This document shows, piece by piece, positions 1 to 64,000 of a stretch of DNA of 64,000 bases. This DNA is from a phage, in the NCBI GenBank assembly GCA_037431425.1, contig GCA_037431425.1_4129.1. One strand, written 5' to 3'. Made by a program: the position numbers and the translations under genes. Within the stretch, counting starts at the first letter, position 1; every line of letters starts with the position of its first letter. The notes beneath the pieces are model-generated. The model worked only from the letters and a program-made list of their open reading frames with translations. It ran no database searches and was not told where the DNA came from.

Positions 1-954
1 TATGATGATTACATTATGTGTGGATTAGATGCTGGTATGTTCTATGGTGCACAGAAAGATTTTGGTCATCAACATACTATTACTACTTGGCAATCATTTA
101 ACTCTCTATGGAAGAAAACCAAAAAAGGTGAAATTGAATTAACAGAACAAGACGTAAATGATTTTATTGATGGGGTAGTTTGTGTTATAGTTGATGAGTG
201 TCAAGGTGCTGGTGGTGATGCATTAGTTCAAGTACTATCTAAAGTTATGAACAACGTACCATTGCGTTGGGGTCTTACTGGTACAATTCCGAAAGATCCG
301 GTTGTTGCAGCGAAAATCAAATGTAATGTTGGTGATGTTATATATAAAATCACTGCAAAGGAATTACAAGATAAAAAGATACTAAGTACATGTAATGTGA
401 ATTGCATTAAACTAAAAAGTAGTATGAAGTTTGCATCATATGCTGAAGAGTTGAAATACTTAGTAACTGACAGAGATAGAATGGCATATGTAGCGTCATT
501 GATATCTGCGTTATCTGAATCAGGAAACACTTTAGTTTTAGTAGATAGACTTGAAGCAGGTGAGTTGCTATGTGAATTTTTAGGTATTCCCAAATCAGAA
601 TTCGTTCGTGGAGAAACTAAAAAGAAAGATCGAGAATCATCTTATGGTGAAATTCGTTGGGCTGATAATAAAATACTTATTGCGACATACGGCGTTGCCA
701 GTACTGGTATCAGTATTTCAAGGTTATACAATGTAGTATTGATTGAACCTGGAAAAAGTTTCGTAAGAACTATACAATCAATCGGACGTGGTTTACGCCG
801 TGCTGAAGATAAAGACCATGTTGAAATATATGACATTAGTGGTTCTAATAAGTATAGTGCAAAGCATTTACGTGAGCGTCTCGCTTACTATAAGGAAGCA
901 CAATATCCTCATACAGTAATAGACGTTAAAGATTGGGAAAACACAGCGGGATAA
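1..954 (+). CDS. SF2 DNA helicase, C-terminal portion (5' end outside window)
   Basis: Reading frame is open to position 1; DECQ (motif II), TGT (motif III) and QSIGRGLRR (motif VI) present; stop at 952-954. Confidence 0.7.
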   Translation, partial: YDDYIMCGLDAGMFYGAQKDFGHQHTITTWQSFNSLWKKTKKGEIELTEQDVNDFIDGVVCVIVDECQGAGGDALVQVLSKVMNNVPLRWGLTGTIPKDPVVAAKIKCNVGDVIYKITAKELQDKKILSTCNVNCIKLKSSMKFASYAEELKYLVTDRDRMAYVASLISALSESGNTLVLVDRLEAGELLCEFLGIPKSEFVRGETKKKDRESSYGEIRWADNKILIATYGVASTGISISRLYNVVLIEPGKSFVRTIQSIGRGLRRAEDKDHVEIYDISGSNKYSAKHLRERLAYYKEAQYPHTVIDVKDWENTAG

Positions 955-963
955 TCCCGCTGT
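943..963 (+). terminator. Hairpin overlapping helicase stop codon
   Basis: acagcggga / tcccgctgt 9-bp inverted repeat with the TAA stop in the loop; weak T tract after. Confidence 0.4.
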
Positions 964-982
964 TTATGATATAATATGACAT

Positions 983-1435
983 ATGACAACAACAAGGATG
1001 TATAATAAAATGGAATTAAGATCTAGTATTGCTTTTATCTGTGACCAAGAAACGTTAGATGTTATTGATGTATTGTTGAATGATGATGGTATCATGGATG
1101 ATATGGTGTCTTCTCTTGACTATATCCCTGAACTAGAAACTGATGATACTAATGTATGGAGGTGTAACATTGATAGTGATTCTTGGATTAATATCTATGA
1201 ATTGCAATCACGAATTGATTCTAAAGTCGAATCATTAAAATATGATATAATCTATGCCAGTACTGACACGAAAACTTTCATCGATGTTGTAAGTCTAAGT
1301 GGTAATTTTGATTCATATCTGGATACTGATGTTGATAAAATTCAAGAGATGTGTGAAACTTATGGACTTGAATTTTATGGACAAGAAGAACTGGATGATG
1401 AAGATTATTATGATGATGAAGATTCACAGTATTAA
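983..1435 (+). CDS. Highly acidic small protein (hypothetical)
   Basis: 150-aa ORF, D/E-rich throughout with DDEDYYDDEDSQY tail; follows terminator-like hairpin. Confidence 0.55.
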   Translation: MTTTRMYNKMELRSSIAFICDQETLDVIDVLLNDDGIMDDMVSSLDYIPELETDDTNVWRCNIDSDSWINIYELQSRIDSKVESLKYDIIYASTDTKTFIDVVSLSGNFDSYLDTDVDKIQEMCETYGLEFYGQEELDDEDYYDDEDSQY

Positions 1436-1444
1436 GGAGATAAC

Positions 1445-1942
1445 ATGAACGTACTAACACCCGAAAATATTTCGTTTGATATGGATTTAGTGACAGAACA
1501 TATCCCCGAAGAAATGTATTGTGTTTTGGACCTAAGTCCTAATGGTGAATCTGATTTTTATTTTAGACATATTTTAAACACGGTGTCATTTAATAGTATC
1601 AGTGCTGATCTCCAGATTGGTGAAAAAGTTATTCAAGTCCCGTTAGGTTGGCAAATTATGTTAGGCGATGAAGATACTGGTATGGTTGAGATGTGTACAA
1701 TTGAAAACATTCTTAACATGAAAGAACCAAAAGCTTTTGTTTACAATCCTATCCGTTCAATGTATCCTAAGTTTGAACCAGTAAAAGTTCTACGTGTATT
1801 TGCATTAACTACAAAGTGGCAAATTCCGATGTTACCTAAGAAGAATTTACTATGTGTACCATTGAATGGTGGTGAAAATCCACCATGTGTGTACTTTGCT
1901 GATGAAAATGAAAAAATTCAAGATTTATATCTAGGAGTATAA
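1445..1942 (+). CDS. Hypothetical protein
   Basis: 165-aa ORF, AAGGAGA RBS just upstream, tightly packed with neighbours. Confidence 0.55.
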   Translation: MNVLTPENISFDMDLVTEHIPEEMYCVLDLSPNGESDFYFRHILNTVSFNSISADLQIGEKVIQVPLGWQIMLGDEDTGMVEMCTIENILNMKEPKAFVYNPIRSMYPKFEPVKVLRVFALTTKWQIPMLPKKNLLCVPLNGGENPPCVYFADENEKIQDLYLGV

Positions 1943-1946
1943 AATA

Positions 1947-2792
1947 GTGTTTGATTTCAGTGATATTAAAAATAAGTCAGTCGATGATGATAATAAACCA
2001 ACCCAGCATTCTTTTTCTATTGCTGAATTTCTAAAACACATTGACCGTGCAGATTATAAGTTCTATAATGAACTGACGGAAAAAGAACAAAAAGAGTTTA
2101 CACCATATACTGTATTACGATGGGTAAGCTCTTTGGATGATTCACTACAAGTCACATATCCCAGTAGTAAAGTTGAAAGTGTATTTGGTAAATGGAAAGC
2201 TGGTGGTAAAGAAGCACTAACTGAACTAGTAACTGAATTAAAGGCTTCTGGAACTAAGGTTTCATCAGTGACGAAGTACTGTCATGGTGATTATGATTGG
2301 CGTATTAAATTTGCAGTCCAATCAAAAGATGATGCACATAAATTAATATCATCAATGATGGAATTTGGTGTCTCCGGTTCTGAAATTATTTCATTAGTAG
2401 ATACTGAAGTAGTGAAATACCAACTTATTATGCTAAATGATATGGTTAATGATGGTTTCTGGGATATGAAAGAACATCCAGAATTAGTATATCAACTTAT
2501 GTGTTCTGTACATGATATGATTGGTGCACAAGAAATGCCACGTAATTGGCTGAATTTTTCTAAAAATTTCAAAAAGGCAAATAATGAATTATTTGATTTG
2601 ATTAAAAATTCACAGCCTGATACTATCGCTACTCAAATGAATGAAGATGAGTACAAAATTGTTTTATTACAGTATGATAAAAAAACATTTGAAACATTTC
2701 TTGACAATAATGGTTTTCAAGATAATGAAAAGAAATCTATGATGAAATTATTTAAAGAAGAATGCAAAAAATATGGCAAAGAAATCAAATAA
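1947..2792 (+). CDS. Hypothetical protein
   Basis: 281-aa ORF with GTG start preceded by GGAG; same strand operon. Confidence 0.55.
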   Translation: MFDFSDIKNKSVDDDNKPTQHSFSIAEFLKHIDRADYKFYNELTEKEQKEFTPYTVLRWVSSLDDSLQVTYPSSKVESVFGKWKAGGKEALTELVTELKASGTKVSSVTKYCHGDYDWRIKFAVQSKDDAHKLISSMMEFGVSGSEIISLVDTEVVKYQLIMLNDMVNDGFWDMKEHPELVYQLMCSVHDMIGAQEMPRNWLNFSKNFKKANNELFDLIKNSQPDTIATQMNEDEYKIVLLQYDKKTFETFLDNNGFQDNEKKSMMKLFKEECKKYGKEIK

Positions 2793-3483
2793 ACAAGTAT
2801 ATACGTGTAAATTTTGTGATCGTGAATTTAAGCGAGAAGAAACAGTACAGACACATAAATGCATAAAACGTGACAGATACGAAAATAGACAAAGCCGCCA
2901 GATGATGGAGGCGTTTCGTATCTATATGCAATTTATGGAATTGAACAAATTTACATTTAAAAAAGGCGTAGAGCCTTTTATTGCTTTTATAAAGTCAAAG
3001 TACTTTAACGATTTTTATAGTTTTGCTGAATACTATTTGAATAATAGAGATATTATTAATGTTGACGAGTTTGTAAAGTACTTAATTATTAATAATAGAC
3101 CAATTACAGAATGGAGTACTTACAAAGCAAAAGATGAATGGATATTAAAAACGATTCGTTCTGAGCACCCAAAAGAAGCGATTGCAAGAAGTGTGATATC
3201 GTTGGTTGAATGGGCTGAAAAATTGAATGTACAATGGAATACTTTCTTTAAAAATGTGAGTTCTGCCCGTGCAATTGCATGGATTGAGAGTGGGAAAATA
3301 TCACCATGGATCATTTGGTTATCTCCAAAACAAAGTACTAATACATTTTTTAAAAAGCTATCAAACTCAGAAATTGAATACATACTTAAATACATTGATC
3401 CAAGTTATTTTGAAATTAAAACGATCAAATATAAAACGGATTGCGATGAAATTAAGAGTATGCTACGTGAGGCAGGATTATGA
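2773..3483 (+). CDS. Hypothetical protein with N-terminal C-x2-C...H-x-C zinc-finger-like segment
   Basis: 236-aa ORF; CKFCDREFKREETVQTHKC near N-terminus. Confidence 0.5.
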   Translation: MAKKSNKQVYTCKFCDREFKREETVQTHKCIKRDRYENRQSRQMMEAFRIYMQFMELNKFTFKKGVEPFIAFIKSKYFNDFYSFAEYYLNNRDIINVDEFVKYLIINNRPITEWSTYKAKDEWILKTIRSEHPKEAIARSVISLVEWAEKLNVQWNTFFKNVSSARAIAWIESGKISPWIIWLSPKQSTNTFFKKLSNSEIEYILKYIDPSYFEIKTIKYKTDCDEIKSMLREAGL

Positions 3484-3809
3484 ATGGAAAAAGTATATAT
3501 AATAAAATACCAGAAGGGTATGTACCTGTACCAAAAGAACAAAAAACAAAACAAATATCTCTTCTTAGACAAGGATCTATTACTGAAATAACTTTGGATG
3601 GTAAAACATTTCAAGTTCATGATCCCGCTCGTGTTGAAAAAATAATTTCTTTAGTAGAACGACATGAAGAACGTTTTTTTAGTTTAAGTCAAGAGTTAGC
3701 AAAGACGAAACAAAATTATAAAATATTAGAGAATCAAATAACCACCTTGACTAATACCGTTAAACAGTTACAGGAGCAAGTAAAAAATGCAGGATTTGAC
3801 CGATTCTAA
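3480..3809 (+). CDS. Hypothetical coiled-coil protein
   Basis: 109-aa ORF, start overlaps upstream stop (ATGA). Confidence 0.5.
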   Translation: MNGKSIYNKIPEGYVPVPKEQKTKQISLLRQGSITEITLDGKTFQVHDPARVEKIISLVERHEERFFSLSQELAKTKQNYKILENQITTLTNTVKQLQEQVKNAGFDRF

Positions 3810-4425
3810 ACATTACAGAAAAGCCAGAACTGATATTGATATTGACTTCAAGGATAGTAAAAGCGTCATCGCTAAACTTCCATGCGTGCGAAGTACTGAG
3901 AAAATTACTGAGGATGGTTTAATACCACATAATAGTGGTGTTCATTTTGATAATATACCAATTGACCCAATCACTGGTTTGGCAAGTATACAATATAAAG
4001 AAGCTGAAAGGTTAGGGTATCAAAAAGTTGATATTCTTTCACAGTCAGCTTACATGTATGTTCGCGATAGAGAGCATTTAAAAGAACTAATGAATCAGGA
4101 ACCGAATTGGGATCTTTTACTAGAACCCGAAATTGTAGAGCATCTTTCACAAATTAAAAAACACGTAACTTTATTAAATGTATGGAAGCCTAAATCAATT
4201 GACGAACTTGCAATGTTTATTGCTATGATTCGACCAGGAAAAAGGCAGTGCCAAAGTATGAACACATGGGACGAAGTAAAAGCCACCATATGGGATTATA
4301 GCACTATCGGCACTGACCAATCAGGAAATAAATTACGATATTTCAAAAAGCCACATGCTTATGCATATAGCTTAATGATTGTAGTCCAACTAAATGCTTT
4401 AGTTGAACACCTTACTTCTTCTTAA
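3787..4425 (+). CDS. Hypothetical protein
   Basis: 212-aa ORF. Confidence 0.5.
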   Translation: MQDLTDSKHYRKARTDIDIDFKDSKSVIAKLPCVRSTEKITEDGLIPHNSGVHFDNIPIDPITGLASIQYKEAERLGYQKVDILSQSAYMYVRDREHLKELMNQEPNWDLLLEPEIVEHLSQIKKHVTLLNVWKPKSIDELAMFIAMIRPGKRQCQSMNTWDEVKATIWDYSTIGTDQSGNKLRYFKKPHAYAYSLMIVVQLNALVEHLTSS

Positions 4426-4765
4426 GTGCCACATTACGACGCTTGATTCGTTTCTGTGGTAAATTGCTTAAAGAAACTACAGGACCACATACGAAATTCA
4501 CCGATGGTGTATCAAATCTATGTGTATACGGTTCAAATTTCTCCATCTCTTCTTGAAAGAATAGACACACTGGAATGGTTCTATTACTTTGCCACCACCA
4601 ATCGTGTGCTATACCTAACAATTCGTCTTGCATTGACTCATTCATGTCATCGAAACAGTACATAGTAGTATACTGTTTACTTTTGATTTTGATGATACCA
4701 ATGAACGTTTTACCATCATACTGGATTACAGTAATAAATGGTGGAATAGTGTTATATTGATTCAT
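4412..4765 (-). CDS. Hypothetical protein, opposite strand
   Basis: 117-aa ORF exactly filling the gap between + strand genes ending 4425 and starting 4823; basic C-terminus. Confidence 0.45.
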   Translation of the reverse strand: MNQYNTIPPFITVIQYDGKTFIGIIKIKSKQYTTMYCFDDMNESMQDELLGIAHDWWWQSNRTIPVCLFFQEEMEKFEPYTHRFDTPSVNFVCGPVVSLSNLPQKRIKRRNVALKKK

Positions 4766-4822
4766 ATTAGTTCCATAAATATTAGTATAAATTTATACCT
4801 ATTATTTATGGAAGGAAAAACT

Positions 4823-5800
4823 ATGGCTCATCACGGCGTGTTTATGTACCCTTATAATCAGGAAGTATCATTGGGCAATTTTAATATGCCATATAGCAAT
4901 GAAAAACTAACTATATATAAAGGGGCAAATAATAATTTATCTTTTACTGTTCACAACGCTGATGGAAAGTATACTTTATTGAAAGAAAATGAATATCTTA
5001 CATTTATGATTTTTGATGTACGAAATAACACTAAACTATTCGATGTTGTTTTGGAAAAACAAGAACCAAGTTGGCTATCCGAAAGCGGTCAGGCCCGACA
5101 AACATTGGGAAATAAAAAGAAAGTATATTATGGATGTATTGTTCCAGCAGGTGTTATCCAAGATACCAGTCCTGGTTCCAAATATAGATGGAGTATCACT
5201 AAAGTAACAATGGATGGTTCACTTGTAGAACCAACACAATATCTATATACAGGTATGAACTATGAAGCATCAGCAGAGTTAATTATTTCAGACCGTGCTG
5301 TACCTGTATTTGTCCCTAGTACTGAAATATCTGTCAACCAAAATTCAGCATGGACAACTATTAAGCGTTTATATCCTGAGCCTATTGGTAATGGTATGAT
5401 TGGGGAATATGATATTCTTGCATCAACACCACTCCCTGCACAAATGCAGTTTGGGTTGGTTGATGGATTGAGCAGTATAGCAATCTATTTTGATAAATTT
5501 ATTGGTAGGATACAGCTTCAAGGGTGTTTGTGTAATGACGTACCAAATGATAATGAAAACTATAAATGGTTTATTATTAAATTAGATGGGAAGGATTATA
5601 TTGAAAATGGGATGGATGTAGAAGGATTTCCAGAAGAACTCAATGGAATTCAAGCATTTAATTTTAAAGGAAATTATATGTGGTTGAGAATTGTAGTAGC
5701 TATTCATCCTAAAACTGTCCCAGTGCCGTATGACTATGCTGCTGTGAGAAAACTGTATGACCCTTTCTTAACTGTACCTAAAATTTTGATTCGCAGGTGA
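4823..5800 (+). CDS. Hypothetical protein (possibly structural)
   Basis: ATG at 4823 preceded by GGAAGGA RBS; track ORF 4757 trimmed to this start. Confidence 0.5.
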   Translation: MAHHGVFMYPYNQEVSLGNFNMPYSNEKLTIYKGANNNLSFTVHNADGKYTLLKENEYLTFMIFDVRNNTKLFDVVLEKQEPSWLSESGQARQTLGNKKKVYYGCIVPAGVIQDTSPGSKYRWSITKVTMDGSLVEPTQYLYTGMNYEASAELIISDRAVPVFVPSTEISVNQNSAWTTIKRLYPEPIGNGMIGEYDILASTPLPAQMQFGLVDGLSSIAIYFDKFIGRIQLQGCLCNDVPNDNENYKWFIIKLDGKDYIENGMDVEGFPEELNGIQAFNFKGNYMWLRIVVAIHPKTVPVPYDYAAVRKLYDPFLTVPKILIRR

Positions 5801-5826
5801 GACAAAACCCGAAGTTGTGCTATAAT
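5798..5826 (+). promoter_or_regulatory. Sigma70-type promoter with extended -10 (TGcTATAAT)
   Basis: TATAAT at 5821-5826 preceded by TG at 5818-5819; -35-like tgagac 17 nt upstream; about 30 nt before primase start. Confidence 0.55.
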
Positions 5827-5855
5827 CATTTGTAAGAAAAGACAAGGATTAACTT

Positions 5856-6911
5856 ATGAACGCTGTACAAAACATAATGGCACAAATAATGAATGACCCA
5901 GTACCTGCAATTGGCACATGGACACATCACAACTGTCCCGCATGTGTGTTCAGAGGACATTCGAGGCCGGACATAAAGAACCGTGGTAATCATATGTTCA
6001 ATGCCGATGGTTCTGTTTCATATAACTGCTTTAACTGTAGTTTGAAAACTGGCTGGCAACCAGGAAAATATATGAGCAAAGATATGGAGTCTTTGCTCAT
6101 TTCTTTTGGTGCACAAGATAAAGAAATAGAATTAGTTAAGTTTTATATTAAAGAAATGGTTGATAGTGGTGAATATGCTACACAAGAAACCGTTGTAACA
6201 AAATTATATGACCGAATAACGGTACGTGATTTACCATCAAATGCTAAAACATTTTGGGATTGGGCTTCACTACCAGAAGATAAAATTCCGCAAGAATTTT
6301 TGAGTGTTTTACATCATGTAAATGAAAGAAATCCATATTTGTTGGATTTGGAATTATATTGGTCACCTAATAAAGAACATAAAATGTATGATAGATTTAT
6401 GATTCCTTATTACATGAATGGTAAAATAATTGGTTATACAGCGAGACATAAATTAAAAGATCCCGGAAGCACATACAGATTTATAAATCAGGTAAGTACT
6501 AATATATTGTATAATTATGATTTATTAAAAGATGACAGAATAAAAACGATTTTGGTATGTGAAGGACCGTTGGATGCAGCATTGATGGGTGGTGTATCTG
6601 CTAATAACTTTAAATTATCAAACTTGCAAATTGACGTATTAAAAGATGCCCAGAAAAAAGGGAAAAGGATAGTTATTGTTCCAGATAGAGACAAAGATGG
6701 ATTAATAACAATAGACCAAGCACTTGAAAATGGATTCAGTGTGTCTTTCCCTGATTTTGGAACAGTAAGAGAAGGTAGTACGATACGTCATATCAAAGAT
6801 TTTGAAGAGGCGTGTTCGCGATTTGGTAGGTTATTTTGCTTACAATTGATACATGATAGTATAGTAGATGAGCCATTTTATATTAAAGCTCAAACTGATA
6901 AATGGATGTAA
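5856..6911 (+). CDS. DNA primase, DnaG/T4 gp61-like (zinc-binding plus TOPRIM)
   Basis: CPAC...CFNC zinc motif near N-terminus; TOPRIM glutamate in ILVCEGPLDA and DxD in IVIVPDRDKDG. Confidence 0.8.
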   Translation: MNAVQNIMAQIMNDPVPAIGTWTHHNCPACVFRGHSRPDIKNRGNHMFNADGSVSYNCFNCSLKTGWQPGKYMSKDMESLLISFGAQDKEIELVKFYIKEMVDSGEYATQETVVTKLYDRITVRDLPSNAKTFWDWASLPEDKIPQEFLSVLHHVNERNPYLLDLELYWSPNKEHKMYDRFMIPYYMNGKIIGYTARHKLKDPGSTYRFINQVSTNILYNYDLLKDDRIKTILVCEGPLDAALMGGVSANNFKLSNLQIDVLKDAQKKGKRIVIVPDRDKDGLITIDQALENGFSVSFPDFGTVREGSTIRHIKDFEEACSRFGRLFCLQLIHDSIVDEPFYIKAQTDKWM

Positions 6912-6933
6912 TACATATAATGAGGGAACATAG

Positions 6934-8454
6934 ATGATTCAAAGCACAGTGGATGTGAAACAATATGGGATTAATGCACAACAATACTTATTATCTCAGA
7001 TTTTCAGTAATCCTGATTTGTATGTACGTTGTAAAAATATCCTTAAACCTGAATATTTTGATAAAACGTTTCATGAAAGTATTCAATTCGTACATGATTA
7101 CGCCGCAAAATATAGTTCTTCACCAACGTTGAAAGATATTGAAGTTAAAGGTGGTTATCAATACGATCATTATGAAGTACAAGAATTACATAAACAATCA
7201 GTGCTTGATACATGTGGTGAGTTTTGTCGCCATAAAGCATTGGCATTGGCAGTTGAAAAAGGAATGGAACTTGTTCATCAGAAAAAATATGGTGGAATCG
7301 AAGAGTTAATCCGAGAAGCGATGTTGGTAACTGTACAGAATGAGTTAGGTTTGGATATTTTTGAAAATCCAGAAGATACCATTCGCTCACTAAGTTCAAT
7401 GCAAGGGTCATTTAAAAGCGGATGGGAAACTCTTGATTATAAACTTTTCGGTGGTTTTGGGCGTAGAGAGTTAGAGATCTTTGCTGCTGCATCAGGTGGT
7501 GGTAAATCAGTAGTGCTACAAAATTTAGCAGTAAACTTTGCTAAAGCTGGTATGAATGGTGCATACATCTCACTAGAACTAGCTGAAGAGTTGGTTGCAG
7601 TTCGTATCTATGGTATGATGACAGAATCGAAACTCAGTAATGTAAAAAATGAAGCTGAAAAGATTGGATTTGCCGTTAAGGTAGAAGGTAAAAACAGTGG
7701 CATCTTGCGTATTAAACGTTTACCTGAATCTGTAACAACAACAGATGATATCGAAAGTTATTTGCGTGAATTACAAATTAAGTTGGAAATAAAACTTGAT
7801 TATGTATGCGTGGACTATTTGGATCTATTAACTTCTAACCGTCTTGGCCCAAATGATAAATCCAACACATTTACAAAAGACAAATTTGTATCAGAAGAAT
7901 TACGTGCTCTTGCGTCCAAAATGGATCTAACAGTTTTCACTGCATCACAGTTTAACCGTAGTGGGATGGATGAAGATAAGAAAAGTCAAAGTCAGATTGC
8001 TGGTGGTATTTCTAAAATTTATACTGCGGATAACGTAATTTATATTGAAGCAAAAAAAGACACTGGTGAATTATGGTTTGATTTCCAAAAAACACGTAAC
8101 AGTAGTGCTGTTGGTTCACGTTTGCGTATGTCATATGATATTGATTCATTGCGTGTTCTTGATCATGCAACTACAGTACAACAAATGGAAACTGAAGGTA
8201 ATGGTTTTCGACACAGTGGACTCTCTAAGATTGGTGGGGGTAATATGGTGTTACCACCTAGTACAATGCAAACATTGCGTCATACGCTCTCTGGTGCTGT
8301 CAAAACACCATCTACACAACCAAACAATCAGATAACACTAAATACTGATAGTGCTCCTAACACCGCAACACAAAATGATTCACTGTCACCGCCACAACAC
8401 GCGGCTTCTGACCGTGTTCATGCGATGAAGCAATGGTTAAATCAAAGGAAATGA
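6934..8454 (+). CDS. Replicative DNA helicase, DnaB/T4 gp41-like
   Basis: Walker A AAASGGGKSV, DnaB-type SQFNRS motif; low-complexity C-terminal extension. Confidence 0.8.
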   Translation: MIQSTVDVKQYGINAQQYLLSQIFSNPDLYVRCKNILKPEYFDKTFHESIQFVHDYAAKYSSSPTLKDIEVKGGYQYDHYEVQELHKQSVLDTCGEFCRHKALALAVEKGMELVHQKKYGGIEELIREAMLVTVQNELGLDIFENPEDTIRSLSSMQGSFKSGWETLDYKLFGGFGRRELEIFAAASGGGKSVVLQNLAVNFAKAGMNGAYISLELAEELVAVRIYGMMTESKLSNVKNEAEKIGFAVKVEGKNSGILRIKRLPESVTTTDDIESYLRELQIKLEIKLDYVCVDYLDLLTSNRLGPNDKSNTFTKDKFVSEELRALASKMDLTVFTASQFNRSGMDEDKKSQSQIAGGISKIYTADNVIYIEAKKDTGELWFDFQKTRNSSAVGSRLRMSYDIDSLRVLDHATTVQQMETEGNGFRHSGLSKIGGGNMVLPPSTMQTLRHTLSGAVKTPSTQPNNQITLNTDSAPNTATQNDSLSPPQHAASDRVHAMKQWLNQRK

Positions 8455-8457
8455 TAA

Positions 8458-8730
8458 ATGTCTAGTAAATCCAATAAAAAGAATCTACTTGATAGTATAG
8501 TTGACTATACACCAGAGAAAGACACACTACAAAGTTTTAGTAATCGTGCAGACCACGCGATAAACTCTGTGATTCATTTATTGGAGAGCATTGAAGATGA
8601 GTTTAACCAAACTGATGCCGAAGATTTAAAAAAACGTTTATTTCTAAGTATAAAAAACCGAGATTATAAAAAGTTTCAAAAAGGGTTAGAGAACATAGCA
8701 CTTGATGAAAAACGTAATAAGGGAAATTGA
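8458..8730 (+). CDS. Hypothetical protein
   Basis: 90-aa ORF immediately after helicase stop. Confidence 0.45.
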   Translation: MSSKSNKKNLLDSIVDYTPEKDTLQSFSNRADHAINSVIHLLESIEDEFNQTDAEDLKKRLFLSIKNRDYKKFQKGLENIALDEKRNKGN

Positions 8731-8731
8731 T

Positions 8732-8896
8732 ATGAAGAAAAAGAATATTAAAGAGAATGCATCATCCGGTGCTACTTCAGCAGGTGCTATTGCATCAGTC
8801 AGTACTGGTTTGCATTATCCATTACATCGTCGATTGCCTCCAACAGACTTCTTTGGGTATAAAGTAGTAGAGACAAAAGATAAGGACACAGAATGA
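8732..8896 (+). CDS. Small hypothetical protein
   Basis: ATG at 8732 with AAGGGA RBS; Ser/Ala/Gly-rich segment. Confidence 0.4.
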   Translation: MKKKNIKENASSGATSAGAIASVSTGLHYPLHRRLPPTDFFGYKVVETKDKDTE

Positions 8897-9285
8897 AACC
8901 ATATACTTTCTACACTATACATACTGTAGTAGATATCGGTGATGGTAAAACTCCAACAATAATAGATTCTAAGTTTACTGGTGCAATGAATTTATCTAGA
9001 TTGTTGGAGGCAATTATGGTATATGACTATCCTATGATGGTAAGTGTTGTTAAAAATGAAGTTGATTTATATAAAGATAATAATTCATCTTTTTATAATA
9101 TACCAATTTCATGGGGTAAATGTACAATAAGCACATTTAAATTTGCACTTCCAATGGATGTTGAACTTAGATTGAATGGTATTCCATTAGTTCTTCCAAC
9201 TGAATTAAATGGTAAACGAATAACTAAATTTATCACATCTGGTGATGATATCAACATTAGCATCAGTAAACAGACCTTTTCTTAA
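8893..9285 (+). CDS. Hypothetical protein
   Basis: 130-aa ORF, ATGA start overlap. Confidence 0.5.
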   Translation: MKPYTFYTIHTVVDIGDGKTPTIIDSKFTGAMNLSRLLEAIMVYDYPMMVSVVKNEVDLYKDNNSSFYNIPISWGKCTISTFKFALPMDVELRLNGIPLVLPTELNGKRITKFITSGDDINISISKQTFS

Positions 9286-9341
9286 TTGTGATAAATATCA
9301 TAAAGTGAGACAGAGGTCTTTTTTATTTTTATGGAGAAAAT

Positions 9342-10286
9342 ATGGATATAAACCAAACAGCAACCGAGCTTCAAAAGTTCGCCGATGCACATAATTTAAA
9401 TGTTGATGTTTCTGTAATTCTTGATAATATGGATGCAGGTGATTTCATCACCTTAAATTCTGCGATTGATAATTCTGACAATCGTGAAATATTCCAAATT
9501 TTACAAAAATACAAAGCACAGATGAGTGAATGTTATGAATACTTCAGTACTAAAAATGTTAGTAAGCATATAAACGAAAGTTCTGAACTTTATAGTATTA
9601 TTGATGCAATGTCACTAAAGCAATTAGAAGAAATGTATAATAAAAAATATACTTATTCTGATACAACAAAATTAACCACACAGGAATTAAAAGCGATTGT
9701 ATTTGAGGATTTTCAAAATCAAACAACACAAATGCAAGCTAAACAAATTGCTAAAATGAATGTTTCTCAAGACCAACAGCAAGTTAATCCACAAACACAA
9801 GCTAAAATGAAACAAGCTGAGCTACAAAGAAATGCTAATAATATAAAGGTTAGTGTTCCTGGTACACAAGACGGTACTGATGCAGTTGAGCCAGTTGTGG
9901 GTATTGATCCTGGACAAACACCCGAACAATCACTAGTAGTAACAAAGAGTGGCACTAAACCGAATGAATTGAATGTTTTTCCATTAAATGATGTCAATCC
10001 TATTGACAATCAAAACACGCCAATCCGTGAGGAAAAATCCCCACAAGAAATCAATAGTGAGCTAATGGGTAATTCAAGTTTAGAGCCTGATAGTAACCCT
10101 GATACACAATCACCACTATCACATCACGCCCCTGGTATGGGTGAAATGATTCATGCTATTTCTGATATCGAAAAAGAAGATGATATTTATGGTGATGAAA
10201 GTGTAATGGCAAACCAGTCCCAATCTGAGAATGATGATATGGTAGATCAAATTATTGATTTTTGTCATCGTATGCGAGGTCGTTAA
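9342..10286 (+). CDS. Hypothetical protein with Q/N-rich central region
   Basis: 314-aa ORF. Confidence 0.5.
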   Translation: MDINQTATELQKFADAHNLNVDVSVILDNMDAGDFITLNSAIDNSDNREIFQILQKYKAQMSECYEYFSTKNVSKHINESSELYSIIDAMSLKQLEEMYNKKYTYSDTTKLTTQELKAIVFEDFQNQTTQMQAKQIAKMNVSQDQQQVNPQTQAKMKQAELQRNANNIKVSVPGTQDGTDAVEPVVGIDPGQTPEQSLVVTKSGTKPNELNVFPLNDVNPIDNQNTPIREEKSPQEINSELMGNSSLEPDSNPDTQSPLSHHAPGMGEMIHAISDIEKEDDIYGDESVMANQSQSENDDMVDQIIDFCHRMRGR

Positions 10287-10504
10287 TGAGAACAGTACTG
10301 AATGTGCATGGTCACAATACGATAGTTTCCAATGAAGAATATAAACTGTTACAAAAGATAAAAGCACGCGGTACTGTTCCAGTTGAAAAAGTAAATGAAT
10401 ATTATCAGGAACTAGCTAATAAAATGGTATCGCGTGGTGTTCTACATAAAATAGAAAATGATGATGGTACTGAATCATACCAAACTGTTAGGAGTAGTAA
10501 ATGA
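10286..10504 (+). CDS. Small hypothetical protein
   Basis: ATG at 10286 overlaps upstream stop (TAATG); track ORF 10262 uses upstream TTG. Confidence 0.45.
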   Translation: MRTVLNVHGHNTIVSNEEYKLLQKIKARGTVPVEKVNEYYQELANKMVSRGVLHKIENDDGTESYQTVRSSK

Positions 10505-11175
10505 ATTACGAATATGATCAACAATCCGTTAATCAGATGGCAGATTTATTAAGTGGTCTTAATGATATTGAAGCTGGTGAAACACATAATGCAGCAGGTG
10601 TTCCCTATAAAGCAAGTGGTGATATTGGTGCAATGACTGCAATTTTAACTTCATTAAATGAAGCTGGAATGGATTACGGTACTGATCCAGAGAAGATTCA
10701 TCCGAACGTTGTACCATACAATGCACCATTCAATGAACACATGAATGGACAACAATCTACCATTCAGCCATATAGTCAACCATCTAAGCCGAAAACTAAT
10801 TGGAGCTTAGTAGAAGAAAAAGTTCAAGGAACTAAATCTACCAAAGTGTATAGTATCAAGTGTAATCATAGTTCACAGATTATTATGAATAATATTATGA
10901 TGTATGAAGCTGCACTTACATTAGTTAATCTTTTGAATGAAGGGCGAATGTTGACAGATGCAAAACTCCTTGGTATAATTAGTTCTGGATTACAATACAC
11001 AAATGTAATTAGTGAGGCATTAAAAGCTGCTCAAAGGCGACAACGTGTTCTTAATGAATCAAAGTATGACGAAGCAAAAGAATTAGATATAATCATTGCA
11101 GAAAAGAAAGCAGAAGCTTATAAATTGAAAGAGCGTGTACTGAACTTTCTTAAAAATGAAGGGTATATTACCTGA
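10501..11175 (+). CDS. Hypothetical protein
   Basis: 224-aa ORF, ATGA overlap with upstream gene. Confidence 0.5.
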   Translation: MNYEYDQQSVNQMADLLSGLNDIEAGETHNAAGVPYKASGDIGAMTAILTSLNEAGMDYGTDPEKIHPNVVPYNAPFNEHMNGQQSTIQPYSQPSKPKTNWSLVEEKVQGTKSTKVYSIKCNHSSQIIMNNIMMYEAALTLVNLLNEGRMLTDAKLLGIISSGLQYTNVISEALKAAQRRQRVLNESKYDEAKELDIIIAEKKAEAYKLKERVLNFLKNEGYIT

Positions 11176-12923
11176 TGTTAGATGAATTGAAGAAATTCTT
11201 AAAAAGCAAAAACAAAAAAACATGGGTTAAGTTGGTAAACAATAATGAATTATATTTTAAATATGTTCGTGATTTGTTCCCAACTAAACCAATGAATGAA
11301 GCATTGTATCTTATTATGAATGACATGGCGTGTGCACCATCTGCTCCATGTGGTTCTGAATGTAAATTTATTAATGGTTCATATGATAAGTATTGTTCTA
11401 AGCCTACAAAACCAAACAAAAATCGTGATAATGGGTTTTGTGTAGTATGTAATGAGCATTGGAAGCAAAACAAACTCAAAAATACTAAACAAAAATGTCT
11501 TGATGTTTATGGTGTCGAACATCATTGGCAAAGAAATGATGTAAAAGATAAAATAAAAAGAACTAATATGAAACGATATGGTGTTGAACACAATTCACAT
11601 GTCGAACATGTTCTTGAAAAAAGAAAGGAAACCTTCATTGAAAGATATGGAGTTGAATCACCGTTATCATCTGTTGAAATTCGTGATAAGATAAAAGCAA
11701 CAAACATTGCAAAATATGGTGTTGAAAATTATGGAAGCACATGTGAATGTATCGAAAAACGAAATAAAACAATGCAAGAATTATATGGTTTTAGTAATGC
11801 ACAACATGTAAAGAAGTTTTCAAATGAATCAAAGATTACTAAATCTAAAATAAGATATGATAAAATTTTATCTATTATTAACCCTTCATATAAAGAACTG
11901 TTTGAATATGATGACTTGATAGATTCAACCAATGAAAGTAAACTTCCGTACTATTGTGAAATACACAAAGGGCTATTTTATAGTAATTATAAATATGGTA
12001 TAGTTTGTGATGTTTGCAACCCGCCTGTATATAGTTCAATACAAAATGAAATAAAAAACTTTGTATCAACATTGACTGAATGTAACATTATCATGAATGA
12101 TAGAAGTAATGGGTATGAGTATGATATATACATCCCTGAACTTCAGATAGCAATAGAAGTCAATGGAATGTATTGGCATAAAAGTGATATGGTTGATAAG
12201 TATTACCATAGAACAAAAACAATAAATTCAATAGAACGTGGGATTAGATTGATACATATCTTTGAAGACGAATGGTACTGTAAACAGGAAATTATTAAAA
12301 ATAGATTAATGAACGTTTTGCAATGTTCTAGAAAGATTTATGCCAGAAAATGTATTGTTAAAAAAATTAACACTAATATTTGTTATGATTTCTTAAACAC
12401 TAATCATATACAAGGATATACTAAATCTGGAATAAACTACGGTTTGTTTTATAATCAAGAATTGATTGCAGTAATGACGTTCGGGAAAAGTCGATATGAT
12501 AAAAAATTTGAATATGAGCTAATACGATACTGCTCACGTGGAACTGTTGTTGGTGGTGCTGGTAAATTATTGTCTGCATTTGAGCGTGAATACAAACCAT
12601 TGTCGTTGATGAGTTACGCTGACTTGAATTGGGGGTCAGGACAGTTATACATATCTCTTAACTTTGAAAATTTAGGATACACAGAACCCAAATATTTTTA
12701 TTATGATCCAAAAACAAAACAGCGTTTTTCTAGACATAAATTGAGAAAACATAAATTGATTGAAATGGGCTACGACTCATCTAAAACTGAAGAAGATATA
12801 TGCTTAGGTGAAATTGGATTGTATAAAATATACGATTCTGGTAATTGCAAATTTGCTAAATATTATTACAACACAAACATTACAGGAGATATTGAAAAAT
12901 GTCCAAATCGTACAAAAAACTAA
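11175..12923 (+). CDS. Large endonuclease-like protein: Cys-rich N-terminus, tandem YGVE repeats, Vsr-like nuclease motif
   Basis: Four to five ~27-aa repeats (YGVEHHWQRNDVKDKIKRT / YGVEHNSHVEHVLEKRKET / YGVESPLSSVEIRDKIKAT / YGVENYG...) then IAIEVNGMYWHKSD resembling the Vsr FxDGxFWH core. Confidence 0.5.
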   Translation: MLDELKKFLKSKNKKTWVKLVNNNELYFKYVRDLFPTKPMNEALYLIMNDMACAPSAPCGSECKFINGSYDKYCSKPTKPNKNRDNGFCVVCNEHWKQNKLKNTKQKCLDVYGVEHHWQRNDVKDKIKRTNMKRYGVEHNSHVEHVLEKRKETFIERYGVESPLSSVEIRDKIKATNIAKYGVENYGSTCECIEKRNKTMQELYGFSNAQHVKKFSNESKITKSKIRYDKILSIINPSYKELFEYDDLIDSTNESKLPYYCEIHKGLFYSNYKYGIVCDVCNPPVYSSIQNEIKNFVSTLTECNIIMNDRSNGYEYDIYIPELQIAIEVNGMYWHKSDMVDKYYHRTKTINSIERGIRLIHIFEDEWYCKQEIIKNRLMNVLQCSRKIYARKCIVKKINTNICYDFLNTNHIQGYTKSGINYGLFYNQELIAVMTFGKSRYDKKFEYELIRYCSRGTVVGGAGKLLSAFEREYKPLSLMSYADLNWGSGQLYISLNFENLGYTEPKYFYYDPKTKQRFSRHKLRKHKLIEMGYDSSKTEEDICLGEIGLYKIYDSGNCKFAKYYYNTNITGDIEKCPNRTKN

Positions 12924-13534
12924 TGGAAACTGCTTCTCGTGCTGAAGCAATGAAATTTATTAAATTGAATGAATCTAATATTGAAAAGGCAGAAATCGTC
13001 CTTTCAGTTAAAGGTGAAATTGTTGATAAATTACAACGTCAATCAGAGGTTATTAATAACATGGGCGTTGACGTACTAGGCCCACTACTGGATCGTATTA
13101 AAGCTGAACAGGGTTTGGATGCTGCACAAAATTTTAGTGATAATGTTCGTCATCTTCTACAACATGCTGTAGCTACTTTAATGGACGTGAAAGACAAAAT
13201 CAGTACTGAAACACTAAAACTAACTGGTGATATTACTGATGGTCCTGATGTTTCTGATATTGGTAGTGAAGATGTTGATATTGACATTGCCACAGACACC
13301 CCAACTTTCGATATGGATGCTGATGCAGATTTTGAAGATGATATTATTTCTGAACCTGTCCCAACTGAGCGTGAGATGAAAGAATCGGTTAAACCACGTA
13401 AAGTTGGTGTAAAAATGGAAAGTATTCGCGGTACTGTAGGAACTAAATACTTTAGTTCAAAAGACGAAATGAAAACATGGCTATCTGAGAATGAAAAGAA
13501 AGTTAAACGTGTTCTAGGGTATGTTAAAAAATAA
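12899..13534 (+). CDS. Acidic hypothetical protein
   Basis: 211-aa ORF, CAGGAGA RBS before ATG 12899. Confidence 0.5.
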   Translation: MSKSYKKLMETASRAEAMKFIKLNESNIEKAEIVLSVKGEIVDKLQRQSEVINNMGVDVLGPLLDRIKAEQGLDAAQNFSDNVRHLLQHAVATLMDVKDKISTETLKLTGDITDGPDVSDIGSEDVDIDIATDTPTFDMDADADFEDDIISEPVPTEREMKESVKPRKVGVKMESIRGTVGTKYFSSKDEMKTWLSENEKKVKRVLGYVKK

Positions 13535-13550
13535 TAAAGGGTGAATCTAC

Positions 13551-13886
13551 ATGAGGTTTAGTGATCTTACTGAAGAGGCTCCTGGAAAAGATATACGCAA
13601 TATGATTACGACTATTGCGTTGTCTTTAATGTCCACTGGTAGAGAAGATGTGAATGTTCAATCTTTAATTTCTGAAATTAAAAAGAGAACCAATATAGAT
13701 GTTCCATACAATGTGATGATGGATATTTTGAATTCCCTACCTTTTGTACAGGATGCTAATTCAGATATTGTAACTTTTGTTGGAAATTCAGCAGAAGGTT
13801 CAGGTGAATCTGAACAAAATTCGGAAGAGCAAGTTGAAGATTGGGCAACAAAAGCTGCTGTGACAGCAAATAAACAAAAAAACTGA
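13551..13886 (+). CDS. Hypothetical protein
   Basis: 111-aa ORF. Confidence 0.5.
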   Translation: MRFSDLTEEAPGKDIRNMITTIALSLMSTGREDVNVQSLISEIKKRTNIDVPYNVMMDILNSLPFVQDANSDIVTFVGNSAEGSGESEQNSEEQVEDWATKAAVTANKQKN

Positions 13887-13925
13887 AACAAATAAAAATA
13901 TAATGCTATAATTAGGAGTACACGG

Positions 13926-14645
13926 ATGTACACACCACCAATTGTTAGCAGATATACATACGTTGGTTATAATAGAATTGAAGGCGGCCCAGAAGGTCGC
14001 CTTTATTCAACTCCAACAGGTAATCTGCCATCAGTAACAACAATTCTTAGTGCGACCTCGAATGATGAGGGTTTAAAGAAGTGGAGAGAATTCGTTGGTG
14101 AAGAAAAAGCTAATGAAATCACATTAGAAGCATGTACAATTGGTACTTTTATGCATGAGAACTTAGAATTTAGATTAGAAGGTAAACCAGACCATGAAGG
14201 TGGTATGCCAGTTAGAGTTCTAGCACGAAAGATGGCTGATAAGATTCAGGAAGAAGCATGGCCTAGAATCAATGAAGTGTGGGGACAGGAAGTTCCCTTG
14301 TATTATGAAGGTTTGTGGGCAGGTACAACCGACTTAGTAGGTGTTCATGATGGAATTCCAACCATTATGGATTATAAAAATTCTCGTAAGGTTAAGAAGT
14401 GGTCACAAATTGAAAATTATCGTATGCAAATCGCTGCGTATGCATTAGCTCACAATCAAATGTTTGGCACTAATATAGAACGTGGTGTTATTTTCATCTG
14501 TGTAAGAAAAGACCCTAATAATCTACAATATCAAGAGTTTATTATTGAAGGTCAAGACTTCAAAGATGCTGTTAATATGTGGATTGAACGTGTAGAACAA
14601 TACTATATTTTACGTGGAGAAATTGAATCAAATGGAGCAGCATAA
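13926..14645 (+). CDS. PD-(D/E)XK-type nuclease (RecB/Cas4/YqaJ-like fold), putative
   Basis: GTTDLV...IMDYKNSRK consistent with D...(D/E)xK; AGGAG RBS. Confidence 0.5.
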   Translation: MYTPPIVSRYTYVGYNRIEGGPEGRLYSTPTGNLPSVTTILSATSNDEGLKKWREFVGEEKANEITLEACTIGTFMHENLEFRLEGKPDHEGGMPVRVLARKMADKIQEEAWPRINEVWGQEVPLYYEGLWAGTTDLVGVHDGIPTIMDYKNSRKVKKWSQIENYRMQIAAYALAHNQMFGTNIERGVIFICVRKDPNNLQYQEFIIEGQDFKDAVNMWIERVEQYYILRGEIESNGAA

Positions 14646-14649
14646 AAAA

Positions 14650-15186
14650 ATGAAACAAGATCTATATACAATTCGTGCTTTAGAAAGTAAAGGGTATGAT
14701 TTAGAAGAAGTTATTAAACTAAGTGATGAACAAATTGACAATCTTGAATTATCACATAAACTGATTCTAAATATTAAAGATTATAAACAGCGTGGTGCTA
14801 AACCAGTGGAAGTAATTAAAGAACAAATTGCACAAGATATTAGTATCGATGAGGTATCACGTAATGTACCACCAGAAGTAATCCAAGAGTATGCTGTCAA
14901 TAGTGAAGAACAGGTAAAAGTTTCTAAAGAAGTCGAAAGTATGGCAGACGAACTAGTTCCTGAAGTCAAAGAAGATGAAATTGTTATCGAGCGAGTGGTT
15001 TCTTCTAAAGAAGATTTGGATATTATTAAAGAAGCACTACAAACTAAAGAGCTTAAAAGTGTATCTAGTTATGTAAAACATTTAAAATCTATCGTCCCAG
15101 AACAGATTCTATCTTCTGTTGATAGTTCAGTAGTATCTCAGTTGATCAATGAGCGTATTACTGAAGTTAAAGAAAAAGCTAAATAA
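14650..15186 (+). CDS. Acidic hypothetical protein
   Basis: ATG at 14650 directly after upstream stop with GGAG upstream; track ORF starts at an upstream GTG. Confidence 0.45.
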   Translation: MKQDLYTIRALESKGYDLEEVIKLSDEQIDNLELSHKLILNIKDYKQRGAKPVEVIKEQIAQDISIDEVSRNVPPEVIQEYAVNSEEQVKVSKEVESMADELVPEVKEDEIVIERVVSSKEDLDIIKEALQTKELKSVSSYVKHLKSIVPEQILSSVDSSVVSQLINERITEVKEKAK

Positions 15187-15213
15187 TCCTATGATACTAT
15201 AGGAGATAGTTTT

Positions 15214-15795
15214 ATGGCACAACAACAAATTGCATTACAACAAGTAAGAACTGGTAAACAACGAGATTTACCAGATGCATTAGAAAAAGGTCAGATAGGA
15301 TTTAGTACTGATGTGGGTCGTGTATTCATTGGTCTACCATCATCATCTGACCCAGCTAGTCTAGTTGCAGGAAGAACATGGACAACTGATCCAAATTCAG
15401 GAAAAGAAAACGTAGAAATAATTACAGAATTTTCACCGTGGAGAACGGTTTCCAAAATAGTCAATAGGCCATTTAAAGTGGATCTCCCACAAAATCAAGA
15501 TAAAATTGAAGTTATTCTTGATAGTGAGAGTCGAGTCTTTATTGATTATATTGCATATGATGATACTGAAGAGGTTTTAGAATCTGGAACAGTCCAAATT
15601 GTGGCGATTGGCTCAAAGGCGATGTTTGCACAGTCTAATAACACAAATCGAAATGATGCGATTATATCTATTACATTTGAAGATCCTGCATATGATCCAA
15701 CAACTGGAAATATGCAATTCAATATAGTTAACTCGGATTATTTAAATGCAGGATATCATATAGAATTTGTATATCGTGGGTGGGACAAACCTTAA
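15214..15795 (+). CDS. Hypothetical protein
   Basis: 193-aa ORF followed by terminator. Confidence 0.5.
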   Translation: MAQQQIALQQVRTGKQRDLPDALEKGQIGFSTDVGRVFIGLPSSSDPASLVAGRTWTTDPNSGKENVEIITEFSPWRTVSKIVNRPFKVDLPQNQDKIEVILDSESRVFIDYIAYDDTEEVLESGTVQIVAIGSKAMFAQSNNTNRNDAIISITFEDPAYDPTTGNMQFNIVNSDYLNAGYHIEFVYRGWDKP

Positions 15796-15813
15796 AAGGC
15801 GTCCCGCCTTTTT
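15796..15813 (+). terminator. Rho-independent terminator
   Basis: aaggcg / cgcctt stem, tcc loop, then T tract. Confidence 0.55.
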
Positions 15814-15859
15814 CTTCCACTAAAAAAGTAATTTACATCAAAAAAAACAAGGATGACAT

Positions 15860-18178
15860 ATGATTAACGTAACCAAGCGTAATGGAATGAAAGAACCGTT
15901 ATCATTGGATAAGATCCATCAGATTTTATTTTTCGCTGCTGAAGGTCTAAGTGGTATTTCAGTTTCTGAAATTGAACTTCGTGCACAACTTCAGTTTTAT
16001 GAAGGTATTGAAACCAGTACTATTCATGATATTCTGATTAAAGCAGCCGCAGAACTTATTTCAGAAGATACACCAAATTACCAATATGTTGCTGGTAGAT
16101 TATTAAACTATAGTATTCGTAAGCAAGTATATGGGCAGTATGACCCGATTAAATATGCTGCTCATCTTCAAGAAATGGTTGATATCAAAATATATGATCC
16201 TGAAATTCTTGAAAAATATACTCTTCAAGAAATAGAAGAGCTTGGGCGTTATATCAAACATAAACGTGACGATAAATTTACTTATGTTGCAATGCGACAA
16301 TGGGAAGGAAAATACCTTTACAAAAACCGCGTTACTAAGAAAATTTATGAAACTCCACAAATGGCATATATGACTATTGCCGCAATCATTTTTATGGAGT
16401 ATGATCGTTCCGTTCGTATGTCATATGTTAAAAAGTTTTATGATGCAGTAAGTAACTTTGACATTAGTCTTCCTACACCTATTATGGCTGGTCTACGTAC
16501 AAACACACGTCAGTTTAGCTCTTGTGTAGTTCTAAATGTTGGTGACAGCTTGGATAGTATTGGTTCATCTAACCACGCCATTCTACGTTATATTTCACGT
16601 AAAGCTGGTCTTGGTATTAATATGGGCCGCATTCGTGCCCTAGACTCCGAGATTCGTTCAGGTGATGCAGTACATACTGGATTGATTCCGTTCATTGCAG
16701 CTACTGCTAAAACTGTTAAAAGCTGTTCACAAGGTGGTGTTCGTGGTGGAGCAGCAACTGTTCACTTCCCATTGTGGCATTTGGAATTTGATAACTTGGT
16801 AGTTCTTAAAAACAACAAAGGAACTGAGTTTAACCGTGTACGTCAACTGGACTATTGTTTCCAAGTAAACAAAACTTTGTATCAACGTTTGGTTGATGGA
16901 AAGAATATCACGTTCTTTAGTCCTAATGAAGTTCCTGGGTTATATGATGCATTTTGCTCTGATCAAAAAGAATTTGAAAAGCTATATAAAAAATACGAAT
17001 CTGACCAAAGCATCCGTAAAAAATCCGTACCTGCTGTTGAAGTATTCAGTACTCTAATGACTGAGCGTGCAGAAACTGGTCGCATTTATATTCAAAATAT
17101 TGACCATGCAAACACACACTCAACCTTTATTGAATCAATTGCACCAATTGAACAATCCAACTTGTGCCAAGAAATTGCACTACCATCTGTACCATTTGAT
17201 GATATTAATACTGGTGAAGGTTTGATTAGTCTATGTACTTTGAGTGCAATCAACTGGGGTAACTTTGATCGCCCAGAAGATATGGAAACTGCATGTGATC
17301 TTTCTGTACGTGCACTTGATTCTCTATTGGACTATCAAGACTATCCAGTGGTTCATGCGGAACGTGCAACAAAAATGTACCGCCCGTTGGGTGTTGGTAT
17401 CATTAACTTTGCATACTTCCTAGCCAAACGTGGGTTACGTTATAATGAGGAAGCATTAGAAACAGTTAACGAGTGGGCTGAAGCATGGTCTTATTATCTA
17501 ATTAAATCTTCTGTACAGCTTGCCAAAGAAAAAGGTAAGTGTGAAGGTTTTGACACATTAAAATATGCTAAAGGTATCCTTCCAATTGATACTTATAAAT
17601 CTGATATGGATGAATTAGTAACTAAAGAGCTAAAACAAGATTGGAAATCTTTGCGTGAAGATATCAAACAATATGGTATTCGTAATGCTACAACTATGGC
17701 TCTAATGCCAGCAGAAACAAGTGCACAAATCAGTAACAGTACTAACGGTATTGAAAAACCTCGTTCTCTTGTAACAAAGAAACTATCAAAAGATGGTATT
17801 CTGAAACAAGTAGTTCCTGAAATCAATAAGTTGAAAAACAAATATGATTTACTATGGGAACAAAAAGATAACATTGGCTATCTACAAATTTGTGGTGTTC
17901 TACAAAAATACATTGATCAAAGTATCAGCGTTAATACCAGTTACAATCCAGTACATTTCCCTGATGGAAAGTTACCAATGTCAACTCTCCTAACTGAGCT
18001 TATGTATGCATATAAAGTAGGGCTTAAGAACCTGTACTATCATAATACCAATGACGGTTCGGATGAAGTAGATGTTGAAAAAGTACTCAAAGAAGCATCT
18101 AAACCAGAATCAGGGCAGTTTGTGTTACCTACATTACCTGACTTGGATGAAGGTGATTGTGATAGTTGTAAAATCTAA
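15860..18178 (+). CDS. nrdA: Ribonucleotide reductase class Ia large subunit
   Basis: 772 aa; N-terminal ATP-cone-like segment; C-terminal CDSCKI tail typical of class Ia NrdA. Confidence 0.9.
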   Translation: MINVTKRNGMKEPLSLDKIHQILFFAAEGLSGISVSEIELRAQLQFYEGIETSTIHDILIKAAAELISEDTPNYQYVAGRLLNYSIRKQVYGQYDPIKYAAHLQEMVDIKIYDPEILEKYTLQEIEELGRYIKHKRDDKFTYVAMRQWEGKYLYKNRVTKKIYETPQMAYMTIAAIIFMEYDRSVRMSYVKKFYDAVSNFDISLPTPIMAGLRTNTRQFSSCVVLNVGDSLDSIGSSNHAILRYISRKAGLGINMGRIRALDSEIRSGDAVHTGLIPFIAATAKTVKSCSQGGVRGGAATVHFPLWHLEFDNLVVLKNNKGTEFNRVRQLDYCFQVNKTLYQRLVDGKNITFFSPNEVPGLYDAFCSDQKEFEKLYKKYESDQSIRKKSVPAVEVFSTLMTERAETGRIYIQNIDHANTHSTFIESIAPIEQSNLCQEIALPSVPFDDINTGEGLISLCTLSAINWGNFDRPEDMETACDLSVRALDSLLDYQDYPVVHAERATKMYRPLGVGIINFAYFLAKRGLRYNEEALETVNEWAEAWSYYLIKSSVQLAKEKGKCEGFDTLKYAKGILPIDTYKSDMDELVTKELKQDWKSLREDIKQYGIRNATTMALMPAETSAQISNSTNGIEKPRSLVTKKLSKDGILKQVVPEINKLKNKYDLLWEQKDNIGYLQICGVLQKYIDQSISVNTSYNPVHFPDGKLPMSTLLTELMYAYKVGLKNLYYHNTNDGSDEVDVEKVLKEASKPESGQFVLPTLPDLDEGDCDSCKI

Positions 18179-18183
18179 ATAAA

Positions 18184-18210
18184 AATCCCGCTTCGGCGGG
18201 ATTAATCTTT
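18184..18210 (+). terminator. Rho-independent terminator after nrdA
   Basis: aatcccgc / gcgggatt stem with ttcg tetraloop, then T-rich tract. Confidence 0.7.
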
Positions 18211-18232
18211 CCAAATATTTAAAGGAATATAT

Positions 18233-20159
18233 ATGTCAGTTTTTAAAATTAATGAGAAATCTCACCTAGAAAAAAATATGTTTTTTGATGAAAGTGTTGA
18301 CATTCAACGATTTGAAAGTGTGAAATATTCAGCACTAGAGAAACTAACTGAACAACAGAAAAGTTTCTTCTGGACCCCTGGTGAAGTTGATGTATCCAAG
18401 GATAAAATTGATTTTGCCAACCTTAATGATTCAGAGAAGCACATTTTTACCTCTAACTTGAAACGTCAAATTCTTCTTGATTCTGTACAAGGTCGTGGTC
18501 CAAACCTAATGCTACTACCATATGCATCACTACCTGAATTAGAGAACTTTATTGAGACATGGGCATTCTTTGAAGGTGCTATTCATAGTAAATCATATAC
18601 TCATATTATTCGTAACATTTACCCTAATCCATCTGAAGTGTTTGATACTATGTTGGACATTCCAGAAATCACAGATTGTGCGGCTGATGTGTCTAAGTAT
18701 TACGATGAACTGGATGAGCTAGGTACATGGTATAAAGTACTGGGTGAAGGAACTCACAATGTCAATGGTAAAACTATTGTTGTTGATATGTACGAACTTA
18801 AAAAGAAAATGTGGTTGTGTCTGAATAGTATTAACATCCTTGAGGGTGTGCGTTTTTACGCTAGTTTTGCCTGTTCGTGGGCCTACGCCGAAAACAAGCT
18901 TATGGAAGGTAATGCCAAAATTATTCGTCTAATTTGCCGTTAACTCCATGGCGGCTTTGTACAGTAATGTACATTGAAAAACCTTATATATCGGTGAACA
19001 TCTTAACATGTAATGATGAAGACAATACCGAGATTTAGATAAATAACCCCCATAAATGAGATGAAAATATACATTTGGGGATAGTTATGTGTGATAATAT
19101 TTTTTACGTCTATGTTTGGTATAACCCAATTGACCAGATGCCATTTTATGTTGGTAAAGGTAAGGGGAATCGAGCGTATGATGTACCTGAACATTCTAGA
19201 AATACATATTTTATTCTAAAGTATAATAAAATATTAGAACTTGGAATGGAGCCATATGTTATAATTGAAAAAATTCACTTAGTTAAGACAACGCACTATC
19301 ATATGAATTAGAACTGATTTGAAGTATGGAAAGAACTATATGAAAAATATAAAGATTCCATTCCTAATATCAAAAATTCAGGTTTGAACAAGTATAAGTT
19401 GTCATTTGAAGATAAATTGGATATCATTGATGCTATTCATAATCGTGGTGAAACACAACTAAAGGAAATTGCACTACGATATGGATTGAAGGAGACTATG
19501 ATAGTGTCTATAAATCTTAAACGACAATGGAAAACTATATGGGAATATTATCTATCTAAATCCTAACGACTATCGAAACCACGTAGAAATGCGGAAGGGA
19601 GTAGAGTACTCTCAAGTGAGAGGAAACGTAAGGAATCCAGAAACTGGATTATGATATAGTCTGAACTACTATAGAAATATAGTGCAGTACTTCTAGCTGC
19701 CGAAGTACGGGGGAAGCTTAACGAACTTCCTTGAACATAATGGATGAAAATTTACACTTAGCAGCAACACAAATGATTCTCCGACTACTCAAGAAAGAAG
19801 ATCTAGACTTTGCAAAAATCGCAGAAGAGTGCTATGATGAAGTACTGGAAATGTTTATGTCTGCTATTCGCCAAGAAGAAGCTTGGGCAGATTTCCTCTT
19901 TAAAGATGGTTCTATTATTGGATTGAACTCTGAAATTCTTAAACAGTATGTTCGCTGGATTGGATCTAAGCGTATGACGGCACTTGGTATCAAATGTCCA
20001 TATACTGTATCCAAGAGTAACCCACTACCGTGGACTGAACACTGGGTAAGTGGTAGTTCTGTACAGGTAGCACCACAAGAAACTGAAATCAGTTCTTATA
20101 TCATTGGTGGTATTGTGAATGATATTCAAGAAGATACATTCACACCATTCAAACTATAA
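18233..20159 (+). CDS. nrdB: Ribonucleotide reductase small subunit, interrupted by a group I intron (exons 18233-18940 and 19743-20159)
   Basis: Exon 1 ends ...NAKIIRLICR then TAA; the ORF at 19731 continues DENLHLAATQ...EISSYIIG...FTPFKL, a typical NrdB C-terminus; joined product about 375 aa. Confidence 0.85.
18941..19742 (+). mobile_element. Group I self-splicing intron in nrdB
   Basis: Exon 1 ends in U (18940); gcggc at 18951-18955 can pair with exon gccgu as P1; GACUA (19568-19572) and gauauaguc (19653-19661) resemble P7 strands; intron ends in G (19742); carries a GIY-YIG ORF. Confidence 0.75.
19087..19311 (+). CDS. GIY-YIG homing endonuclease catalytic domain, intron-encoded (possibly truncated)
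   Basis: IFYVYVWYNPIDQMPFYVGKGKGNRAYD matches GIY...YIG...R; ORF stops after about 75 aa; ORF 19384-19566 in another frame may be its displaced C-terminal part. Confidence 0.6.
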   Translation: MCDNIFYVYVWYNPIDQMPFYVGKGKGNRAYDVPEHSRNTYFILKYNKILELGMEPYVIIEKIHLVKTTHYHMN

Positions 20160-20171
20160 AATAAAACTAAC

Positions 20172-20193
20172 AGGGATTCATAGAATCCCTTTT
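20172..20193 (+). terminator. Rho-independent terminator after nrdB exon 2
   Basis: agggattc / gaatccct stem, ata loop, T tract. Confidence 0.65.
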
Positions 20194-20206
20194 CTTATGG
20201 AATTTT

Positions 20207-21810
<1,604 letters not shown>

Positions 21811-21817
21811 TAAAAAA

Positions 21818-21840
21818 AGGAGCAACATAATGTTGCTCCT
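21818..21840. terminator. Bidirectional terminator between convergent genes
   Basis: aggagcaaca / tgttgctcct 10-bp stem, A tract upstream and T-rich downstream. Confidence 0.7.
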
Positions 21841-21845
21841 TAAAC

Positions 21846-23248
<1,403 letters not shown>

Positions 23249-23316
23249 TGTTAATCTCCAATTGTATTGTTATTTTTATAAAGTATTTACCCGATTTTAC
23301 GTTTTATATAGTTTAT

Positions 23317-26009
<2,693 letters not shown>

Positions 26010-26095
26010 AAAAAACTAAATGCTATACATAAATATTTTTTGATTTTTAATAATAAATAATCAAGAGTGTTTTGTATTATGGAGAAGAATATACA

Positions 26096-26668
26096 ATGAA
26101 CAATTTACTACAAGTATTTAAAATTGAAGTTGCAGGGACAAATCTAGATAATATTCCATATTATATGTATGGTGATTATGATTCGTCTTCCACAACGACT
26201 GCACCGACAGATAAACAGACAATTGATAAGTCAATTGCACTTTTGCGTTACCTACAACTTTCTCGTCTGCTATCTACTTATACTGTACCAGTATACAGTA
26301 CTGTTGAATTTGAGACTCCAGGAACTGCAAAAACAATCCCAACTGGTGCGACAATTACTGTTGGTTACATTAGTTACGAGCCATTTCTTAGTACACTAAG
26401 TGCCACCGAGCAAGCAGCATTAAGTACTGAAGAAATGAAAACAGCAAAAGCCGCTGAGATTATCCAAACACTAATCAATGATTCGTTGAAAGGTGATGGC
26501 ACTAATGCAATGGTAAATGAAGAGATCACCGTACAGAAAACTATCAATCGCAGTAAGGACGCACTTAGTACAAGTACAAGTACTGTTGATTTTATTGAAT
26601 ATGAAAACGTGTATCTAGATGTTCCATCTATTACTGACGCATCGGTAGTATCTTACGTTAAACTATAA
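26096..26668 (+). CDS. Hypothetical protein
   Basis: ATG 26096 with GGAG 12 nt upstream; Ser/Thr-rich. Confidence 0.5.
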   Translation: MNNLLQVFKIEVAGTNLDNIPYYMYGDYDSSSTTTAPTDKQTIDKSIALLRYLQLSRLLSTYTVPVYSTVEFETPGTAKTIPTGATITVGYISYEPFLSTLSATEQAALSTEEMKTAKAAEIIQTLINDSLKGDGTNAMVNEEITVQKTINRSKDALSTSTSTVDFIEYENVYLDVPSITDASVVSYVKL

Positions 26669-26691
26669 TTTTATAACATGGAGTTCTTGAC

Positions 26692-26886
26692 ATGACTAAC
26701 AAAACATTTTATGATCGTATTATTGAAGACAAGGGAGTTTTTGATAAGGTAGTTTATGACTTAGAACTTATGATCAAAGACGCACCGAATCCAAGAGTAC
26801 GAACCCAAGCAGAGTTTGCAAAAACTTATCTTGTTCAAGTTCAAGCAATTTGTGAAGCAATCAAAAAACATAATGATAGTGCTTGA
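26692..26886 (+). CDS. Small hypothetical protein
   Basis: 64-aa ORF. Confidence 0.45.
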   Translation: MTNKTFYDRIIEDKGVFDKVVYDLELMIKDAPNPRVRTQAEFAKTYLVQVQAICEAIKKHNDSA

Positions 26887-26911
26887 CAGAACAAAAGTTC
26901 TATCCTATAAT
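26883..26911 (+). promoter_or_regulatory. Consensus sigma70 promoter (TTGACA-17-TATAAT)
   Basis: TTGACA 26883-26888, 17-nt spacer, TATAAT 26906-26911; about 45 nt upstream of the IF3-like gene. Confidence 0.7.
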
Positions 26912-26955
26912 TACTATCGAACAACACATTAAAATCATATTGGAGTTTTTATTAC

Positions 26956-28018
<1,063 letters not shown>

Positions 28019-28036
28019 AATATAAACTTAAAAAAA

Positions 28037-28089
28037 CTCCAAGATTAGATATATGATAAATATCTAAAATAAATCTTGGAGTTTTTTTT
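28037..28089 (+). terminator. Long hairpin terminator
   Basis: ctccaagatt / aatcttggag outer stem with inner agatat/atatct pairing, then T8; A tract upstream suggests bidirectional capacity. Confidence 0.7.
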
Positions 28090-28102
28090 ATTATAAAGGG
28101 GT

Positions 28103-31128
<3,026 letters not shown>

Positions 31129-31129
<1 letters not shown>

Positions 31130-31920
31130 TGCCTAGTAAAAGCAAAAGTCAAGCCAAATTCTTTGCTATCGCAGCACATGATCCAGAATTTGCAAAGAAA
31201 GCGGGAATTTCACAAAGTACTGCTAAAGAATGGAATGCCGCAGATGAAAAGGAAGGAAATCTTAAAAAAAGTTCTAAACTTCCTAATAAGGTAAAAGAAT
31301 CAAGTATGCGTGGTTTGGTAGATATAGTAAAAGATGCAGAACTTGCTGATGATACAAAAGAAGAACCATGTGATATAATTGATGAATCTGATGATATTGA
31401 AAAGTTGGAAGAAATGCCACAACGATTTGATAGTTTTCAAGGTCAAGACCGAGATGAGTTTGTCGATAAAACTGCCAAACTAACTGGTAAACATAACATG
31501 GTTAAGTTCGCAGAACATAAAGACTATGATGTGTATATTAATAAAAACGGTTCTGGATTTATCGCTTATGATAAGTCTGGTAAACAGCTTGCAGTCGTTA
31601 GTGGTCATTTATCTAATGATGCAGTTCTTGGTGTACAAAATGTATTTGAGATTGCAGCCACTGCATCTAAAACTGGCACTAAAGGTATCATCTATAACAT
31701 CTTTATGGATATGGTTGCCCATGGCATTAAAGTGCTAAGCGATAGTTTACACACAGATGATGCAATTAAATTCTGGACGCGATTGATTGGCTCACATCAA
31801 GTTTATGTTGTTGGTGGTGGAGAAGTTCTTTCAAAGGCGAGTCCAGATAAGATTCATAAGTACTGGAGTGATGATGAGTCAAGTCCAAGTGCTGAACTTC
31901 AACTTATGTTAGTGAAATAA
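31129..31920 (+). CDS. Hypothetical protein
   Basis: 263-aa ORF, TAATG overlap with upstream gene, terminator downstream. Confidence 0.5.
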
Positions 31921-31923
31921 TAC

Positions 31924-31951
31924 ATCGGGGCATATTGTCCCGATATTTTTT
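31924..31951 (+). terminator. Rho-independent terminator
   Basis: atcggggc / gtcccgat stem (one G-U pair), then T6. Confidence 0.6.
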
Positions 31952-32013
31952 GAGACAAAAATCACATTGGTGATACAATGTTTTGTGACAAAGAGACATG
32001 ATAAGGAATTCAA

Positions 32014-33978
32014 ATGGCTAAGAAAGAAAGTGCTGTCCTACAGGAACATGATGTTCAACGACTAAACGATTATCAACATGCTCGTTTACGTACTGAGATG
32101 TATCTCGGTTCTCGTTCAGTACATGAAAGTCAAGTACTGATTTTTGGTGAATCAGGATATGAAGTTAAGAATGTAGAATGGGTTCCTGCAATTCTTACTG
32201 CTACGCGTGAAATTATTGATAATAGCTTGGATGAATTTAAAAAAGCTGGAACTAAAGAACCTGTTTTGAAAGTTGATTTCAATGAAGAAGAACTATCATT
32301 TGAGATTAGTGATAATGGTCGTGGTATTCCAATTGATTATGTTCCAGAGTATCAAAAAAACCTATGTACAATGGTAATGACTGAAACAAAAACTGGTCGT
32401 AACTTTGACGATTCCAAACGTGATGAAACTATTGGTCAGAATGGTTTGGGTGGTTCAGTTGCGATGATTGTTAGTTCTAAGGCAGAATTGGAAATTCATC
32501 GTCAAGGTCGTCCATATAAAACACAAAGCAGTAATGATGGTTATGATGGGTTTTATAAGTTCAATCAGAAGTTCGAAGAAGGAACTATTATGTTCCCTGA
32601 ACTTCATGTACATGAACCTACAATTAGAAAGGTACAAACCGATAAAACTGGTACAACAATTCGTTTTACATTGAGTAAAGAAGTTTTTCCAAATAGAAAA
32701 TTACCTACTGAATTACTTTACAGTATTCTTAAAGAAATGGCAGCCGCTAATCCGACTTATAAAATATTTTTGAATGGTAAACGTATTGTCATTAAAGGTA
32801 ATACAGAGAAAGCATTGTTCAATGCATCGAAATTAATGCAGTTGCATGTTAAAGATGATTCATTCAATTTTAACAGTACTTTTTATATTGTTCCTAATGC
32901 AGTATCTAACATGAACACTAACTTTCATATGCATGGGTTGGTTAACAATGCACCTGCGTTTGATGGTGGTACACATCTTGACACATTTAAAAAATTCTTT
33001 TCTTTGGGTGTAGGAGCAGCTCTAGAGAAAGAATCCAAGAAACGTAGAATGAAACCAAACCGTTCTGACATTGAAGAAGGATTGTTGATTTATAACGTCA
33101 CGACGATGAAAGCACCTTCGTTCAATTCACAGATTAAATCTAAACTAACAAATGAAAATGTAATTCGTCCTATTCAACAAGCAATGAGTTCTGAGTGGTT
33201 TGATGAATTGGTTAAGAAGAATAAAGAGTGGGTTGATGAAATTTTTGAACGCTGTGCAGCCCGTACTAATAAGAAAGATGCTGAAGAAGATCGCCGATTA
33301 GCTAAAAAGCTTCTAAAAGGAAAGGTTGCAAAATTACTTGATAGTACTGGTACTGATCGTTCACAGTGTATTTTATTGATTGCAGAAGGTGACTCTGCTA
33401 TTTCCAACATGGCAAGTGCTCGTATACCAAGTATTCATGGGATTCTACCATTGCGTGGAAAGATTATGAACGTCAGTGGTTCTGAAAAGACTAAAGAATT
33501 AATGGATTCTATGGCATTGCATGACATAATGGCTAGTATCAATTTAGTTCCAGGAGTTAAAGCTGACCGAGCAGACCTGAACTACGGTAAGCTTTATATT
33601 TGTGCAGATGAAGATGAAGATGGTAAGAATATCGGAGCATTAGTATGTAACTTCCTGTTCAAATTCTGGCCTGAATTGTTCCAAGATCCAGAAAATCCAT
33701 TTGTGTACATATTCAAAACTCCATTTATCATTCTAGAGAAAGGTAAGGAAACAAAATACTACTATGGTCATGACGTACATGAATACAATCCTGACGATTG
33801 GAAAGGTTGGAAAGCAACTCGTGCAAAAGGGCTTGGTACGTTAGAAAAATCAAACTTCCGCGACGCATTCACACATAGTGTTGCAGTAGCAATCACTGAT
33901 GATGGACGTCTTGGTGAAACTCTTGATTTGATTTTCAACAAGAAACGTGCAGATGACCGCAAGAACTGGATGGAATAA
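32014..33978 (+). CDS. DNA topoisomerase II large subunit (GyrB-like ATPase plus TOPRIM; T4 gp39/gp60-like)
   Basis: EIIDNSLDE N-box, DNGRGIP, GLGGSVAM, TOPRIM LIAEGDSA and DEDEDG. Confidence 0.85.
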   Translation: MAKKESAVLQEHDVQRLNDYQHARLRTEMYLGSRSVHESQVLIFGESGYEVKNVEWVPAILTATREIIDNSLDEFKKAGTKEPVLKVDFNEEELSFEISDNGRGIPIDYVPEYQKNLCTMVMTETKTGRNFDDSKRDETIGQNGLGGSVAMIVSSKAELEIHRQGRPYKTQSSNDGYDGFYKFNQKFEEGTIMFPELHVHEPTIRKVQTDKTGTTIRFTLSKEVFPNRKLPTELLYSILKEMAAANPTYKIFLNGKRIVIKGNTEKALFNASKLMQLHVKDDSFNFNSTFYIVPNAVSNMNTNFHMHGLVNNAPAFDGGTHLDTFKKFFSLGVGAALEKESKKRRMKPNRSDIEEGLLIYNVTTMKAPSFNSQIKSKLTNENVIRPIQQAMSSEWFDELVKKNKEWVDEIFERCAARTNKKDAEEDRRLAKKLLKGKVAKLLDSTGTDRSQCILLIAEGDSAISNMASARIPSIHGILPLRGKIMNVSGSEKTKELMDSMALHDIMASINLVPGVKADRADLNYGKLYICADEDEDGKNIGALVCNFLFKFWPELFQDPENPFVYIFKTPFIILEKGKETKYYYGHDVHEYNPDDWKGWKATRAKGLGTLEKSNFRDAFTHSVAVAITDDGRLGETLDLIFNKKRADDRKNWME

Positions 33979-34028
33979 TATAGGCTAATGGGGGACATGG
34001 TGTTCCCCTTTTATAAAGAGACAATGGA

Positions 34029-35441
34029 ATGGCTAAAAGTAAAAAAACAGAAAATCATAATATCGATAACCAAACGCTAACTCTACTAGATTATAACAGT
34101 TCTGATTATGTGAATACCACATCATTAGAGTATTCAATGTACACACTAGATCGTGCAATTCCTGGCATTGACGGTCTAAAGAGTTCACAACGAAAAGCAA
34201 TTTTCACATTATCTAAAATCAGTGGTGAAATTAAAACAGTATCATGTGCTGGTAAAATGATCAGCGATGGCATCTATCTTCATGGTGACACATCTGCATC
34301 AGGAACACTTCAGAACTTAGCATCACCAGTAGCCAATAATTATCCACTAATAGGTAAACGTGGTGGATTTGGTACACAAGTAAACAGCACACCAGCATCT
34401 GCACGTTACACATATGTGAGGAAGAATAAGAGTACTGAGATGCTTGTTTTGCGTGATGTGGATATTATTCCAATGAAAGAGAACTATGACGGGACAACAT
34501 ACGAACCAGTTCATTTCTTGCCTATCATTCCATTATCATTGTTTGGTAATGATAGTATGTCAGTTGGTTATAAGAGCACAATTCTACCACATAAAATTGA
34601 AGATATTATTGATAATTGTATTCGTGCTATTGATAAAAAACCACTAAAAGAAATGACACCATACTATGTGTCATGTGGTGCAAGCGATGTAGTAACCAAG
34701 CTGGATGAAAACAAGTACGAGTTTTATGGTAAAGCACAAGTCATTGATGCAAGTACTGTTAAAGTTACAGGATTACCACCTAATTATGGTATTGAGAAGT
34801 TCATTGAAAAACTCATCAAGATGAGTGATGATGGGGAAATTCGTGATTATGACAATAACAGTACTGATGTAATTGATATTACAATTAAACTTCCACGTGG
34901 AACGTCAGCTAAATGGACAGAGATGGATGTTATTGAGTATTTTGGTATTAACAAAAAAATAACTCAGCATTTAACTGTTCTTGGGGAAAATGGTAAAGTA
35001 AAAGTTTACGATACTACTATGGACTTGATTAAAGACTTTGTGGATTTTCGTTTCAAATATTATATCAAGCGTTATGAAAAGAAACTTGATGATTGTGCCG
35101 CAGAGGTTCGTTATAAAATTCTAATTAAAGAATGTTTCGATAATGATATGATTGCTAAGGTAAAAGGATTTGCCAACCGTGCGGAGATGGTTGAATTCGT
35201 TAAATCATTAAATGTCGAAATTCAAGCAACTGAAGATAATATTCAAAGCATTGTAAACTTCCCTTCATATCGCTGGACACAAGATAATTATCAATCAGTT
35301 CTACAAGATATCCAGGACAATCTAGATTTGATGGATAAGTACAATGAATTACTATCTAACCATGATCTGATTTGGGATATTTATAAATACGAACTTAAAG
35401 AACTGAAAAAGATTGATTTCACACCTAAATCTGATAATTGA
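34029..35441 (+). CDS. DNA topoisomerase II medium subunit (GyrA-like cleavage core; T4 gp52-like)
   Basis: AIPGIDGLKSSQRK and SARYTYVRK (candidate catalytic Tyr region). Confidence 0.8.
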   Translation: MAKSKKTENHNIDNQTLTLLDYNSSDYVNTTSLEYSMYTLDRAIPGIDGLKSSQRKAIFTLSKISGEIKTVSCAGKMISDGIYLHGDTSASGTLQNLASPVANNYPLIGKRGGFGTQVNSTPASARYTYVRKNKSTEMLVLRDVDIIPMKENYDGTTYEPVHFLPIIPLSLFGNDSMSVGYKSTILPHKIEDIIDNCIRAIDKKPLKEMTPYYVSCGASDVVTKLDENKYEFYGKAQVIDASTVKVTGLPPNYGIEKFIEKLIKMSDDGEIRDYDNNSTDVIDITIKLPRGTSAKWTEMDVIEYFGINKKITQHLTVLGENGKVKVYDTTMDLIKDFVDFRFKYYIKRYEKKLDDCAAEVRYKILIKECFDNDMIAKVKGFANRAEMVEFVKSLNVEIQATEDNIQSIVNFPSYRWTQDNYQSVLQDIQDNLDLMDKYNELLSNHDLIWDIYKYELKELKKIDFTPKSDN

Positions 35442-35451
35442 TATATTAAAT

Positions 35452-35480
35452 GGAAGACCCATTGGGTCTTCCTTGTCCTT
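35452..35480 (+). terminator. Rho-independent terminator after topoisomerase genes
   Basis: ggaagaccc / gggtcttcc stem, att loop, T-rich tail. Confidence 0.65.
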
Positions 35481-35482
35481 TA

Positions 35483-35490
35483 TATAAATA
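35483..35490 (+). promoter_or_regulatory. T4-type late promoter motif (TATAAATA)
   Basis: Exact TATAAATA about 40 nt upstream of ATG 35529. Confidence 0.4.
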
Positions 35491-35528
35491 ATCAATAGAT
35501 AATGGTAGCTTGGCTATGGAGAATTACA

Positions 35529-37922
35529 ATGAGAACTTTTACCCCACGTTGGGATATAAAAGCCGATGCTCGATATATACAAGAAGGACAAGACATTCTT
35601 TTGCGTTTGAGTATCAACAAAAATAGCACAACGGATGCTAGTTATGTATTAAATGAAGATGAATACTTAGAGATGATTCTTACAATACAATGCTTGGATA
35701 GTTCAGGTACAGTATTTGAACCAGAATCGCATTATACTTTTTTTGTGGGTAATGATGAAAACAGTTTTATACCCATTTCTGAAGGAACTACTGGAAATAA
35801 ATTTGTAAATGGAAAACATAAATGTAAAATTAGTAAAACACAATTTAACTTATCAGGCAGTTCTAATAGTGAAGATGTATATTTTATAAAAATTCATTGT
35901 AAAAATGACGGGACATACAACAATACCGAAATTATCAATTTTTATTTACAGGCAGTAAATGTGATGTATTTTGGTAATATTTCACCGAGTGGTGAGTTGG
36001 GAACAACTGACGCATCAATAACATATGATAGTCAGGAAGTTTGGGTTACACCTGGTGTAGAGATTGGTGATGATAAAAAACCATACTGTATTGGAGATGT
36101 TGATTATGGTTCTAACAGTACATTATTTGTACAAGGATTTGGTAGAAGACGACCTTTTATATTAGGTACTGACATTACGGATGATATTACACCCCGCGTA
36201 TTTTTCCCAGCTTATAGATTGGTTGATATGGATATATCGGAAGTTCCGCAGAATCACATCACAAATGATTATGCCGTTTTTAAACCAGCCCAAACCGTAT
36301 GGCCTATTTCGGGTATAAACAAAGAAGTTAAAGTTAACATTCAAAACAAAAACGGAAGCACAATTGATACTGGAATGATTTTCAACCCAAATGGTCAATT
36401 ACTTCAAACATTTTTGTACGAATCTGAAGCATGTGACACATATTTTAAGGTTGAGATTGTAGACATTTTAAGTACTTATGTAGATGATAGTGAGAGATTT
36501 GCAATAAATCAACGTTACAAAGCATATCAAATGTGGGTATGCCCAGAAGACATAGACACTATATATTCAATCTCTGATAAACCATTACCAAATCATTTGT
36601 ACCAATTAAAAGATAATGTAGTTTATCCATATGTAATTACTGGTGAGTATGACGATGGTACACTTAAGCCGGTATATGATAGTAGTGATTGGCTAGATTT
36701 AGGTTATTACGATCCAACTCTTGGTGAAAATATCATTGGAATGCAAAAAATATTCAGGGTATTAGTTAATGCAGAAGAAGGGAATAACATAAACTTCATA
36801 ACTGAGAGTGACTTAGGAACCATTCATGTAGGGGAATACTTTGGGAATAGCGTCTATCCTAAGATAGAAACTGATAGTAAAAGTCAGGTTTCTTATATAT
36901 TAGATGGTGGTGATGATATTAGAAAATATGGAATGGACTTAACACCAGATGGTTATCTAGTAGGAACTGCATTTGCTAAAAGTATGGATTTTAGTGCTAA
37001 TGATGATATTAAACTTTCATTTTACGTTAAAGCATTCAGTTCTGACGGTGGTGAGGCAAAAAAATTATTTAATCTTAAAATCGTAAGAGGTTTTGGACAA
37101 AATTATTTAAGTGCACATGTTCTACCATCTGTTTCTTTTGAAAGAGATTGGTTTAAATGTATTAGTACTTCATCATTTACTAACCAATTATTTTTTCGTC
37201 AATCCGATGATAGATATGGTCTTCAAAAAGTACCAAAAATGCTATTGAAAGAAAATTTTCTAAGTCAAACGTACCCATACACTAATCTTTCTGATATTAA
37301 GAAAGTATTACGAAAGAGTATTGTTGATACAAATGGAACCACTATTCCGAATGGTAAATTTAAAATGGTAATGGGTAATTATAAATTGTTATCAGCACTT
37401 GACAATCAAGGAAATTTGCAATATGATTTATTGTACCGTGAAGTTTTACCTGAAGGTTCGTTGGTGTCAGTGTCCAAAAATCCACGTCAGTACACACAAA
37501 TTGACAACGGTCTACTGGGTGAACTGTTCGGCTTACGACAAAACATATTCAAAGCAATTGGTGAAGATACAACCAACTTGATCAAAGATCCTACAGATTT
37601 ACAAAACCGTGGTATGTATGTTGATGCTATACCTAGTGTTAGTGAAGAGATGCTTGATACTGTTCCTAGGTTTATGAATCACCCCTATATTGAAAATAAC
37701 CTACAGAAAAAATTCATGCCTATAATTCCAGTTGCATATTGTCTGCCAGGCAAAGGTGAAGCATTTTTCAACACTTTACTACAGAATAATGAACATGGTA
37801 CAATGGTCGGTCTAGAATTTGAAATTACATCGGTGGAGTTTGGGTATTTTTCACATGAATCAGATAATTATGTACCTGATACATTTGTAATTACATTACC
37901 AAACAATAACATAGGAGTTTAA
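35529..37922 (+). CDS. Large hypothetical protein (about 797 aa), possibly virion-associated
   Basis: ATG 35529 with TGGAG RBS; late-promoter-like motif upstream. Confidence 0.55.
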   Translation: MRTFTPRWDIKADARYIQEGQDILLRLSINKNSTTDASYVLNEDEYLEMILTIQCLDSSGTVFEPESHYTFFVGNDENSFIPISEGTTGNKFVNGKHKCKISKTQFNLSGSSNSEDVYFIKIHCKNDGTYNNTEIINFYLQAVNVMYFGNISPSGELGTTDASITYDSQEVWVTPGVEIGDDKKPYCIGDVDYGSNSTLFVQGFGRRRPFILGTDITDDITPRVFFPAYRLVDMDISEVPQNHITNDYAVFKPAQTVWPISGINKEVKVNIQNKNGSTIDTGMIFNPNGQLLQTFLYESEACDTYFKVEIVDILSTYVDDSERFAINQRYKAYQMWVCPEDIDTIYSISDKPLPNHLYQLKDNVVYPYVITGEYDDGTLKPVYDSSDWLDLGYYDPTLGENIIGMQKIFRVLVNAEEGNNINFITESDLGTIHVGEYFGNSVYPKIETDSKSQVSYILDGGDDIRKYGMDLTPDGYLVGTAFAKSMDFSANDDIKLSFYVKAFSSDGGEAKKLFNLKIVRGFGQNYLSAHVLPSVSFERDWFKCISTSSFTNQLFFRQSDDRYGLQKVPKMLLKENFLSQTYPYTNLSDIKKVLRKSIVDTNGTTIPNGKFKMVMGNYKLLSALDNQGNLQYDLLYREVLPEGSLVSVSKNPRQYTQIDNGLLGELFGLRQNIFKAIGEDTTNLIKDPTDLQNRGMYVDAIPSVSEEMLDTVPRFMNHPYIENNLQKKFMPIIPVAYCLPGKGEAFFNTLLQNNEHGTMVGLEFEITSVEFGYFSHESDNYVPDTFVITLPNNNIGV

Positions 37923-37923
37923 T

Positions 37924-38235
37924 ATGTTTAATCCATTTTTTGACCCGTCTGGGATGACGGATAAAGAATTACAGTTAAAAATCAACGAGCAATCATTACG
38001 TTTGACATCTGCACGTGCGGCTGGTATGAGTGATATGATTATTGGTAATATGCAAATGGTGTTAAATCAATGTTATGCTGAACTAGAACTTCGTCAGGGA
38101 CATAAAGAGAAAAATGTTTATGATGAAGAAGACCCGTGTATCTTCGACATGGACTCGTATCTAACTGACAACGAAGAGGCTCAGAAGAAGAAAAATGAAA
38201 GTACAAGGAAACAGATTTATAAGTCCCAATGGTGA
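37924..38235 (+). CDS. Hypothetical protein
   Basis: 103-aa ORF. Confidence 0.5.
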   Translation: MFNPFFDPSGMTDKELQLKINEQSLRLTSARAAGMSDMIIGNMQMVLNQCYAELELRQGHKEKNVYDEEDPCIFDMDSYLTDNEEAQKKKNESTRKQIYKSQW

Positions 38236-38713
38236 TGTGAAATGTAATCTTAATGCAGTTGTTTATGCAATCAACTGTGGTGCAGATATCCAGTACTTAC
38301 AATTACAGGAAATCGATGAACCTGAAAGGTTAAAATTCAATGATAACTGTAAAAAATTTGGTTTAGAGCAACGTATGCTGGATTATACCATTGAACATGA
38401 TAAAAATCATGAACTTTGGCGTTATGATCCAGTATATGATAATATAAATCTACGTGACTTTTTTTTACAAAAGTGTACCTCAGATGAAGCACGAACACGT
38501 GTTGAGTATGAGCTTGAATTATATGAATATTATAATATGACAAAACTATTAAGATGTATGATCTGGCTCGTTGATTACATGGAAGAACATGAAATCTTTT
38601 GGGGTCTAGGGCGTGGAAGCTCTGTTGCATCATATTGTTTATACTTGATTGGATTACATATGGTAGATTCATTGAAGTATGACCTTGATGTGAACGAATT
38701 TTTGAAATGGTAG
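38195..38713 (+). CDS. Hypothetical protein
   Basis: 172-aa ORF; start uncertain (overlaps upstream gene by 41 nt). Confidence 0.45.
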   Translation: MKVQGNRFISPNGDVKCNLNAVVYAINCGADIQYLQLQEIDEPERLKFNDNCKKFGLEQRMLDYTIEHDKNHELWRYDPVYDNINLRDFFLQKCTSDEARTRVEYELELYEYYNMTKLLRCMIWLVDYMEEHEIFWGLGRGSSVASYCLYLIGLHMVDSLKYDLDVNEFLKW

Positions 38714-38755
38714 ATAAACATGTGATATAATGTCTATTGTAGTTATTATATCACA
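38702..38755 (+). promoter_or_regulatory. Sigma70-like promoter inside an 11-bp perfect inverted repeat
   Basis: tgtgatataat (38721-38731) and attatatcaca (38745-38755) separated by 13 nt; the left arm contains TGaTATAAT. Confidence 0.5.
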
Positions 38756-38777
38756 CATAAAATAAAAGGATTTTGAT

Positions 38778-39122
38778 ATGTCTAAACATACAACTTATCG
38801 TGGTACAACAATTGACATGGATATGCTCAAGTACCAAAATCAGCACCAAGTAGCATTGGGTAATGCAAATCTAAATGCACGTGGTGATAAAATTGGCTCA
38901 GGTGGAACAATTATCAAAACTCGTGAAGAGTTACTTCAAGAAAAAGAACGTGAAATGCAAATCCCTGATTATATTCCTGAACATCAACTTCATAGTACTG
39001 AACATAGTTCTGAAGAAGTATGGGATGATGAAAGCTTTGAAGTTATGCCCGAAGTAAAAGAAGTTGAGGTTTCTGAAGAAAAGAAAGCTCCACGTCGAGC
39101 AAGAACTAAAGAACAGGAGTGA
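38778..39122 (+). CDS. Hypothetical protein
   Basis: 114-aa ORF with AAAGGA RBS. Confidence 0.5.
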   Translation: MSKHTTYRGTTIDMDMLKYQNQHQVALGNANLNARGDKIGSGGTIIKTREELLQEKEREMQIPDYIPEHQLHSTEHSSEEVWDDESFEVMPEVKEVEVSEEKKAPRRARTKEQE

Positions 39123-39130
39123 TGTGTCAA

Positions 39131-39457
39131 ATGACTAATAAAGTAATGACTGCATGTAAAGGTAAAGTTCTAGTAACTGATCTGGAACATGGTGAACGTA
39201 AAACGGCAGGTGGAATCGTTTTAACGAACGATGACGGCAAAATCAGGGGTATTCGTTCTCGCTGGGCAAAAGTCTATTCGGTCGGTGAAGACATTACTGA
39301 TATTAAAGAAGGACAATGGATTTTAATCGACCACGGTCGATGGTCAAGAACTATTGAAGTTGATGGTATTGAATTGAACTTAGTTGATTACCCTGCTGCT
39401 GTTAGTTTAGTATCAGATGAAGATCCAAGAACAAAAATGCTAACCTTTGGACGTTAA
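39131..39457 (+). CDS. GroES-like co-chaperonin (T4 gp31 analogue)
   Basis: KGKVLVTDLEHGERKTAGGIVL...KVYSVGEDI parallels the GroES pattern; start chosen at ATG 39131 (AGGAG 11 nt upstream). Confidence 0.6.
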   Translation: MTNKVMTACKGKVLVTDLEHGERKTAGGIVLTNDDGKIRGIRSRWAKVYSVGEDITDIKEGQWILIDHGRWSRTIEVDGIELNLVDYPAAVSLVSDEDPRTKMLTFGR

Positions 39458-39515
39458 CAAAAAAATCAATTGAAGCTCGGATAGAAATCTGGGCTTTTTA
39501 TTTGGACAAAAAATA

Positions 39516-39785
39516 ATGATAACTGATGATGGTAAATTTAGTTTCAAAGATGTAACATTAGTGTCAAAGAATGGAAGATTCATGTTTGAGGATAGAAAAA
39601 ATACCAAATATGTATATGAAGTTTCACATGATATGTTTAAAGTTTTATTAGTTGCTTCAGCACAAGCTGAAAGAACTGGAATTAAAAATAAGGCAAATTC
39701 TTTTAATTTTTTATTAAATCAACTTGAGATGACAGAAGAACTTTTCACGGCTTTATTATATGATTCAGCCGATTGGATTCTATAA
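39516..39785 (+). CDS. Hypothetical protein
   Basis: 89-aa ORF. Confidence 0.45.
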   Translation: MITDDGKFSFKDVTLVSKNGRFMFEDRKNTKYVYEVSHDMFKVLLVASAQAERTGIKNKANSFNFLLNQLEMTEELFTALLYDSADWIL

Positions 39786-39808
39786 CACGTACACAGAAGG
39801 AAATACAC

Positions 39809-40762
39809 ATGACCACACTATGGACTGAAAAATATCGCCCACAAACAATGGAAGATTATGTATCAAAAAATGATGCTCTACGTCAGAAAATGGAAGAATG
39901 GATTAAAACTGGCGACATTCCACATATTGGTTTTTTTGGCCCAGCAGGAACTGGTAAAACATCTGCAATTAAAGTACTTATTAATGGTTTGGTTCAGAAC
40001 GGACACCTCGATCCAAGTGACGTAACCACACTTAATATGTCAGATGAAGGTATTGATGCTGTGCGTGATAAAATCGATGCCGCAGCAAAACTATCATGCT
40101 TTGGTCGATATCGTATTTTTGTTCTTGAAGAAATGGAACAAATGAACCATAAAGCACAAGGTAGCTTGAAGCGTGTTATGGAAGACTATCATGAAAATGC
40201 TCGCTTTATTTTAACAAGTAATGAACCACATAAAATTCAAAAACCTATTATCTCTCGCGTTCAAGTCATTACAATTGAAAAACATGACATGGAACAGTTC
40301 ATGACAAGAATTTATAATATCCTTCTCGCTGAAGGTGTTGATCTGAGTAGTGATGATAGTGTTGAACAAGTTCAAAAGTACATCAATGCTTCATATCCAG
40401 ATTTTCGTAAAACGCTAAACGTATTGCAAAGTTCAGTTGTTGATGGTAAACTAGTCAAACTTGAGGATAGTATTGAAAATTCTGCCGGATATCGCACTGC
40501 AATCATTGATGCGTTGAAGGCAGGAAATATCCGTCAAATGCGAGAGCAAATTGTTCAATCTATTCCTGATGATGAAATGGATGCATTTTTCTCGTACTTG
40601 TACCGAAATGCGGAAATGTTCAGTACTGACGAAATCACACTGATGAAGATTAAAGTTAAAATTCGTGATGCTGTTGTTAAGCAAGCAACTGTATCCGACC
40701 GTGAAATGAATCTTAGTGCATTGTTGTGTGAGATTGATCTAATTTGTTCGGGGAACATGTAA
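39809..40762 (+). CDS. Clamp-loader ATPase (RFC small subunit/T4 gp44-like)
   Basis: Begins MTTLWTEKYRP; Walker A GPAGTGKTS, Walker B VLEEME, sensor-1 LTSNE, SRV(Q) motif. Confidence 0.8.
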   Translation: MTTLWTEKYRPQTMEDYVSKNDALRQKMEEWIKTGDIPHIGFFGPAGTGKTSAIKVLINGLVQNGHLDPSDVTTLNMSDEGIDAVRDKIDAAAKLSCFGRYRIFVLEEMEQMNHKAQGSLKRVMEDYHENARFILTSNEPHKIQKPIISRVQVITIEKHDMEQFMTRIYNILLAEGVDLSSDDSVEQVQKYINASYPDFRKTLNVLQSSVVDGKLVKLEDSIENSAGYRTAIIDALKAGNIRQMREQIVQSIPDDEMDAFFSYLYRNAEMFSTDEITLMKIKVKIRDAVVKQATVSDREMNLSALLCEIDLICSGNM

Positions 40763-41388
40763 TGAAGCCACGTTGTATTGTTTTTGATTGTGACGAAGTT
40801 CTATTGGACCACATCGGTATGCTTTCAGAGTATGTTAAACAAACTTATAACATAACCCCATCAACACCATATCCAACAGAATATGACCTATCAGATTGGT
40901 TGGGTGTTCCTCAAACTGAAGTTAAAAAAATTCTTGAACGTTTCAATCAACAATCGTATTTGTTTGGATTGTTAAAACCTGTTGAACCAAATACTGTTGA
41001 TATTGTTCAAGAATTACGTGACCGTTTTTATAAAGAAAAGTTTGTGGTTCTGACAAAATGTGGTAAGAAAGGATATGGTGAAGTTTTGCGTAATGTGAAT
41101 CTCATGCGAGAATTTGGTGAAAATTGTTTTGATGAGATCATCATCATTGAAATGGATGAATCAAAGAAAAAGGCATTGGAGGATTTACAAGATAAGTACG
41201 ATGTGAAATTGATGATTGATGATTATATCAACAACATTGAAACAGCATTGGAGCTTGGTATTCCTTCAGTTATGATGGGATGCTCACATAATACTGCATA
41301 CAGGAACAGTAGTGATTTTGAATATATCGAGAACTGGACCGAGCTTAGACTGAAAATTTATTCAGTTCTGGGTAAATATTATAAATAA
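40762..41388 (+). CDS. HAD-superfamily phosphatase, likely 5'-deoxynucleotidase
   Basis: N-terminal FDCDEVL (DxDx[TV] motif); ATG overlaps clamp-loader stop (TAATG). Confidence 0.55.
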   Translation: MKPRCIVFDCDEVLLDHIGMLSEYVKQTYNITPSTPYPTEYDLSDWLGVPQTEVKKILERFNQQSYLFGLLKPVEPNTVDIVQELRDRFYKEKFVVLTKCGKKGYGEVLRNVNLMREFGENCFDEIIIIEMDESKKKALEDLQDKYDVKLMIDDYINNIETALELGIPSVMMGCSHNTAYRNSSDFEYIENWTELRLKIYSVLGKYYK

Positions 41389-41401
41389 TACTTTTTAAAT
41401 T

Positions 41402-41426
41402 AAGGGGTTTGTTTCAAACCCCTTTT
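41402..41426 (+). terminator. Rho-independent terminator
   Basis: ggggtttg / caaacccc stem, then T tract. Confidence 0.7.
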
Positions 41427-41487
41427 GTTGTATTTTAAAAGTAGTAAATAGTATTATATGTGCTAGTTTTTGAGGATAATATAAAAT

Positions 41488-42054
41488 ATGGAAGATTTAG
41501 ATTATACAGATAATGCTATTCAGCAGTTGTATGATAATAGTGGTATGTTAGATATACTTCTTGCTGTTGAGAAATACTTCGATGATAACGATTTATATGC
41601 TTATAAAGGTATTATCGAGGGTGAATTGGTTGAGGGACCAATTGTAAGTAAATATTGGTGTACAGTTACATTTAAATATTATCGTGAAAACTTTCCCGAT
41701 CCTACAGCGTTCTCAATATTGGAGAAACATGGCACTAAAGTATACGTCAAAGCTGATTATGAAATAACACCAATTGAAGAACCAAATCGACAAGCAGATA
41801 TGAAAAGTATTGCAACACAGACTGGTTCTGTGCGTATACCAAAAAATGAACGAATTCCGGTTCTATTGGTTAGAGTTCAAATCCCACGAAATTTAATTAA
41901 TCCAGAAAGTTTTGATGAATATAAACTTATGGCATCTGAATTTAATAGTAACCCAATGAATTCTCCTGAAAATATCGAAGAACCAGTTACTGGGGATGAT
42001 GTTGACTTAGATGTTGATGTAACTGACAATACACAAGAAGGTGGAATGCAATGA
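41488..42054 (+). CDS. Hypothetical protein
   Basis: 188-aa ORF. Confidence 0.5.
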   Translation: MEDLDYTDNAIQQLYDNSGMLDILLAVEKYFDDNDLYAYKGIIEGELVEGPIVSKYWCTVTFKYYRENFPDPTAFSILEKHGTKVYVKADYEITPIEEPNRQADMKSIATQTGSVRIPKNERIPVLLVRVQIPRNLINPESFDEYKLMASEFNSNPMNSPENIEEPVTGDDVDLDVDVTDNTQEGGMQ

Positions 42055-42731
42055 AAACGAAATTAAATGAGCAAGGATTACGTCCACAGGTTCTTAAAGA
42101 TTTGATTCATCCTATTATTAGTGTTGATGAATATACTCCTAAAATTGAAGATAGTAATATTGTAATTATGTTTCAGGTTCTGAATAATTTCGATGCTGCA
42201 TATGATTTATCTTCTTTCATCGAAAAATCACCGATTGATGCGATTGACACTGAGGCGGCAGAAACTCCTAATTTGGATGGTCGCTATCAAGTTTATGTGG
42301 AAATGGAACGAAATGCGGAGTTTCCTGAAAAACTTTTACGTTTAATTAAAACTATCGAAAATATTTGTCCTGATCCTGGTTGGAAAATCCAACTATATGG
42401 TGTCAATGATCCAATTGATGTTGATTTCGATGAAATACAACAAAGAATTGACTTAGGTATCCCAAGTTCAATTAGTGAGTTTCTTGACTATGCTGGGGTT
42501 TCTGTGATTAAAGAAGGTAATATGTTGACACTGAAAACTGCATATGGTAAATTGCATTATAGTTCAGGGAGTGGTTTTGTTTCTGAATCATATGTTAAGA
42601 AACTATTAAAAAATGATACACAGTTGGATACATCACGTCTTAGTTCTATATTGGGTGAAAGCTATACAGTACTACGCAGTGGTGATCAATACGTGATTGG
42701 AAGAAATGGGAAATATTTGGTGTTACGATGA
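42051..42731 (+). CDS. Hypothetical protein
   Basis: 226-aa ORF, ATGA overlap. Confidence 0.5.
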   Translation: MKTKLNEQGLRPQVLKDLIHPIISVDEYTPKIEDSNIVIMFQVLNNFDAAYDLSSFIEKSPIDAIDTEAAETPNLDGRYQVYVEMERNAEFPEKLLRLIKTIENICPDPGWKIQLYGVNDPIDVDFDEIQQRIDLGIPSSISEFLDYAGVSVIKEGNMLTLKTAYGKLHYSSGSGFVSESYVKKLLKNDTQLDTSRLSSILGESYTVLRSGDQYVIGRNGKYLVLR

Positions 42732-43546
42732 GAATTTTAAATATGCTTAAATCTCTTCACGAAACGACGAAATTGGTTCAGGATGAAAAATATCGTCGAA
42801 GTATTACAAAAGATTTAGCATGTCGAATGTATATGCGTAGATTCGAAATTTCTCGAATTGGTAAAAAATGGGATAATATAAATCGTGAAGACATTGACCC
42901 AGATGCTATTTTTAAAGCATACATGGCAAGAAAAGTTTTCATAAATGAAAAAACTTTTTATATAGATAGTGATAGGGTTCTAGAAGATAAATTCACTAAA
43001 GGTTTATGGAATATATGGTGTATTGAAATATTTGGAGAAGTTCTCCCTGAACCACCTGTACCTAAAACGTATAAAGAATTAAAAAATATTTTTGATAATG
43101 AACACATACATTCAAACTTCTCATTATATGACACTGTATCAGAAGCTGTATTTTATGGTGAGTTACATGGTCATAACAAATATTTTGATAGTATGGTTAG
43201 TTTTGATTTGTTTTGTCACTTACCAGGTGTGTCTAGCTGGACCAGTGATCAACACCGAGCTAGTAAGGTTGATAAACGTAAATTCTCTGCTCAAAGATTT
43301 ATGCAAGTTGCAATGAGTATGTATAAACTTGATTATCTTGGTTGTCCAGAACCATATACTCATTTCTGGAAAGAAAAAGCACAAAAATGCTTAAACTATT
43401 GTATAGTTCGTTTGATGGACACATACATTCTTAAGTTTAGGAATGCAACTGTATATGACATGCCAGAACCACCAGAGAATGAAAAGTATCCACCAGTAAA
43501 AACATTTGTATGGTACAGGGATAAAAGTAACAAAAGGATGCACTAA
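42728..43546 (+). CDS. Hypothetical protein
   Basis: 272-aa ORF, ATGA overlap. Confidence 0.5.
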   Translation: MRILNMLKSLHETTKLVQDEKYRRSITKDLACRMYMRRFEISRIGKKWDNINREDIDPDAIFKAYMARKVFINEKTFYIDSDRVLEDKFTKGLWNIWCIEIFGEVLPEPPVPKTYKELKNIFDNEHIHSNFSLYDTVSEAVFYGELHGHNKYFDSMVSFDLFCHLPGVSSWTSDQHRASKVDKRKFSAQRFMQVAMSMYKLDYLGCPEPYTHFWKEKAQKCLNYCIVRLMDTYILKFRNATVYDMPEPPENEKYPPVKTFVWYRDKSNKRMH

Positions 43547-43561
43547 TGTGTATCCTTTTTT
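43535..43561 (+). terminator. Rho-independent terminator overlapping stop codon
   Basis: aggatgcac / gtgtatcct stem (one G-U pair), taat loop containing the TAA stop, then T5. Confidence 0.6.
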
Positions 43562-43572
43562 CGTTTCATGTA

Positions 43573-43601
43573 TTGACATATGGTGTACCAGTATGTATAA
43601 T
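43573..43601 (+). promoter_or_regulatory. Consensus sigma70 promoter (TTGACA-17-TATAAT)
   Basis: TTGACA 43573-43578, 17-nt spacer, TATAAT 43596-43601. Confidence 0.7.
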
Positions 43602-43642
43602 ACCCACGTTATTTAAATTTTAATTGATTACGAGGTTTTATA

Positions 43643-44770
43643 ATGAAAGGTAAATATTTTTTTGTTGAAAATGGGAAAGAAGTCGAAATTCAAGAATTCA
43701 ACTATAATTATGTACTGAACTCTTTATTAAAACAATATGACCGTTCATCAAACAAAAAATACATTTACAATGTGATTGTACGCCGTACTTATGATTCGTT
43801 GGGTAATCCATCATTTGATGTGAAATCATTGTCATTGGATGAAATCTATTTTGATAATAGACGCTTAAATGTATTTGATTTAATGAAAGATAAAATTCAT
43901 TTTAGTAATGTTAGAATTGACCCAAACATGCCAGTACCGCCATTGGAGCGTGAGTATCGTGAATGGAAAGAAGGTCGTGCAAAACCGCGTCTGGATTTGG
44001 TAAAAACATCACCCGACGTTCCTGCACCTATTGTTCTTAAGAAAAAACCAATCAACCCAGACGATACCCGAATTAAGGATATTGAATGTGTTGTTGAATT
44101 CCCAGACACTATTGAAAAGAACCCAGTCAAAGTGTTAGATTGGTTTATCAACTTACCAGTTTGTGCACAAGAAATTGGAACTAAGATTCAACAAGTTTCA
44201 GAACGACAACTGGAACTCAGTTCTGCATTACAACAGCATAGTGATTATATCAGAATGCTCATGGATAACTTAACAGTAGCTTTGGAAACCTTGTTCCCAC
44301 TGAAACCGACATTCACCCAGAAATTATTTGGTAAAACAGATATCAAAGTACAACCATCTGATTTACCAAAAGTGATGAAAAAACTCAATGAAGCAGTAAA
44401 GTATGATACCAACAAGTTTAGTGGTTTAAATTCTATGTTTTCTGAAATCAGAAAAGAAGTTAATGAAATCAAAAATGAACTTGAATATGGTAAGTTAGGC
44501 TGTGAATACGCACTATGCAGTGTGGATGATGCATTTGAATATGAATTAACATTAGAACGTATTATGAAAATGAGCATTACCACGTCTATGACAGAAACAA
44601 GTATTATTGCTACAAACAAACAATATCAAGTTGATATGAATCGTATGATTGACATTCAAACTATCACTATTCCTTTGATTATCAATCGTTTACAGTCACA
44701 GGCAGGTAAGGCGGTAGATACAAGTACTGTTGAGATTATTCGCAACCTTGCATATGGCAACAAAGAATAA
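43643..44770 (+). CDS. Hypothetical protein
   Basis: 375-aa ORF downstream of consensus promoter. Confidence 0.55.
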   Translation: MKGKYFFVENGKEVEIQEFNYNYVLNSLLKQYDRSSNKKYIYNVIVRRTYDSLGNPSFDVKSLSLDEIYFDNRRLNVFDLMKDKIHFSNVRIDPNMPVPPLEREYREWKEGRAKPRLDLVKTSPDVPAPIVLKKKPINPDDTRIKDIECVVEFPDTIEKNPVKVLDWFINLPVCAQEIGTKIQQVSERQLELSSALQQHSDYIRMLMDNLTVALETLFPLKPTFTQKLFGKTDIKVQPSDLPKVMKKLNEAVKYDTNKFSGLNSMFSEIRKEVNEIKNELEYGKLGCEYALCSVDDAFEYELTLERIMKMSITTSMTETSIIATNKQYQVDMNRMIDIQTITIPLIINRLQSQAGKAVDTSTVEIIRNLAYGNKE

Positions 44771-44777
44771 AAAACAC

Positions 44778-44806
44778 TTGACTTGGATATGTGTTGAACG
44801 TATAAT
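44778..44806 (+). promoter_or_regulatory. Consensus sigma70 promoter (TTGACT-17-TATAAT)
   Basis: TTGACT 44778-44783, 17-nt spacer, TATAAT 44801-44806. Confidence 0.7.
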
Positions 44807-44854
44807 GTTTATAACTGAGCAGCACATCATATTAACTTAAACGAGGAAATCTCA

Positions 44855-45991
44855 ATGGCAGAGAAAGAAATCAATCCAAAAAAATCGTCAACAGTTACTA
44901 AAAACACAAAACGTTCTTCCAAAACTGCGGCGAAGGGTCACACAATTGATGCAAGTGATATTTTCAACCAAACAACAAAGTCACTCCCAGTACTAAAAGA
45001 TGTAAAGGGTAATACCATGTCACTAACAGTTCAAAACATCAACACTGTTGGTACAACTGCTGGTGCGGCGGTTGGTCGTTTGGCTGATGAAATTATGTCT
45101 AAGGTTAACGTAACCGATGACAATACCGAGTTTGGTAAATCAATCACTACAATTCTCACATTGACCCGTGCGGTTGATATTGATAGTCTTCAGGAAGATA
45201 AATCAATTGTTGGTCGCATTAAGAAATTCTTTGTTAATGCCCAACAGAAAGTCGGCGATCAATACAAAAATAGTAAAGAACAAATTGATGAAATTATGAA
45301 AACTCTACAAACTGGCATCAATCGTCAACATGGAGAGTGTGAGTGGCTTGATAAAGCATATAATGAAAACAAAGAATATTTGTTCGAATTACGTGATACA
45401 TTAGTTGGTTTAGAAGAAGTAACTAAAGCACAAGATGCAGTACTGGCAGAAATGCAAGCAAACAAAGACGTGGACTCTTTTGCTATTCAAGAGCAAAAGA
45501 TGATTTGTGAAGCACTTTCTAAGCAAGAAGACAAGATTCGCCGACTTATCATGATGTGTGAACTGAGTGGTCCACGATTGATGAGTATGAAAAAAGTAAA
45601 CTTAAACACTGTTTCTAAGTTTGAAGATTTGAAATCAGTAGTAATTCCTGCATGGAAATCGCAATTGGCTGAACAGCTAATCTCTGAGCGTCAACGTAAG
45701 GATAATGAATTGGGAAATCTAATTGACAATGAAACAAATCGTTTATTAGAGACTAACTCTAAGATGGTTGCAGCTAATATGCTGGATGCTGCAAAGGCAA
45801 ACAATCGTGGTATTGTGGATATTAAAACCTTGCGTAATGTACATAAAACAATGATTGACAGCATCGAAGCTGTTATTGAAGAAGAGAAAAAAGGTAAAAT
45901 GGAACGTGAACGTGCGAAACAAGAAATTGCACAACTTTCACACGAACTCGAAGACACACTTCGTGAAATTGCAGAAAAAGCTAACAAGTAA
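44855..45991 (+). CDS. Coiled-coil protein, hypothetical (a TelA-like resemblance is unverified)
   Basis: 378-aa ORF, largely helical/charged; functional assignment not supportable by eye. Confidence 0.5.
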   Translation: MAEKEINPKKSSTVTKNTKRSSKTAAKGHTIDASDIFNQTTKSLPVLKDVKGNTMSLTVQNINTVGTTAGAAVGRLADEIMSKVNVTDDNTEFGKSITTILTLTRAVDIDSLQEDKSIVGRIKKFFVNAQQKVGDQYKNSKEQIDEIMKTLQTGINRQHGECEWLDKAYNENKEYLFELRDTLVGLEEVTKAQDAVLAEMQANKDVDSFAIQEQKMICEALSKQEDKIRRLIMMCELSGPRLMSMKKVNLNTVSKFEDLKSVVIPAWKSQLAEQLISERQRKDNELGNLIDNETNRLLETNSKMVAANMLDAAKANNRGIVDIKTLRNVHKTMIDSIEAVIEEEKKGKMERERAKQEIAQLSHELEDTLREIAEKANK

Positions 45992-45994
45992 TAG

Positions 45995-46023
45995 TTGACA
46001 CATGGGTGCGTTTTCGATATAAT
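45995..46023 (+). promoter_or_regulatory. Consensus sigma70 promoter (TTGACA-17-TATAAT)
   Basis: TTGACA 45995-46000, 17-nt spacer, TATAAT 46018-46023. Confidence 0.7.
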
Positions 46024-46049
46024 ATTATTATTGAAAACGCACTCTTTTT
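46006..46049 (+). terminator. Hairpin terminator interleaved with the promoter
   Basis: gtgcgttttc (46006-46015) / gaaaacgcac (46033-46042) 10-bp stem with 17-nt loop containing the -10, then tcttttt. Confidence 0.5.
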
Positions 46050-46073
46050 AATATACAGATAAGGAACCAATAC

Positions 46074-46763
46074 ATGAAGCGTAGACATATTAGTGTTGAT
46101 ATTGAGTCTCTTGGCACTCCTGAAAATTCAGGATATGATATTATTATTCCAAATTACGCAGCAGTTGTTGTTCCAAATAAACCTGAAAATGATATCAGGA
46201 ATTTTATATATGTTAAGTTGCCATACCAAGCACAAGTTAACGCTGGCCTGAAATCAGATTCAGGTGCAATGGATTTCTGGATGAATACTTGTCAGAAAGA
46301 ATATCCTAATGCATATGCAGAAGTTGCCAGTACTATGACTCTTCGTGCACCAGAATTGTACGGACCTAATGGTAAATCCAAACAAATCTTTACATCTAAT
46401 AGTATTGTCGATTTCTGGAAAGATATCCGTTATGATATCTATGGTAAAGAAGTTGAACATTCAATTTGGGGAAATGGTTGCAATTTCGACTGTAGTATTT
46501 TACAAGCTAATCACTTAAAACTATTGAATGTTGGTGATTTGTGGAAATATGATGCACCAGAAAATGCACGAACATTAAAACGTTTATTGAATGAAGATGC
46601 TCGTGCTGAAATGGATGAGATTGTGTCAGTGCAGTTAGCTAAATTCGTGAAGTATGCAGAACAATGTGGTATTAATGGTTTGGAATTACATCACCCTCTG
46701 TATGATGCAGCACGTGAAGCTATCCAAATCTCCTACTGTCTCAATAAACTTAAACTGGACTAA
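46074..46763 (+). CDS. DEDDh-type 3'-5' exonuclease (T4 DexA-like), putative
   Basis: ISVDIESLG (Exo I D-x-E), GNGCNFDCSIL (Exo II), HHPLYDAAR (Exo III H-x4-D). Confidence 0.6.
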   Translation: MKRRHISVDIESLGTPENSGYDIIIPNYAAVVVPNKPENDIRNFIYVKLPYQAQVNAGLKSDSGAMDFWMNTCQKEYPNAYAEVASTMTLRAPELYGPNGKSKQIFTSNSIVDFWKDIRYDIYGKEVEHSIWGNGCNFDCSILQANHLKLLNVGDLWKYDAPENARTLKRLLNEDARAEMDEIVSVQLAKFVKYAEQCGINGLELHHPLYDAAREAIQISYCLNKLKLD

Positions 46764-46766
46764 TAC

Positions 46767-47861
46767 ATGAATTTTATTATTCTGTTGATTCCTTCACTTA
46801 TCGTTGTATTTGTTATGAAATACATGTATGATAAGCATATCAGTACTAAAGAACTGTTGATTCATATTGGTTGTTGTATAGTTGGGGCTGCTCTTGTGCT
46901 TGGTATCTCATATGCAATCAACTACAGCCAATTGTACGATGTAGAGATTCTAAATGGGCAGGTAACATCCAAATATAATCACAAGGAGTTTTGTACACAA
47001 TCAAGCTCATGTAAGCATTACACGTGGCACGAGAAATGCAGAACTCGTTATGATAGTAAGGGGAAATCCCATCGTGAATGTGAGTCCTATAAGGTATTTG
47101 ATTATTCATACGAAGTTGACTGGTATGTAAAAAGTACTGTAGGGAAGTTTGAGATTGAGCGAGTAAACCGTCAGGGTACAATGACCCCTCCACGCTGGCA
47201 ACAGGTTAACATTGGGGATTATGTTGCCGCAGAAAGTTCTTATATTAACTATCTGTTCGCTGATAAAAACTCATTGTTTAGTCCTGATGAATTACATGAA
47301 ATGTATGATGAGAAATATCTTAGTTCTTTACCAGAATATCCAAGTATTAATGATTATTACATAACACATCATGTTATTAACAAAACAAATTATAATGTAT
47401 ATGGATATGAAGAATATTTACGTAACGTTTTGAAAACTATGGGTTCACGTAAAGAAGTCAATATCTTAGTTATTGTATACAATTATAAAGATAGTGATTT
47501 TGTTGATGCTACCTTAGCAAAGTGGCGTGGTGGTAAGAAGAATGATGTTATTATGTTCTTTGGTATTGATGGTGATGGTAATATTATTAAATTTAACAGT
47601 ACATCATTTGCCCAGGGAATGAAAAATGAAGGATTACATGCAAAGATGCGTATGGACGCATTAAATGAAAAATTAACGATTGACTTACTAGCAATAGAAG
47701 TGCATAATATTGATACACAGTTCGTGAGACTCTCTAATAAAGAGTTTGAGTACTTGTCTATTAAAATGGAACCACGAAAAGATGTTCTCATCGGTGCTTC
47801 TATTTTATTACTAATTATTTCTATTTTTATTGGCCTTTATATGAGGGATAACGAATTATGA
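46767..47861 (+). CDS. Membrane protein with N- and C-terminal hydrophobic segments
   Basis: 364 aa; IILLIPSLIVVFV and GCCIVGAALVLGI near N-terminus, ILLLIISIFIGLY at C-terminus. Confidence 0.5.
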   Translation: MNFIILLIPSLIVVFVMKYMYDKHISTKELLIHIGCCIVGAALVLGISYAINYSQLYDVEILNGQVTSKYNHKEFCTQSSSCKHYTWHEKCRTRYDSKGKSHRECESYKVFDYSYEVDWYVKSTVGKFEIERVNRQGTMTPPRWQQVNIGDYVAAESSYINYLFADKNSLFSPDELHEMYDEKYLSSLPEYPSINDYYITHHVINKTNYNVYGYEEYLRNVLKTMGSRKEVNILVIVYNYKDSDFVDATLAKWRGGKKNDVIMFFGIDGDGNIIKFNSTSFAQGMKNEGLHAKMRMDALNEKLTIDLLAIEVHNIDTQFVRLSNKEFEYLSIKMEPRKDVLIGASILLLIISIFIGLYMRDNEL

Positions 47862-48412
47862 ATGGTAAAGTTTTTGCATTAATTGGTGTTATTGTTGTAT
47901 TTGGTCTTATGGTAATTGGTTCCATTAGCATGTATGTAGGAACATATGATCGTGCGGTGGAATTTGAAGGTAATATTCAAAAGTATTATGATGCTTCAGA
48001 AAGTCAATTAAGTACTTATACCCTTACAATCCAAGAAAAGGTTCAAGTATCAGATAAGTATAAAGATGCATTGAAAGAAACAATTGAATCGTATTTCAAA
48101 GGACGTGAAGGTGTTGACCAGAAATTTGTAATGTCACAGATTCAACAGCAGGTTCCAAATCTTGATCCTAAAATTTACCAGGAGCTTATGGTAACAATTG
48201 AATCAGGACGTACAAAGTTCAACAATCTTCAAAAAATGAAAATCGACCAATGTACCGAATATTCCAAATTCCGCAAAGGATTCTGGAATTCCAAAATTCT
48301 TGATGTTAACACGTTTCCAAGTGAAAATATTGCACATCTTTGCACGGTAGTATCAGATACCCGCACAAAGAAAGCAATGGATACTGGTATTCAAGAAGTA
48401 ATTAAACTATAA
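47858..48412 (+). CDS. Membrane-anchored protein (possibly LemA-like, unverified)
   Basis: N-terminal TM VFALIGVIVVFGLMVIG; ATGA overlap with upstream membrane protein. Confidence 0.45.
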   Translation: MNGKVFALIGVIVVFGLMVIGSISMYVGTYDRAVEFEGNIQKYYDASESQLSTYTLTIQEKVQVSDKYKDALKETIESYFKGREGVDQKFVMSQIQQQVPNLDPKIYQELMVTIESGRTKFNNLQKMKIDQCTEYSKFRKGFWNSKILDVNTFPSENIAHLCTVVSDTRTKKAMDTGIQEVIKL

Positions 48413-48421
48413 TCTAAATCT

Positions 48422-48449
48422 GGGAGTACAAAATGTACTCCCATTTTCT
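48422..48449 (+). terminator. Rho-independent terminator
   Basis: gggagtaca / tgtactccc stem, aaa loop, T-rich tail. Confidence 0.65.
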
Positions 48450-48461
48450 ATAGGGTTTATT

Positions 48462-49034
48462 ATGTTTTTAAAAAATACTTATGAATTAATTAAAATGCTT
48501 CAAAATATGAATTCTGGTGGTCTATTTCCTTATCATTCCGAGGATAAAACACATCGTTTAGTTTTGAAATTGGATGAAACTGGACGTATTGCATCACTAA
48601 GAACGGTTATTCCCAATATGGAGCAAGTAATCACACAATCAACTCCGAAGTCAGGCACTGCTGTTAATACACCACAAACATATAATCCACAGATATATAC
48701 TATTAGTTCTCCACCTATTACACGAGTTGCCTGTATTGTGAATATAAAAGTATCTAAGGACTATCGTGACTTAATATCAGTTGAATGGTCAGAAATAACA
48801 TCATCATTGGGAGCAAATGGGTTTGTAGTAACAAATACAGGTCTAGTACAAAATGTGAAAGAAGGACAGCAGATCATGAGTGCATTGTATATTAGTAATG
48901 GTTGTGTTATCATCAATGGCAAGTTGTATAGAGATACTGAACCTGATGCATTCACTGAAGATTTGGTTGGTGAAAAAGAATACAGCATTCTGGAAATTAT
49001 GAATTTGAAAAAGGTATATGAAAACGGTGTTTAG
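48462..49034 (+). CDS. Hypothetical protein
   Basis: 190-aa ORF. Confidence 0.5.
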   Translation: MFLKNTYELIKMLQNMNSGGLFPYHSEDKTHRLVLKLDETGRIASLRTVIPNMEQVITQSTPKSGTAVNTPQTYNPQIYTISSPPITRVACIVNIKVSKDYRDLISVEWSEITSSLGANGFVVTNTGLVQNVKEGQQIMSALYISNGCVIINGKLYRDTEPDAFTEDLVGEKEYSILEIMNLKKVYENGV

Positions 49035-49599
49035 ATTTCATCAAGATGATTTACCATTTATCCAAGAGCTTGAGGAACTGGTAATAAGTACTATGGATGA
49101 AATTAGTACTTGGGATATAACCGTTTTTCGAAATGTATATGATAAAGTGGTGAATTTTAAAAATGTTAATATTGAAGTAAAGCATAATAATTTTTACTTA
49201 ACAAAACAATTCATTCTAACTCGTCCAGGACACAAACCTGTTAAGCGTAATTTGTCATTCGGACACATCATTGGTACTGAAAAGGTATATGATGAATGGG
49301 TTGATTCAATCTATTCGTATACAAAAGAACTTATTCCAGATATTGAGAAAAGATATTATCTAAGTATCACATTAGATGAAAACGGAAATCTTAATGCGTA
49401 TTCAATAAATTCTTCATCAAATGTTCCATTACATTCGGTGACGATTGGTGATAAAAAATTGCTAATAAATTCTGAAACATGGTATAATAGAGAAAATTTC
49501 GCAGCAGAAACATTTCAGTACTCTGTATCAGAACCAAAGACACCTTTTGACTTGGTTTTTGTTAACAATATTATTATACGTTATGGTGTAGGAGTGTAA
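49018..49599 (+). CDS. Hypothetical protein; possible divergent member of the FQxS paralogue family
   Basis: C-terminal ENFAAETFQYSVSE weakly matches the family motif. Confidence 0.45.
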   Translation: MKTVFRFHQDDLPFIQELEELVISTMDEISTWDITVFRNVYDKVVNFKNVNIEVKHNNFYLTKQFILTRPGHKPVKRNLSFGHIIGTEKVYDEWVDSIYSYTKELIPDIEKRYYLSITLDENGNLNAYSINSSSNVPLHSVTIGDKKLLINSETWYNRENFAAETFQYSVSEPKTPFDLVFVNNIIIRYGVGV

Positions 49600-49601
49600 T
49601 T

Positions 49602-49952
49602 ATGCTAATATATTTAAGTGTACTTGTTGTTTCGTTACTGTTATCACTGGTTATTTTAAAAATTATTGCTATTGTTCGAAGTAAGATTGATTGTTCTGAA
49701 ACTGGTTCAGTTATTGACTTGGTTCTTGATTATCCAAAGCGTTGTGGTGTTATTGTATTAATTGTTCTCCTTATGAATACATACATCGTCAGAGAACATT
49801 TATATAATATGTATGATTGTAGTGTTCGTTCATTTTCACAAGGTGTGGACACTGACTATAGTTGGTATTATAAGAAATGTCGATTTAAAAACCAACACGG
49901 TATTTGGGTTGATTTTGATAAATTACGTGGAACCCCTACTGGAGAAGAATAA
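49602..49952 (+). CDS. Small membrane protein
   Basis: Two hydrophobic segments near N-terminus. Confidence 0.45.
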   Translation: MLIYLSVLVVSLLLSLVILKIIAIVRSKIDCSETGSVIDLVLDYPKRCGVIVLIVLLMNTYIVREHLYNMYDCSVRSFSQGVDTDYSWYYKKCRFKNQHGIWVDFDKLRGTPTGEE

Positions 49953-49954
49953 TT

Positions 49955-50446
49955 ATGTTTGTCTTCCCTGAAGAGCCATTTAATTTCATTGATCCTACGG
50001 ATGATGGGTATAGACATATTAACATTTATAGTAAAGCCAGAACTAAGCTAGGTAGAGATCTATCTAATTTTTCGTCATATAGCTTCACACTGGAACCATA
50101 TGGGTGGTTTCCATCAGTTGAAACGTTTTACTTTTGGTTTTTAACTGGTCAAAAACACGACGACCTTAGAAAAGTATCTGGTGCAACAGCAAAGGCTGCT
50201 GCTAACAAATATATGCATGATAGAATTATAATGACTGATGATTGTATCTCTATTATTCAAGATGCAATATGTGCTAAGATAATTCAAAACCCAGAGTTAT
50301 CTGAAAGATTAAGAAAAAGCAAATTACCATTCTACCATTACTATGTTTATGGTGGGAAGGTTGTTGATGTATCTGATGAGCATGACTGGTTTGTTAAAAC
50401 ATTCGAAGATATAAGAATTGTTTTAAAGGAGAATCACAATGACTAA
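49955..50446 (+). CDS. NADAR/YbiA-like domain protein
   Basis: INIYSK...LSNFSSYSF...FPSVETFYFW and AICAKIIQNPELSERL parallel YbiA-family blocks. Confidence 0.55.
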   Translation: MFVFPEEPFNFIDPTDDGYRHINIYSKARTKLGRDLSNFSSYSFTLEPYGWFPSVETFYFWFLTGQKHDDLRKVSGATAKAAANKYMHDRIIMTDDCISIIQDAICAKIIQNPELSERLRKSKLPFYHYYVYGGKVVDVSDEHDWFVKTFEDIRIVLKENHND

Positions 50447-50717
50447 ATGTTGGGTATGTTGTAAGCATTTCGATGAAGAATATGATATTTCTTTGGATGT
50501 ATTCCATCAGCAATACATGATATCTTCGGGAAAATATAAACTAGATACCTTCCCAACTCCTAAGTATATGGGGATTTGTCCATTGTGTAATGGGAATGGT
50601 GTATTAGATATTGTTATTGAATTCACAAACACACAAACTACTGATTGTGTTGCTGCGTATATAAGAGATAATCTTGATTTTTTCACTAGGAGATTATATG
50701 AACGAGAAAATATTTAA
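50439..50717 (+). CDS. Small zinc-ribbon protein
   Basis: CWVCC...CPLCNGNG paired cysteine motifs. Confidence 0.45.
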   Translation: MTKCWVCCKHFDEEYDISLDVFHQQYMISSGKYKLDTFPTPKYMGICPLCNGNGVLDIVIEFTNTQTTDCVAAYIRDNLDFFTRRLYERENI

Positions 50718-50934
50718 TTCATATAATATGGAAGATTTACTAATACCATCCGAGAACAGTACTGTTAAGATGCAAATGTATTGGTTAGTAAAAGATGGTA
50801 AAGTATTTCAACACAAAGTTACAAAAGTATGGCAATGTAACAAAAACAAGTCAATAGTTGATGCACTAGCAACTGCATTTCCTGGTGTGGAGGTTGTATT
50901 TTTACCAGTTGCTTATATTAAGGAAATAAAATGA
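50698..50934 (+). CDS. Small hypothetical protein
   Basis: ATG 50698 with AGGAGA RBS. Confidence 0.45.
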   Translation: MNEKIFNSYNMEDLLIPSENSTVKMQMYWLVKDGKVFQHKVTKVWQCNKNKSIVDALATAFPGVEVVFLPVAYIKEIK

Positions 50935-51098
50935 GAAAAGCATGGACAATATTCGTAATACCTATTATAATGTTGTTATTGGTAATCACGGTTCCACAAG
51001 TATACGTTGTTGCTTTGAATGTGGTGGAAATTATTCTTCTTGCAATTCACTGCCTTGTGTGTTATTACTACGTAAAATGGGATGATAAAAAAATATGA
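50931..51098 (+). CDS. Small hydrophobic protein (55 aa)
   Basis: Untracked ORF, ATGA overlaps at both ends; strongly hydrophobic. Confidence 0.35.
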   Translation: MRKAWTIFVIPIIMLLLVITVPQVYVVALNVVEIILLAIHCLVCYYYVKWDDKKI

Positions 51099-51517
51099 AG
51101 TACTATCGAATTCGAGTTGGAGTAAGCTCTGGTTTTAGTAATTGGGTATATTATGATTTACCTGATAGCTATACCGTAGAAGATGTAATTAACTTATATT
51201 ATGAAGAAGAGACATGGGTACTCAGTACTGAAACACATAGTGTAGTGTGTGAAGAACTATGTGCAGAAGATTACAAGCACTCTGTCCAAGCAATGAAGTA
51301 TTACAGTAACGATGTGAAGATGTTATCTGAAAACATTTTTCCGGTAAAAGAATGGGCAATTTTACTTGCAAATCCTAACAAACCTGTTAGAATTGGTTAT
51401 CCAAACAATCATATGGTTTATCGAATGAATAATAAACGTGAGCTAAGTTATCAGTATGAATACAGTGCTTCTAAGTTTGGAGTTCTACCACAATTTAAAA
51501 AGGCTTATCCAGTATGA
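51095..51517 (+). CDS. Hypothetical protein
   Basis: 140-aa ORF. Confidence 0.5.
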   Translation: MKYYRIRVGVSSGFSNWVYYDLPDSYTVEDVINLYYEEETWVLSTETHSVVCEELCAEDYKHSVQAMKYYSNDVKMLSENIFPVKEWAILLANPNKPVRIGYPNNHMVYRMNNKRELSYQYEYSASKFGVLPQFKKAYPV

Positions 51518-51849
51518 ACAATGACAACAAAGAATTTATAGTACGTTGTAGTTGTGGCGATAATACTGAACATTGTGTTCACATTGCACAATTTGACTTG
51601 ACTCAAGAAGATGGAGATGGTAAACTTGGTCAATGTTTGGTGAGTATGCGTTTGAATCCTTTCTTAAAATGGCACAAACGTGTATTGGTTGGATTGAAGT
51701 ATATTTTTGGTGTAAACGATTTTCAATATAAAGAAGCAATGATTGATGTTGACATTCTGAAAGAAGTTGTGTTACAATTAGAAGACACCCGACCCGATGA
51801 GGTAAAGAAAGAAGAAAGAGATAAACGTAGTGATGTGAAGGTTTTATGA
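51514..51849 (+). CDS. Hypothetical protein
   Basis: 111-aa ORF, ATGA overlap. Confidence 0.5.
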   Translation: MNNDNKEFIVRCSCGDNTEHCVHIAQFDLTQEDGDGKLGQCLVSMRLNPFLKWHKRVLVGLKYIFGVNDFQYKEAMIDVDILKEVVLQLEDTRPDEVKKEERDKRSDVKVL

Positions 51850-52040
51850 GTACTGAACTTTATGAAAAAAAGTACTGTACAAATTGCTCAACTGAGTATA
51901 CAATACAAGGTATGTTAATTTGCACAGTATGTAAGTCAAAAGAATCAGCTACATTCATAGTTGATGATAGATTTAGTGATTTAAAACAGTTAAAAGCAAA
52001 CCGCAATCTTCGTATTTTTAGCAATCTAAATAAGGAATAA
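51846..52040 (+). CDS. Small zinc-ribbon protein
   Basis: CTNCS...CTVCK motifs. Confidence 0.45.
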   Translation: MSTELYEKKYCTNCSTEYTIQGMLICTVCKSKESATFIVDDRFSDLKQLKANRNLRIFSNLNKE

Positions 52041-52046
52041 CATTTT

Positions 52047-52475
52047 ATGAATATCGAACAAATCATCAGTAATCATTCTTTCTTCGCTCCAGAAACTGGT
52101 CGTGTAATTGAGAATGTCAAAATCGAAGAACTTATGGTGAATGTTAAATATAAAGAGCCAAATGATGAGATTAGCAGCACTTTTTGTGCACTTCGTGCAC
52201 CATTCCGCAATGAAAAAGCAAAAAAACCAGCATATGTTCTTGCAATTGCTTTAGGGTGTGTTGTTAAACTTGCAGTTGATGAAAATATTATTAATATCAA
52301 AGTCGCCCCTACCAATGACGAAGAAAACATTGATTTGAACTTTGATGGTAATCTCGACGAAGATGTATTTTTTCAACAGTCACTTGTTTATGACTTCCGT
52401 ACCGTGACATATTCACATATTAACTTCGTCAATGAAATGGTTGATATTGTAGCCAAATATGAAGAATCTCTATAA
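52047..52475 (+). CDS. FQxS-motif paralogue family member
   Basis: C-terminal DEDVFFQQSLVYDF. Confidence 0.55.
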   Translation: MNIEQIISNHSFFAPETGRVIENVKIEELMVNVKYKEPNDEISSTFCALRAPFRNEKAKKPAYVLAIALGCVVKLAVDENIINIKVAPTNDEENIDLNFDGNLDEDVFFQQSLVYDFRTVTYSHINFVNEMVDIVAKYEESL

Positions 52476-52486
52476 TTAAATCATAA

Positions 52487-52509
52487 AAGCCTCCATGTTG
52501 GAGGCTTTT
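52487..52509 (+). terminator. Rho-independent terminator
   Basis: aagcctcca / tggaggctt stem, tgt loop, T tract. Confidence 0.7.
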
Positions 52510-52532
52510 CTCACATAAGGAAATGAAGAAAT

Positions 52533-53084
52533 ATGATTGAACAAATTAATATTCTCACACAACAAATTACCGACTTTCTTTCAGATAAAGAAGGTTTCAA
52601 AACTGAAGTGAAAATGCACGGAGTTAGTCTTGATGTAATTTCACCAGATGGAAATGTTACAAATTATGATATGTACGAATTGTTTCTTTACACTTTAGCA
52701 GTACGTAAACTAGGAAGTGACATTGAACTAAACATTAACACTGATAGTGATGGAAATAAAATTTTTGCAATCAATACAAGTGCTAAGTATGATGTTAGTG
52801 CAGAAATTAAAAAAATTAACGATAGCTTTGTTGGTTTCACCCATGATTCAATTCAAGGTGTTTTTGTAGGTAAACAAACTTCATCAAGTCAATGCCCATT
52901 TTGTATTATGACTTTATATAAAAATGGTGATTGGATGCGACAAGACTTGGTATATGCTGAAATGTTGTATGCATTTACACATGGTCTAGAAATTGAATTA
53001 GATGATAGTGCTTTTTGCTTTAAGAAAATCCGAAAACTCACAAATGATATTCAAAAGCAACTTAAAGAATTAAATGATAAATAA
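52533..53084 (+). CDS. Hypothetical protein
   Basis: 183-aa ORF; N-terminus (MIEQINILTQQI) resembles family N-termini but the C-terminal motif is not evident. Confidence 0.5.
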   Translation: MIEQINILTQQITDFLSDKEGFKTEVKMHGVSLDVISPDGNVTNYDMYELFLYTLAVRKLGSDIELNINTDSDGNKIFAINTSAKYDVSAEIKKINDSFVGFTHDSIQGVFVGKQTSSSQCPFCIMTLYKNGDWMRQDLVYAEMLYAFTHGLEIELDDSAFCFKKIRKLTNDIQKQLKELNDK

Positions 53085-53195
53085 ATGTACCAGAAGTGGT
53101 TAACATATCATGTTATTTTCCTCCCTTACATAATAATGATGCGTTATTAGATTTTCATTTTATTATTTCTTTTTTGTACAAAATCATATTAGTAC

Positions 53196-53218
53196 TGCCC
53201 CGTATATCGGGGCATTTT
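53196..53218 (+). terminator. Rho-independent terminator
   Basis: tgccccg / cggggca stem, then T4. Confidence 0.6.
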
Positions 53219-53241
53219 ATTATCTAAAATATGGTGATTTT

Positions 53242-53634
53242 ATGAAAAACATTGGCTCTTCTATACAAAAAGACCTTTCATTTTACCTTAATAAATTCAG
53301 AAGTATAAATGGTAATAAATTTAATAGTATCTATCAGTTCACACATAAAGAATATATTACTATTGATCCCTTTTCAAAAAAACTGATGTATGTTAATGAT
53401 AATAATTATAGTGTTAAATTATCATTCGATATTGTGTTAGATAAATTAACATTTACGGAATACACTACCAATAAAACTTCATTTTTACACAAGTATAATA
53501 GAAAGGTATATAATCATATTTCTAGTTATTTAAATGAAGATTATCACTTTCAACAATCTACAATAGAAAAAGTATTATTCAGTACTGAAGAATTAAAAGA
53601 ATTATATTATTGGTATGAGAAATTTACATCTTGA
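53242..53634 (+). CDS. FQxS-motif paralogue family member
   Basis: C-terminal NEDYHFQQSTIEKV. Confidence 0.55.
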   Translation: MKNIGSSIQKDLSFYLNKFRSINGNKFNSIYQFTHKEYITIDPFSKKLMYVNDNNYSVKLSFDIVLDKLTFTEYTTNKTSFLHKYNRKVYNHISSYLNEDYHFQQSTIEKVLFSTEELKELYYWYEKFTS

Positions 53635-53689
53635 CATTATGGTGGTTTCATCTTACAATACAAGATAATGATGCGTTGAGGACAAATTC

Positions 53690-54100
53690 ATGAGTATAGA
53701 TTTACACAATGAACTACAATATTTTTTTGATTTGGATATATCACGTTTGAACAGACATGTCAATCATATATCCAGAACTATATGGTGGTCTGATGAGGCT
53801 GATGAACCAAGGATTCAGATTTGTGATAATTTGTCAGTTTTAAGATTGTATGTTCTTGATACCGAAATGAATATTATGATAACATACGTACCACCCACAA
53901 ACAAACTTCTAATCAACACACTAAACCCAGATACAGTACTGAAAATTTTTGATTTGGATACGATACAGTCAAGCGAAACACTATTCCAACGTTCATTGGT
54001 TGATGATCTAGGGGGTATTTCTTTTGACGATATATTAAAATTGAAGAAGATGTATAATGAATTATTAGAGATTAAAAATACCGTTCTAATGGGGATTTAA
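53690..54100 (+). CDS. FQxS-motif paralogue family member
   Basis: C-terminal SSETLFQRSLVDDL. Confidence 0.55.
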   Translation: MSIDLHNELQYFFDLDISRLNRHVNHISRTIWWSDEADEPRIQICDNLSVLRLYVLDTEMNIMITYVPPTNKLLINTLNPDTVLKIFDLDTIQSSETLFQRSLVDDLGGISFDDILKLKKMYNELLEIKNTVLMGI

Positions 54101-54101
54101 T

Positions 54102-54506
54102 ATGGTAAGTTTATTAGATATTGATAATACTAGTCTGGTTCTGGTGAAAAAAGGATTAATTCCAAATTCTAACAAGATTGATTATGCTGTTATTGAAACA
54201 AATATTGGGAATATCTGGTACGACTCTGAAAGAGACATTGTGTTTAGCTGTGTAGATAGTGATCGTTCTGAGTGCTGTAGGGTTGGGCATGACGGACAAT
54301 TTATTTTCGAATTTCGTTTCTGGAAAGATTCCAGATTTCACCAGGAGCATGTTTCAATTACAAATGTAAATTGTAATGAAGAATCATTCTTCATGGAAAG
54401 TACTATTAATGATTTTGGCTCAGTTACTTTTGAGTACTATAAAAAAGTATATAACTTGTACAGAGAAGTAATTCGAATCATAAGAACCTCTGAGGGTCAA
54501 GATTAA
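54102..54506 (+). CDS. FQxS-motif paralogue family member (variant FFMES)
   Basis: C-terminal NEESFFMESTINDF. Confidence 0.5.
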   Translation: MVSLLDIDNTSLVLVKKGLIPNSNKIDYAVIETNIGNIWYDSERDIVFSCVDSDRSECCRVGHDGQFIFEFRFWKDSRFHQEHVSITNVNCNEESFFMESTINDFGSVTFEYYKKVYNLYREVIRIIRTSEGQD

Positions 54507-54507
54507 T

Positions 54508-54885
54508 ATGACTACTACCATATATAATATTTTAGGTAACTTGAATAAAAACATAGATAATGATTTTGTTATAGTTGAAAACACTAAAAATATAATTCAT
54601 CTACCATTGGGTACACCAGATAGGTTAATTTTTAACATATACGCTAACACACTGACATACATACACGATGGTATGGTTATCGTTGTGCTTGATATTAAAG
54701 AAAATACAATACGATATGCATATGACTTTAACGTTTATTGGTCAAGAACTCATTGTATTGATATTGAGGAAGATGAACTTTTTCAATTATCGTTAATTGA
54801 GAAAAATGTAATAGGAGTTACCGAGATTGGTATTGTTAAAAAAGCTTTGGAATATGCAAATAAAAAAATAAATGGCGAACTATGA
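54508..54885 (+). CDS. FQxS-motif paralogue family member
   Basis: C-terminal EEDELFQLSLIEKN. Confidence 0.55.
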   Translation: MTTTIYNILGNLNKNIDNDFVIVENTKNIIHLPLGTPDRLIFNIYANTLTYIHDGMVIVVLDIKENTIRYAYDFNVYWSRTHCIDIEEDELFQLSLIEKNVIGVTEIGIVKKALEYANKKINGEL

Positions 54886-55346
54886 TGAACATTGAGGAAA
54901 TAAAAAATCATTTTGAAATTGCATTGTCTTGTGATTTTGATAGTTGTTATGTTACTGAACCAGAAGATATAATTAGAATTTCCACATCGTTTTCAGAAGA
55001 ATACAATATACTCATTGAGAAATCATATGACAGAACCGAACTCTCATTTTACAATAAGGATTTACGAACAACATCATTTATATTATTATATAACACAACA
55101 TCGGATATAATAGAGATTATAACAAGTAAAACAGGTAAAACAAGTAAAGATGTACATTATGAGACTATACCAAATGTAAGTTATTGTTCAACAGAAGAAG
55201 GATACTTCCAGGAATCACTTATTAAAAATTTATCAGTTAGCTATTCTGATTTAAGCATTATAGTCAATTATGTGGAAAAGTTAAATGATTTCGTTCTATC
55301 GATGTTTGATATCACTGAGCAAAAACCAAAGGAAATCAAATGTTAA
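54882..55346 (+). CDS. FQxS-motif paralogue family member
   Basis: C-terminal TEEGYFQESLIKNL; ATGA overlap. Confidence 0.55.
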   Translation: MMNIEEIKNHFEIALSCDFDSCYVTEPEDIIRISTSFSEEYNILIEKSYDRTELSFYNKDLRTTSFILLYNTTSDIIEIITSKTGKTSKDVHYETIPNVSYCSTEEGYFQESLIKNLSVSYSDLSIIVNYVEKLNDFVLSMFDITEQKPKEIKC

Positions 55347-55795
55347 ATCCTGGACATTTTTTTCATTTACTGGACATTACACCTATACCCGATTTAATCA
55401 GCGAGACTAATCATTATCGTGATATTGGAATTGTATCAATGGAATATGATTCACCTGACTTTAAATGTTACGTAACATACGATCAGGTGGCTTATGAGTC
55501 AGAGCCTGCGATTAAAAAACCATCATATATTTTTGTGTTCATATATAATGATTATAGTGGTGATGTACTGAATGATGTTCATATTGACACATTTGAAATA
55601 TGTGGTAATATTATATCAGATGATTCAGCATCCACATTTGATTTGGAATTAAACAGTACTGAAGAGTCACTTTTTCAGTTGAGTACTATATGTGATACTA
55701 TATTAACTCTAGATGACATTGAGAAATTTAAAGAACAGCTTGACGCAGTTCGTGAGATGTTCTATAATCATTATCCAGAAGTAGAGTTCAATTAA
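55340..55795 (+). CDS. FQxS-motif paralogue family member
   Basis: C-terminal TEESLFQLSTICDT. Confidence 0.55.
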   Translation: MLNPGHFFHLLDITPIPDLISETNHYRDIGIVSMEYDSPDFKCYVTYDQVAYESEPAIKKPSYIFVFIYNDYSGDVLNDVHIDTFEICGNIISDDSASTFDLELNSTEESLFQLSTICDTILTLDDIEKFKEQLDAVREMFYNHYPEVEFN

Positions 55796-55809
55796 CTAAA
55801 GGTAATAAG

Positions 55810-56070
55810 ATGACTAAAGTAGTTCGTAAACGCCACATGATGAATATGGATGAATTTCGTACATTTGACAAATATCGTACTATGTTTCGTATGCTGTCAC
55901 AGGGTCGCCCAATCGTCATTGTAACAGAGAATTACATGTCACCTGAGATTATGTTTGGTAATTACGAAAAGGTCTTCATGTTGTACGTGAAGCGTGGATT
56001 GCTTACAATCAAGACATTAGCTGAAGCAACTGATGATGATATGGATGGAGATAATACCTTTACCATGTGA
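55810..56070 (+). CDS. Hypothetical protein
   Basis: 86-aa ORF. Confidence 0.45.
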   Translation: MTKVVRKRHMMNMDEFRTFDKYRTMFRMLSQGRPIVIVTENYMSPEIMFGNYEKVFMLYVKRGLLTIKTLAEATDDDMDGDNTFTM

Positions 56071-56148
56071 GGAAATATATGTCTGAAAAACCAAAAGAAC
56101 CTTTAGATCGTGATGATGATTTTTATGACGAACGATATGGAGATGATA

Positions 56149-56400
56149 ATGAGTGAACATAGTGCGGTGCTTAAAAAGATTTTAAAGGAAATTGATGGTG
56201 AGTTTAATGTCACAGAAGAAGAATATCAGCATTGGAAGAAAGATTTCGAACAACTAACCGAGTATGATAAAGTGTTCAATATGATTGGCGTAATTAGCCA
56301 GTACTTACTTGGTGGAGGACGTGCAAGTGCTTCAATTCTGGCATCTGCAATCATCTGTACATCACGATGGTGTGATGAAAAAAGTTTGGAAGATTTCTAA
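56149..56400 (+). CDS. Hypothetical protein
   Basis: ATG 56149 with GGAG upstream. Confidence 0.45.
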   Translation: MSEHSAVLKKILKEIDGEFNVTEEEYQHWKKDFEQLTEYDKVFNMIGVISQYLLGGGRASASILASAIICTSRWCDEKSLEDF

Positions 56401-56415
56401 ATAAGATGCTATAAT
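56386..56415 (+). promoter_or_regulatory. Sigma70-type promoter with extended -10 (TGcTATAAT)
   Basis: TATAAT 56410-56415 with TG 56407-56408; TTGGAA about 18 nt upstream. Confidence 0.5.
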
Positions 56416-56452
56416 ATATCAGAGTTCCTTAACAATATAAAAAGGATTTTAT

Positions 56453-58333
56453 ATGAAACCTATCCGAGTACTATCTCTTTTTAATGGGATGAGTGTAGGA
56501 TACATGGCATTAAAAGATGCTGGTATCCCTGTTGAAAAATATTATTCATCCGAAATTGACAAATTTGCTATAGCTGAATCCCAAGCTAACTTCCCCGATA
56601 TCATCCAATTGGGTGATGTAACTAGATGGAGAGAATGGGATATTGAATGGGATAAGATAGATCTACTGATGGGTGGTTTTCCATGCTTCCCAGCAGGAAC
56701 TATGATAATGACAAATAAAGGTCATAAAGATATAAAAGATATAAAAATTGGTGATATGGTTCTTACACACACTGGACAGTACCAAAAAGTATTGAGTACT
56801 GGTGTTAAAAAGGCTCCCACTCGTATTATTACAGGTCAAGGTCACCTTCCAATTGAATGTACCGATAATCATCCATTTTGGAGTAGGGAACGTCTAGCCA
56901 ATAAATGGAATAATCAACACCGAAGATATGATTCTGTGTTTTCTGAACCGCAATGGGTAAATGCTATAGATCTTACTAAACAAAGTTATATTTGTAATGT
57001 TAAAAATATTACACATAATACAGTAAGTGATAAAGATGAAAAATATTGGTATTTTGTTGGTCGTTTTATGGGTGATGGATGTGCTAGTGTATCTAATAAC
57101 AAATACAGTATTACTATTGTAGATTCATTAGATAAAGTTGATGAATTGAAAAAATGTTTTGATGATTTTGGATACAAATACACATTAGCTATTAAAGATA
57201 ATCATGTAAGATGTGATATATATAGCAAAAAGCTTTATGATGAATTAATATGTATTGGGCATAAATCACAAAACAAATGTTTACCACCTGAAATATTCAA
57301 TGAAACTATCAATAACAAAGAAGCATTTATTAAAGGATACATGGATGCAGATGGTTGTGAGGATAAACACAATAAAAAATACAAATTTACCACCACAAGT
57401 TATAAAATAGTTCTTGGTATGCAACAGTTAATCTTAGATACTTATCAACGTCATTGTACTATTAGTCAAACTGTTCCAAAAACAAAAAAATATATAAAAA
57501 ATAAGTTGGTTAATCAGCTTCCGTATTGGAATGTTCATTTTAGCTATAATAAAATTAAAAGAGATGATGTAATATATGATGAAATTTATATATGGAATCG
57601 TGGTGTAAAAAGTAATGTACCAACCGGAGAATGGAAAACCGTTTACAATATTGAAGTTGCAGTAGATAACACATATACAGCGAACAATATTGTAGTTCAT
57701 AACTGCCAAGCGTGGTCAGTTGCAGGTAAACAGGGTGGAATAAATGATCCTCGTGGTATGTTATTCCATACAATGGTTGATATTTACCAGCACATAAAAA
57801 GTCTCAATCCAGACTTGAAAGTACTGTTCGAGAATGTTAAAATGAAAGAAGATTTCAAGCAATACATTAATAGTGTTCTTGAGATGACACCAGTACTGAT
57901 AAATTCCCAGCATTATACGCCTCACTTCAGGCAGAGATATTACTGGTACAGTACTGATAAACTTTTTATACCACCTGCATTATCAAATGCACCTAAACTT
58001 CAAGATATTATTGAAGATGGTTGGTACACTGACAGAACCGCTTCGTACTGTATAGATGCTAACTATTTTAAGGGTGGGGATTGTAACCAGTACTTTAATA
58101 AATCAAGAAGACAAATTGTTTTCAAAGAACCTGATATCGATAGGGATTTCCTTCTTGAACATGGTAAGCGAAATGTGGACTATCGTCATTTAACAGTGCA
58201 AGAGTGTTGCATGTTGCAAGGAATTGATGTAAACTACTTCAAAGTTAGTAGTTCAACACAAGCATACAAAATGCTTGGGAATGGATGGACTATGCCAGTT
58301 ATATCACACTTACTACGAGATATATTCTTTTGA
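56453..58333 (+). CDS. DNA (cytosine-5)-methyltransferase interrupted by an intein
   Basis: Motif I LSLFNGMSVG; motif IV split as GGFP | intein | CQAWSVAGK; motif VI FENV; GNGWTMPV near C-terminus; host protein about 286 aa without the intein. Confidence 0.8.
   Translation: MKPIRVLSLFNGMSVGYMALKDAGIPVEKYYSSEIDKFAIAESQANFPDIIQLGDVTRWREWDIEWDKIDLLMGGFPCFPAGTMIMTNKGHKDIKDIKIGDMVLTHTGQYQKVLSTGVKKAPTRIITGQGHLPIECTDNHPFWSRERLANKWNNQHRRYDSVFSEPQWVNAIDLTKQSYICNVKNITHNTVSDKDEKYWYFVGRFMGDGCASVSNNKYSITIVDSLDKVDELKKCFDDFGYKYTLAIKDNHVRCDIYSKKLYDELICIGHKSQNKCLPPEIFNETINNKEAFIKGYMDADGCEDKHNKKYKFTTTSYKIVLGMQQLILDTYQRHCTISQTVPKTKKYIKNKLVNQLPYWNVHFSYNKIKRDDVIYDEIYIWNRGVKSNVPTGEWKTVYNIEVAVDNTYTANNIVVHNCQAWSVAGKQGGINDPRGMLFHTMVDIYQHIKSLNPDLKVLFENVKMKEDFKQYINSVLEMTPVLINSQHYTPHFRQRYYWYSTDKLFIPPALSNAPKLQDIIEDGWYTDRTASYCIDANYFKGGDCNQYFNKSRRQIVFKEPDIDRDFLLEHGKRNVDYRHLTVQECCMLQGIDVNYFKVSSSTQAYKMLGNGWTMPVISHLLRDIFF
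56684..57703 (+). mobile_element. Intein with LAGLIDADG homing endonuclease domain (340 aa)
   Basis: Starts CFPAGTMIMT (block A), ends VVHN followed by extein Cys; two LAGLIDADG-like motifs FVGRFMGDGC and IKGYMDADGC. Confidence 0.8.
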
Positions 58334-58815
58334 ACATAAACAAACACCAAACTTATATAAAACGTGCAGAAAGTTTCAAACGGCTGGCTGTAAAATCTGA
58401 ATTAGAATTTAATTTGTATTATCCTAATATTGGTGATGAGGTATTTTATTGCTCACATTCAAAGAATGGAACTTTACTTAAATCGGGTAAAGGAACTATT
58501 GTTGATATGACCGCAAATTTCAGAGGTAAACTTAATGTAATGTACAAAGTGCAAGATTCAAGTACTGAGTGTATTCATGAAGTGATGCATAACATACCTG
58601 CATATCCAAAAGATTTTGTTCAGCTAATATCTCGAAGGGAGAAACCTATGTTCTATTGTGGTTACGACAAATTAACCAAACAAATTATTCCTAATACTAT
58701 GGGAAAATTTAAAAGTGATGTAAAATCTGAATTAGAAAAGAAATTTGGTACATCATGGGAAACTGAAAACGAGTTTATCGAAATTCGTTTAATTGAAGTT
58801 ACTATTATTGATTAA
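58285..58815 (+). CDS. Hypothetical protein
   Basis: 176-aa ORF overlapping the methyltransferase 3' end; start uncertain. Confidence 0.4.
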   Translation: MDYASYITLTTRYILLNINKHQTYIKRAESFKRLAVKSELEFNLYYPNIGDEVFYCSHSKNGTLLKSGKGTIVDMTANFRGKLNVMYKVQDSSTECIHEVMHNIPAYPKDFVQLISRREKPMFYCGYDKLTKQIIPNTMGKFKSDVKSELEKKFGTSWETENEFIEIRLIEVTIID

Positions 58816-58821
58816 TTATAA

Positions 58822-58845
58822 ATCCACGCAATGCGTGGATTTTTT
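58822..58845 (+). terminator. Rho-independent terminator
   Basis: atccacgc / gcgtggat palindrome, then T5-6. Confidence 0.7.
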
Positions 58846-58858
58846 CATAGGTGTATAT

Positions 58859-59374
58859 ATGTCAATTCATTATGTTAAAATTATTAACAATATTCTTGAT
58901 TCTTGGGAAGATGTCATTATTGGCAAAAAGAAGCCTTTTCCAGTTCATGCACTAACTGGAAGACTACAATTCAGAATGTCAAACAAAACTGAAACGTTTA
59001 ATAATCATGATATTTGTATTACATTAAAAACACCTGTTAGTATTGTAATTAAAAAAAATAAAGATGATGAATTGTCATTATCTATTGGTCGTGATAAAAT
59101 TATTTTAAGTAATTTGTCTGAAGAAGAATTCTTTCAAAGAAGTACTATCATCGACATGAAAGATTTCACATATGAATCATTAGTAGAACTCAATACACGC
59201 TTTGATGATATTCAGGAACGATTGCGACCAATCCTTCGTAGAGAAGAAGAAGCCTGGATTGAAAGTATGAATAAGATGCAAGAAATGTTAAAAGAAAATA
59301 TTAACAATCTGGGTAAAGCCACAATGGAAATTGGTAAAACTTTAAAACTCAACTTTTCAAAGGATCGTAAATGA
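58859..59374 (+). CDS. FQxS-motif paralogue family member
   Basis: ATG 58859 with AGGTG upstream; SEEEFFQRSTIIDM. Confidence 0.55.
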   Translation: MSIHYVKIINNILDSWEDVIIGKKKPFPVHALTGRLQFRMSNKTETFNNHDICITLKTPVSIVIKKNKDDELSLSIGRDKIILSNLSEEEFFQRSTIIDMKDFTYESLVELNTRFDDIQERLRPILRREEEAWIESMNKMQEMLKENINNLGKATMEIGKTLKLNFSKDRK

Positions 59375-59823
59375 AAATCGATGAACTGATTTATATTTTA
59401 GGTAACTTGCACAAAATATTGTTACATCGTAACGAGATGAATAAACTAGGATATAATATAACTAATATAAATGAAACATCATTTAAATATAATTCAATCA
59501 CTGGTGTAAATTATAATATTGTGTATTGTCATGAAACTGACCCAGACTGCTATCAACTTACGTTATACTTTTATCCAACAAACCCTGCCATTGTTCAAGA
59601 CATATCATCAATATCACTTGACCCAGATGGTGAAATGAGTATAGAATATAGCTATGATTCTAAAAAAGAATGTTACGTTGAAGATATGAAAAATATGTTT
59701 AACGATGCATATGTGTTCCAGCTAAGTACTGTACATGATGTTGGAAGTACTAATGGGCAATTTTGGAATACATGCTATTATCATATGATTGGAATTTGTA
59801 AATTACTAAAAGGCGATGATTAA
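59371..59823 (+). CDS. FQxS-motif paralogue family member
   Basis: C-terminal DAYVFQLSTVHDV. Confidence 0.5.
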   Translation: MKIDELIYILGNLHKILLHRNEMNKLGYNITNINETSFKYNSITGVNYNIVYCHETDPDCYQLTLYFYPTNPAIVQDISSISLDPDGEMSIEYSYDSKKECYVEDMKNMFNDAYVFQLSTVHDVGSTNGQFWNTCYYHMIGICKLLKGDD

Positions 59824-60206
59824 TGAAATACAGCATTGAAGTACATTACACTACTGGTGATACTGAAAATCAATATAACATAGTTAAGACCGTTGATATT
59901 CAATGGGATACTAAAGAGGAAGCAGTTGCTGCTTTACAGTGCTTAAAAGAGCATTGGGTGTTTTATATGAAGCAAGATAATTGCTATACAAAAGAACACG
60001 AAACTATCGTTAAAAATGCTAAACAAAAAGAGTGGTTTGACCCAATTTCACCAGAATATTCATTTTTGGTTAAAGTTGGAGGCGTGACAGTTCCCTTACG
60101 AACACCGTGGAACGGCTACTTTGAAACTCTTCATAATGCACGAGTTGTCGCAGTTGACAATCCTGAACAAATCGATTTTGATTCATTGGACTGGAAAAAA
60201 TTATGA
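59823..60206 (+). CDS. Hypothetical protein
   Basis: 127-aa ORF, translationally coupled, no family motif. Confidence 0.5.
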   Translation: MKYSIEVHYTTGDTENQYNIVKTVDIQWDTKEEAVAALQCLKEHWVFYMKQDNCYTKEHETIVKNAKQKEWFDPISPEYSFLVKVGGVTVPLRTPWNGYFETLHNARVVAVDNPEQIDFDSLDWKKL

Positions 60207-60646
60207 CAGTACTGCACAGATTGAAGAAGGTTAAGCATCCAGTTGTATATGAGGACTGGAAACGACAAAAGTTACTGGGTGATTTTTATTACCCAAAATC
60301 TAAAGTTCTTGCGAATTCAAGATGTACATATATCAAACATAACGATAAAGATACAGTATTTGTTGAAATGGGGTTCAATCCATCAAATACAATGTTCAGT
60401 ACTAACCAAACATTTTACAAATTTCATATCAAAAAAGATGTATTTTCTATTAAAATTATAAAACATTTAGTTGAAGATCTGGTATACAGTGAAGAAAGAG
60501 TTCCTTTATCATTAGTGGATATTCCTTATAATAATTTAGAGGAAATGTACTTCCAACAGTTGACAGTACAAGAAAACTTTGGTATGATAGGACTTCAAGA
60601 GTTAGAGATGATTAAGCAAATTCGTGATATCTACTTTAAGGAGTAA
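60203..60646 (+). CDS. FQxS-motif paralogue family member (variant FQQLT)
   Basis: C-terminal LEEMYFQQLTVQEN. Confidence 0.5.
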   Translation: MTVLHRLKKVKHPVVYEDWKRQKLLGDFYYPKSKVLANSRCTYIKHNDKDTVFVEMGFNPSNTMFSTNQTFYKFHIKKDVFSIKIIKHLVEDLVYSEERVPLSLVDIPYNNLEEMYFQQLTVQENFGMIGLQELEMIKQIRDIYFKE

Positions 60647-61176
60647 CTATGCCAGTACGTAACAGTACTTCACGCTTTACGCTTCAACAGAAAGCAGATC
60701 TTTTGAATATGGCAAATAAAGATTCTAATTATTACTATCTAGTACTCGGTGGTTCAGTTGAAAAGATTGACCTACGTGAGTGTGTGAAATAACAAAGGGG
60801 ATAAAATGAGCCTACGTGAATCATGGGAACAATTTAAAGAAGAGATTGGTTATCGTGGTGTTAAGATTGAACAAATCAATCGAACCGAAAGTATCAAAGC
60901 AAGTTCTAATGGTACTACATATGATCGTTATGATGAAAAGTATGGTTTACATTCTAAATCAAAGGATACTGAGTAATGGTGTATATTAATATTTTTACTG
61001 GTATTATGCGTAAGTTTGTTAATGGTATTGGATATGTATCCAATGATAATGGTAGTACATGGGTAAAAAATAATACGCCCGAATCTTTAGTGAAAAATCT
61101 TCCGTATTATAAAGCTTGACCCCTGAAAATGGAGTATGTATAATACTCCTATATTAATTAAATGAGGATATACGAA

Positions 61177-61749
61177 ATGGCTGGTGTTGATAAAATTTGT
61201 GAATTCAGTGGTGATTATGAAGGTTACGAAATGTACAAGTCCAAGCGTAATCACATTCAAGTACTATCAAAATATCGAAAACATTTTCGTGGACATAAAG
61301 CAACATTGTATGTTTTTGAGAATGGATATTCTGAAGTTTTCACAAGTGGTGGGTACAGTACAGCTAACATGGCACATATCAACCCAAACCCAACTGAAGA
61401 TGATTGGAATAGTGGTAATGCTTTTCGTATTTCAATTTTGAATAAAATGAATCGATACGACCGTTATTGTACATTCTTTGAAAATATTTCAGAATACAAG
61501 CAAGCATTAAAGAAATATAATCAACGCTTACTAATGAATTATGATTACATTCTTCATGTACCTACTGTTCCAGGTCAGGTTAATGGTCTGTACACGAACA
61601 GTACACACGATTTAACTGCGGTGAAGCGTCGTCTTAAACGTATGTTGGGTCATGGAAAACTAACTATCAAGATTATGCGTAATGAATCTATGTATAACTT
61701 TTTAAATGTTCTTCATTACACATTAAAGGATAAAAATGGAAGCGATTAA
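61177..61749 (+). CDS. Hypothetical protein
   Basis: ATG 61177 with GAGGA RBS. Confidence 0.5.
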   Translation: MAGVDKICEFSGDYEGYEMYKSKRNHIQVLSKYRKHFRGHKATLYVFENGYSEVFTSGGYSTANMAHINPNPTEDDWNSGNAFRISILNKMNRYDRYCTFFENISEYKQALKKYNQRLLMNYDYILHVPTVPGQVNGLYTNSTHDLTAVKRRLKRMLGHGKLTIKIMRNESMYNFLNVLHYTLKDKNGSD

Positions 61750-61933
61750 GTTTATTTTTGAGGTACTTATTGCATTCATCGTATGTACGATATCTATTGC
61801 TATTTCTTTAATCCCAGTCATCATTTACCAAGTCTATGGTGGCACAGACCAAACAATTGATATGCTTCTTCGTTGTTTTGGTTTCTGTATATGGTTGATT
61901 ATGTTTATGTATTATATGCATATTGAGGACTGA
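61736..61933 (+). CDS. Small membrane protein
   Basis: 65 aa, two hydrophobic segments. Confidence 0.45.
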   Translation: MEAIKFIFEVLIAFIVCTISIAISLIPVIIYQVYGGTDQTIDMLLRCFGFCIWLIMFMYYMHIED

Positions 61934-61935
61934 TT

Positions 61936-62766
61936 ATGTCATTGGAAAAATTAATCATTTCCGAATTCCGAAAGTACATCATGGATTGTGATAGAGATAT
62001 CCAGCGTAAATTCAATGAGTATCTTGACAAATATCCATATTTGATGTTTAATCCATTTGAAACTCAAACCGATGTCAAACTTGGATTTTACATTGGGTTT
62101 ACTCAACGAATTCTACAACAATATGAGATGAAACAAGCAGAGGTTTGGGTAGAAACTGATTCGAATGAGACGAATGTTTTTTACCTGTACTCTTATTATG
62201 CGGAAATTGTTAGTTCAATGACACTAGAAGGGTATCTATTCGTCAAAACATCTGATATTGAAAAAATATACATAGAACCTGTATCTTTGGATATGGTTGC
62301 CCAGCTTCCAACTATCCAGCAAATGGATGCGAATGAATTAACATATTCAGTATTTGAGTACCTTAATAGAGATGATTTAACTCAAGAAATTGAGAATATG
62401 GTTGCATCATATACTTCAACTCTTATATCTAATGGTTCACTTAGAATAGAACTGATTTACGACGATACTAGTACTAATGCAGTACGAGGTACTCGAATTG
62501 GAAAAGTTACTATACGTGTTGTCCACAATGATGTAGTACTTGGTTATATTTCGAAACGTGGTCATGACTTGTGTATGATTAACGCATATGTTATTGACCG
62601 AAAAGAATGGAACGATTTAATGCAAAAAATCGTAGACGGAAGTGGAATTCGTGATATAATGAGTAATGAAACAGTGATAATTAATCCTGATATTGACTGT
62701 GATGTATATTTTCCAGTTCCTGGATTTACACTACGTAATTTTGGTAAATTAAAGGATACAAAATGA
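61936..62766 (+). CDS. Hypothetical protein
   Basis: 276-aa ORF. Confidence 0.5.
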   Translation: MSLEKLIISEFRKYIMDCDRDIQRKFNEYLDKYPYLMFNPFETQTDVKLGFYIGFTQRILQQYEMKQAEVWVETDSNETNVFYLYSYYAEIVSSMTLEGYLFVKTSDIEKIYIEPVSLDMVAQLPTIQQMDANELTYSVFEYLNRDDLTQEIENMVASYTSTLISNGSLRIELIYDDTSTNAVRGTRIGKVTIRVVHNDVVLGYISKRGHDLCMINAYVIDRKEWNDLMQKIVDGSGIRDIMSNETVIINPDIDCDVYFPVPGFTLRNFGKLKDTK

Positions 62767-63053
62767 AAATTTTAGAAGTTTTACTTGAAAAAGATGCATC
62801 TGGTACTCTTTATGTTGGTAATGATTTCAGTCCTGATCCAATTGATATGATGCAGCGTATTCAATCACTGACCCAATCAATTTCAGTTAAACAACCTTTC
62901 CTAAAAGAATTGGAAATTCATTGCGATAAAGACATGGAGCAGCATGATAATGTTATTTCTGATATCAAAAATCTGTTGACAAAGAACGGATATGTGGAGT
63001 ATAATCCTCCTATCGTAATCGTTATCCCTGGCTTCATGAGAGGAACATTGTAA
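62763..63053 (+). CDS. Hypothetical protein
   Basis: 96-aa ORF, ATGA overlap. Confidence 0.5.
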   Translation: MKILEVLLEKDASGTLYVGNDFSPDPIDMMQRIQSLTQSISVKQPFLKELEIHCDKDMEQHDNVISDIKNLLTKNGYVEYNPPIVIVIPGFMRGTL

Positions 63054-63322
63054 TGACGAAAGAAGAAATGAAATCTCGCTTAAGCGAACTGAAGAAAGAA
63101 CGCAAACTAGTCCGTTTGGACTGGGACATTCTTAACAAAAAAGATGAGCAATCATATGCTAATTGGAGTTCTGATAAAGTTCGCAATGAACGTAGTAAAG
63201 AAGACAACAAACAGTTTATGGCACTGTCCAAGCGTTTATCTGCATTAAATAGTGAAATTACAGGTCTACAGAAAGAAATTATTTCGATTTTACGAGATGA
63301 GATTAAATCACTATATGAATAA
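63053..63322 (+). CDS. Coiled-coil hypothetical protein
   Basis: 89-aa ORF. Confidence 0.45.
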   Translation: MTKEEMKSRLSELKKERKLVRLDWDILNKKDEQSYANWSSDKVRNERSKEDNKQFMALSKRLSALNSEITGLQKEIISILRDEIKSLYE

Positions 63323-63611
63323 ACATGAAGTATTAGTATTAGATAATAAATTCTATGTACCAAATAATGATAGTACTGAAACATATTATCTAATTAATAA
63401 AATTATGACTGAAACTAATACTTGTTGTCGTCAAATCCCAGGAAAATATGAGTTCAGTCAGTCTATTGGCTATTATCGTTATAATCCATTGGAATCATTT
63501 ACAATTGACGTGTTGAAAGTTATTGACATTCTTGTACAGAATGGGTATAATGAAAAACATGTAAATAACTCAGAATTACCAGTTTCAAAAATCGTTATTT
63601 CTAATAATTAG
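63315..63611 (+). CDS. Hypothetical protein
   Basis: ATG 63315 just before upstream stop; track ORF 63252 trimmed. Confidence 0.45.
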   Translation: MNKHEVLVLDNKFYVPNNDSTETYYLINKIMTETNTCCRQIPGKYEFSQSIGYYRYNPLESFTIDVLKVIDILVQNGYNEKHVNNSELPVSKIVISNN

Positions 63612-63613
63612 AG

Positions 63614-63642
63614 TTGGATAATAACAGATGATGTGATATAAT
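63614..63642 (+). promoter_or_regulatory. Sigma70-type promoter (TTGGAT-17-TATAAT) with gatgtgatataatgt core
   Basis: TTGGAT 63614-63619, TATAAT 63637-63642; core shared with the promoter at 38721. Confidence 0.55.
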
Positions 63643-63724
63643 GTTTTTATCGGCAGATGTTAAAATGCAAACCATTCCTCAATGATGAGGGTTTTTCATT
63701 AAAAAGAAATAAAAGGGTATTAAA

Positions 63725-63934
63725 ATGGCTAAAGAAATTCACGCACAAGTACTAGATATCACCGACTTCGACCGCACTGTGAACTACATTCAATTCCAGA
63801 TTCATCAAGCTGAAGAAGCTCTTGCTGCATTCCATGGTACTGGTGCAAGGCCAATCCGTTTTGCTCACCTAGTTGCATGGAAGAAAAGTCTACAAGAAGA
63901 ACTGTCTGAAATGCGTAAAGCAAATCGTAAGTAA
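63725..63934 (+). CDS. Small hypothetical protein
   Basis: 69-aa ORF followed by terminator. Confidence 0.45.
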   Translation: MAKEIHAQVLDITDFDRTVNYIQFQIHQAEEALAAFHGTGARPIRFAHLVAWKKSLQEELSEMRKANRK

Positions 63935-63943
63935 TCTGTTTTC

Positions 63944-63970
63944 GCCCCATCAATTCTGGTGGGGCATTTT
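63944..63970 (+). terminator. Rho-independent terminator
   Basis: gccccatca / tggtggggc stem (one G-U pair), attc loop, then T4. Confidence 0.6.
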
Positions 63971-64000
63971 AATCACATAAATCAAGAGGATTAACACATG

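Follow-up and report, generated by a model that had tools for sequence, protein, structure and literature searches.

A NADAR-superfamily protein of a jumbo coliphage from a large His-type phage clade, with a putative role against DarT1-type toxins

The 163-aa protein encoded in the studied window (the whole stretch of phage DNA which was analysed, 64,000 nucleotides) belongs to the NADAR superfamily and is predicted to have the fold of ADP-ribose-stripping enzymes; this assignment is well supported by profile comparisons and a structural model. A well-supported annotation for the gene is that of a NADAR-superfamily protein of a His-type phage clade, with a putative substrate. Based on analogy with AdfN of phage T4, we tentatively propose that the protein is an ADP-ribosyl N-glycohydrolase which would act on guanine in phage DNA and counter DarT1-type toxins. 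By nucleotide similarity, the source phage is a jumbo coliphage of the Asteriusvirus type: at the nucleotide level, the window is 98% identical to Escherichia phage ph0011, and its identity to a further 33 or so phages of ~350 kb is about 84%. The coordinates of the gene, its signals, its conserved residues and its upstream neighbour are presented in Table 1.

Table 1. Features of the gene and its surroundings; positions are counted from the first nucleotide of the window
Feature	Coordinates	Strand	Description
CDS	49955..50446 (including stop)	+	163-aa NADAR-superfamily protein (PHROG 652 clade)
Shine-Dalgarno-like motif GGAG	49941..49944	+	ATG starts about 10-11 nt past GGAG
DGYRHINIYSK (residues 17-27)	50003..50035	+	N-terminal strand with clade-specific motif
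L36-S37-N38-F39	50060..50071	+	NADAR signature (L/F)SNF; N38 98-99% conserved
E56	50120..50122	+	Predicted catalytic or distal-ribose-binding Glu; 99-100% conserved
L63	50141..50143	+	Position of the canonical phosphate-binding Lys (Glu+7); Lys lost
K80	50192..50194	+	Near-invariant Lys in G-x-x-A-K helix; 98-99% conserved
H128-Y129-Y130	50336..50344	+	Last-strand motif with the 'phage NADAR' His
Upstream neighbour	49602..49952	+	116 aa, two hydrophobic segments; PHROG 8041; positional association only

Gene and selective constraint

The ORF listing of the window contains an ATG-started ORF of 163 aa exactly where the original prediction placed it. The three blocks which had been cited as YbiA-like are also all found in the translation, namely LSNFSSYSF (residues 36-44), FPSVETFYFW (residues 52-61) and AICAKIIQNPELSERL (residues 104-119). 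In the profile-profile alignment they are in register with FSNFAAWPI, WPTSEHYFQA and ALRAKFEQHAELRALL of YbiA, respectively, and the resemblance exceeds chance. The gene is part of a tightly packed block on the same strand, with a gap of 2 nt to the upstream stop codon and an overlap of 8 nt with the downstream ORF; in each flanking gene (starting at 49602 and 50439) a GGAG precedes the ATG at a nearly equal distance. The dN/dS is 0.03-0.04 against two orthologues (83-87% nucleotide identity), which indicates that the gene is functional and constrained. Overall, the gene looks real and expressed.

Family assignment

The placement in a NADAR/YbiA-like family holds with family profiles, profile-profile alignment and fold comparison, and fails with a single-sequence HMM scan. 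The HMM search against the NADAR family, which had been suggested as a check, is negative: the protein has no Pfam or NCBIfam match at E≤10, and phmmer finds no single-sequence match among the PDB sequences. Because deeper profiles do match, we consider these empty searches a sensitivity limit and not evidence against NADAR. The protein matches PHROG 652 (E 4e-43) and PHROG 11222, both without an assigned function. When all 177,635 distinct PDB sequences are searched with a profile built from 27 homologues, two matches only are obtained, both of them NADARs: 8BAU (E 7e-5), which is the Phytophthora nicotianae NADAR with ADP-ribose (PMC11543638), and 2B3W (E 3e-4). A profile of 82 sequences again finds only 8BAU (6e-6) and 2B3W (5e-4). 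The AlphaFold2 model built from the alignment has a mean pLDDT of 90.6 and a pTM of 0.83, and in a search of predicted viral structures the top matches are members of the clade, and after them come many giant-virus and phage proteins which are annotated with a NADAR domain. In profile-profile comparison (hhalign) the clade aligns with the T4 gp30.3 family over 140 columns (Prob 97.7%, E 2.4e-12) and with the YbiA family over 135 columns (Prob 95.6%, E 1.2e-8); as a calibration, the gp30.3 and YbiA families align with each other at 97.9%. It is the concordance and specificity of these profile and fold results that support membership of the superfamily.

Concerning the gp30.3 family, its Pfam model PF08010 (Phage_30_3) has no match in the 163-aa protein. 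The best members of the clade reach E-values from 4e-6 to 0.01 with this model, one of them with a score of 20.4 bits against a cut-off of 36. Based on this failure and on the absent Lys of the Glu/Lys pair, we treat the PHROG 652 clade as a sister of the T4 gp30.3/AdfN 'phage NADAR' family and not as part of it.

A few homologues are already labelled in GenBank: 'NADAR domain-containing protein' in phage Turkey3, 'YbiA' in cyanophage Pam2 and 'putative N-glycosidase' in Serratia phage Yaphecito. Nearly all other homologue records among the matches listed are labelled 'hypothetical protein'. In some Ackermannviridae records the NADAR-like homologue carries the label 'virion structural protein'.

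Distribution and domain fusions

Searched exhaustively with a profile, a set of 1.84 billion representative proteins yields 2,082 clusters at E≤1e-3, of which 641 are found at E≤1e-30, and by tblastn the clade is found in 506-591 sequenced phages. These are Ackermannviridae (Vi01-like), Asteriusvirus, RaK2-like phages and jumbo phages of Erwinia, Serratia, Ralstonia and Vibrio. In prokaryotes, the one search pattern used gives 17 loci in about 186,000 GTDB species-representative genomes, which is an undercount. The clade is essentially viral.

Among the 85 long members, the fused Pfam domains are DUF4326 (23 members), YAcAr SLOG (18), a DprA-like model (9), Macro (6) and DUF488-N3a (6), and more rarely an Rv2179c-like exoribonuclease (2) and a canonical PF08719 NADAR (1). 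DUF488-N3a is located at the C-terminus of the clade members (e.g. P0019, L014 4551-5342). A stand-alone DUF488-N3a gene is also found adjacent to a clade member in a bacterial MAG (L022 4460-4954), and DUF4326 likewise occurs as a separate gene, as described below; both look like functional partners of the clade. This partner set is that of the NAD+/ADP-ribose domain network of large viruses described by Iyer et al., who predicted soluble ADP-ribose-derived signals as the main targets for degradation by phage NADARs (PMC7824862, PMC9503650).

The member fused to the canonical Pfam NADAR is metagenomic. Also, Pseudanabaena phage Pam2 has two tandem 'YbiA' homologues between its RNR and thymidylate synthase genes (L002 2501-3434). 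Together, these two cases suggest non-redundant roles of different NADAR types.

Conserved residues

Seven residues of the protein (N38, E56, K80, H128, Y129, Y130 and W145) are 97-100% conserved across the clade; K108 is a further near-invariant. Concerning the N-terminal region, D17, G18, H21, N23, Y25 and S26 are 94-100% conserved and K27 76-79%. The stretch INIYS aligns with INFYS of YbiA, and D17, G18 and H21 are not matched by any conserved residue in the consensus of either gp30.3 or YbiA. We infer a role of this motif in the leaving-group pocket.

Both the SNF motif and the catalytic Glu of NADARs (E43 in PnNADAR, E88 in the E. coli C7 NADAR) are present. Residues 36-39 (LSNF) are matched by LSNF in both 8BAU and T4 AdfN and by FSNF in YbiA, and E56 aligns with E36 of AdfN, E48 of YbiA and the Glu of SSE in PnNADAR. 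Mutation of this Glu kills the function of AdfN (E36A) and, in vitro, of the E. coli C7 NADAR (E88Q); alanine and related substitutions of E88 abolish rescue in vivo (PMC11257639, PMC11543638).

The main departure is at L63, which aligns with K43 of AdfN, K55 of YbiA and K50 of PnNADAR. The Glu+7 Lys coordinates phosphate in PnNADAR (K50) and is largely conserved across the superfamily (PMC11543638); it is essential where tested, as K43A inactivates AdfN and K95A inactivates the E. coli C7 NADAR (PMC11257639, PMC11543638). The column is K in 97% of the gp30.3 family and 100% of the YbiA family, and L39/G18/S17% in the clade; an alternative alignment of 176 clade members gives L26/S23/G22/K7. 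Since the canonical Lys is missing, the phosphate-binding mode, and possibly the substrate, would differ from those of the tested NADARs.

In the alignment, K80 is paired with the leading Lys of AKK in 8BAU, in a column which is Lys in 98-99% of the clade and 87% of the gp30.3 family. By analogy, it may serve as a substitute for phosphate or ribose binding which compensates for the lost Lys. A second active-site Lys has been implicated in the E. coli C7 NADAR (K115) and in SCO5665 (K117) (PMC11543638, PMC12945103), and K80 may be its counterpart. T4 AdfN (L003 7308-7766, - strand) has a Gln (Q62) at this A-K position, so T4 AdfN would rely on K43; as the clade has the other Lys only, the alignment thus suggests a reciprocal pattern.

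In the last strand, H128 is 100% and Y129 and Y130 are 99% conserved in the clade. H128 pairs with H123, which is invariant in the gp30.3/AdfN family, and coincides with VEH of YbiA (E125-H126); Y127-H128 replaces YbiA E125-H126, and Y130 aligns with W133. The five-residue loop which bears D130 in canonical NADARs is absent in the clade, likewise in gp30.3. Four NADAR families are distinguished by the last-strand residue, namely Glu for the NADAR and the YbiA types, Asp for DarG1 and His for phage gp30.3 (PMC11543638, PMC11125620, PMC12945103). The two shared traits, the last-strand His and the loss of the D130 loop, make the 163-aa protein a His-type phage NADAR as judged from the alignments. 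The clade has also a beta-hairpin insert after the His. R154 corresponds to R149 of AdfN and R153 of YbiA and is 83-86% conserved.

Two further contacts of ADP-ribose in 8BAU are R79 and W89 (PMC11543638). The R79 position is occupied by N84, a replacement of the protein's own sub-lineage; about 73% of the clade has R or K there. About a quarter of the clade has a DW dipeptide, apparently the W89 equivalent in alignments read by eye, and the 163-aa protein is without a Trp at this place.

Genomic neighbourhoods

In the window, the gene comes after a 45-kb replication/nucleotide-metabolism module and then a block of TelA, LemA and uncharacterised genes. The original prediction placed it among small early genes just upstream of a paralogue array, and neither part of this description is borne out. 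For the early genes there is no supporting evidence, and two nearby + strand ORFs match PHROGs labelled virion structural protein: 47858-48412 (phrog_1383, LemA-like in relatives) and 51514-51849 (phrog_12660). Given these matches and the labels of the Ackermannviridae records, the block may not be one of early genes, and packaging of the NADAR-like protein into the virion is possible. Within the supposed array (52047-56400, +) a single weak BLAST pair is found (53690-54100 vs 54102-54506, 31% over 36 aa, E 4e-4). The ORF 52047-52475 encodes a 142-aa protein which matches six different small PHROGs, a hint that the region holds a very divergent repeated family.

The two hydrophobic segments of the 116-aa upstream neighbour are probably transmembrane. 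This protein is encoded directly upstream in 8 non-redundant jumbo-phage loci, and the order is kept in L010; it is 29% identical (E 2e-28) to the corresponding neighbour in L037, where the NADAR-like proteins are 54% identical. The tie to the NADAR-like function is one of position only, and the two proteins may not share a function. In ph0011 the neighbour is labelled 'WWE domain-containing protein'; it has no Pfam match at E≤0.1, and for this reason we do not use the WWE label as a link to ADP-ribose.

The window contains no second NADAR, gp30.3-like or YbiA-like ORF at E≤10, no Macro, SLOG or DUF4326 gene was identified near the NADAR-like gene, and no ART was found beside it. In the near-identical ph0011 record, the annotations of the replication/nucleotide module include a homologue of the translation initiation factor IF-3, a protein with a ClpS domain and a co-chaperone GroES, which are unusual, host-like functions for a phage; judged from the ph0011 locus (L006), their positions in the window would be ~27880-28950 and ~39130-39450. 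A 626-aa ORF (56453-58333, +) is a DNA cytosine methyltransferase by ph0011 annotation. If the DNA of the phage is modified, this could bear on the specificity of a NADAR which acts on DNA; such an effect has been reported for T4 AdfN.

Elsewhere in the clade, no partner gene is conserved clade-wide across seven neighbourhoods and 245 flanking ORFs clustered from 64 non-redundant loci. The neighbours seen are lineage-specific genes without known function and, sporadically, ART, DUF4326, DUF488, 2H and ligase genes. On L007, a metagenomic phage contig of 117 kb, the clade member (6001-6435) is tail-to-tail, at 65 nt, with an ART gene (6500-7678) whose 392-aa product contains PF03496 (ADPrib_exo_Tox); this closeness resembles that of adfN and alt, which are about 3 kb apart in T4 (L003). 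In L011 the neighbours of the clade member encode a DNA ligase, an exoribonuclease and a PIF1 helicase; in L012 they are a gene for a 2H/LigT phosphoesterase and one of the Metallophos family; and in L015 they are Pol III alpha and, 2 kb upstream, a DUF4326 gene. No DarT Pfam family is found in the seven sampled neighbourhoods or among the recurrent neighbour families of this non-exhaustive survey. Also, the bacterial members show no link to DarT-like toxins among the few annotated neighbours of the 17 GTDB loci.

Proposed function and alternative substrates

The original prediction was of a counter-defence factor against DarTG. As three phage NADARs (T4 AdfN, AdfN-Bas32 and AdfN-Bas60) are shown to counter DarTG1 (PMC11825919), this is reasonable by analogy, and an anti-DarT role of the 163-aa protein is plausible. 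Three qualifications apply. NADARs reverse the guanine modification of DarT1 and not the thymine modification of DarT2, so 'DarTG' should read 'DarTG1'; the lost Lys, together with the missing R79 and apparently W89 equivalents, weighs against the prediction; and so do the fusion partners linked to soluble signals. According to the proposed mechanism, a minimal, core-only NADAR enzyme from an almost wholly viral clade would bind its substrate with E56 and H128 flanking the distal ribose and with Y130 and K80 holding the ADP-ribose, and would cut the ribose-N(base) bond. ADP-ribose would thus be taken off guanine in replicating phage DNA, and the damage done by a host DarT1-type ADP-ribosyltransferase would be undone as it is by AdfN. 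In favour of a glycohydrolase of this kind we count AdfN as the nearest characterised relative, the intact and constrained Glu/His core and the replication-adjacent context. Against the anti-DarT1 reading we count the missing equivalents of the Glu+7 Lys, R79 and apparently W89, the failure of the Pfam NADAR and Phage_30_3 models to detect the protein, fusion partners which have been proposed to act on soluble ADP-ribose derivatives and not on DNA adducts (PMC9503650, PMC7824862), the rarity of the clade in cellular genomes and the fact that no DarT-linked bacterial clade member was found among the few loci with annotated neighbours. In the literature searched, we found no experiment on any member of the PHROG 652 clade.

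It is doubtful, though worth consideration, that the clade as a whole is a third major phage NADAR lineage which has abandoned the canonical phosphate-binding Lys and has an N-terminal pocket of its own (D17, G18, H21, N23, K27, R34) and a substrate other than DarT1-modified guanine in DNA. That substrate could be a soluble ADP-ribose-derived immune signal or a new adduct of ADP-ribose or a related ribosyl group, made by a host defence and processed together with the fused Macro, SLOG, DUF4326 or DUF488 enzymes.

A soluble substrate taken by itself is an unlikely but serious alternative. The enzyme would then cleave a NAD- or ADP-ribose-derived molecule, such as a cyclic or modified immune signal or a toxic ADP-ribose phosphate, and would degrade host messengers alone or with Macro, SLOG and DUF4326 proteins. 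The fusions among the 85 long members (DUF4326, YAcAr SLOG, DprA-like, Macro and DUF488-N3a), the separate neighbouring DUF4326 and DUF488-N3a genes and the prediction of Iyer et al. for phage NADARs (PMC9503650, PMC7824862) are all in line with such a role. The loss of the diphosphate-binding Lys, of R79 and apparently of W89 would fit an altered ligand, D17-G18-x2-H21-x-N23 could form a different leaving-group pocket, and E. coli YbiA is an example of a NADAR which acts on small-molecule N-ribosides (PMC11125620). However, all NADARs tested so far cleave guanine-ADPr on nucleic acids, none is reported in the literature searched to cleave an immune signalling nucleotide, and AdfN, the nearest characterised relative by profile, is a DNA enzyme. 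The gene in the window also stands alone, with no Macro, SLOG or DUF4326 partner identified nearby.

Reversal of another nucleic-acid adduct (on RNA, cytosine or another base), or service as an antidote to an ART of the phage's own, is improbable. The proximity of clade member and ART in L007, and of adfN and alt in T4, speaks for it, as do the members which are beside or fused to 2H/LigT RNA-end-processing or Rv2179c-like exoribonuclease proteins; moreover, NADARs act on RNA guanine-ADPr and some of them on cytidine-ADPr (PMC12945103). Yet the His-type T4 AdfN does not cleave cytidine-ADPr (PMC12945103), no ART was found beside the gene in the window, and the variable neighbourhoods offer no clade-wide partner.

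We consider it very improbable that the protein is a YbiA-like metabolic N-glycosidase for riboflavin-pathway or nucleotide-like ribosylamines with no defence role: the last-strand Glu has given way to Y127-H128, the D130 loop is missing, the YbiA invariants K55, R79 and W89 are absent, and the fusions are to domains of the ADP-ribose network and not to riboflavin enzymes. A catalytically dead NADAR fold, which would bind a ligand or block a host protein, agrees with the loss of the essential Lys and of two ADP-ribose contacts but is hardly credible, since seven residues conserved at 97-100% over 2,082 clusters and a very low dN/dS are typical of an intact active site and the repeated fusion to other enzymes suggests catalysis.

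Significance

Phage NADARs as anti-DarTG1 factors are already known, jumbo-phage NADARs have appeared in comparative-genomics surveys, and the GenBank record of at least one orthologue carries the NADAR label. What is new with respect to the literature searched is a distinct and very large His-type clade, missed by the Pfam NADAR and Phage_30_3 models, and the clade-wide loss of a Lys which is considered essential for NADAR activity. The experiments on NADAR counter-defence cover only T4 AdfN and two canonical NADARs, and the clade, almost always annotated as 'hypothetical', is found in about 590 sequenced phages, including the therapy-relevant Vi01-like and jumbo phages. If its members reverse guanine ADP-ribosylation without the Lys, the catalytic model of NADARs needs revision and the reach of anti-DarT1 functions grows substantially. 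If the substrate differs, this would point to an uncharacterised ADP-ribose-based host defence or signal; a non-DarT1 substrate would mean a new enzymatic counter-defence in hundreds of Ackermannviridae and jumbo phages.

Comparison with known NADAR systems

The closest characterised family by profile is that of T4 gp30.3/AdfN (PF08010); AdfN strips ADP-ribose from DNA modified by DarT1 and depends on E36 and K43 for this (PMC11257639, PMC11825919). Like AdfN, the 163-aa protein is a core-only protein of ~150-160 aa from a large myovirus. The two share the LSNF motif and the deletion of the D130 loop, and the invariant Glu, the invariant last-strand His and the C-terminal Arg have their equivalents in AdfN (E56 = E36, H128 = H123 and R154 = R149). 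Unlike AdfN, the 163-aa protein has L63 in place of K43 (a Lys in 97% of the gp30.3 family), and PF08010 does not match it. The clade also has invariants of its own (D17-G18, H21, N23, HYY, W145 and the beta-hairpin after the His) and is found in Ackermannviridae and jumbo phages and not in T4-like phages; the activity of AdfN is shown, whereas that of the clade is predicted.

The distance to E. coli YbiA (2B3W, PF08719) is greater, with 16% identity and no equivalent of YbiA K55, R79, W89, E125 and D130. YbiA is a cellular N-glycosidase of riboflavin intermediates, whose substrates in vitro also include guanine- and cytidine-ADPr (PMC11125620, PMC12945103). Of the ADP-ribose contacts in 8BAU (K50, R79, W89, D130 and W133; PMC11543638), W133 alone is represented in the 163-aa protein, by another aromatic residue (Y130). 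The DarG1 NADARs (8BAT, E. coli C7) have a last-strand Asp, an N-terminal extension and an adjacent darT1, in contrast to the clade, which has a His, no extension and no DarT1 linkage found in the loci sampled.

AdfN-Bas32 and AdfN-Bas60 were found by conserved-domain DELTA-BLAST and cluster with archaeal and bacterial NADARs (PMC11825919). By description they are set apart from the clade, which is missed by Pfam NADAR and has no T5- or rV5-like phages among the tblastn matches listed. The 163-aa protein resembles them as a phage-borne, stand-alone NADAR; AdfN-Bas32 and AdfN-Bas60, which are outside the T4 group, show that NADARs have been recruited by phages several times (PMC11825919).

Follow-up and report, generated by a model that had tools for sequence, protein, structure and literature searches.

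The array described here lies in a window of 64,000 nt (contig GCA_037431425.1_4129.1) belonging to the genome of Escherichia phage ph0011, a 348 kb jumbo phage of the Asteriusvirus type (121Q/PBECO4/RaK2-like) that infects E. coli. A near-consensus, sigma-70-type promoter is predicted on the + strand at 51749..51778 (TTGACA-18-TACAAT with a TG extension), upstream of the genes at 51846 and 52047. The latter gene (member 1; 52047..52475, + strand) encodes 142 aa with the motif DEDVFFQQSLVYDF and is the most conserved member of the family (dN/dS 0.08); it is orthologous to phAPEC6 gp134c and to RaK2 ORF184, its reciprocal best match (E 1.7e-43). It is followed by a conserved gene for a protein of 183 aa (52533..53084, + strand) with 48% identity to RaK2 ORF185, which was aligned with its phAPEC6 and RaK2 orthologues and is not a member of the family. 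Between this gene and the second member, an intrinsic terminator is predicted on the + strand (53196..53214; TGCCCCG-loop-CGGGGCA followed by TTTTATTAT). Member 2 (53242..53634, + strand; 130 aa; NEDYHFQQSTI) is preceded by a GGTGA ribosome-binding site and is under-called as an 83 aa protein in the ph0011 record, while phAPEC6 gp132c is full length. A second near-consensus, sigma-70-type promoter is predicted at 53631..53659 (+ strand; TTGACA-17-TACAAT), followed by a GAGGA ribosome-binding site and situated 31 nt upstream of member 3.

Members 3 to 7 form the body of the array on the + strand. Member 3 (53690..54100; 136 aa; SETLFQRSLV) and member 4 (54102..54506; 134 aa; EESFFMESTI) are orthologues of RaK2 ORF186 and ORF187, respectively. 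Member 5 (54508..54885; 125 aa; EDELFQLSLI) scores lowest against the family profile (E 2e-6; E 3.8e-4 for its C-terminal module). Member 6 (54882..55346; 154 aa; EEGYFQESLI), the RaK2 ORF191 orthologue, evolves fastest with 46% amino acid identity to its phAPEC6 counterpart, and member 7 (55340..55795; 151 aa; EESLFQLSTI) is very acidic (pI 4.05). The translational coupling proposed in the initial annotation holds for these five genes, which are separated by 1 nt spacers (54100/54102 and 54506/54508) or overlap by 4 nt (at 54882) and 7 nt (at 55340). Coordinates, lengths and motif strings of the seven small ORFs at 52047, 53242, 53690, 54102, 54508, 54882, and 55340 were all as initially reported, and all seven are real members. 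They are not consecutive, since the non-member at 52533-53084 interrupts the array, and the total was too low, as the window contains ten members. The additional three, also on the + strand, are member 8 (58859..59374; 171 aa from ATG; EEEFFQRSTI), which carries a long helical C-terminal extension, member 9 (59371..59823; 150 aa; DAYVFQLSTV; N-terminus MKIDELI), the orthologue of RaK2 ORF196, and member 10 (60203..60646; 147 aa; EEMYFQQLTV), the orthologue of RaK2 ORF198. These three genes (58859-59374, 59371-59823 and 60203-60646) are located beyond the Dcm gene. The ORF at 52533-53084 had also been considered as a divergent member on account of an FTHDSI string and was discarded (family HMM E 6.5, hhalign probability 0.6%).

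The motif similarity among the array ORFs was found to be far above chance by several measures. A motif regular expression, tuned post hoc, matched ten times in the six-frame translation, always within family ORFs, at a chance expectation of 0.01 (200 shuffles). Leave-one-out HMMs recovered every omitted member among the 333 ORFs of the window (E 1.5e-7 to 3.5e-3), and in a stricter leave-one-subfamily-out test the 40-aa C-terminal module was recovered for 10/10 members (E 1.5e-16 to 3.8e-4). It is these profiles that lend significance to the paralogy, as BLASTP between pairs of members is too weak (best E 0.002). Profiles of the N-terminal part detected only three of the ten members, in line with the high divergence noted for the N-terminal two-thirds. 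The array ORFs are confirmed as true paralogues of one uncharacterized family; the similarity proved significant and led to no characterized family, the two matters which the initial annotation had left to a proper alignment and to HMM searches.

The motif had not been recognized as belonging to any characterized family, and the database comparisons agree: no relative was found in Pfam, NCBIfam, PADLOC or the PDB, and all PHROG matches are to groups without function. Above the family threshold, Pfam-A, NCBIfam and PADLOC gave no match for the family and only scattered matches of single members, the sole strong curated match being a RecQ-1-like_HTH fragment in the chimeric sequence P0055. Each window member is a seed-level match of one PHROG (E 1e-39 to 1e-81), the groups being phrog_23322, 33313, 24941, 24510, 36084, 30841, and 30548, all of unknown function, with weak cross-matches between them and to 17453, 24321, 21500, and 27549. 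These groups thus contain the same proteins but split them into many unrelated-looking units, and they miss the unifying motif, the common fold and the approximately 60 copies per genome. Paralogy as such has been reported for the clade: in RaK2, “nearly 10% of gene products are paralogues” (PMC3622015), and 22 paralogous ORFs were counted in CBB (PMC5259590). The magnitude is similar (about 10% of genes), yet the available portions of these reports give a count only, without family definition, motif, structure or arrangement (PMC3622015; PMC5259590). The literature search, in which some queries were uninformative, returned no specific description of the family and no transcriptome or TnSeq study of the clade, nor were functional, expression or interaction data on any member or any RaK2-like phage present in the literature searched.

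A scan of the whole ph0011 genome identified 41 members with the first profile and 58–60 ORFs after iteration, so that the family of about 60 genes accounts for roughly 10% of the genes of this phage. Every match was located on the + strand, with none among 532 minus-strand ORFs and none among reversed decoys, and the F-Q core was present in each of them. The genes are grouped in two arms, one at either end of the genome map, and the structural and replication core (126–282 kb) is devoid of members; some members adjoin replication and nucleotide-metabolism genes. Outside this genome, the searches recovered the family from RaK2-like jumbo phages with genomes of at least 310 kb and from no others. 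Just 83 clusters were retrieved among 1.84 billion representatives, and a broad profile built from 59 sequences yielded close relatives only when run against 5.8 billion proteins. A match of 2272 aa (P0052) was rejected as a spurious tandem-repeat ORF. The label “Phi92_gp213” attached to one left-arm member was likewise set aside, as no path to phi92 was found and tblastn returned Asteriusvirus-type phages only.

Conservation within the family is limited to about 12 residues, with the family-wide signature [ST]-E-E-x-[FY]-F-Q-x-S-[LT]-[IV]-x-[DN]. Its core, [DE][EA]-x-x-F-Q-x-[S]-[LT]-[IV], lies approximately 30–45 residues before the C-terminus in all ten window members and in 60/60 members genome-wide, and it was also present in 72 of 79 short representatives among those listed. 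The proteins measure about 100–230 aa and are soluble and mostly acidic (window members: median pI 4.8; negative GRAVY in 9/10); no Pfam domain was found in the extra length of the longer members. AlphaFold (AF2) models of member 1 (52047; pLDDT 90.8, pTM 0.85) and member 2 (53242; pLDDT 86.4, pTM 0.82) have the same architecture, consisting of an N-terminal helix, an antiparallel beta meander of six to seven strands, a short helix containing the motif, and a C-terminal helix. The two models show a common predicted fold despite undetectable similarity of the N-terminal parts. Considering helix periodicity and capping rules, we infer that the signature represents a folding core rather than a catalytic site: [ST]-x-x-E would serve as a capping box at a helix N-terminus, the motif helix would be pinned onto the sheet by the invariant F and Q together with the [LT][IV] pair, D-[FL]-G would cap this helix, and T-x-E a few residues downstream would cap the last one. 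In member 1, the invariant pair corresponds to F109 and Q110, and the conserved serine to S112. A shared binding site may nevertheless be present, because 5 of the 12 positions hold conserved polar residues (E, E, Q, S, D), more than a core usually needs.

Nine of the window members have collinear, reciprocal best matches in Klebsiella phage RaK2 in a 1:1 relationship, and the syntenic 40 kb of RaK2 hold 13–14 members. In phAPEC6, the orthologues are gp134c, gp132c–127c, gp121c and gp120c. The dN/dS values of 0.08–0.34, a range that applies to N- and C-terminal halves alike, show that the family genes are real, constrained and under purifying selection. Members evolve faster than their neighbors, with mean amino acid identities of about 73% vs about 83% and mean dN/dS of about 0.21 vs about 0.12. 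The initial description of a recently “duplicated cassette” does not fit with nine collinear RaK2 orthologues at such dN/dS values; instead, the duplications are ancient and the copies stably kept. Such long-lived 1:1 orthology, together with dN/dS far below 1, also speaks against a rapid arms race, and hence against the reading preferred below, and would suit housekeeping-like phage functions just as well.

The assignment of the array to an early-gene region is plausible in view of the distribution of near-consensus sigma-70 promoters, predicted by consensus matching (11 of 12 matches or better). Nineteen such sites were found on the + strand of the window and one on the - strand, at an expectation of 2.7; genome-wide, 104 are on the + and eight on the - strand, most densely in the right arm of the family. 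At a threshold of at least 9/12 matches, the total of promoter-like sites did not exceed that of shuffled sequences, and enrichment was confined to the near-consensus sites. The strand bias of the latter would fit early expression of the family genes from host-type sigma-70 promoters.

Our preferred reading, to which we give slightly less than an even chance, is that of an ancient, lineage-restricted multigene family of early cytoplasmic binders, in which the motif serves as the folding core and the beta sheet as a diversified surface. The sheet and its loops, having diverged past sequence recognition, would form the binding surface, and the members would be expressed early, as translationally coupled operons from host-type sigma-70 promoters, and would bind their targets stoichiometrically in the cytoplasm. 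Each paralogue would have its own host target, with a function in host takeover, counter-defense or host range. A broader proposal, clearly less secure, is that a single, previously unrecognized superfamily makes up about one tenth of the genes of RaK2-like jumbo phages and constitutes an inherited “library” of approximately 60 scaffolded binders, which would combine a conserved helical core with hypervariable surfaces on the beta sheet and be deployed early against host factors and defenses.

The strongest competitor, still unlikely in our estimate, is a phage-internal role: the members might, for instance, regulate transcription or replication, or act as chaperones in the assembly of the complex “hairy” virion. 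The old 1:1 orthology, the collinearity and the purifying selection would agree with such a role, as would the position of some members beside replication and nucleotide-metabolism genes; however, some 60 highly divergent paralogues are unusual for housekeeping, no member occurs in the structural and replication core, and the family evolves faster than the surrounding genes. That the conserved helical module docks onto one common partner, with the variable N-terminal sheet recruiting different targets, is a rather improbable explanation. Candidate partners for such adaptors would be a phage-encoded Clp protease or ATPase, a phage sigma factor or the host RNA polymerase, and ph0011 does have its own ClpP, a Clp ATPase and a sigma factor. 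Conservation is indeed packed into a single short stretch in which polar residues (E, E, Q, S, and D) abound, and the metagenomic P0055 couples the C-terminal module to an unrelated N-terminal fragment, indicating that the module can exist on another N-terminus. P0055 is, however, only one cluster and might have arisen as a deletion artefact. Moreover, both models place the motif segment, with high confidence, in an internal helix packed between the sheet and the last helix, unlike the disordered peptides of known adaptor tails, and the motif residues fit capping and core rules. Less probable again is a ligand “sponge,” in which the curved sheet gripping a helix would provide a pocket that sequesters small molecules such as immune signaling nucleotides, similar to the pockets of helix-grip, lipocalin or LolA-like proteins. 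Sheet-plus-helix folds such as the polo-box, LptA, LolA and RseB, and the SRPBCC helix-grip are among the closest known systems; no significant structural or sequence match was found in the PDB, be it to solved anti-defense proteins or to any other structure.

The initial annotation had further speculated that the N-termini recall targeting leaders of encapsidated internal proteins, which would be delivered with the DNA. Two or three N-termini (MMNIEEI, MKIDELI) do carry I-x-E, a sequence resembling the site of the T4 prohead protease. An I-x-E within the first seven residues occurs only in the members at 54882 and 59371, and most members lack the sequence, though the (L/I)-x-E rule may not suit a RaK2-like protease. 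In both modelled members, the N-terminus forms helix 1 of the predicted fold. In the mass-spectrometry table of 62 phAPEC6 virion proteins, the portion examined includes no family orthologue: it passes directly from gp078c to gp149c, and therefore none of gp120c–134c is in this part, although absence from such a list is not proof. Similarly, no RaK2 family ORF in the region examined is labelled “virion structural protein.” The internal proteins IPI, IPII, and IPIII of T4 are comparable as small, non-essential-looking phage proteins, and a few family N-termini loosely resemble a capsid-targeting leader; unlike them, the family has an N-terminus that belongs to the folded domain, shows no sequence similarity to IPI–III and was not detected in the available portions of virion proteome data from phAPEC6 or RaK2. 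Encapsidation is thus unsupported, and we regard it as very improbable.

For the preferred reading of diversified early binders, parallels exist in large DNA viruses of eukaryotes. The ASFV MGF110/360/505 families and the poxvirus Bcl-2-like and ankyrin families consist of dozens of tandem, divergent paralogues with a conserved fold in both terminal arms, outside the structural and replication core, and serve host range and immune evasion. The likeness to the phage family is one of organization only, without sequence or structural relation. An early library of binders against host factors and defenses would, if true, be the phage counterpart of these terminal multigene families. Arrays of polymorphic-toxin immunity proteins (SUKH and Imm families) offer another parallel, being small alpha+beta proteins in tandem with extreme divergence on a conserved scaffold, each neutralizing a different partner. 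The phage family differs in that none of 82 members matched a Pfam SUKH or Imm family, in the order of secondary structure elements and in its occurrence in phage genomes only.

In jumbo phages of the RaK2/121Q type, over 80% of the genes lack an assigned function, and these phages are under characterization as candidates for the therapy of E. coli, Klebsiella and Salmonella infections. Uniting about 60 “hypothetical proteins” in one family turns scattered orphans into a single tractable question, which can be approached through the motif now defined, the fold predicted with confidence, the stable groups of orthologues and the location in two genomic arms. A binder library, if confirmed, would be a source of many new anti-defense or host-takeover proteins; host-directed members would represent a large, as yet unexploited collection of inhibitors acting on bacterial proteins or defense systems, and would probably help to determine host range. 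Should they not be host-directed, about one tenth of the coding capacity of the clade is devoted to some phage-internal process. For annotation, the profile brings at least seven PHROG groups together, and at least one gene that had been called too short is corrected.

The seven small ORFs at 52047-55795 belong to an ancient and very large multigene family, restricted to one phage clade, that combines a conserved scaffold with a hypervariable sheet, is under purifying selection and lies outside the structural core of the phage genome. The region matches Escherichia phage ph0011 (OP557969.1, 348,217 bp, Asteriusvirus; window position 52047 corresponds to record coordinate 282896) at 99.5% identity and about 30 other 121Q/PBECO4-type jumbo phages at 82-83%. 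All family genes of the region are labelled "hypothetical protein" in ph0011 and about 30 related phage records. The ORFs (starting at 52047, 53242, 53690, 54102, 54508, 54882 and 55340; members 1 to 7) are present exactly as listed in the initial annotation, the C-terminal motif strings quoted there are correct, and translational coupling links members 3 to 7. Pairwise BLASTP among the seven gave weak similarity (best E 0.002), and profiles were therefore used. Leave-one-out HMMs recovered each omitted member among 333 window ORFs (E 1.5e-7 to 3.5e-3), which establishes their similarity as significant. When each member and all its relatives above 35% identity were left out, the 40-residue C-terminal module was still found in every member (E 1.5e-16 to 3.8e-4), while the N-terminal part was recognised in only three. 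A regex for the motif, adjusted post hoc, matched 10 times in the six-frame translation of the window, each time in a family ORF, with 0.01 matches expected per shuffled window. The initial description of a short conserved C-terminal core joined to a highly divergent N-terminal two-thirds was therefore accurate.

The leave-one-out HMMs also identified three additional members downstream of a cytosine-methyltransferase gene (58859-59374, 59371-59823 and 60203-60646). With a 120-sequence family HMM, exactly ten window ORFs scored E 2e-6 or better and all others 0.039 or worse. The 183-aa ORF at 52533-53084 (+), located inside the array, does not belong to the family (HMM E 6.5, hhalign probability 0.6%). 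This gene also sits between family members in the related jumbo phages phAPEC6 of E. coli (gp133c) and RaK2 of Klebsiella (ORF185), and its product, 48% identical to that of RaK2 ORF185, is more conserved than its neighbours. A scan of all ph0011 ORFs of at least 50 aa yielded 41 matches at E 1e-3 or better with the unmodified HMM; iteration converged at 60 ORFs, or 58 when reversed-sequence decoys were included. Neither the 532 minus-strand ORFs nor the decoys gave a match, and an acidic-acidic-x-x-F-Q-x-S-[LT]-[IV] core was aligned in every match. The family thus amounts to about 10% of the 582 annotated ph0011 features. Thirty-five members form a first arm (about 30.7 to 56.3 kb) and 21, the window's ten among them, a second (about 282.9 to 325.6 kb), with four outliers at 70.8, 111.9, 124.6 and 125.7 kb; in the HMM census, the structural and replication core (126 to 282 kb) contained no member. 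Directly upstream of the left arm lies a series of about 30 short ORFs (about 65-85 aa each) that overlap and follow one another on the same strand (24757-31258 of L006, a segment of the ph0011 record outside the window); they may be another family of tandem paralogues.

Searched with the family profile, 1.84 billion cluster representatives yielded no more than 83 clusters at E 1e-3 or better; nearly all of these are proteins of 80-220 aa with the signature [ST]EE-x-[FY]F[QM]-x-S-[LT]-[IV]-x-[DN]-[FL]. The metagenomic protein P0052 (2272 aa) matched the profile in 17 repeats (E 2.9e-12), but as the low-complexity tandem-repeat translation of a spurious ORF it is a false positive, which calls for caution when the profile is reused. 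Another metagenomic protein, P0055 (115 aa), is a chimera: the end of Pfam RecQ-1-like_HTH (E 3.7e-12) is matched by residues 9-33, after which comes a C-terminal module typical of the family (TEEEFFQQSTIHDF...). A deletion, a fusion or an assembly artefact may account for it. According to tblastn, cluster look-ups and BFVD, the family is confined to RaK2-like jumbo phages of at least 310 kb: Asteriusvirus, Alcyoneusvirus (RaK2, K64-1 and Muenster), Salmonella phages Munch, 7t3 and PHA46, Klebsiella phage fENko-Kae01, Erwinia phages Kaldavass and Hallingskeid, Xanthomonas phage XbC2, and phages GAP32 and CBB. RaK2 has 13-14 members in its syntenic 40 kb.

For nine ph0011 members, reciprocal best hits in RaK2 lie in collinear order: 52047 (ORF184, E 1.7e-43), 53690 (ORF186), 54102 (ORF187), 54882 (ORF191), 59371 (ORF196), 60203 (ORF198) and three further downstream. 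The duplications are therefore older than the split of these genera, and a recent accordion-type expansion is ruled out; despite some turnover, the copies have persisted as separate groups of orthologues. Between ph0011 and phAPEC6, dN/dS is 0.08-0.34 for family genes (mean about 0.21) and 0.03-0.27 for neighbouring genes (mean about 0.12), with amino-acid identities of 46-91% and 62-99%, respectively. The N- and C-terminal halves of each member are both constrained in this comparison.

AlphaFold2 models of the 52047 product (pLDDT 90.8, pTM 0.85) and the 53242 product (pLDDT 86.4, pTM 0.82) agree in the succession of elements, with an N-terminal helix first, then a 6-7-strand antiparallel meander, a short motif-bearing helix and a C-terminal helix. 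The N-terminus of the 53242 product is unrecognisable by sequence, yet its modelled architecture matches that of the 52047 product. This member (53242-53634, +) is only 83 aa in the ph0011 record, starting at about window position 53385 (13339-13587 of the record segment L001); the 130-aa form is favoured because of phAPEC6 gp132c, the confident model and a GGTGA ribosome-binding site ahead of 53242. Foldseek found no PDB match at E <0.1, and BFVD matches were solely uncharacterised proteins from the same phage clade. That the motif belongs to no characterised family was borne out by negative searches of Pfam, NCBIfam, PADLOC and, by profile, PDB sequences; PHROGs places each member in a separate unknown-function family, with weak cross-matches between them. 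Only about 12 positions of the profile are conserved: E, E, x, F/Y, F (95%), Q (75%), x, S (84%), L/T, I/V, x, D. In the two models, the conserved stretch forms the short helix between sheet and last helix. An [ST]-x-x-E sequence is a classical helix N-capping box. From helix periodicity, F, [LT], [IV] and the next F/L are inferred to lie on one helical face with Q at its middle; by capping rules D-[FL]-G is a plausible C-cap, and a T-x-E conserved a few residues after the motif would cap the last helix. On the basis of this periodicity and these capping rules, the signature is probably a scaffold folding core and not an active site.

Near-consensus sigma-70 promoters (at least 11 of 12 matches) number 19 on the + strand and one on the - strand of the window (expected 2.7 ± 1.4), and 104 and eight in the whole of ph0011, where their density peaks at 0-25 kb and 275-325 kb and is lowest in the structural region. 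Within the array, a predicted promoter (TTGACA-17-TACAAT, 53631-53659) with a GAGGA ribosome-binding site after it precedes the 53690 start by 31 nt, and a predicted GC-rich hairpin with T-run (53196-53214) divides the first transcription unit from 53242. Many window promoters are predicted 40-60 nt upstream of gene starts; + strand examples are found at 10951, 26883, 43573, 45995, 62976 and 63523. A literature search found no transcriptome of the RaK2-like/Asteriusvirus clade; passages of the CBB paper propose the equivalent small-gene region, with a phage sigma factor, as early (PMC5259590).

The members are soluble, with negative GRAVY in nine of the ten window members and no membrane-span-like hydrophobic segment in any of them, and mostly acidic (median pI 4.8, 80% below 5.5; other window ORFs, median 5.6), three of the ten being basic or near neutral (pI 7.8-8.9). 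Tentatively, we infer that they may be early, cytoplasmic binders, each with its own target, that would serve host takeover, counter-defence or host range. A phage-internal role, regulatory or assembly, is somewhat unlikely. It is less likely still that they are adaptors docking to one common partner, for which the phage's own ClpP and Clp ATPase would be possible candidates; ph0011 encodes both as well as a sigma factor. The ClpP proteolytic subunit gene is annotated at 84302-84997 of the ph0011 record (34302-34997 of segment L007) and the Clp ATPase subunit gene at 170840-173128 (20840-23128 of segment L009). Ligand sponges with a helix-grip-like pocket appear quite improbable.

Encapsidation, raised initially as a speculation about internal proteins, is hardly credible and was left unsupported by the virion data covered here, in which the family went undetected. 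The phAPEC6 orthologues of window members (gp134c, gp132c-127c, gp121c and gp120c) are absent from the accessible part of the published 62-protein virion table, which passes from gp078c to gp149c, and no family ORF in the RaK2 region examined is labelled "virion structural protein". That label is carried by RaK2 ORF182, just upstream of the array; the 111-aa gene at 51514-51849 (+), in the corresponding place in the window, matches ORF182 by position and length only.

The family belongs to the known class of lineage-specific multigene expansions in giant viruses, and is unusual in its size relative to the genome and in having no solved structural relative. In organisation it resembles the terminal multigene families known from poxviruses and ASFV, or arrays of polymorphic-toxin immunity proteins. 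In the sections consulted, the RaK2 paper reports that nearly 10% of gene products are paralogues (PMC3622015) and the CBB paper 22 paralogous ORFs (PMC5259590); these sections give no definition of the present family, of its motif or of its fold, nor does any other paper in the searched literature.

The C-5 cytosine DNA methyltransferase gene between members 7 and 8 (56453-58333, +; 626 aa) contains an intein that includes a homing endonuclease, and at about residues 77-417 Hint and LAGLIDADG domains divide its DNA_methylase domain; in phAPEC6 the gene, gp123c, is 861 nt and lacks the insert. In another frame, an ORF at 58285-58815 (+; 176 aa in its longest form, start uncertain) begins 49 nt before the end of the methyltransferase gene and is 95% identical to a phAPEC6 region where only the 55-aa gp122c is annotated for part of it.

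Follow-up and report, generated by a model that had tools for sequence, protein, structure and literature searches.

Evidence for an endonuclease-bearing class-1 intein directly before the catalytic cysteine of a phage C5-cytosine DNA methyltransferase

What interrupts a cytosine methyltransferase gene in its most conserved codons, and can the encoded enzyme work while the interruption is in place? The question is raised by an intact reading frame in the window, the 64-kb stretch of phage DNA (64,000 nucleotides) that was analysed as a whole. The DNA of this reading frame is 99.7% identical to UES1_076 of Escherichia phage UE-S1, which is annotated as 'cytosine specific methyltransferase'. A preliminary description had read its 340-codon insert as an intein, and the coordinates given there for the reading frame, the insert, and the junctions proved exact when the reading frame and its translation were re-derived. 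We are highly confident that the insert is a class-1, endonuclease-bearing intein located between Pro77 and the catalytic cysteine of an orphan C5-cytosine methyltransferase, and that it belongs to an Asteriusvirus (121Q/PBECO4-like) jumbo coliphage (Table 1). The intein is real, but it is one of a large, already catalogued group of such inteins. Neither a phmmer search of six-frame ORFs with the intein as query nor a motif scan recovered an intein in the 64-kb window besides the one in the methyltransferase.

The split point lies within motif IV between Pro77 and Cys418 (GGFP/CQAWS, the slash marking the junction) and leaves exteins of 286 aa in total. The N-extein ends with DLLMGGFP, the first half of the motif, and the insert starts with CFPAGTMIMT and ends with NNIVVHN. 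Sister Asteriusvirus phages such as 121Q lack exactly the 340 codons of the insert (aa 78–417), as do fEgEco12 and Turkey3, and the 861-bp intein-free allele of 121Q aligns gap-free on both flanks of the missing 340 codons, an absence whose precision is far beyond chance. The proposed ends of the two exteins, GGFP and CQAWSVAGK, are contiguous in the empty 121Q allele as GGFP-CQAWSVAGK. Alignment to intein-free methyltransferase homologues, which the preliminary description had named as a check, found the segment wholly absent and confirmed the junctions.

Table 1 Features of the intein-containing methyltransferase gene and their coordinates in the window
Feature	Position	Strand	Remarks
Precursor ORF, intein-containing C5-cytosine DNA methyltransferase	56453..58333	+	626 aa + stop codon, intact
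N-extein, aa 1–77	56453..56683	+	motif I LFNGMSVG at aa 9–16; PF00145 profile positions 1–72 match aa 4–79
Class-1 intein, 340 aa, aa 78–417, Cys1 to Asn340	56684..57703	+	Pfam, AF2, empty alleles
Block A, CFPAGT	56684..56701	+	Cys1 = aa 78, predicted nucleophile for N–S acyl shift; C78 and F79 invariant
Variable endonuclease core cassette, aa ~111–402	56783..57658	+	protein identity with any other known copy ≤45%; DNA ~50% identical to sister phage
Block B, TDNH (TxxH motif), aa 137–140	56861..56872	+	T137 and H140 invariant
LAGLIDADG motif 1, FVGRFMGDG, aa 201–209	57053..57079	+	acidic D208; G203 and G209 invariant; D208 retained in ≥90% of sequences
LAGLIDADG motif 2, FIKGYMDADG, aa 292–301	57326..57355	+	acidic D300; D300, G301, and K275 invariant
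Blocks F and G, VYNIEVAVDNTY ... NIVVHN	57641..57703	+	penultimate His416, terminal Asn417 (predicted succinimide formation); V397, V402, D405, Y408, H416, and N417 invariant
C-extein, aa 418–626	57704..58330	+	rest of motif IV (CQAWSVAGK) onward
Cys418	57704..57706	+	predicted +1 splicing nucleophile and catalytic Cys of motif IV (P-C-Q); aligns with DNMT3A 'GGSPCN'
Extein stretch travelling with the intein, putative co-conversion tract	57704..57900	+	sequence identity of alleles
C-extein motifs: VI ENV aa 460–462; RQRYYW aa 493–498; X GNGW aa 609–612		+	E460, N461, V462, R493, R495, and G609 invariant

The insert has the features of a class-1 intein, namely in-frame insertion with empty orthologues, Cys78 as first residue, a TxxH motif, an HN/C junction (VVHN/C), and a Hint fold. 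Searched alone against Pfam, it matched LAGLIDADG_3 (PF14528; E = 6.5e-11, 42.8 bits with a cutoff of 22.5, covering intein aa 212–254) and Hint_2 (E = 7.7e-8, 33.3 bits with a cutoff of 28.4), with sub-threshold matches to Intein_splicing, Hom_end_hint, and Hom_end. Both LAGLIDADG motifs were located; they are ~90–100 residues apart with one catalytic acidic residue each, as in double-motif LAGLIDADG enzymes, which bears out the earlier reading of a full-size intein with two LAGLIDADG-like motifs. A sequence search of the PDB with the intein gave one weak match, to the N-terminal part of the gp41-1 mini-intein (E = 3e-4), and a structure-based search was therefore needed. The best Foldseek matches of the insert were PI-SceI, the TliVMA intein, and PI-PfuI (E = 5e-19 to 2e-12, TM up to 0.70 for TliVMA), and across ~400–460 aligned columns these matches have the endonuclease fold nested within the splicing domain. 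The AF2 model of the precursor has a mean pLDDT of 87.3 and falls below 50 only at residues 75–78 and 419–436, which form the interrupted catalytic loop. Block F has an Asn (VYN...DNTY) where many class-1 inteins carry Asp or His, a trait that is family-wide and not specific to this copy.

The exteins contain the C5-methyltransferase motifs I (LFNGMSVG), IV (GFP/CQ), VI (FENV), VIII (RQRYYW), and X (GNGW) in order. The PF00145 profile (DNA_methylase) matches the precursor in three stretches with 101 bits and the in-silico spliced extein with 121.6 bits, and in-silico splicing likewise raises the TIGR00675 (dcm) score from 94.4 to 114.1 bits, across the cutoff of 100.65. Taken jointly, the extein halves resemble DNMT3A/3B structures in Foldseek (TM 0.77), and the N-extein aligns with the DNMT3A sequence 'SLFDGIATG ... 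GGSP'. The alignment of Cys418 with the PC motif of DNMT3A, together with its invariance among homologues, agrees with the earlier claim that the insertion lies directly before the catalytic cysteine and that this cysteine is the +1 residue; the PC-motif cysteine of DNMT3A and M.HhaI is the established catalytic nucleophile. Because the catalytic cysteine of motif IV would at the same time be the +1 splicing nucleophile, methyltransferase activity should need protein splicing. GC3 is 0.15 over aa 151–385 versus 0.29–0.32 in the exteins.

The splicing, endonuclease activity, methylation target, and anti-restriction role that we infer for this locus would be connected as follows. Translation would yield a 626-aa precursor with an interrupted methyltransferase catalytic loop. 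Cys78 (Cys1) would perform an N–S acyl shift onto the Pro77 carbonyl with the assistance of T137 and H140, Cys418 (+1) would attack the thioester, and cyclisation of Asn417, assisted by His416, would release the 340-aa intein, after which an S–N shift would form the Pro77–Cys418 peptide bond and rebuild GGFPCQAWS in a 286-aa DNMT3-like methyltransferase. The spliced enzyme presumably shields phage DNA from restriction. The freed intein would be a double-motif LAGLIDADG homing endonuclease that, in a mixed infection, may cleave alleles without the intein at their motif IV codons, which in 121Q read GGTGGTTTCCCA/TGCCAAGCCTGG (predicted cut region in gp91 around GGTGGTTTCCCA/TGCCAAGCCTGGTCAGTT). 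Recombinational repair would then copy the intein in and drag adjacent extein sequence along.

The preliminary description had considered an intein at the nucleophile of a DNA-modification enzyme unusual, a view that did not survive comparison with database relatives. Their intein ends were mapped from phmmer coordinates, and 264 of the 284 relatives with both ends mapped have the intein at the xP/C(Q/T)xxS site, following the pattern xP/CF...HN/C(Q/T)xxS. Inteins at the motif IV site, unannotated as such, are carried by five cultured phages of unrelated hosts, namely Nyseid, RCS47 (Dmt), B22, pEa_SNUABM_5, and Mannheimia phage 587AP2. PF00145 was confirmed in Nyseid, RCS47 Dmt, B22, and pEa_SNUABM_5, and the 587AP2 copy has a broken C-extein. 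The P1-like Dmt intein is found in 152 of 5426 complete E. coli genomes (2.8%). DNA-methylase inteins have also already been published (PMC5050341, PMC9957025, bioRxiv 10.1101/2025.01.02.630785), and the supplement of the 2025 survey lists B22 gp50 as 'DNA methylase, C-5, class 1, LAGLIDADG' with the site ...GGSP/CQDLSMAG (bioRxiv 10.1101/2025.01.02.630785). A literature search for an Asteriusvirus intein, or for a methyltransferase intein explicitly placed at motif IV or the catalytic cysteine, returned nothing specific; PMC6266608, PMC11437467, PMC7824862, PMC7344957, and PMC6906374 were dismissed as precedents because inteins occur there only in other genes or in reference lists. Outside the methyltransferases, the closest relatives (junction H[PA]/CG...) were considered as thymidylate synthase inteins preceding a catalytic cysteine, in parallel to the methyltransferase case; this was rejected, since their host proteins are DNA polymerase III alpha (DnaE) and, in one case, a radical-SAM protein.

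Proline occupies the −1 position in 258 of the 264 members of the motif IV family. Natural and engineered inteins with Pro at −1 have been reported to fail splicing (PMC6486613); this engineering report was all that a literature search for natural inteins with Pro(−1) returned, and the rarity of Pro(−1) in nature is taken from its statement. Proline at this position could make splicing slow or inefficient, but given its frequency it is, as judged from these sequences, the native context of the family and not a lesion. It is conceivable, if doubtful, that this family of at least 258 mapped members, with Pro(−1), the catalytic cysteine of its host protein as +1 residue, and interchangeable cores, either evolved an N–S acyl shift that tolerates Pro(−1) or splices slowly or conditionally and thereby delays methylation of phage DNA.

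Among 37 records of related phages, the intein is present in five and absent from 32. After the junction, window-like C-extein sequence continues for ~200 nt in TH47, ~130 nt in JNE01, and ~100 nt in A4; the first ~100–200 nt of the C-extein are common to all intein-bearing alleles, and TH47 is 121Q-like by about nt 400. This shared stretch suggests co-conversion during homing. Intein and extein identities are discordant in both directions: P0069 and P0076 have inteins that are 98% identical and exteins that are 66% identical, while the window and P0005 have exteins that are 99% identical and inteins that are 53% identical. The patchy presence, the shared flank tract, and the discordance fit homing and also general phage recombination, and the mosaic flanks could stem from ordinary recombination of this kind and not from endonuclease-initiated homing. 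The endonuclease core is only ~50% identical to that of a sister phage within a 4.7-kb tract of otherwise 93–100% identity, and thus looks like a swapped core. The window-type core is an orphan lineage with at most 45% identity to all other copies. Interchangeable endonuclease cores in conserved intein ends may reflect homing specificities that compete for one site within one phage genus.

Four other explanations of the locus were weighed. That the insert is not an intein but a homing endonuclease gene, either free-standing or within an intron, or part of a contiguous methyltransferase domain, is already refuted by the single continuous reading frame, the nesting of the LAGLIDADG domain in the Hint fold, and the complete absence of the segment from homologous methyltransferases, and we found nothing that speaks for it. 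An intein by descent could, however, have lost splicing, for example through Pro(−1), and have left a disrupted and non-functional methyltransferase gene. Such a dead insertion would be in line with the reported incompatibility of Pro(−1) with splicing in other inteins (PMC6486613), with a methyltransferase that is probably dispensable (homologues turned up in no more than 37 phage records), and with the broken C-extein of 587AP2. We regard it as very unlikely, because isolates from Pakistan and Brazil have the reading frame intact, as does the window, because proline is native to the family at this position, and because the splicing residues and methyltransferase motifs are conserved and the exteins have a low dN/dS. 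Across 66 intein-bearing homologues of 33–74% identity, the splicing and endonuclease residues C78, T137, H140, H416, N417, C418, D300, G301, and K275 are invariant, as are the methyltransferase residues F10, G12, E34, G75, P77, E460-N461-V462, R493, R495, and G609, which argues that methyltransferase function is kept in intein-bearing alleles and that splicing is thus required. Between intein-bearing alleles, dN/dS is 0.03–0.19 for the exteins and 0.06–0.18 for the N-terminal splicing domain. Splicing might also be conditional or slow, through a redox-responsive Cys1–Cys+1 disulfide or the Pro(−1) junction, so that the intein would gate or time phage DNA methylation and not be purely selfish. 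In favour of this, cysteines are the nucleophiles at both splice junctions, and the one at +1 doubles as the nucleophile of the enzyme; proline at −1 is kinetically unfavourable in inteins elsewhere (PMC6486613), and there are documented examples of conditional splicing among other inteins (for example PMC6195587 and PMC4513877). We nonetheless consider a regulatory role improbable, as no sequence feature specifically points to regulation, 32 of the 37 sister phage records are without the intein, and the location is sufficiently explained by an endonuclease aimed at the codons that are conserved most.

A splicing-competent intein could, finally, carry an inactive endonuclease and, late in the homing cycle, be passed on solely by vertical descent or general recombination. 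The lack of any relative of the window-type core above 45% identity and its occurrence in only three GenBank phages are compatible with decay, and so is its dN/dS of 0.41–0.66 versus the other core type, a comparison in which dS is saturated and by which selection on the window-type core is not measurable. The cores of the window, UE-S1, and ph0011 differ by three synonymous and two non-synonymous changes, too few to judge selection. Loss of endonuclease activity nevertheless seems rather unlikely to us, since D208, D300, and K275 are retained, the core is free of stops and frameshifts and is modelled confidently (block pLDDT 82–96), the intein is patchily distributed with mosaic flanks, and the sister core type of TH47, JNE01, and A4 is, by a dN/dS of 0.10–0.13, apparently under purifying selection.

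As an endonuclease-bearing intein whose splicing the methyltransferase should need, the insert leaves the current understanding of inteins unchanged, and it gives a clear example of an intein that occupies an enzyme's best-conserved codons and would use the nucleophile of that enzyme as its +1 residue. Hundreds of such genes, including P1-like Dmt, are annotated plainly as 'DNA cytosine methyltransferase', 'Dam family methyltransferase', or 'hypothetical protein', with the consequence that the mature enzyme would be 340 residues shorter than recorded and that the homing endonuclease is missing from the records. Asteriusvirus offers natural pairs of intein-bearing and intein-free alleles and two core types in near-identical genomes, and therefore a ready phage-cross system for homing, co-conversion, and intein competition. 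For protein engineering, inteins that natively accept proline before the splice junction would be of use, provided that they splice efficiently.

Among known systems, 121Q gp91 ('DNA-cytosine-methyltransferase', AIT13988.1) has the orthologous 286-aa extein in the same gene neighbourhood with 87% protein identity, but is without the 1020-bp intein, reads contiguously GGFPCQAWSVAGK, and is only 60–86% identical to the window in the first ~180 nt past the insertion point (at nt 15–180). Gp50 of Propionibacterium phage B22 likewise has a class-1 LAGLIDADG intein in a PF00145/IPR001525 methyltransferase at the identical position (GGSP/CQDLSMAG), and this intein is homologous to that of the window over its full length (tblastn, E = 4e-22), although just 27% identical; B22 is a 37-kb actinophage as opposed to a ~350-kb coliphage, and its methyltransferase extein has ~380 aa, in contrast to the compact DNMT3-like extein of 286 aa. 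The Dmt intein of Escherichia phage RCS47 and P1-like phage-plasmids, also inserted before the motif IV cysteine (GGTP/CQAFSIAG), has 341 aa and the same architecture, but shares 27% identity and interrupts a fusion of C5 and Dam (D12 class) methyltransferases of 1095 aa including the intein. The actinophage N6/N4 DNA methylase inteins (Kelley et al. 2016, PMC5050341; Gosselin et al. 2023, PMC9957025) are LAGLIDADG inteins of phage orphan methyltransferases and recognisably homologous to that of the window (24% identity, E ~1e-20), whereas their exteins belong to PF01555 and their insertion site is a different one, not at a catalytic cysteine. PI-SceI (the Sce VMA1 intein), TliVMA, and PI-PfuI share the combination of a Hint splicing domain and a double-motif LAGLIDADG endonuclease, but have only 13–17% sequence identity to the window intein and reside in V-ATPase and RNR exteins; the window intein is smaller, with 340 versus 454 aa.

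ORF calling and translation reproduced exactly the coordinates that the preliminary description had assigned to the open reading frame and the insert of the C5-cytosine methyltransferase (exteins in the table). In Pfam searches with the precursor, the C-5 DNA_methylase match (PF00145) was broken into three stretches around the insert domains, of which Hint_2 and LAGLIDADG_3 scored above the Pfam cutoffs and Intein_splicing, Hom_end_hint and Hom_end matched more weakly. With the 340 residues removed in silico, PF00145 scores 122 instead of 101 bits and NCBIfam dcm 114 instead of 94 bits, which takes the latter past its cutoff of 100.65. All class-1 hallmarks were found, which upholds the initial reading of the insert as an intein with homing endonuclease motifs. 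When the window protein was aligned by MAFFT with 65 intein-bearing homologues (33–74% identity), residues C78, F79, T137, H140, K275, D300, G301, D405, H416, N417 and C418 were invariant and D208 was at least 90% conserved. Modelling of the entire precursor with AlphaFold2 on these 66 aligned sequences gave a confident structure (mean pLDDT 87.3), with values below 50 only at residues 75–78 and 419–436, which make up the interrupted catalytic loop.

Features of the methyltransferase precursor gene and of homologous inteins in other phages (arrows mark splice junctions)
Feature	Location	Strand	Remarks
Precursor ORF	56453-58333	+	intact; 626 aa
N-extein, aa 1-77	56453-56683	+	C-terminal end DLLMGGFP
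Pro77, -1 residue	56681-56683	+	
Intein, aa 78-417	56684-57703	+	starts CFPAGTMIMT, ends NNIVVHN
Cys1	aa 78		class-1 hallmark
Block B, TDNH	aa 137-140		class-1 hallmark
LAGLIDADG motif, FVGRFMGDG	aa 201-209		
LAGLIDADG motif, FIKGYMDADG	aa 292-301		
Block F			VYNIEVAVDNTY
Block G, NIVVHN			followed by Cys418
C-extein, aa 418-626	57704-58330	+	first residues CQAWSVAGK
Neighbouring ORF, 176 aa	58285-58815	+	from first ATG; overlaps final 49 nt of methyltransferase gene
Lactobacillus phage Nyseid			FGFP↓CQDISVAG
Propionibacterium phage B22			GGSP↓CQDLSMAG
Erwinia phage pEa_SNUABM_5			GSPP↓CKGFSTAG
Escherichia phage RCS47 (P1-like) dmt intein	L007:2501-3523		341 aa; P↓C site, GGTP↓CQAFSIAG; Dmt is a C5 + Dam fusion of P1-like phage-plasmids
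Mannheimia phage vB_MhS_587AP2, intein-bearing C5-methyltransferase	L006:1264-3100		broken C-extein
Pseudomonas phage Lana gp71 intein	L009:1501-2535		SPD↓CTHFS; before Cys of divergent motif ...FSPD↓CTHFSVAK

The spliced 286-aa extein contains motifs I, IV, VI, VIII and X in order. In the model, its two halves jointly match the catalytic domains of DNMT3A/3B (Foldseek, TM 0.77), and GGFPCQAWS of the window aligns with GGSPCNDLS of DNMT3A. In catalysis, the cysteine of the DNMT3A PC motif attacks C6 of cytosine as the nucleophile. Since Cys418 aligns with this residue, the +1 splicing residue is the catalytic cysteine, in agreement with what had been proposed from the sequence. The 286-aa methyltransferase is compact and its target-recognition region is short.

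At the DNA level the gene is 99.7% identical to that of UE-S1 and 99.2% to that of ph0011, two Escherichia phages of the genus Asteriusvirus (~350-kb jumbo myophages) in which it is annotated as 'cytosine specific methyltransferase'. The methyltransferase gene was found in 37 phage records, in most of them (including 121Q, PBECO4 and phAPEC6) as an 861-bp version. Homologues with a contiguous domain across the region had been named as grounds for rejecting the intein; the alignments gave the opposite outcome, with a clean 340-residue gap in 121Q gp91, in which GGFP-CQAWSVAGK is unbroken, and alleles likewise lacking the segment in fEgEco12 and Turkey3. Carriage is patchy, as tblastn with the intein recovered only five of the 37 records, all from Asteriusvirus (UE-S1, ph0011, TH47, A4 and JNE01). 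The 121Q-type empty alleles and the five carriers thus differ by presence or absence of a segment at a single exact position, and such a polymorphism is an intein's signature. The downstream 176-aa ORF is annotated with the 49-nt overlap in ph0011 and in L014, a metagenome sister phage; it starts later in UE-S1 and overlaps by 4 nt in 121Q.

The position at the methyltransferase nucleophile had been considered unusual, which was not borne out. Intein ends were mapped by phmmer coordinates in 292 retrieved proteins and both were placed in 284, 264 of which (93%) share the site xP↓CF...HN↓C(Q/T)xxS; the remainder are mainly DnaE inteins. In the whole-protein search, 119 of 120 clusters (90% identity) bear the intein at the motif IV P↓C site, and of the 5939 representatives matched by the intein-only scan at E ≤ 1e-3, 287 reach E ≤ 1e-30. 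Homologous inteins directly precede the motif IV cysteine in several cultured phages, none of them annotated as an intein. Of 5426 complete E. coli genomes, 152 contain the P1-like Dmt intein, where the only annotation is 'Dam family ... methyltransferase' or 'LAGLIDADG family homing endonuclease'. The motif IV methyltransferase intein is thus very ordinary in the data and little noticed. In Lana gp71 the -1 residue is Asp, not Pro, and the PF00145 match is weak (42.6 bits); a homologous intein in so divergent a methyltransferase indicates that this intein clade has also spread to a remote subfamily of methyltransferases. In 587AP2 the frame breaks just past the C-terminal splice site (HN↓CQS..., then stop codons), and what is left of the methyltransferase has its own, overlapping CDS annotation; a gene for an HNH endonuclease follows closely downstream. 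Either the allele is decaying or a sequencing error has shifted the frame. On the metagenomic phage-like contig SRR11343826_44400 (L016:2666-8130), the intein-bearing C5-methyltransferase P0041 adjoins a ribonucleotide reductase large subunit with its own LAGLIDADG intein, giving two inteins in adjacent genes.

The sequence just 3' of the junction is window-like in all four intein-bearing lineages. Identity to the window is 91–100% over about 200 nt in TH47, 86–97% over about 130 nt in JNE01 and 84–100% over about 100 nt in A4, versus merely 60–86% in intein-free 121Q (C-extein nt 15–180). The TH47 C-extein turns 121Q-like by about nt 400, and its distal part is 99% identical to the 121Q protein versus 85% to that of the window. 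Such a shared flank is the trace expected from co-conversion during homing, although ordinary recombination could also have left it. In the wider family, intein and extein identities are discordant in both directions: the relatives P0069 and P0076 share 98% identity in the intein against 66% in the extein, while the window and P0005, encoded by L014, share 99% in the extein against 53% in the intein. Purifying selection acts on the endonuclease cores of TH47, JNE01 and A4 (dN/dS 0.10–0.13).

Over a 4.7-kb tract (window 55517-60280), L014 shares 93–100% DNA identity with the window except inside the intein (compared segments, window 56783-57658 and L014:3001-4896). DNA identity is 100% at intein codons 78–110, falls off progressively at codons 111–140, is about 50% at codons 141–402 and recovers to 97% at codon 403 and beyond. 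In its middle (codons ~111–402) the intein has the appearance of an exchanged endonuclease-core cassette. No other copy among the 292 retrieved relatives exceeds 45% protein identity to the window-type core, and when 1.84 billion cluster representatives were scanned in full with HMMER, the first match beyond the intein's own cluster was 40% identical. The core is markedly AT-rich (56903-57607, GC 0.27, GC3 0.15, versus GC3 of 0.29–0.32 in the exteins and 0.33 in the whole window). On the simplest reading, two old intein lineages would vie for one site and recombine via the conserved blocks A/B and F/G at their ends. The window-type core retains the catalytic residues in the MAFFT alignment and may still be an active nuclease, but selection tests on it were saturated or underpowered.

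Methyltransferase residues F10, G12, E34, P77, E460-N461-V462, R493, R495 and G609 are invariant in the 66 intein-bearing sequences, extein dN/dS between intein-bearing alleles is 0.03–0.19, and the precursor ORF is intact in independent isolates. Together these form good indirect evidence: methyltransferase function appears to be kept despite the intein, which implies that the precursor splices. As a caveat, the residue at -1 is Pro77, and natural and engineered inteins with Pro at -1 had failed to splice according to one paper (PMC6486613). Pro(-1) is the norm in the motif IV family (258 of 264 members by phmmer-mapped ends) and is also frequent in the DnaE-intein relatives of the clade (HP↓C), so the family is presumably adapted to it. 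If the published statement holds, the family may offer inteins that naturally tolerate proline, or it may consist of slow splicers.

Inteins in mycobacteriophage N6/N4 methylases were described by Kelley et al. 2016 (PMC5050341), alongside whom Gosselin et al. (PMC9957025) are cited on inteins in phage DNA methylases. C-5 methylase is one of the intein hosts listed in a 2025 preprint, whose supplementary tables enter B22 gp50 as class 1/LAGLIDADG with the ±30-nt site ...GGSP↓CQ... (bioRxiv 10.1101/2025.01.02.630785). Our literature searches found no paper on the Asteriusvirus copy and none pointing out the catalytic-cysteine position of a methyltransferase intein. The intein of the window is real and was correctly recognized but is not rare, and its splicing and cleavage are predicted activities. 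Noteworthy are the natural phage pairs with and without intein, the flank tract that moves along with it, the apparent endonuclease-core swap within near-identical genomes and the Pro(-1) junction. Among known systems, the modelled insert resembles the folds of PI-SceI (E 5e-19), the TliVMA intein (TM 0.70) and PI-PfuI (Foldseek against PDB). The spliced methyltransferase is closer to the mammalian DNMT3A/3B catalytic domains, its best solved-structure matches (E 2.6e-24), than to bacterial M.HhaI or M.HaeIII (E ~5e-17). P1-like Dmt carries its intein at the same P↓C site as the window, but in a C5 + Dam fusion extein.

Follow-up and report, generated by a model that had tools for sequence, protein, structure and literature searches.

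The window analysed here, a 64,000-nucleotide stretch of phage DNA, is 98% identical to Escherichia phage ph0011, an Asteriusvirus. Between positions 52047 and 60646, it includes ten plus-strand ORFs coding for proteins with the motif [ED][ED]x-Phi-F-[QM]-x-[SL]-[TL]-[IV] near the C-terminus. We define these 125-170-aa proteins as the FQxS family. The ORFs fall into two clusters, and the motif was found in 7/7 ORFs of the first and 3/3 ORFs of the second. The first cluster begins with 52047-52475 (142 aa, pI 4.5; motif EDVFFQQSLV), which is the best conserved of the copies and is 46% identical to RaK2 ORF184. It continues with 53242-53634 (130 aa, pI 8.9; EDYHFQQSTI), 53690-54100 (136 aa; SETLFQRSLV), 54102-54506 (134 aa; EESFFMESTI), 54508-54885 (125 aa; EDELFQLSLI), 54882-55346 (154 aa; EEGYFQESLI), which is the copy most diverged from phage 121Q (46% amino acid identity, dS 1.39), and 55340-55795 (151 aa, pI 4.05, net charge -23; EESLFQLSTI). 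Most proteins of the family are acidic, with a median pI of 4.7. A near-consensus sigma70-type promoter (53631-53659) lies just 5' of 53690-54100. In addition, the cluster includes a plus-strand companion gene of 183 codons (52533-53084), which is also the second gene of the array in 121Q, JNE01, RaK2 and a metagenomic locus (L009). We considered it as a degenerate family member and rejected this (hhalign probability 0.4%). Upstream of the cluster, the plus-strand ORF 49018-49599 (193 aa) aligned to the family with an hhalign probability of 12% over 21 motif columns only. Its orthologue group keeps E..F....FQxS, and the rest of the protein does not align to the family. Judged from this alignment, it is possibly a very remote relative.

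The second cluster consists of three plus-strand members, which an earlier note on this DNA had described and which we found with the peptides it had quoted. The first is 58859-59374 (171 aa, pI 7.8), whose motif EEEFFQRSTI (nt 59120-59149) is followed by an unusually long helical tail of 74 aa; the distance from motif to C-terminus is 22-40 residues in the other nine of the ten copies. The second is 59371-59823 (150 aa, pI 4.7; DAYVFQLSTV, nt 59704-59733), which has the lowest profile score among the members and positional orthologues in JNE01 (40% over 149 aa) and RaK2 (ORF196). The third is 60203-60646 (147 aa, pI 8.5; EEMYFQQLTV, nt 60539-60568), with L instead of the near-invariant S and with orthologues in JNE01 (39%) and RaK2 (ORF198, 28% over 154 aa). 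The coupling of these genes through overlapping stop and start codons was confirmed at ATGA 59371-59374, TAATG 59823 and ATGA 60203-60206, but the chain passes through a gene outside the family. This plus-strand gene (59823-60206, 127 aa) is translationally coupled on both sides and is kept in 121Q, JNE01 and RaK2. As a degenerate member it was likewise rejected, again with an hhalign probability of 0.4%. Directly upstream of the cluster, there is a terminator-like hairpin followed by a T-run (58820-58846, plus strand; 10-bp stem, -13.3 kcal/mol, z -3.7), the stem of which is kept in 121Q and fEgEco12, while the loop differs. The ATG at 58859 is the correct start of the first gene, and a longer ORF from TTG (58793) would cross this conserved hairpin and T-run.

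To define the membership of the family, we took a census of 551 stop-to-stop ORFs of the window. The pattern F[QM]x[SL][TLV][IVL] was present in the ten real plus-strand ORFs of 52047-60646, and outside this interval it matched only two junk ORFs, 41 and 45 aa long. With leave-one-out profiles, each omitted member outranked all 541 non-members (E 3e-8 to 0.02). Furthermore, a profile built from the seven first-cluster ORFs alone recovered the three second-cluster ORFs as its best non-training matches (E 8.6e-7, 1e-5 and 9e-3), above every other ORF of the window (next best E 0.13). The two clusters are thus homologous, as had been proposed. The iterated profile converged on exactly ten members within the window, which agrees with the earlier estimate of at least ten copies. 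This number is a lower bound because the window ends: in the 50 kb of ph0011 past the window end, there are ten more copies at E < 1e-3 and two borderline ones. Taken together, the window and its continuation in ph0011 carry the family as many sub-clusters over about 65 kb, and giant phages of the RaK2/121Q type carry at least 20 diverged copies per genome.

Searches of Pfam (E <= 1) and NCBIfam returned only noise, and there were zero matches at E <= 1 to the PADLOC defence-system profiles. The family profile against all PDB chain sequences also gave noise only (nanobodies and one tag-like 'EENYFQ'). No domain fusions were found in the longest members, and the literature search found no description of the family. 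In PHROGs, each copy stands in a separate family (more than 10 families), labelled 'unknown function', with some cross-matches between them. Most genes in the RaK2/121Q group of jumbo phages are without known function, and in phAPEC6 they make up 83% (PMC7247149). [quoted passage not shown] The lineage-specific paralogue expansions of jumbo phages, which occur in the same phage group, likewise consist of small co-oriented genes of unknown function, arranged in tandem, and help to enlarge the genome. However, the FQxS copies differ from the published expansions: they are not 'very similar' (below 40% identity, over the motif only), their duplications are ancient, and the family is not named there.

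Among 1.84 billion proteins, we found 68 cluster representatives of the family, nearly all of 110-220 aa, and the motif is present in 65 of them. The named relatives were all RaK2-like jumbo phages. The tblastn matches were confined to jumbo phages of Escherichia, Klebsiella, Salmonella and Erwinia, and GAP32 and Serratia phage BF carry members as well. The family is a lineage-specific expansion, which outside unnamed metagenomic contigs has so far been seen only in RaK2-like jumbo phages that infect Enterobacterales. The copy numbers on the two sides of the methyltransferase gene that lies between the clusters were 4+0, 5+2, 6+2, 7+3 and 10+7 across relatives. Whether copy number varies thus depends on the distance compared: the 7+3 arrangement is identical in five Asteriusvirus genomes, namely 121Q, ph0011, fEgEco12, TH47 (by profile) and phAPEC6 (by annotation, in which the last copy is unannotated), whereas variation is seen between genera.

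Most copies of the window have full-length positional orthologues in JNE01 or RaK2. The exceptions are 53242-53634 and 58859-59374, the latter of which is thus lineage-specific. Since similarity between paralogues is at the motif level only, the duplications are ancient, and the copies go back to tandem duplications older than the split of Asteriusvirus and Alcyoneusvirus. For the same reason, neither recent duplication nor gene conversion is indicated. The copies are under purifying selection (dN/dS 0.08-0.32). Their rate of change is about double that of neighbouring genes (median dN 0.148 vs 0.063, p = 0.049), but their dN/dS is not significantly higher (p = 0.09). Gene-wide dN/dS is also well below 1, and thus we saw no direct signature of an arms race. 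One second-cluster copy of Salmonella phage SD-15_S21 has lost exactly LSEEEFFQRS through an in-frame deletion of 30 nt, and a 220-nt deletion destroys another. Copies have been gained, lost or deleted between lineages in a birth-and-death pattern. The loss, truncation or motif deletion of copies in some lineages suggests that the family is accessory and dispensable.

The AF2 model of 54102-54506 (pLDDT 93.8, pTM 0.85) predicts a seven-stranded antiparallel beta-meander, preceded by a short N-terminal helix and followed by two C-terminal helices, with the motif as helix 93-102. Conservation peaks at residues 92-105 and 109-113 of this model. The near-invariant block [ST]-E-E-x-Phi-F-Q-x-S-[TL]-[IV]-x-D-Phi is predicted to form the first of the C-terminal helices together with the turn that leads to the second. 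By contrast, the sheet is hypervariable, and only an alternating hydrophobic pattern is retained in it. For the second-cluster protein 59371-59823 (pLDDT 63), the two C-terminal helices match and the sheet is poorly resolved, so that the fold identity of the second cluster covers the C-terminal helices only. The conserved block could be purely structural, made of a helix N-cap and core phenylalanines. The segment Q-x-S-[LT]-[IV]-x-D-F bears a likeness to PIP-box or beta-clamp-like motifs; this reading was rejected, as the segment is a packed helix in the model and not a terminal peptide. Among known systems, p32/gC1qBP/Mam33 (PF02330) showed no sequence or profile match and an insignificant structural score (TM 0.25, E 0.047), and the family proteins are about 60 residues shorter. 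Polo-box domains (PLK1/2/4, Cdc5, ZYG-1, KKT3) were also among the closest systems, with fold matches below significance.

The gene between the two clusters (56453-58333, plus strand) encodes a C5-cytosine DNA methyltransferase, Dcm (PF00145, 9.6e-29), with Hint_2 (3.7e-8) and LAGLIDADG_3 (3.4e-10) matches. The two clusters do flank an intein-bearing methyltransferase, with seven copies before it and three after. The 340-aa Hint/LAGLIDADG intein (nt 56684-57703, aa 78-417) sits inside the catalytic P-C-Q motif, between GGFP and CQAWS. It is present in five records of Dcm homologues and missing from the rest; 121Q and most relatives have an intein-free form of 286 aa. A possible absence of the methyltransferase from some related genomes was not borne out: a homologue occurs in every RaK2-like phage record found, including Asteriusvirus, RaK2/K64-1, GAP32, CBB and the Erwinia and Xanthomonas relatives. 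Dcm is thus a long-standing resident of the locus, and only its intein, the sole demonstrably mobile insertion here, is a recent one.

These results bear on the proposal that the methyltransferase locus inserted into a once contiguous tandem array and divided it, or that the region is an active recombination hotspot shuffling the copies. The flanking clusters, the differing copy number among genera and the intein, which shows that mobile elements visit the Dcm gene, speak for it. So does the mosaic relationship to 121Q, in which nucleotide identity swings from 64% to 98% between adjacent 300-nt bins, dS ranges from 0.06 to 1.39 and a sharp break lies near 55.8 kb. However, Dcm adjoins or sits within the array in all five relatives whose locus was read (121Q, JNE01, RaK2, GAP32 and a metagenomic relative), accompanied by conserved non-family genes (55810-56070, 56110-56400 and 58285-58815 in the window), and a split by insertion is therefore unsupported. 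In GAP32, four members lie upstream of Dcm and none within 14 kb downstream, so that later growth or differential loss would account for the downstream cluster better than the severing of one array in two. Moreover, the scattering of the family over about 65 kb means that bracketing one gene is not special. As a recent event, the split is largely refuted. As for a hotspot, the mosaic identity and the deletions in one relative are weakly in favour, but gene order is conserved, the copies have positional orthologues, and the divergence between paralogues is far too great for them to be recent products of duplication or conversion. We regard the whole proposal as improbable. That a short motif arose by chance or convergence in unrelated small ORFs would suit the weak pairwise BLAST similarity (20-50 residues) and the separation of every copy in PHROGs. 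It is hardly credible, given the retrieval of members by the leave-one-out and cluster-1-only profiles, the shared C-terminal distance in nine of ten copies, the common length, strand and clustering, the motif in nearly all database representatives, the cross-matches between PHROGs and a BFVD structural match to a RaK2 member (TM 0.87).

Other explanations accept the family and differ about its role. The variable bodies of T4 internal proteins have in common a short targeting peptide that is conserved, and by analogy the FQxS proteins could be packaged internal or ejected virion proteins, with the block as a capsid-targeting or protease-processing signal. E-E-x-[YFL]-F-Q-x-S is superficially like the TEV/3C-type site ExxYxQ(S/G), and the orthologue of the neighbouring gene 51514-51849 is annotated as a virion structural protein. 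However, the T4 peptide is N-terminal and cleaved, whereas the FQxS block is predicted as an internal folded helix near the C-terminus. A TEV/3C-type cleavage site was rejected, because the residue next to Q varies (Q 41%, L 19%, E 15%), the conserved S comes two positions on, and the model confidently places the segment in a helix packed within the fold rather than in an exposed, extended linker. In addition, no 3C-like protease was identified in this analysis. None of the family orthologues of phAPEC6 (gp120c, 121c, 127c-132c and 134c) is among its 62 virion proteins, nor is any of gp117c-gp134c in that list, although low-abundance packaged proteins could escape it (PMC7247149 Table 1). A virion role is therefore very unlikely. 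Alternatively, the family may serve the phage itself and not act on host factors, for example as assembly or folding chaperones, as subunits of a hetero-oligomeric ring that the conserved helices would hold together, or in superinfection exclusion or immunity. An oligomerisation interface common to all copies would fit a conserved helix carried by variable bodies, and all copies are under purifying selection. Against this, the fold matches are below significance, the arrays have no conserved partner of known function, and the phage persists in lineages that have lost copies or keep them truncated or without the motif, which speaks against a role as essential stoichiometric subunits. We give such a role a limited chance.

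The explanation that we favour, and consider rather probable as a whole, is a diverged family of RaK2-like phages with ancient copies, an old resident Dcm and a putative early role in host binding. Its functional part was drawn from the absence from virions, the purifying selection and the sigma70-type promoters, from which we infer early-expressed host-interaction proteins. In the window, 19 near-consensus sigma70 promoters are on the coding strand vs 1 on the other strand (2.9 +/- 1.8 expected). PA5oct, a related phage, relies on the RNA polymerase of its host, and small uncharacterised genes grouped in blocks make up its early class (PMC7318152). By this likeness and the promoter consensus, the FQxS genes would be transcribed early by host RNA polymerase, as part of a long series of small accessory genes that all point the same way. 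T4-like arrays of small early or accessory genes share the variable bodies with a short conserved block, rapid turnover, sigma70-type promoters and tight translational coupling. Host interaction is suggested by this context and analogy, and a part in host manipulation is a guess. Within infected cells, the proteins may work as a set of binders built on a common scaffold. The variable sheet would give differing specificities against host proteins, for takeover or counter-defence, and the conserved helical block would be a structural keystone or a shared docking site. A more specific version, to which we attach a small chance, is an adaptor library: about 20 paralogues would bind different host proteins (such as defence factors) with their hypervariable sheets, and the TEExFFQxS helix would dock all of them on a common hub, for which a phage effector or, on the host side, a protease, chaperone or clamp would be candidates. 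If this were true, many targets would be inactivated or removed through a single mechanism.

With the methyltransferase no longer taken for an insertion that split the array, a false lead has been removed. A single family takes in over 20 'hypothetical' genes per genome, which PHROGs distributes among more than 10 families. It can be recognised by a diagnostic motif, there is a confident structural model for one member, and its copies, which differ in number between relatives, are old, retained and fast-changing. The profile can be used to annotate relatives, and the family offers a handle for experiments on the effects of these phages on their hosts.

In the window, every gene between 46 and 64 kb lies on the plus strand in dense packing, and region 51800-61000 is matched by ph0011 at 98.2% identity and by 121Q, PBECO4, phAPEC6 and some 30 further jumbo phages of Asteriusvirus at 80-90%. 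A search of all 551 stop-to-stop ORFs of at least 40 aa yielded ten real ORFs with the FQxS-type motif (seven within 52047-55795, three within 58859-60646); its only other occurrences are in two junk ORFs. The three ORFs of the second cluster (58859-59374, 59371-59823 and 60203-60646) carry the peptides quoted for them in the earlier note. In addition, the overlapping stop/start junctions described there were found (ATGA, TAATG and ATGA), but the supposed chain of coupled members runs through 59823-60206, which was ruled out as a member (hhalign probability 0.4%). The 183-aa gene 52533-53084 within the first cluster was also ruled out.

Since BLAST similarity between pairs of paralogues is weak and focused on the motif, homology was tested with profiles. 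In leave-one-out profiles, the omitted member came immediately below the nine sequences used for training in each test, and none of the 541 other ORFs outranked it (E 3e-8 to 0.02). Furthermore, when only the seven first-cluster proteins went into the profile, the three of the second cluster scored best among the remaining ORFs (8.6e-7, 1e-5 and 9e-3; next ORF 0.13). Iterating a profile over 1278 ORFs, taken from the window and five related loci, led to a stable set of 56 members, of which the window contributes exactly ten. At the sequence level, the proposal that the second cluster aligns to the first and belongs to one paralogue family is thus statistically solid. The weak candidate 49018-49599 (193 aa) aligns to the family over 21 columns only (hhalign probability 12%), and no member was found in window positions 1-52000. 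The orthologue group of 49018-49599 (also L003 7780-8343 in RaK2 and 7212-7811 of related locus L004) keeps E..F....FQxS about 30 residues from the C-terminus; a kinship with the family, if any, would be extremely distant, and convergence on the motif is the alternative.

The count of at least ten copies is correct for the window but low for the genome. In the 50 kb of ph0011 that follow (locus L007, ph0011 294000-343999), we found ten further members (E < 1e-3) and two borderline ones, all with the motif, the first about 1.9 kb past the window end. The ten are located at L007 2762-3268, 4033-4572, 6369-6740, 10047-10469, 10438-10827, 11906-12307, 12255-12716, 25022-25537, 30091-30684 and 45588-46241, and between them lie tRNAs, HNH endonucleases and a sigma factor gene. 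At L007 33753-35718 and 42771-45551, genes of about 110-125 aa follow one another, some with Phi92_gp233/234-like annotations, in an arrangement that resembles other tandem families; these runs may correspond to the array of over 30 genes given for 121Q (PMC5646251).

When 1.84 billion cluster representatives were scanned exhaustively with HMMER, only 68 proteins scored at E < 1e-3, nearly all of 110-220 aa, and a pattern search found the motif in 65 of them (consensus [ST]EEx[FYL]FQxS[TL][IVL]xD[FLM]G). The relatives found by tblastn were confined to Escherichia, Klebsiella, Salmonella and Erwinia jumbo phages; the profile added members in Cronobacter phage GAP32 and Serratia phage BF. Pfam, NCBIfam and PADLOC hold no model for the family, and in PHROGs each orthologue group forms a separate "unknown function" family, with weak hits across families. 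NCBI gives Escherichia coli as the source of several family proteins (P0001, P0002, P0006, P0014 and P0018), encoded on contigs of about 350 kb; apparently whole jumbo-phage genomes sit in bacterial assemblies, through a carrier state or contamination.

The earlier note suggested that the array was split by an insertion or that the region is a recombination hotspot. Between the clusters lies a C5-cytosine methyltransferase ORF (56453-58333, plus strand), broken by a 340-aa Hint/LAGLIDADG intein (56684-57703, aa 78-417) in the catalytic P-C-Q motif (GGFP | C...HN | CQAWS). In 121Q, fEgEco12 and phAPEC6, a 286-aa gene without the intein stands at this position, and homologues are found within or next to the arrays of RaK2, GAP32 and metagenomic locus L009. 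In tblastn searches, the gene was present in every RaK2-like record found, and the intein in five only, as two alleles (UE-S1 and ph0011 at 99.5% identity; TH47, A4 and JNE01 at about 70%), being absent from 121Q and most relatives. These distributions argue that the methyltransferase is an old resident and the intein alone a recent insertion, and against a split by the methyltransferase. A hotspot is only weakly supported. On its side, nucleotide identity to 121Q is mosaic, changing abruptly from 64-65% at 54.9-55.5 kb (dS about 1.4) to 96-98% at 55.8-56.4 kb (dS 0.06-0.18), and identity to fEgEco12 follows another pattern, which indicates exchange among related phages, with recombination between Asteriusviruses in region 54900-56400; but the copies themselves are old. 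Every window copy aligns full length to the same-position JNE01 gene (28-68% identity) and usually to that of RaK2 (27-46%), except 53242-53634 and 58859-59374, which have no orthologue in JNE01 or RaK2, whereas alignments to its own paralogues are limited to 20-50 residues around the motif. The duplications thus predate the Asteriusvirus/Alcyoneusvirus split.

Copies directly upstream and downstream of the methyltransferase vary among relatives (4+0 in GAP32, 5+2 in RaK2, 6+2 in JNE01 and 10+7 in L009) but are constant at 7+3 in the window, 121Q, ph0011, fEgEco12 and TH47. A PTH2-type peptidyl-tRNA hydrolase gene lies inside the array in RaK2 (L003 12410-12823), L009 (6128-6538) and GAP32 (locus L010, 10878-11306), and is absent at the corresponding place in the window. 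Against 121Q, dN/dS of the family is 0.08-0.32, so the genes are functional; median dN is 0.148 versus 0.063 for neighbours (p = 0.049), and omega is not significantly higher (p = 0.09). In Salmonella phage SD-15_S21 (locus L012), the orthologue of 58859-59374 (6310-6795) lacks 30 nt in frame, a deletion with AGTA microhomology at its flanks that takes out exactly LSEEEFFQRS, and that of 60203-60646 (7627-7849) is disrupted by a loss of 220 nt. These deletions may reflect Salmonella adaptation, relaxed selection or assembly error.

The correct start of the first second-cluster ORF is the ATG at 58859, as a TTG-extended ORF would take in a hairpin and T-run at 58820-58846 (-13.3 kcal/mol, z -3.7), between gene 58285-58815 and the cluster. 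Its stem is conserved and its loop variable in 121Q and fEgEco12, and it was not among the matches of a consensus terminator scan. The ATG ORF 58285-58815 overlaps the methyltransferase 3' end by 49 nt (58285-58333); its true start is uncertain, since the 121Q orthologue is annotated from a start overlapping by just 4 nt.

The AlphaFold2 model of 54102-54506 (75-sequence alignment; pLDDT 93.8, pTM 0.85) predicts a fold that opens with a short N-terminal helix, continues through seven antiparallel strands and closes with helix 93-102 and a long C-terminal helix (110-130). Conserved columns are T/S92, E93 (93%), E94, Phi96, F97 (100%), Q98 (88%, else M), S100 (97%), T/L101, I/V102, D104, F105 and T-Phi-E-D-Phi at the start of the last helix, and the strands keep nothing except alternating hydrophobic positions. 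Together, these place the motif on the first C-terminal helix of the predicted fold. The model of 59371-59823 (pLDDT 63) resolves both C-terminal helices at pLDDT 75-81 and the sheet poorly. Structure searches found no significant solved relative (best Foldseek PDB match Mam33, E 0.047, TM 0.25); BFVD matches were RaK2, GAP32 and UB family members only, the RaK2 one at TM 0.87. The family profile found nothing among PDB sequences, and no member fused to a known domain was found. Most members are acidic (median pI of the family 4.7), with a pI of 4.05-4.9 for seven of the ten copies in the window; copies 53242, 58859 and 60203 are neutral to basic.

In the window, 19 sigma70 promoters close to consensus (11 or more of 12 positions) lie on the plus strand and one on the minus strand (expected 2.9 ± 1.8 per strand), eight of them within 50.9-63.6 kb; examples are 53631-53659, 55740-55768, 62976-63005 and 63523-63551. 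This asymmetry suggests early transcription of the co-directional block by host polymerase. The related phage PA5oct depends on the RNA polymerase of its host, and blocks of small, uncharacterised genes make up its early gene set (PMC7318152). In addition, the 62 virion proteins listed for phAPEC6 (PMC7247149 Table 1) include no family orthologue, and the surrounding block in relatives also holds peptidyl-tRNA hydrolase, ADP-ribosylglycohydrolase, tRNAs and homing endonucleases. From these points we infer that the family comprises early-expressed intracellular accessory proteins. Their role is best viewed as putative host interaction, in which members would bind different host targets through the variable sheet and would use the conserved helical block as a structural keystone or shared docking site.

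The literature searched contains no description of the family or motif; of paralogues, the RaK2 genome paper says no more than that they make up about 10% of the phage's proteins (PMC3622015), and the CBB paper lists 22 paralogous ORFs (PMC5259590). The second cluster is part of a family larger than the earlier note says, with a true size of at least 20 members per genome. This undescribed multigene family of RaK2-like jumbo phages is large and old, and it combines a distinctive motif with a confidently predicted fold.
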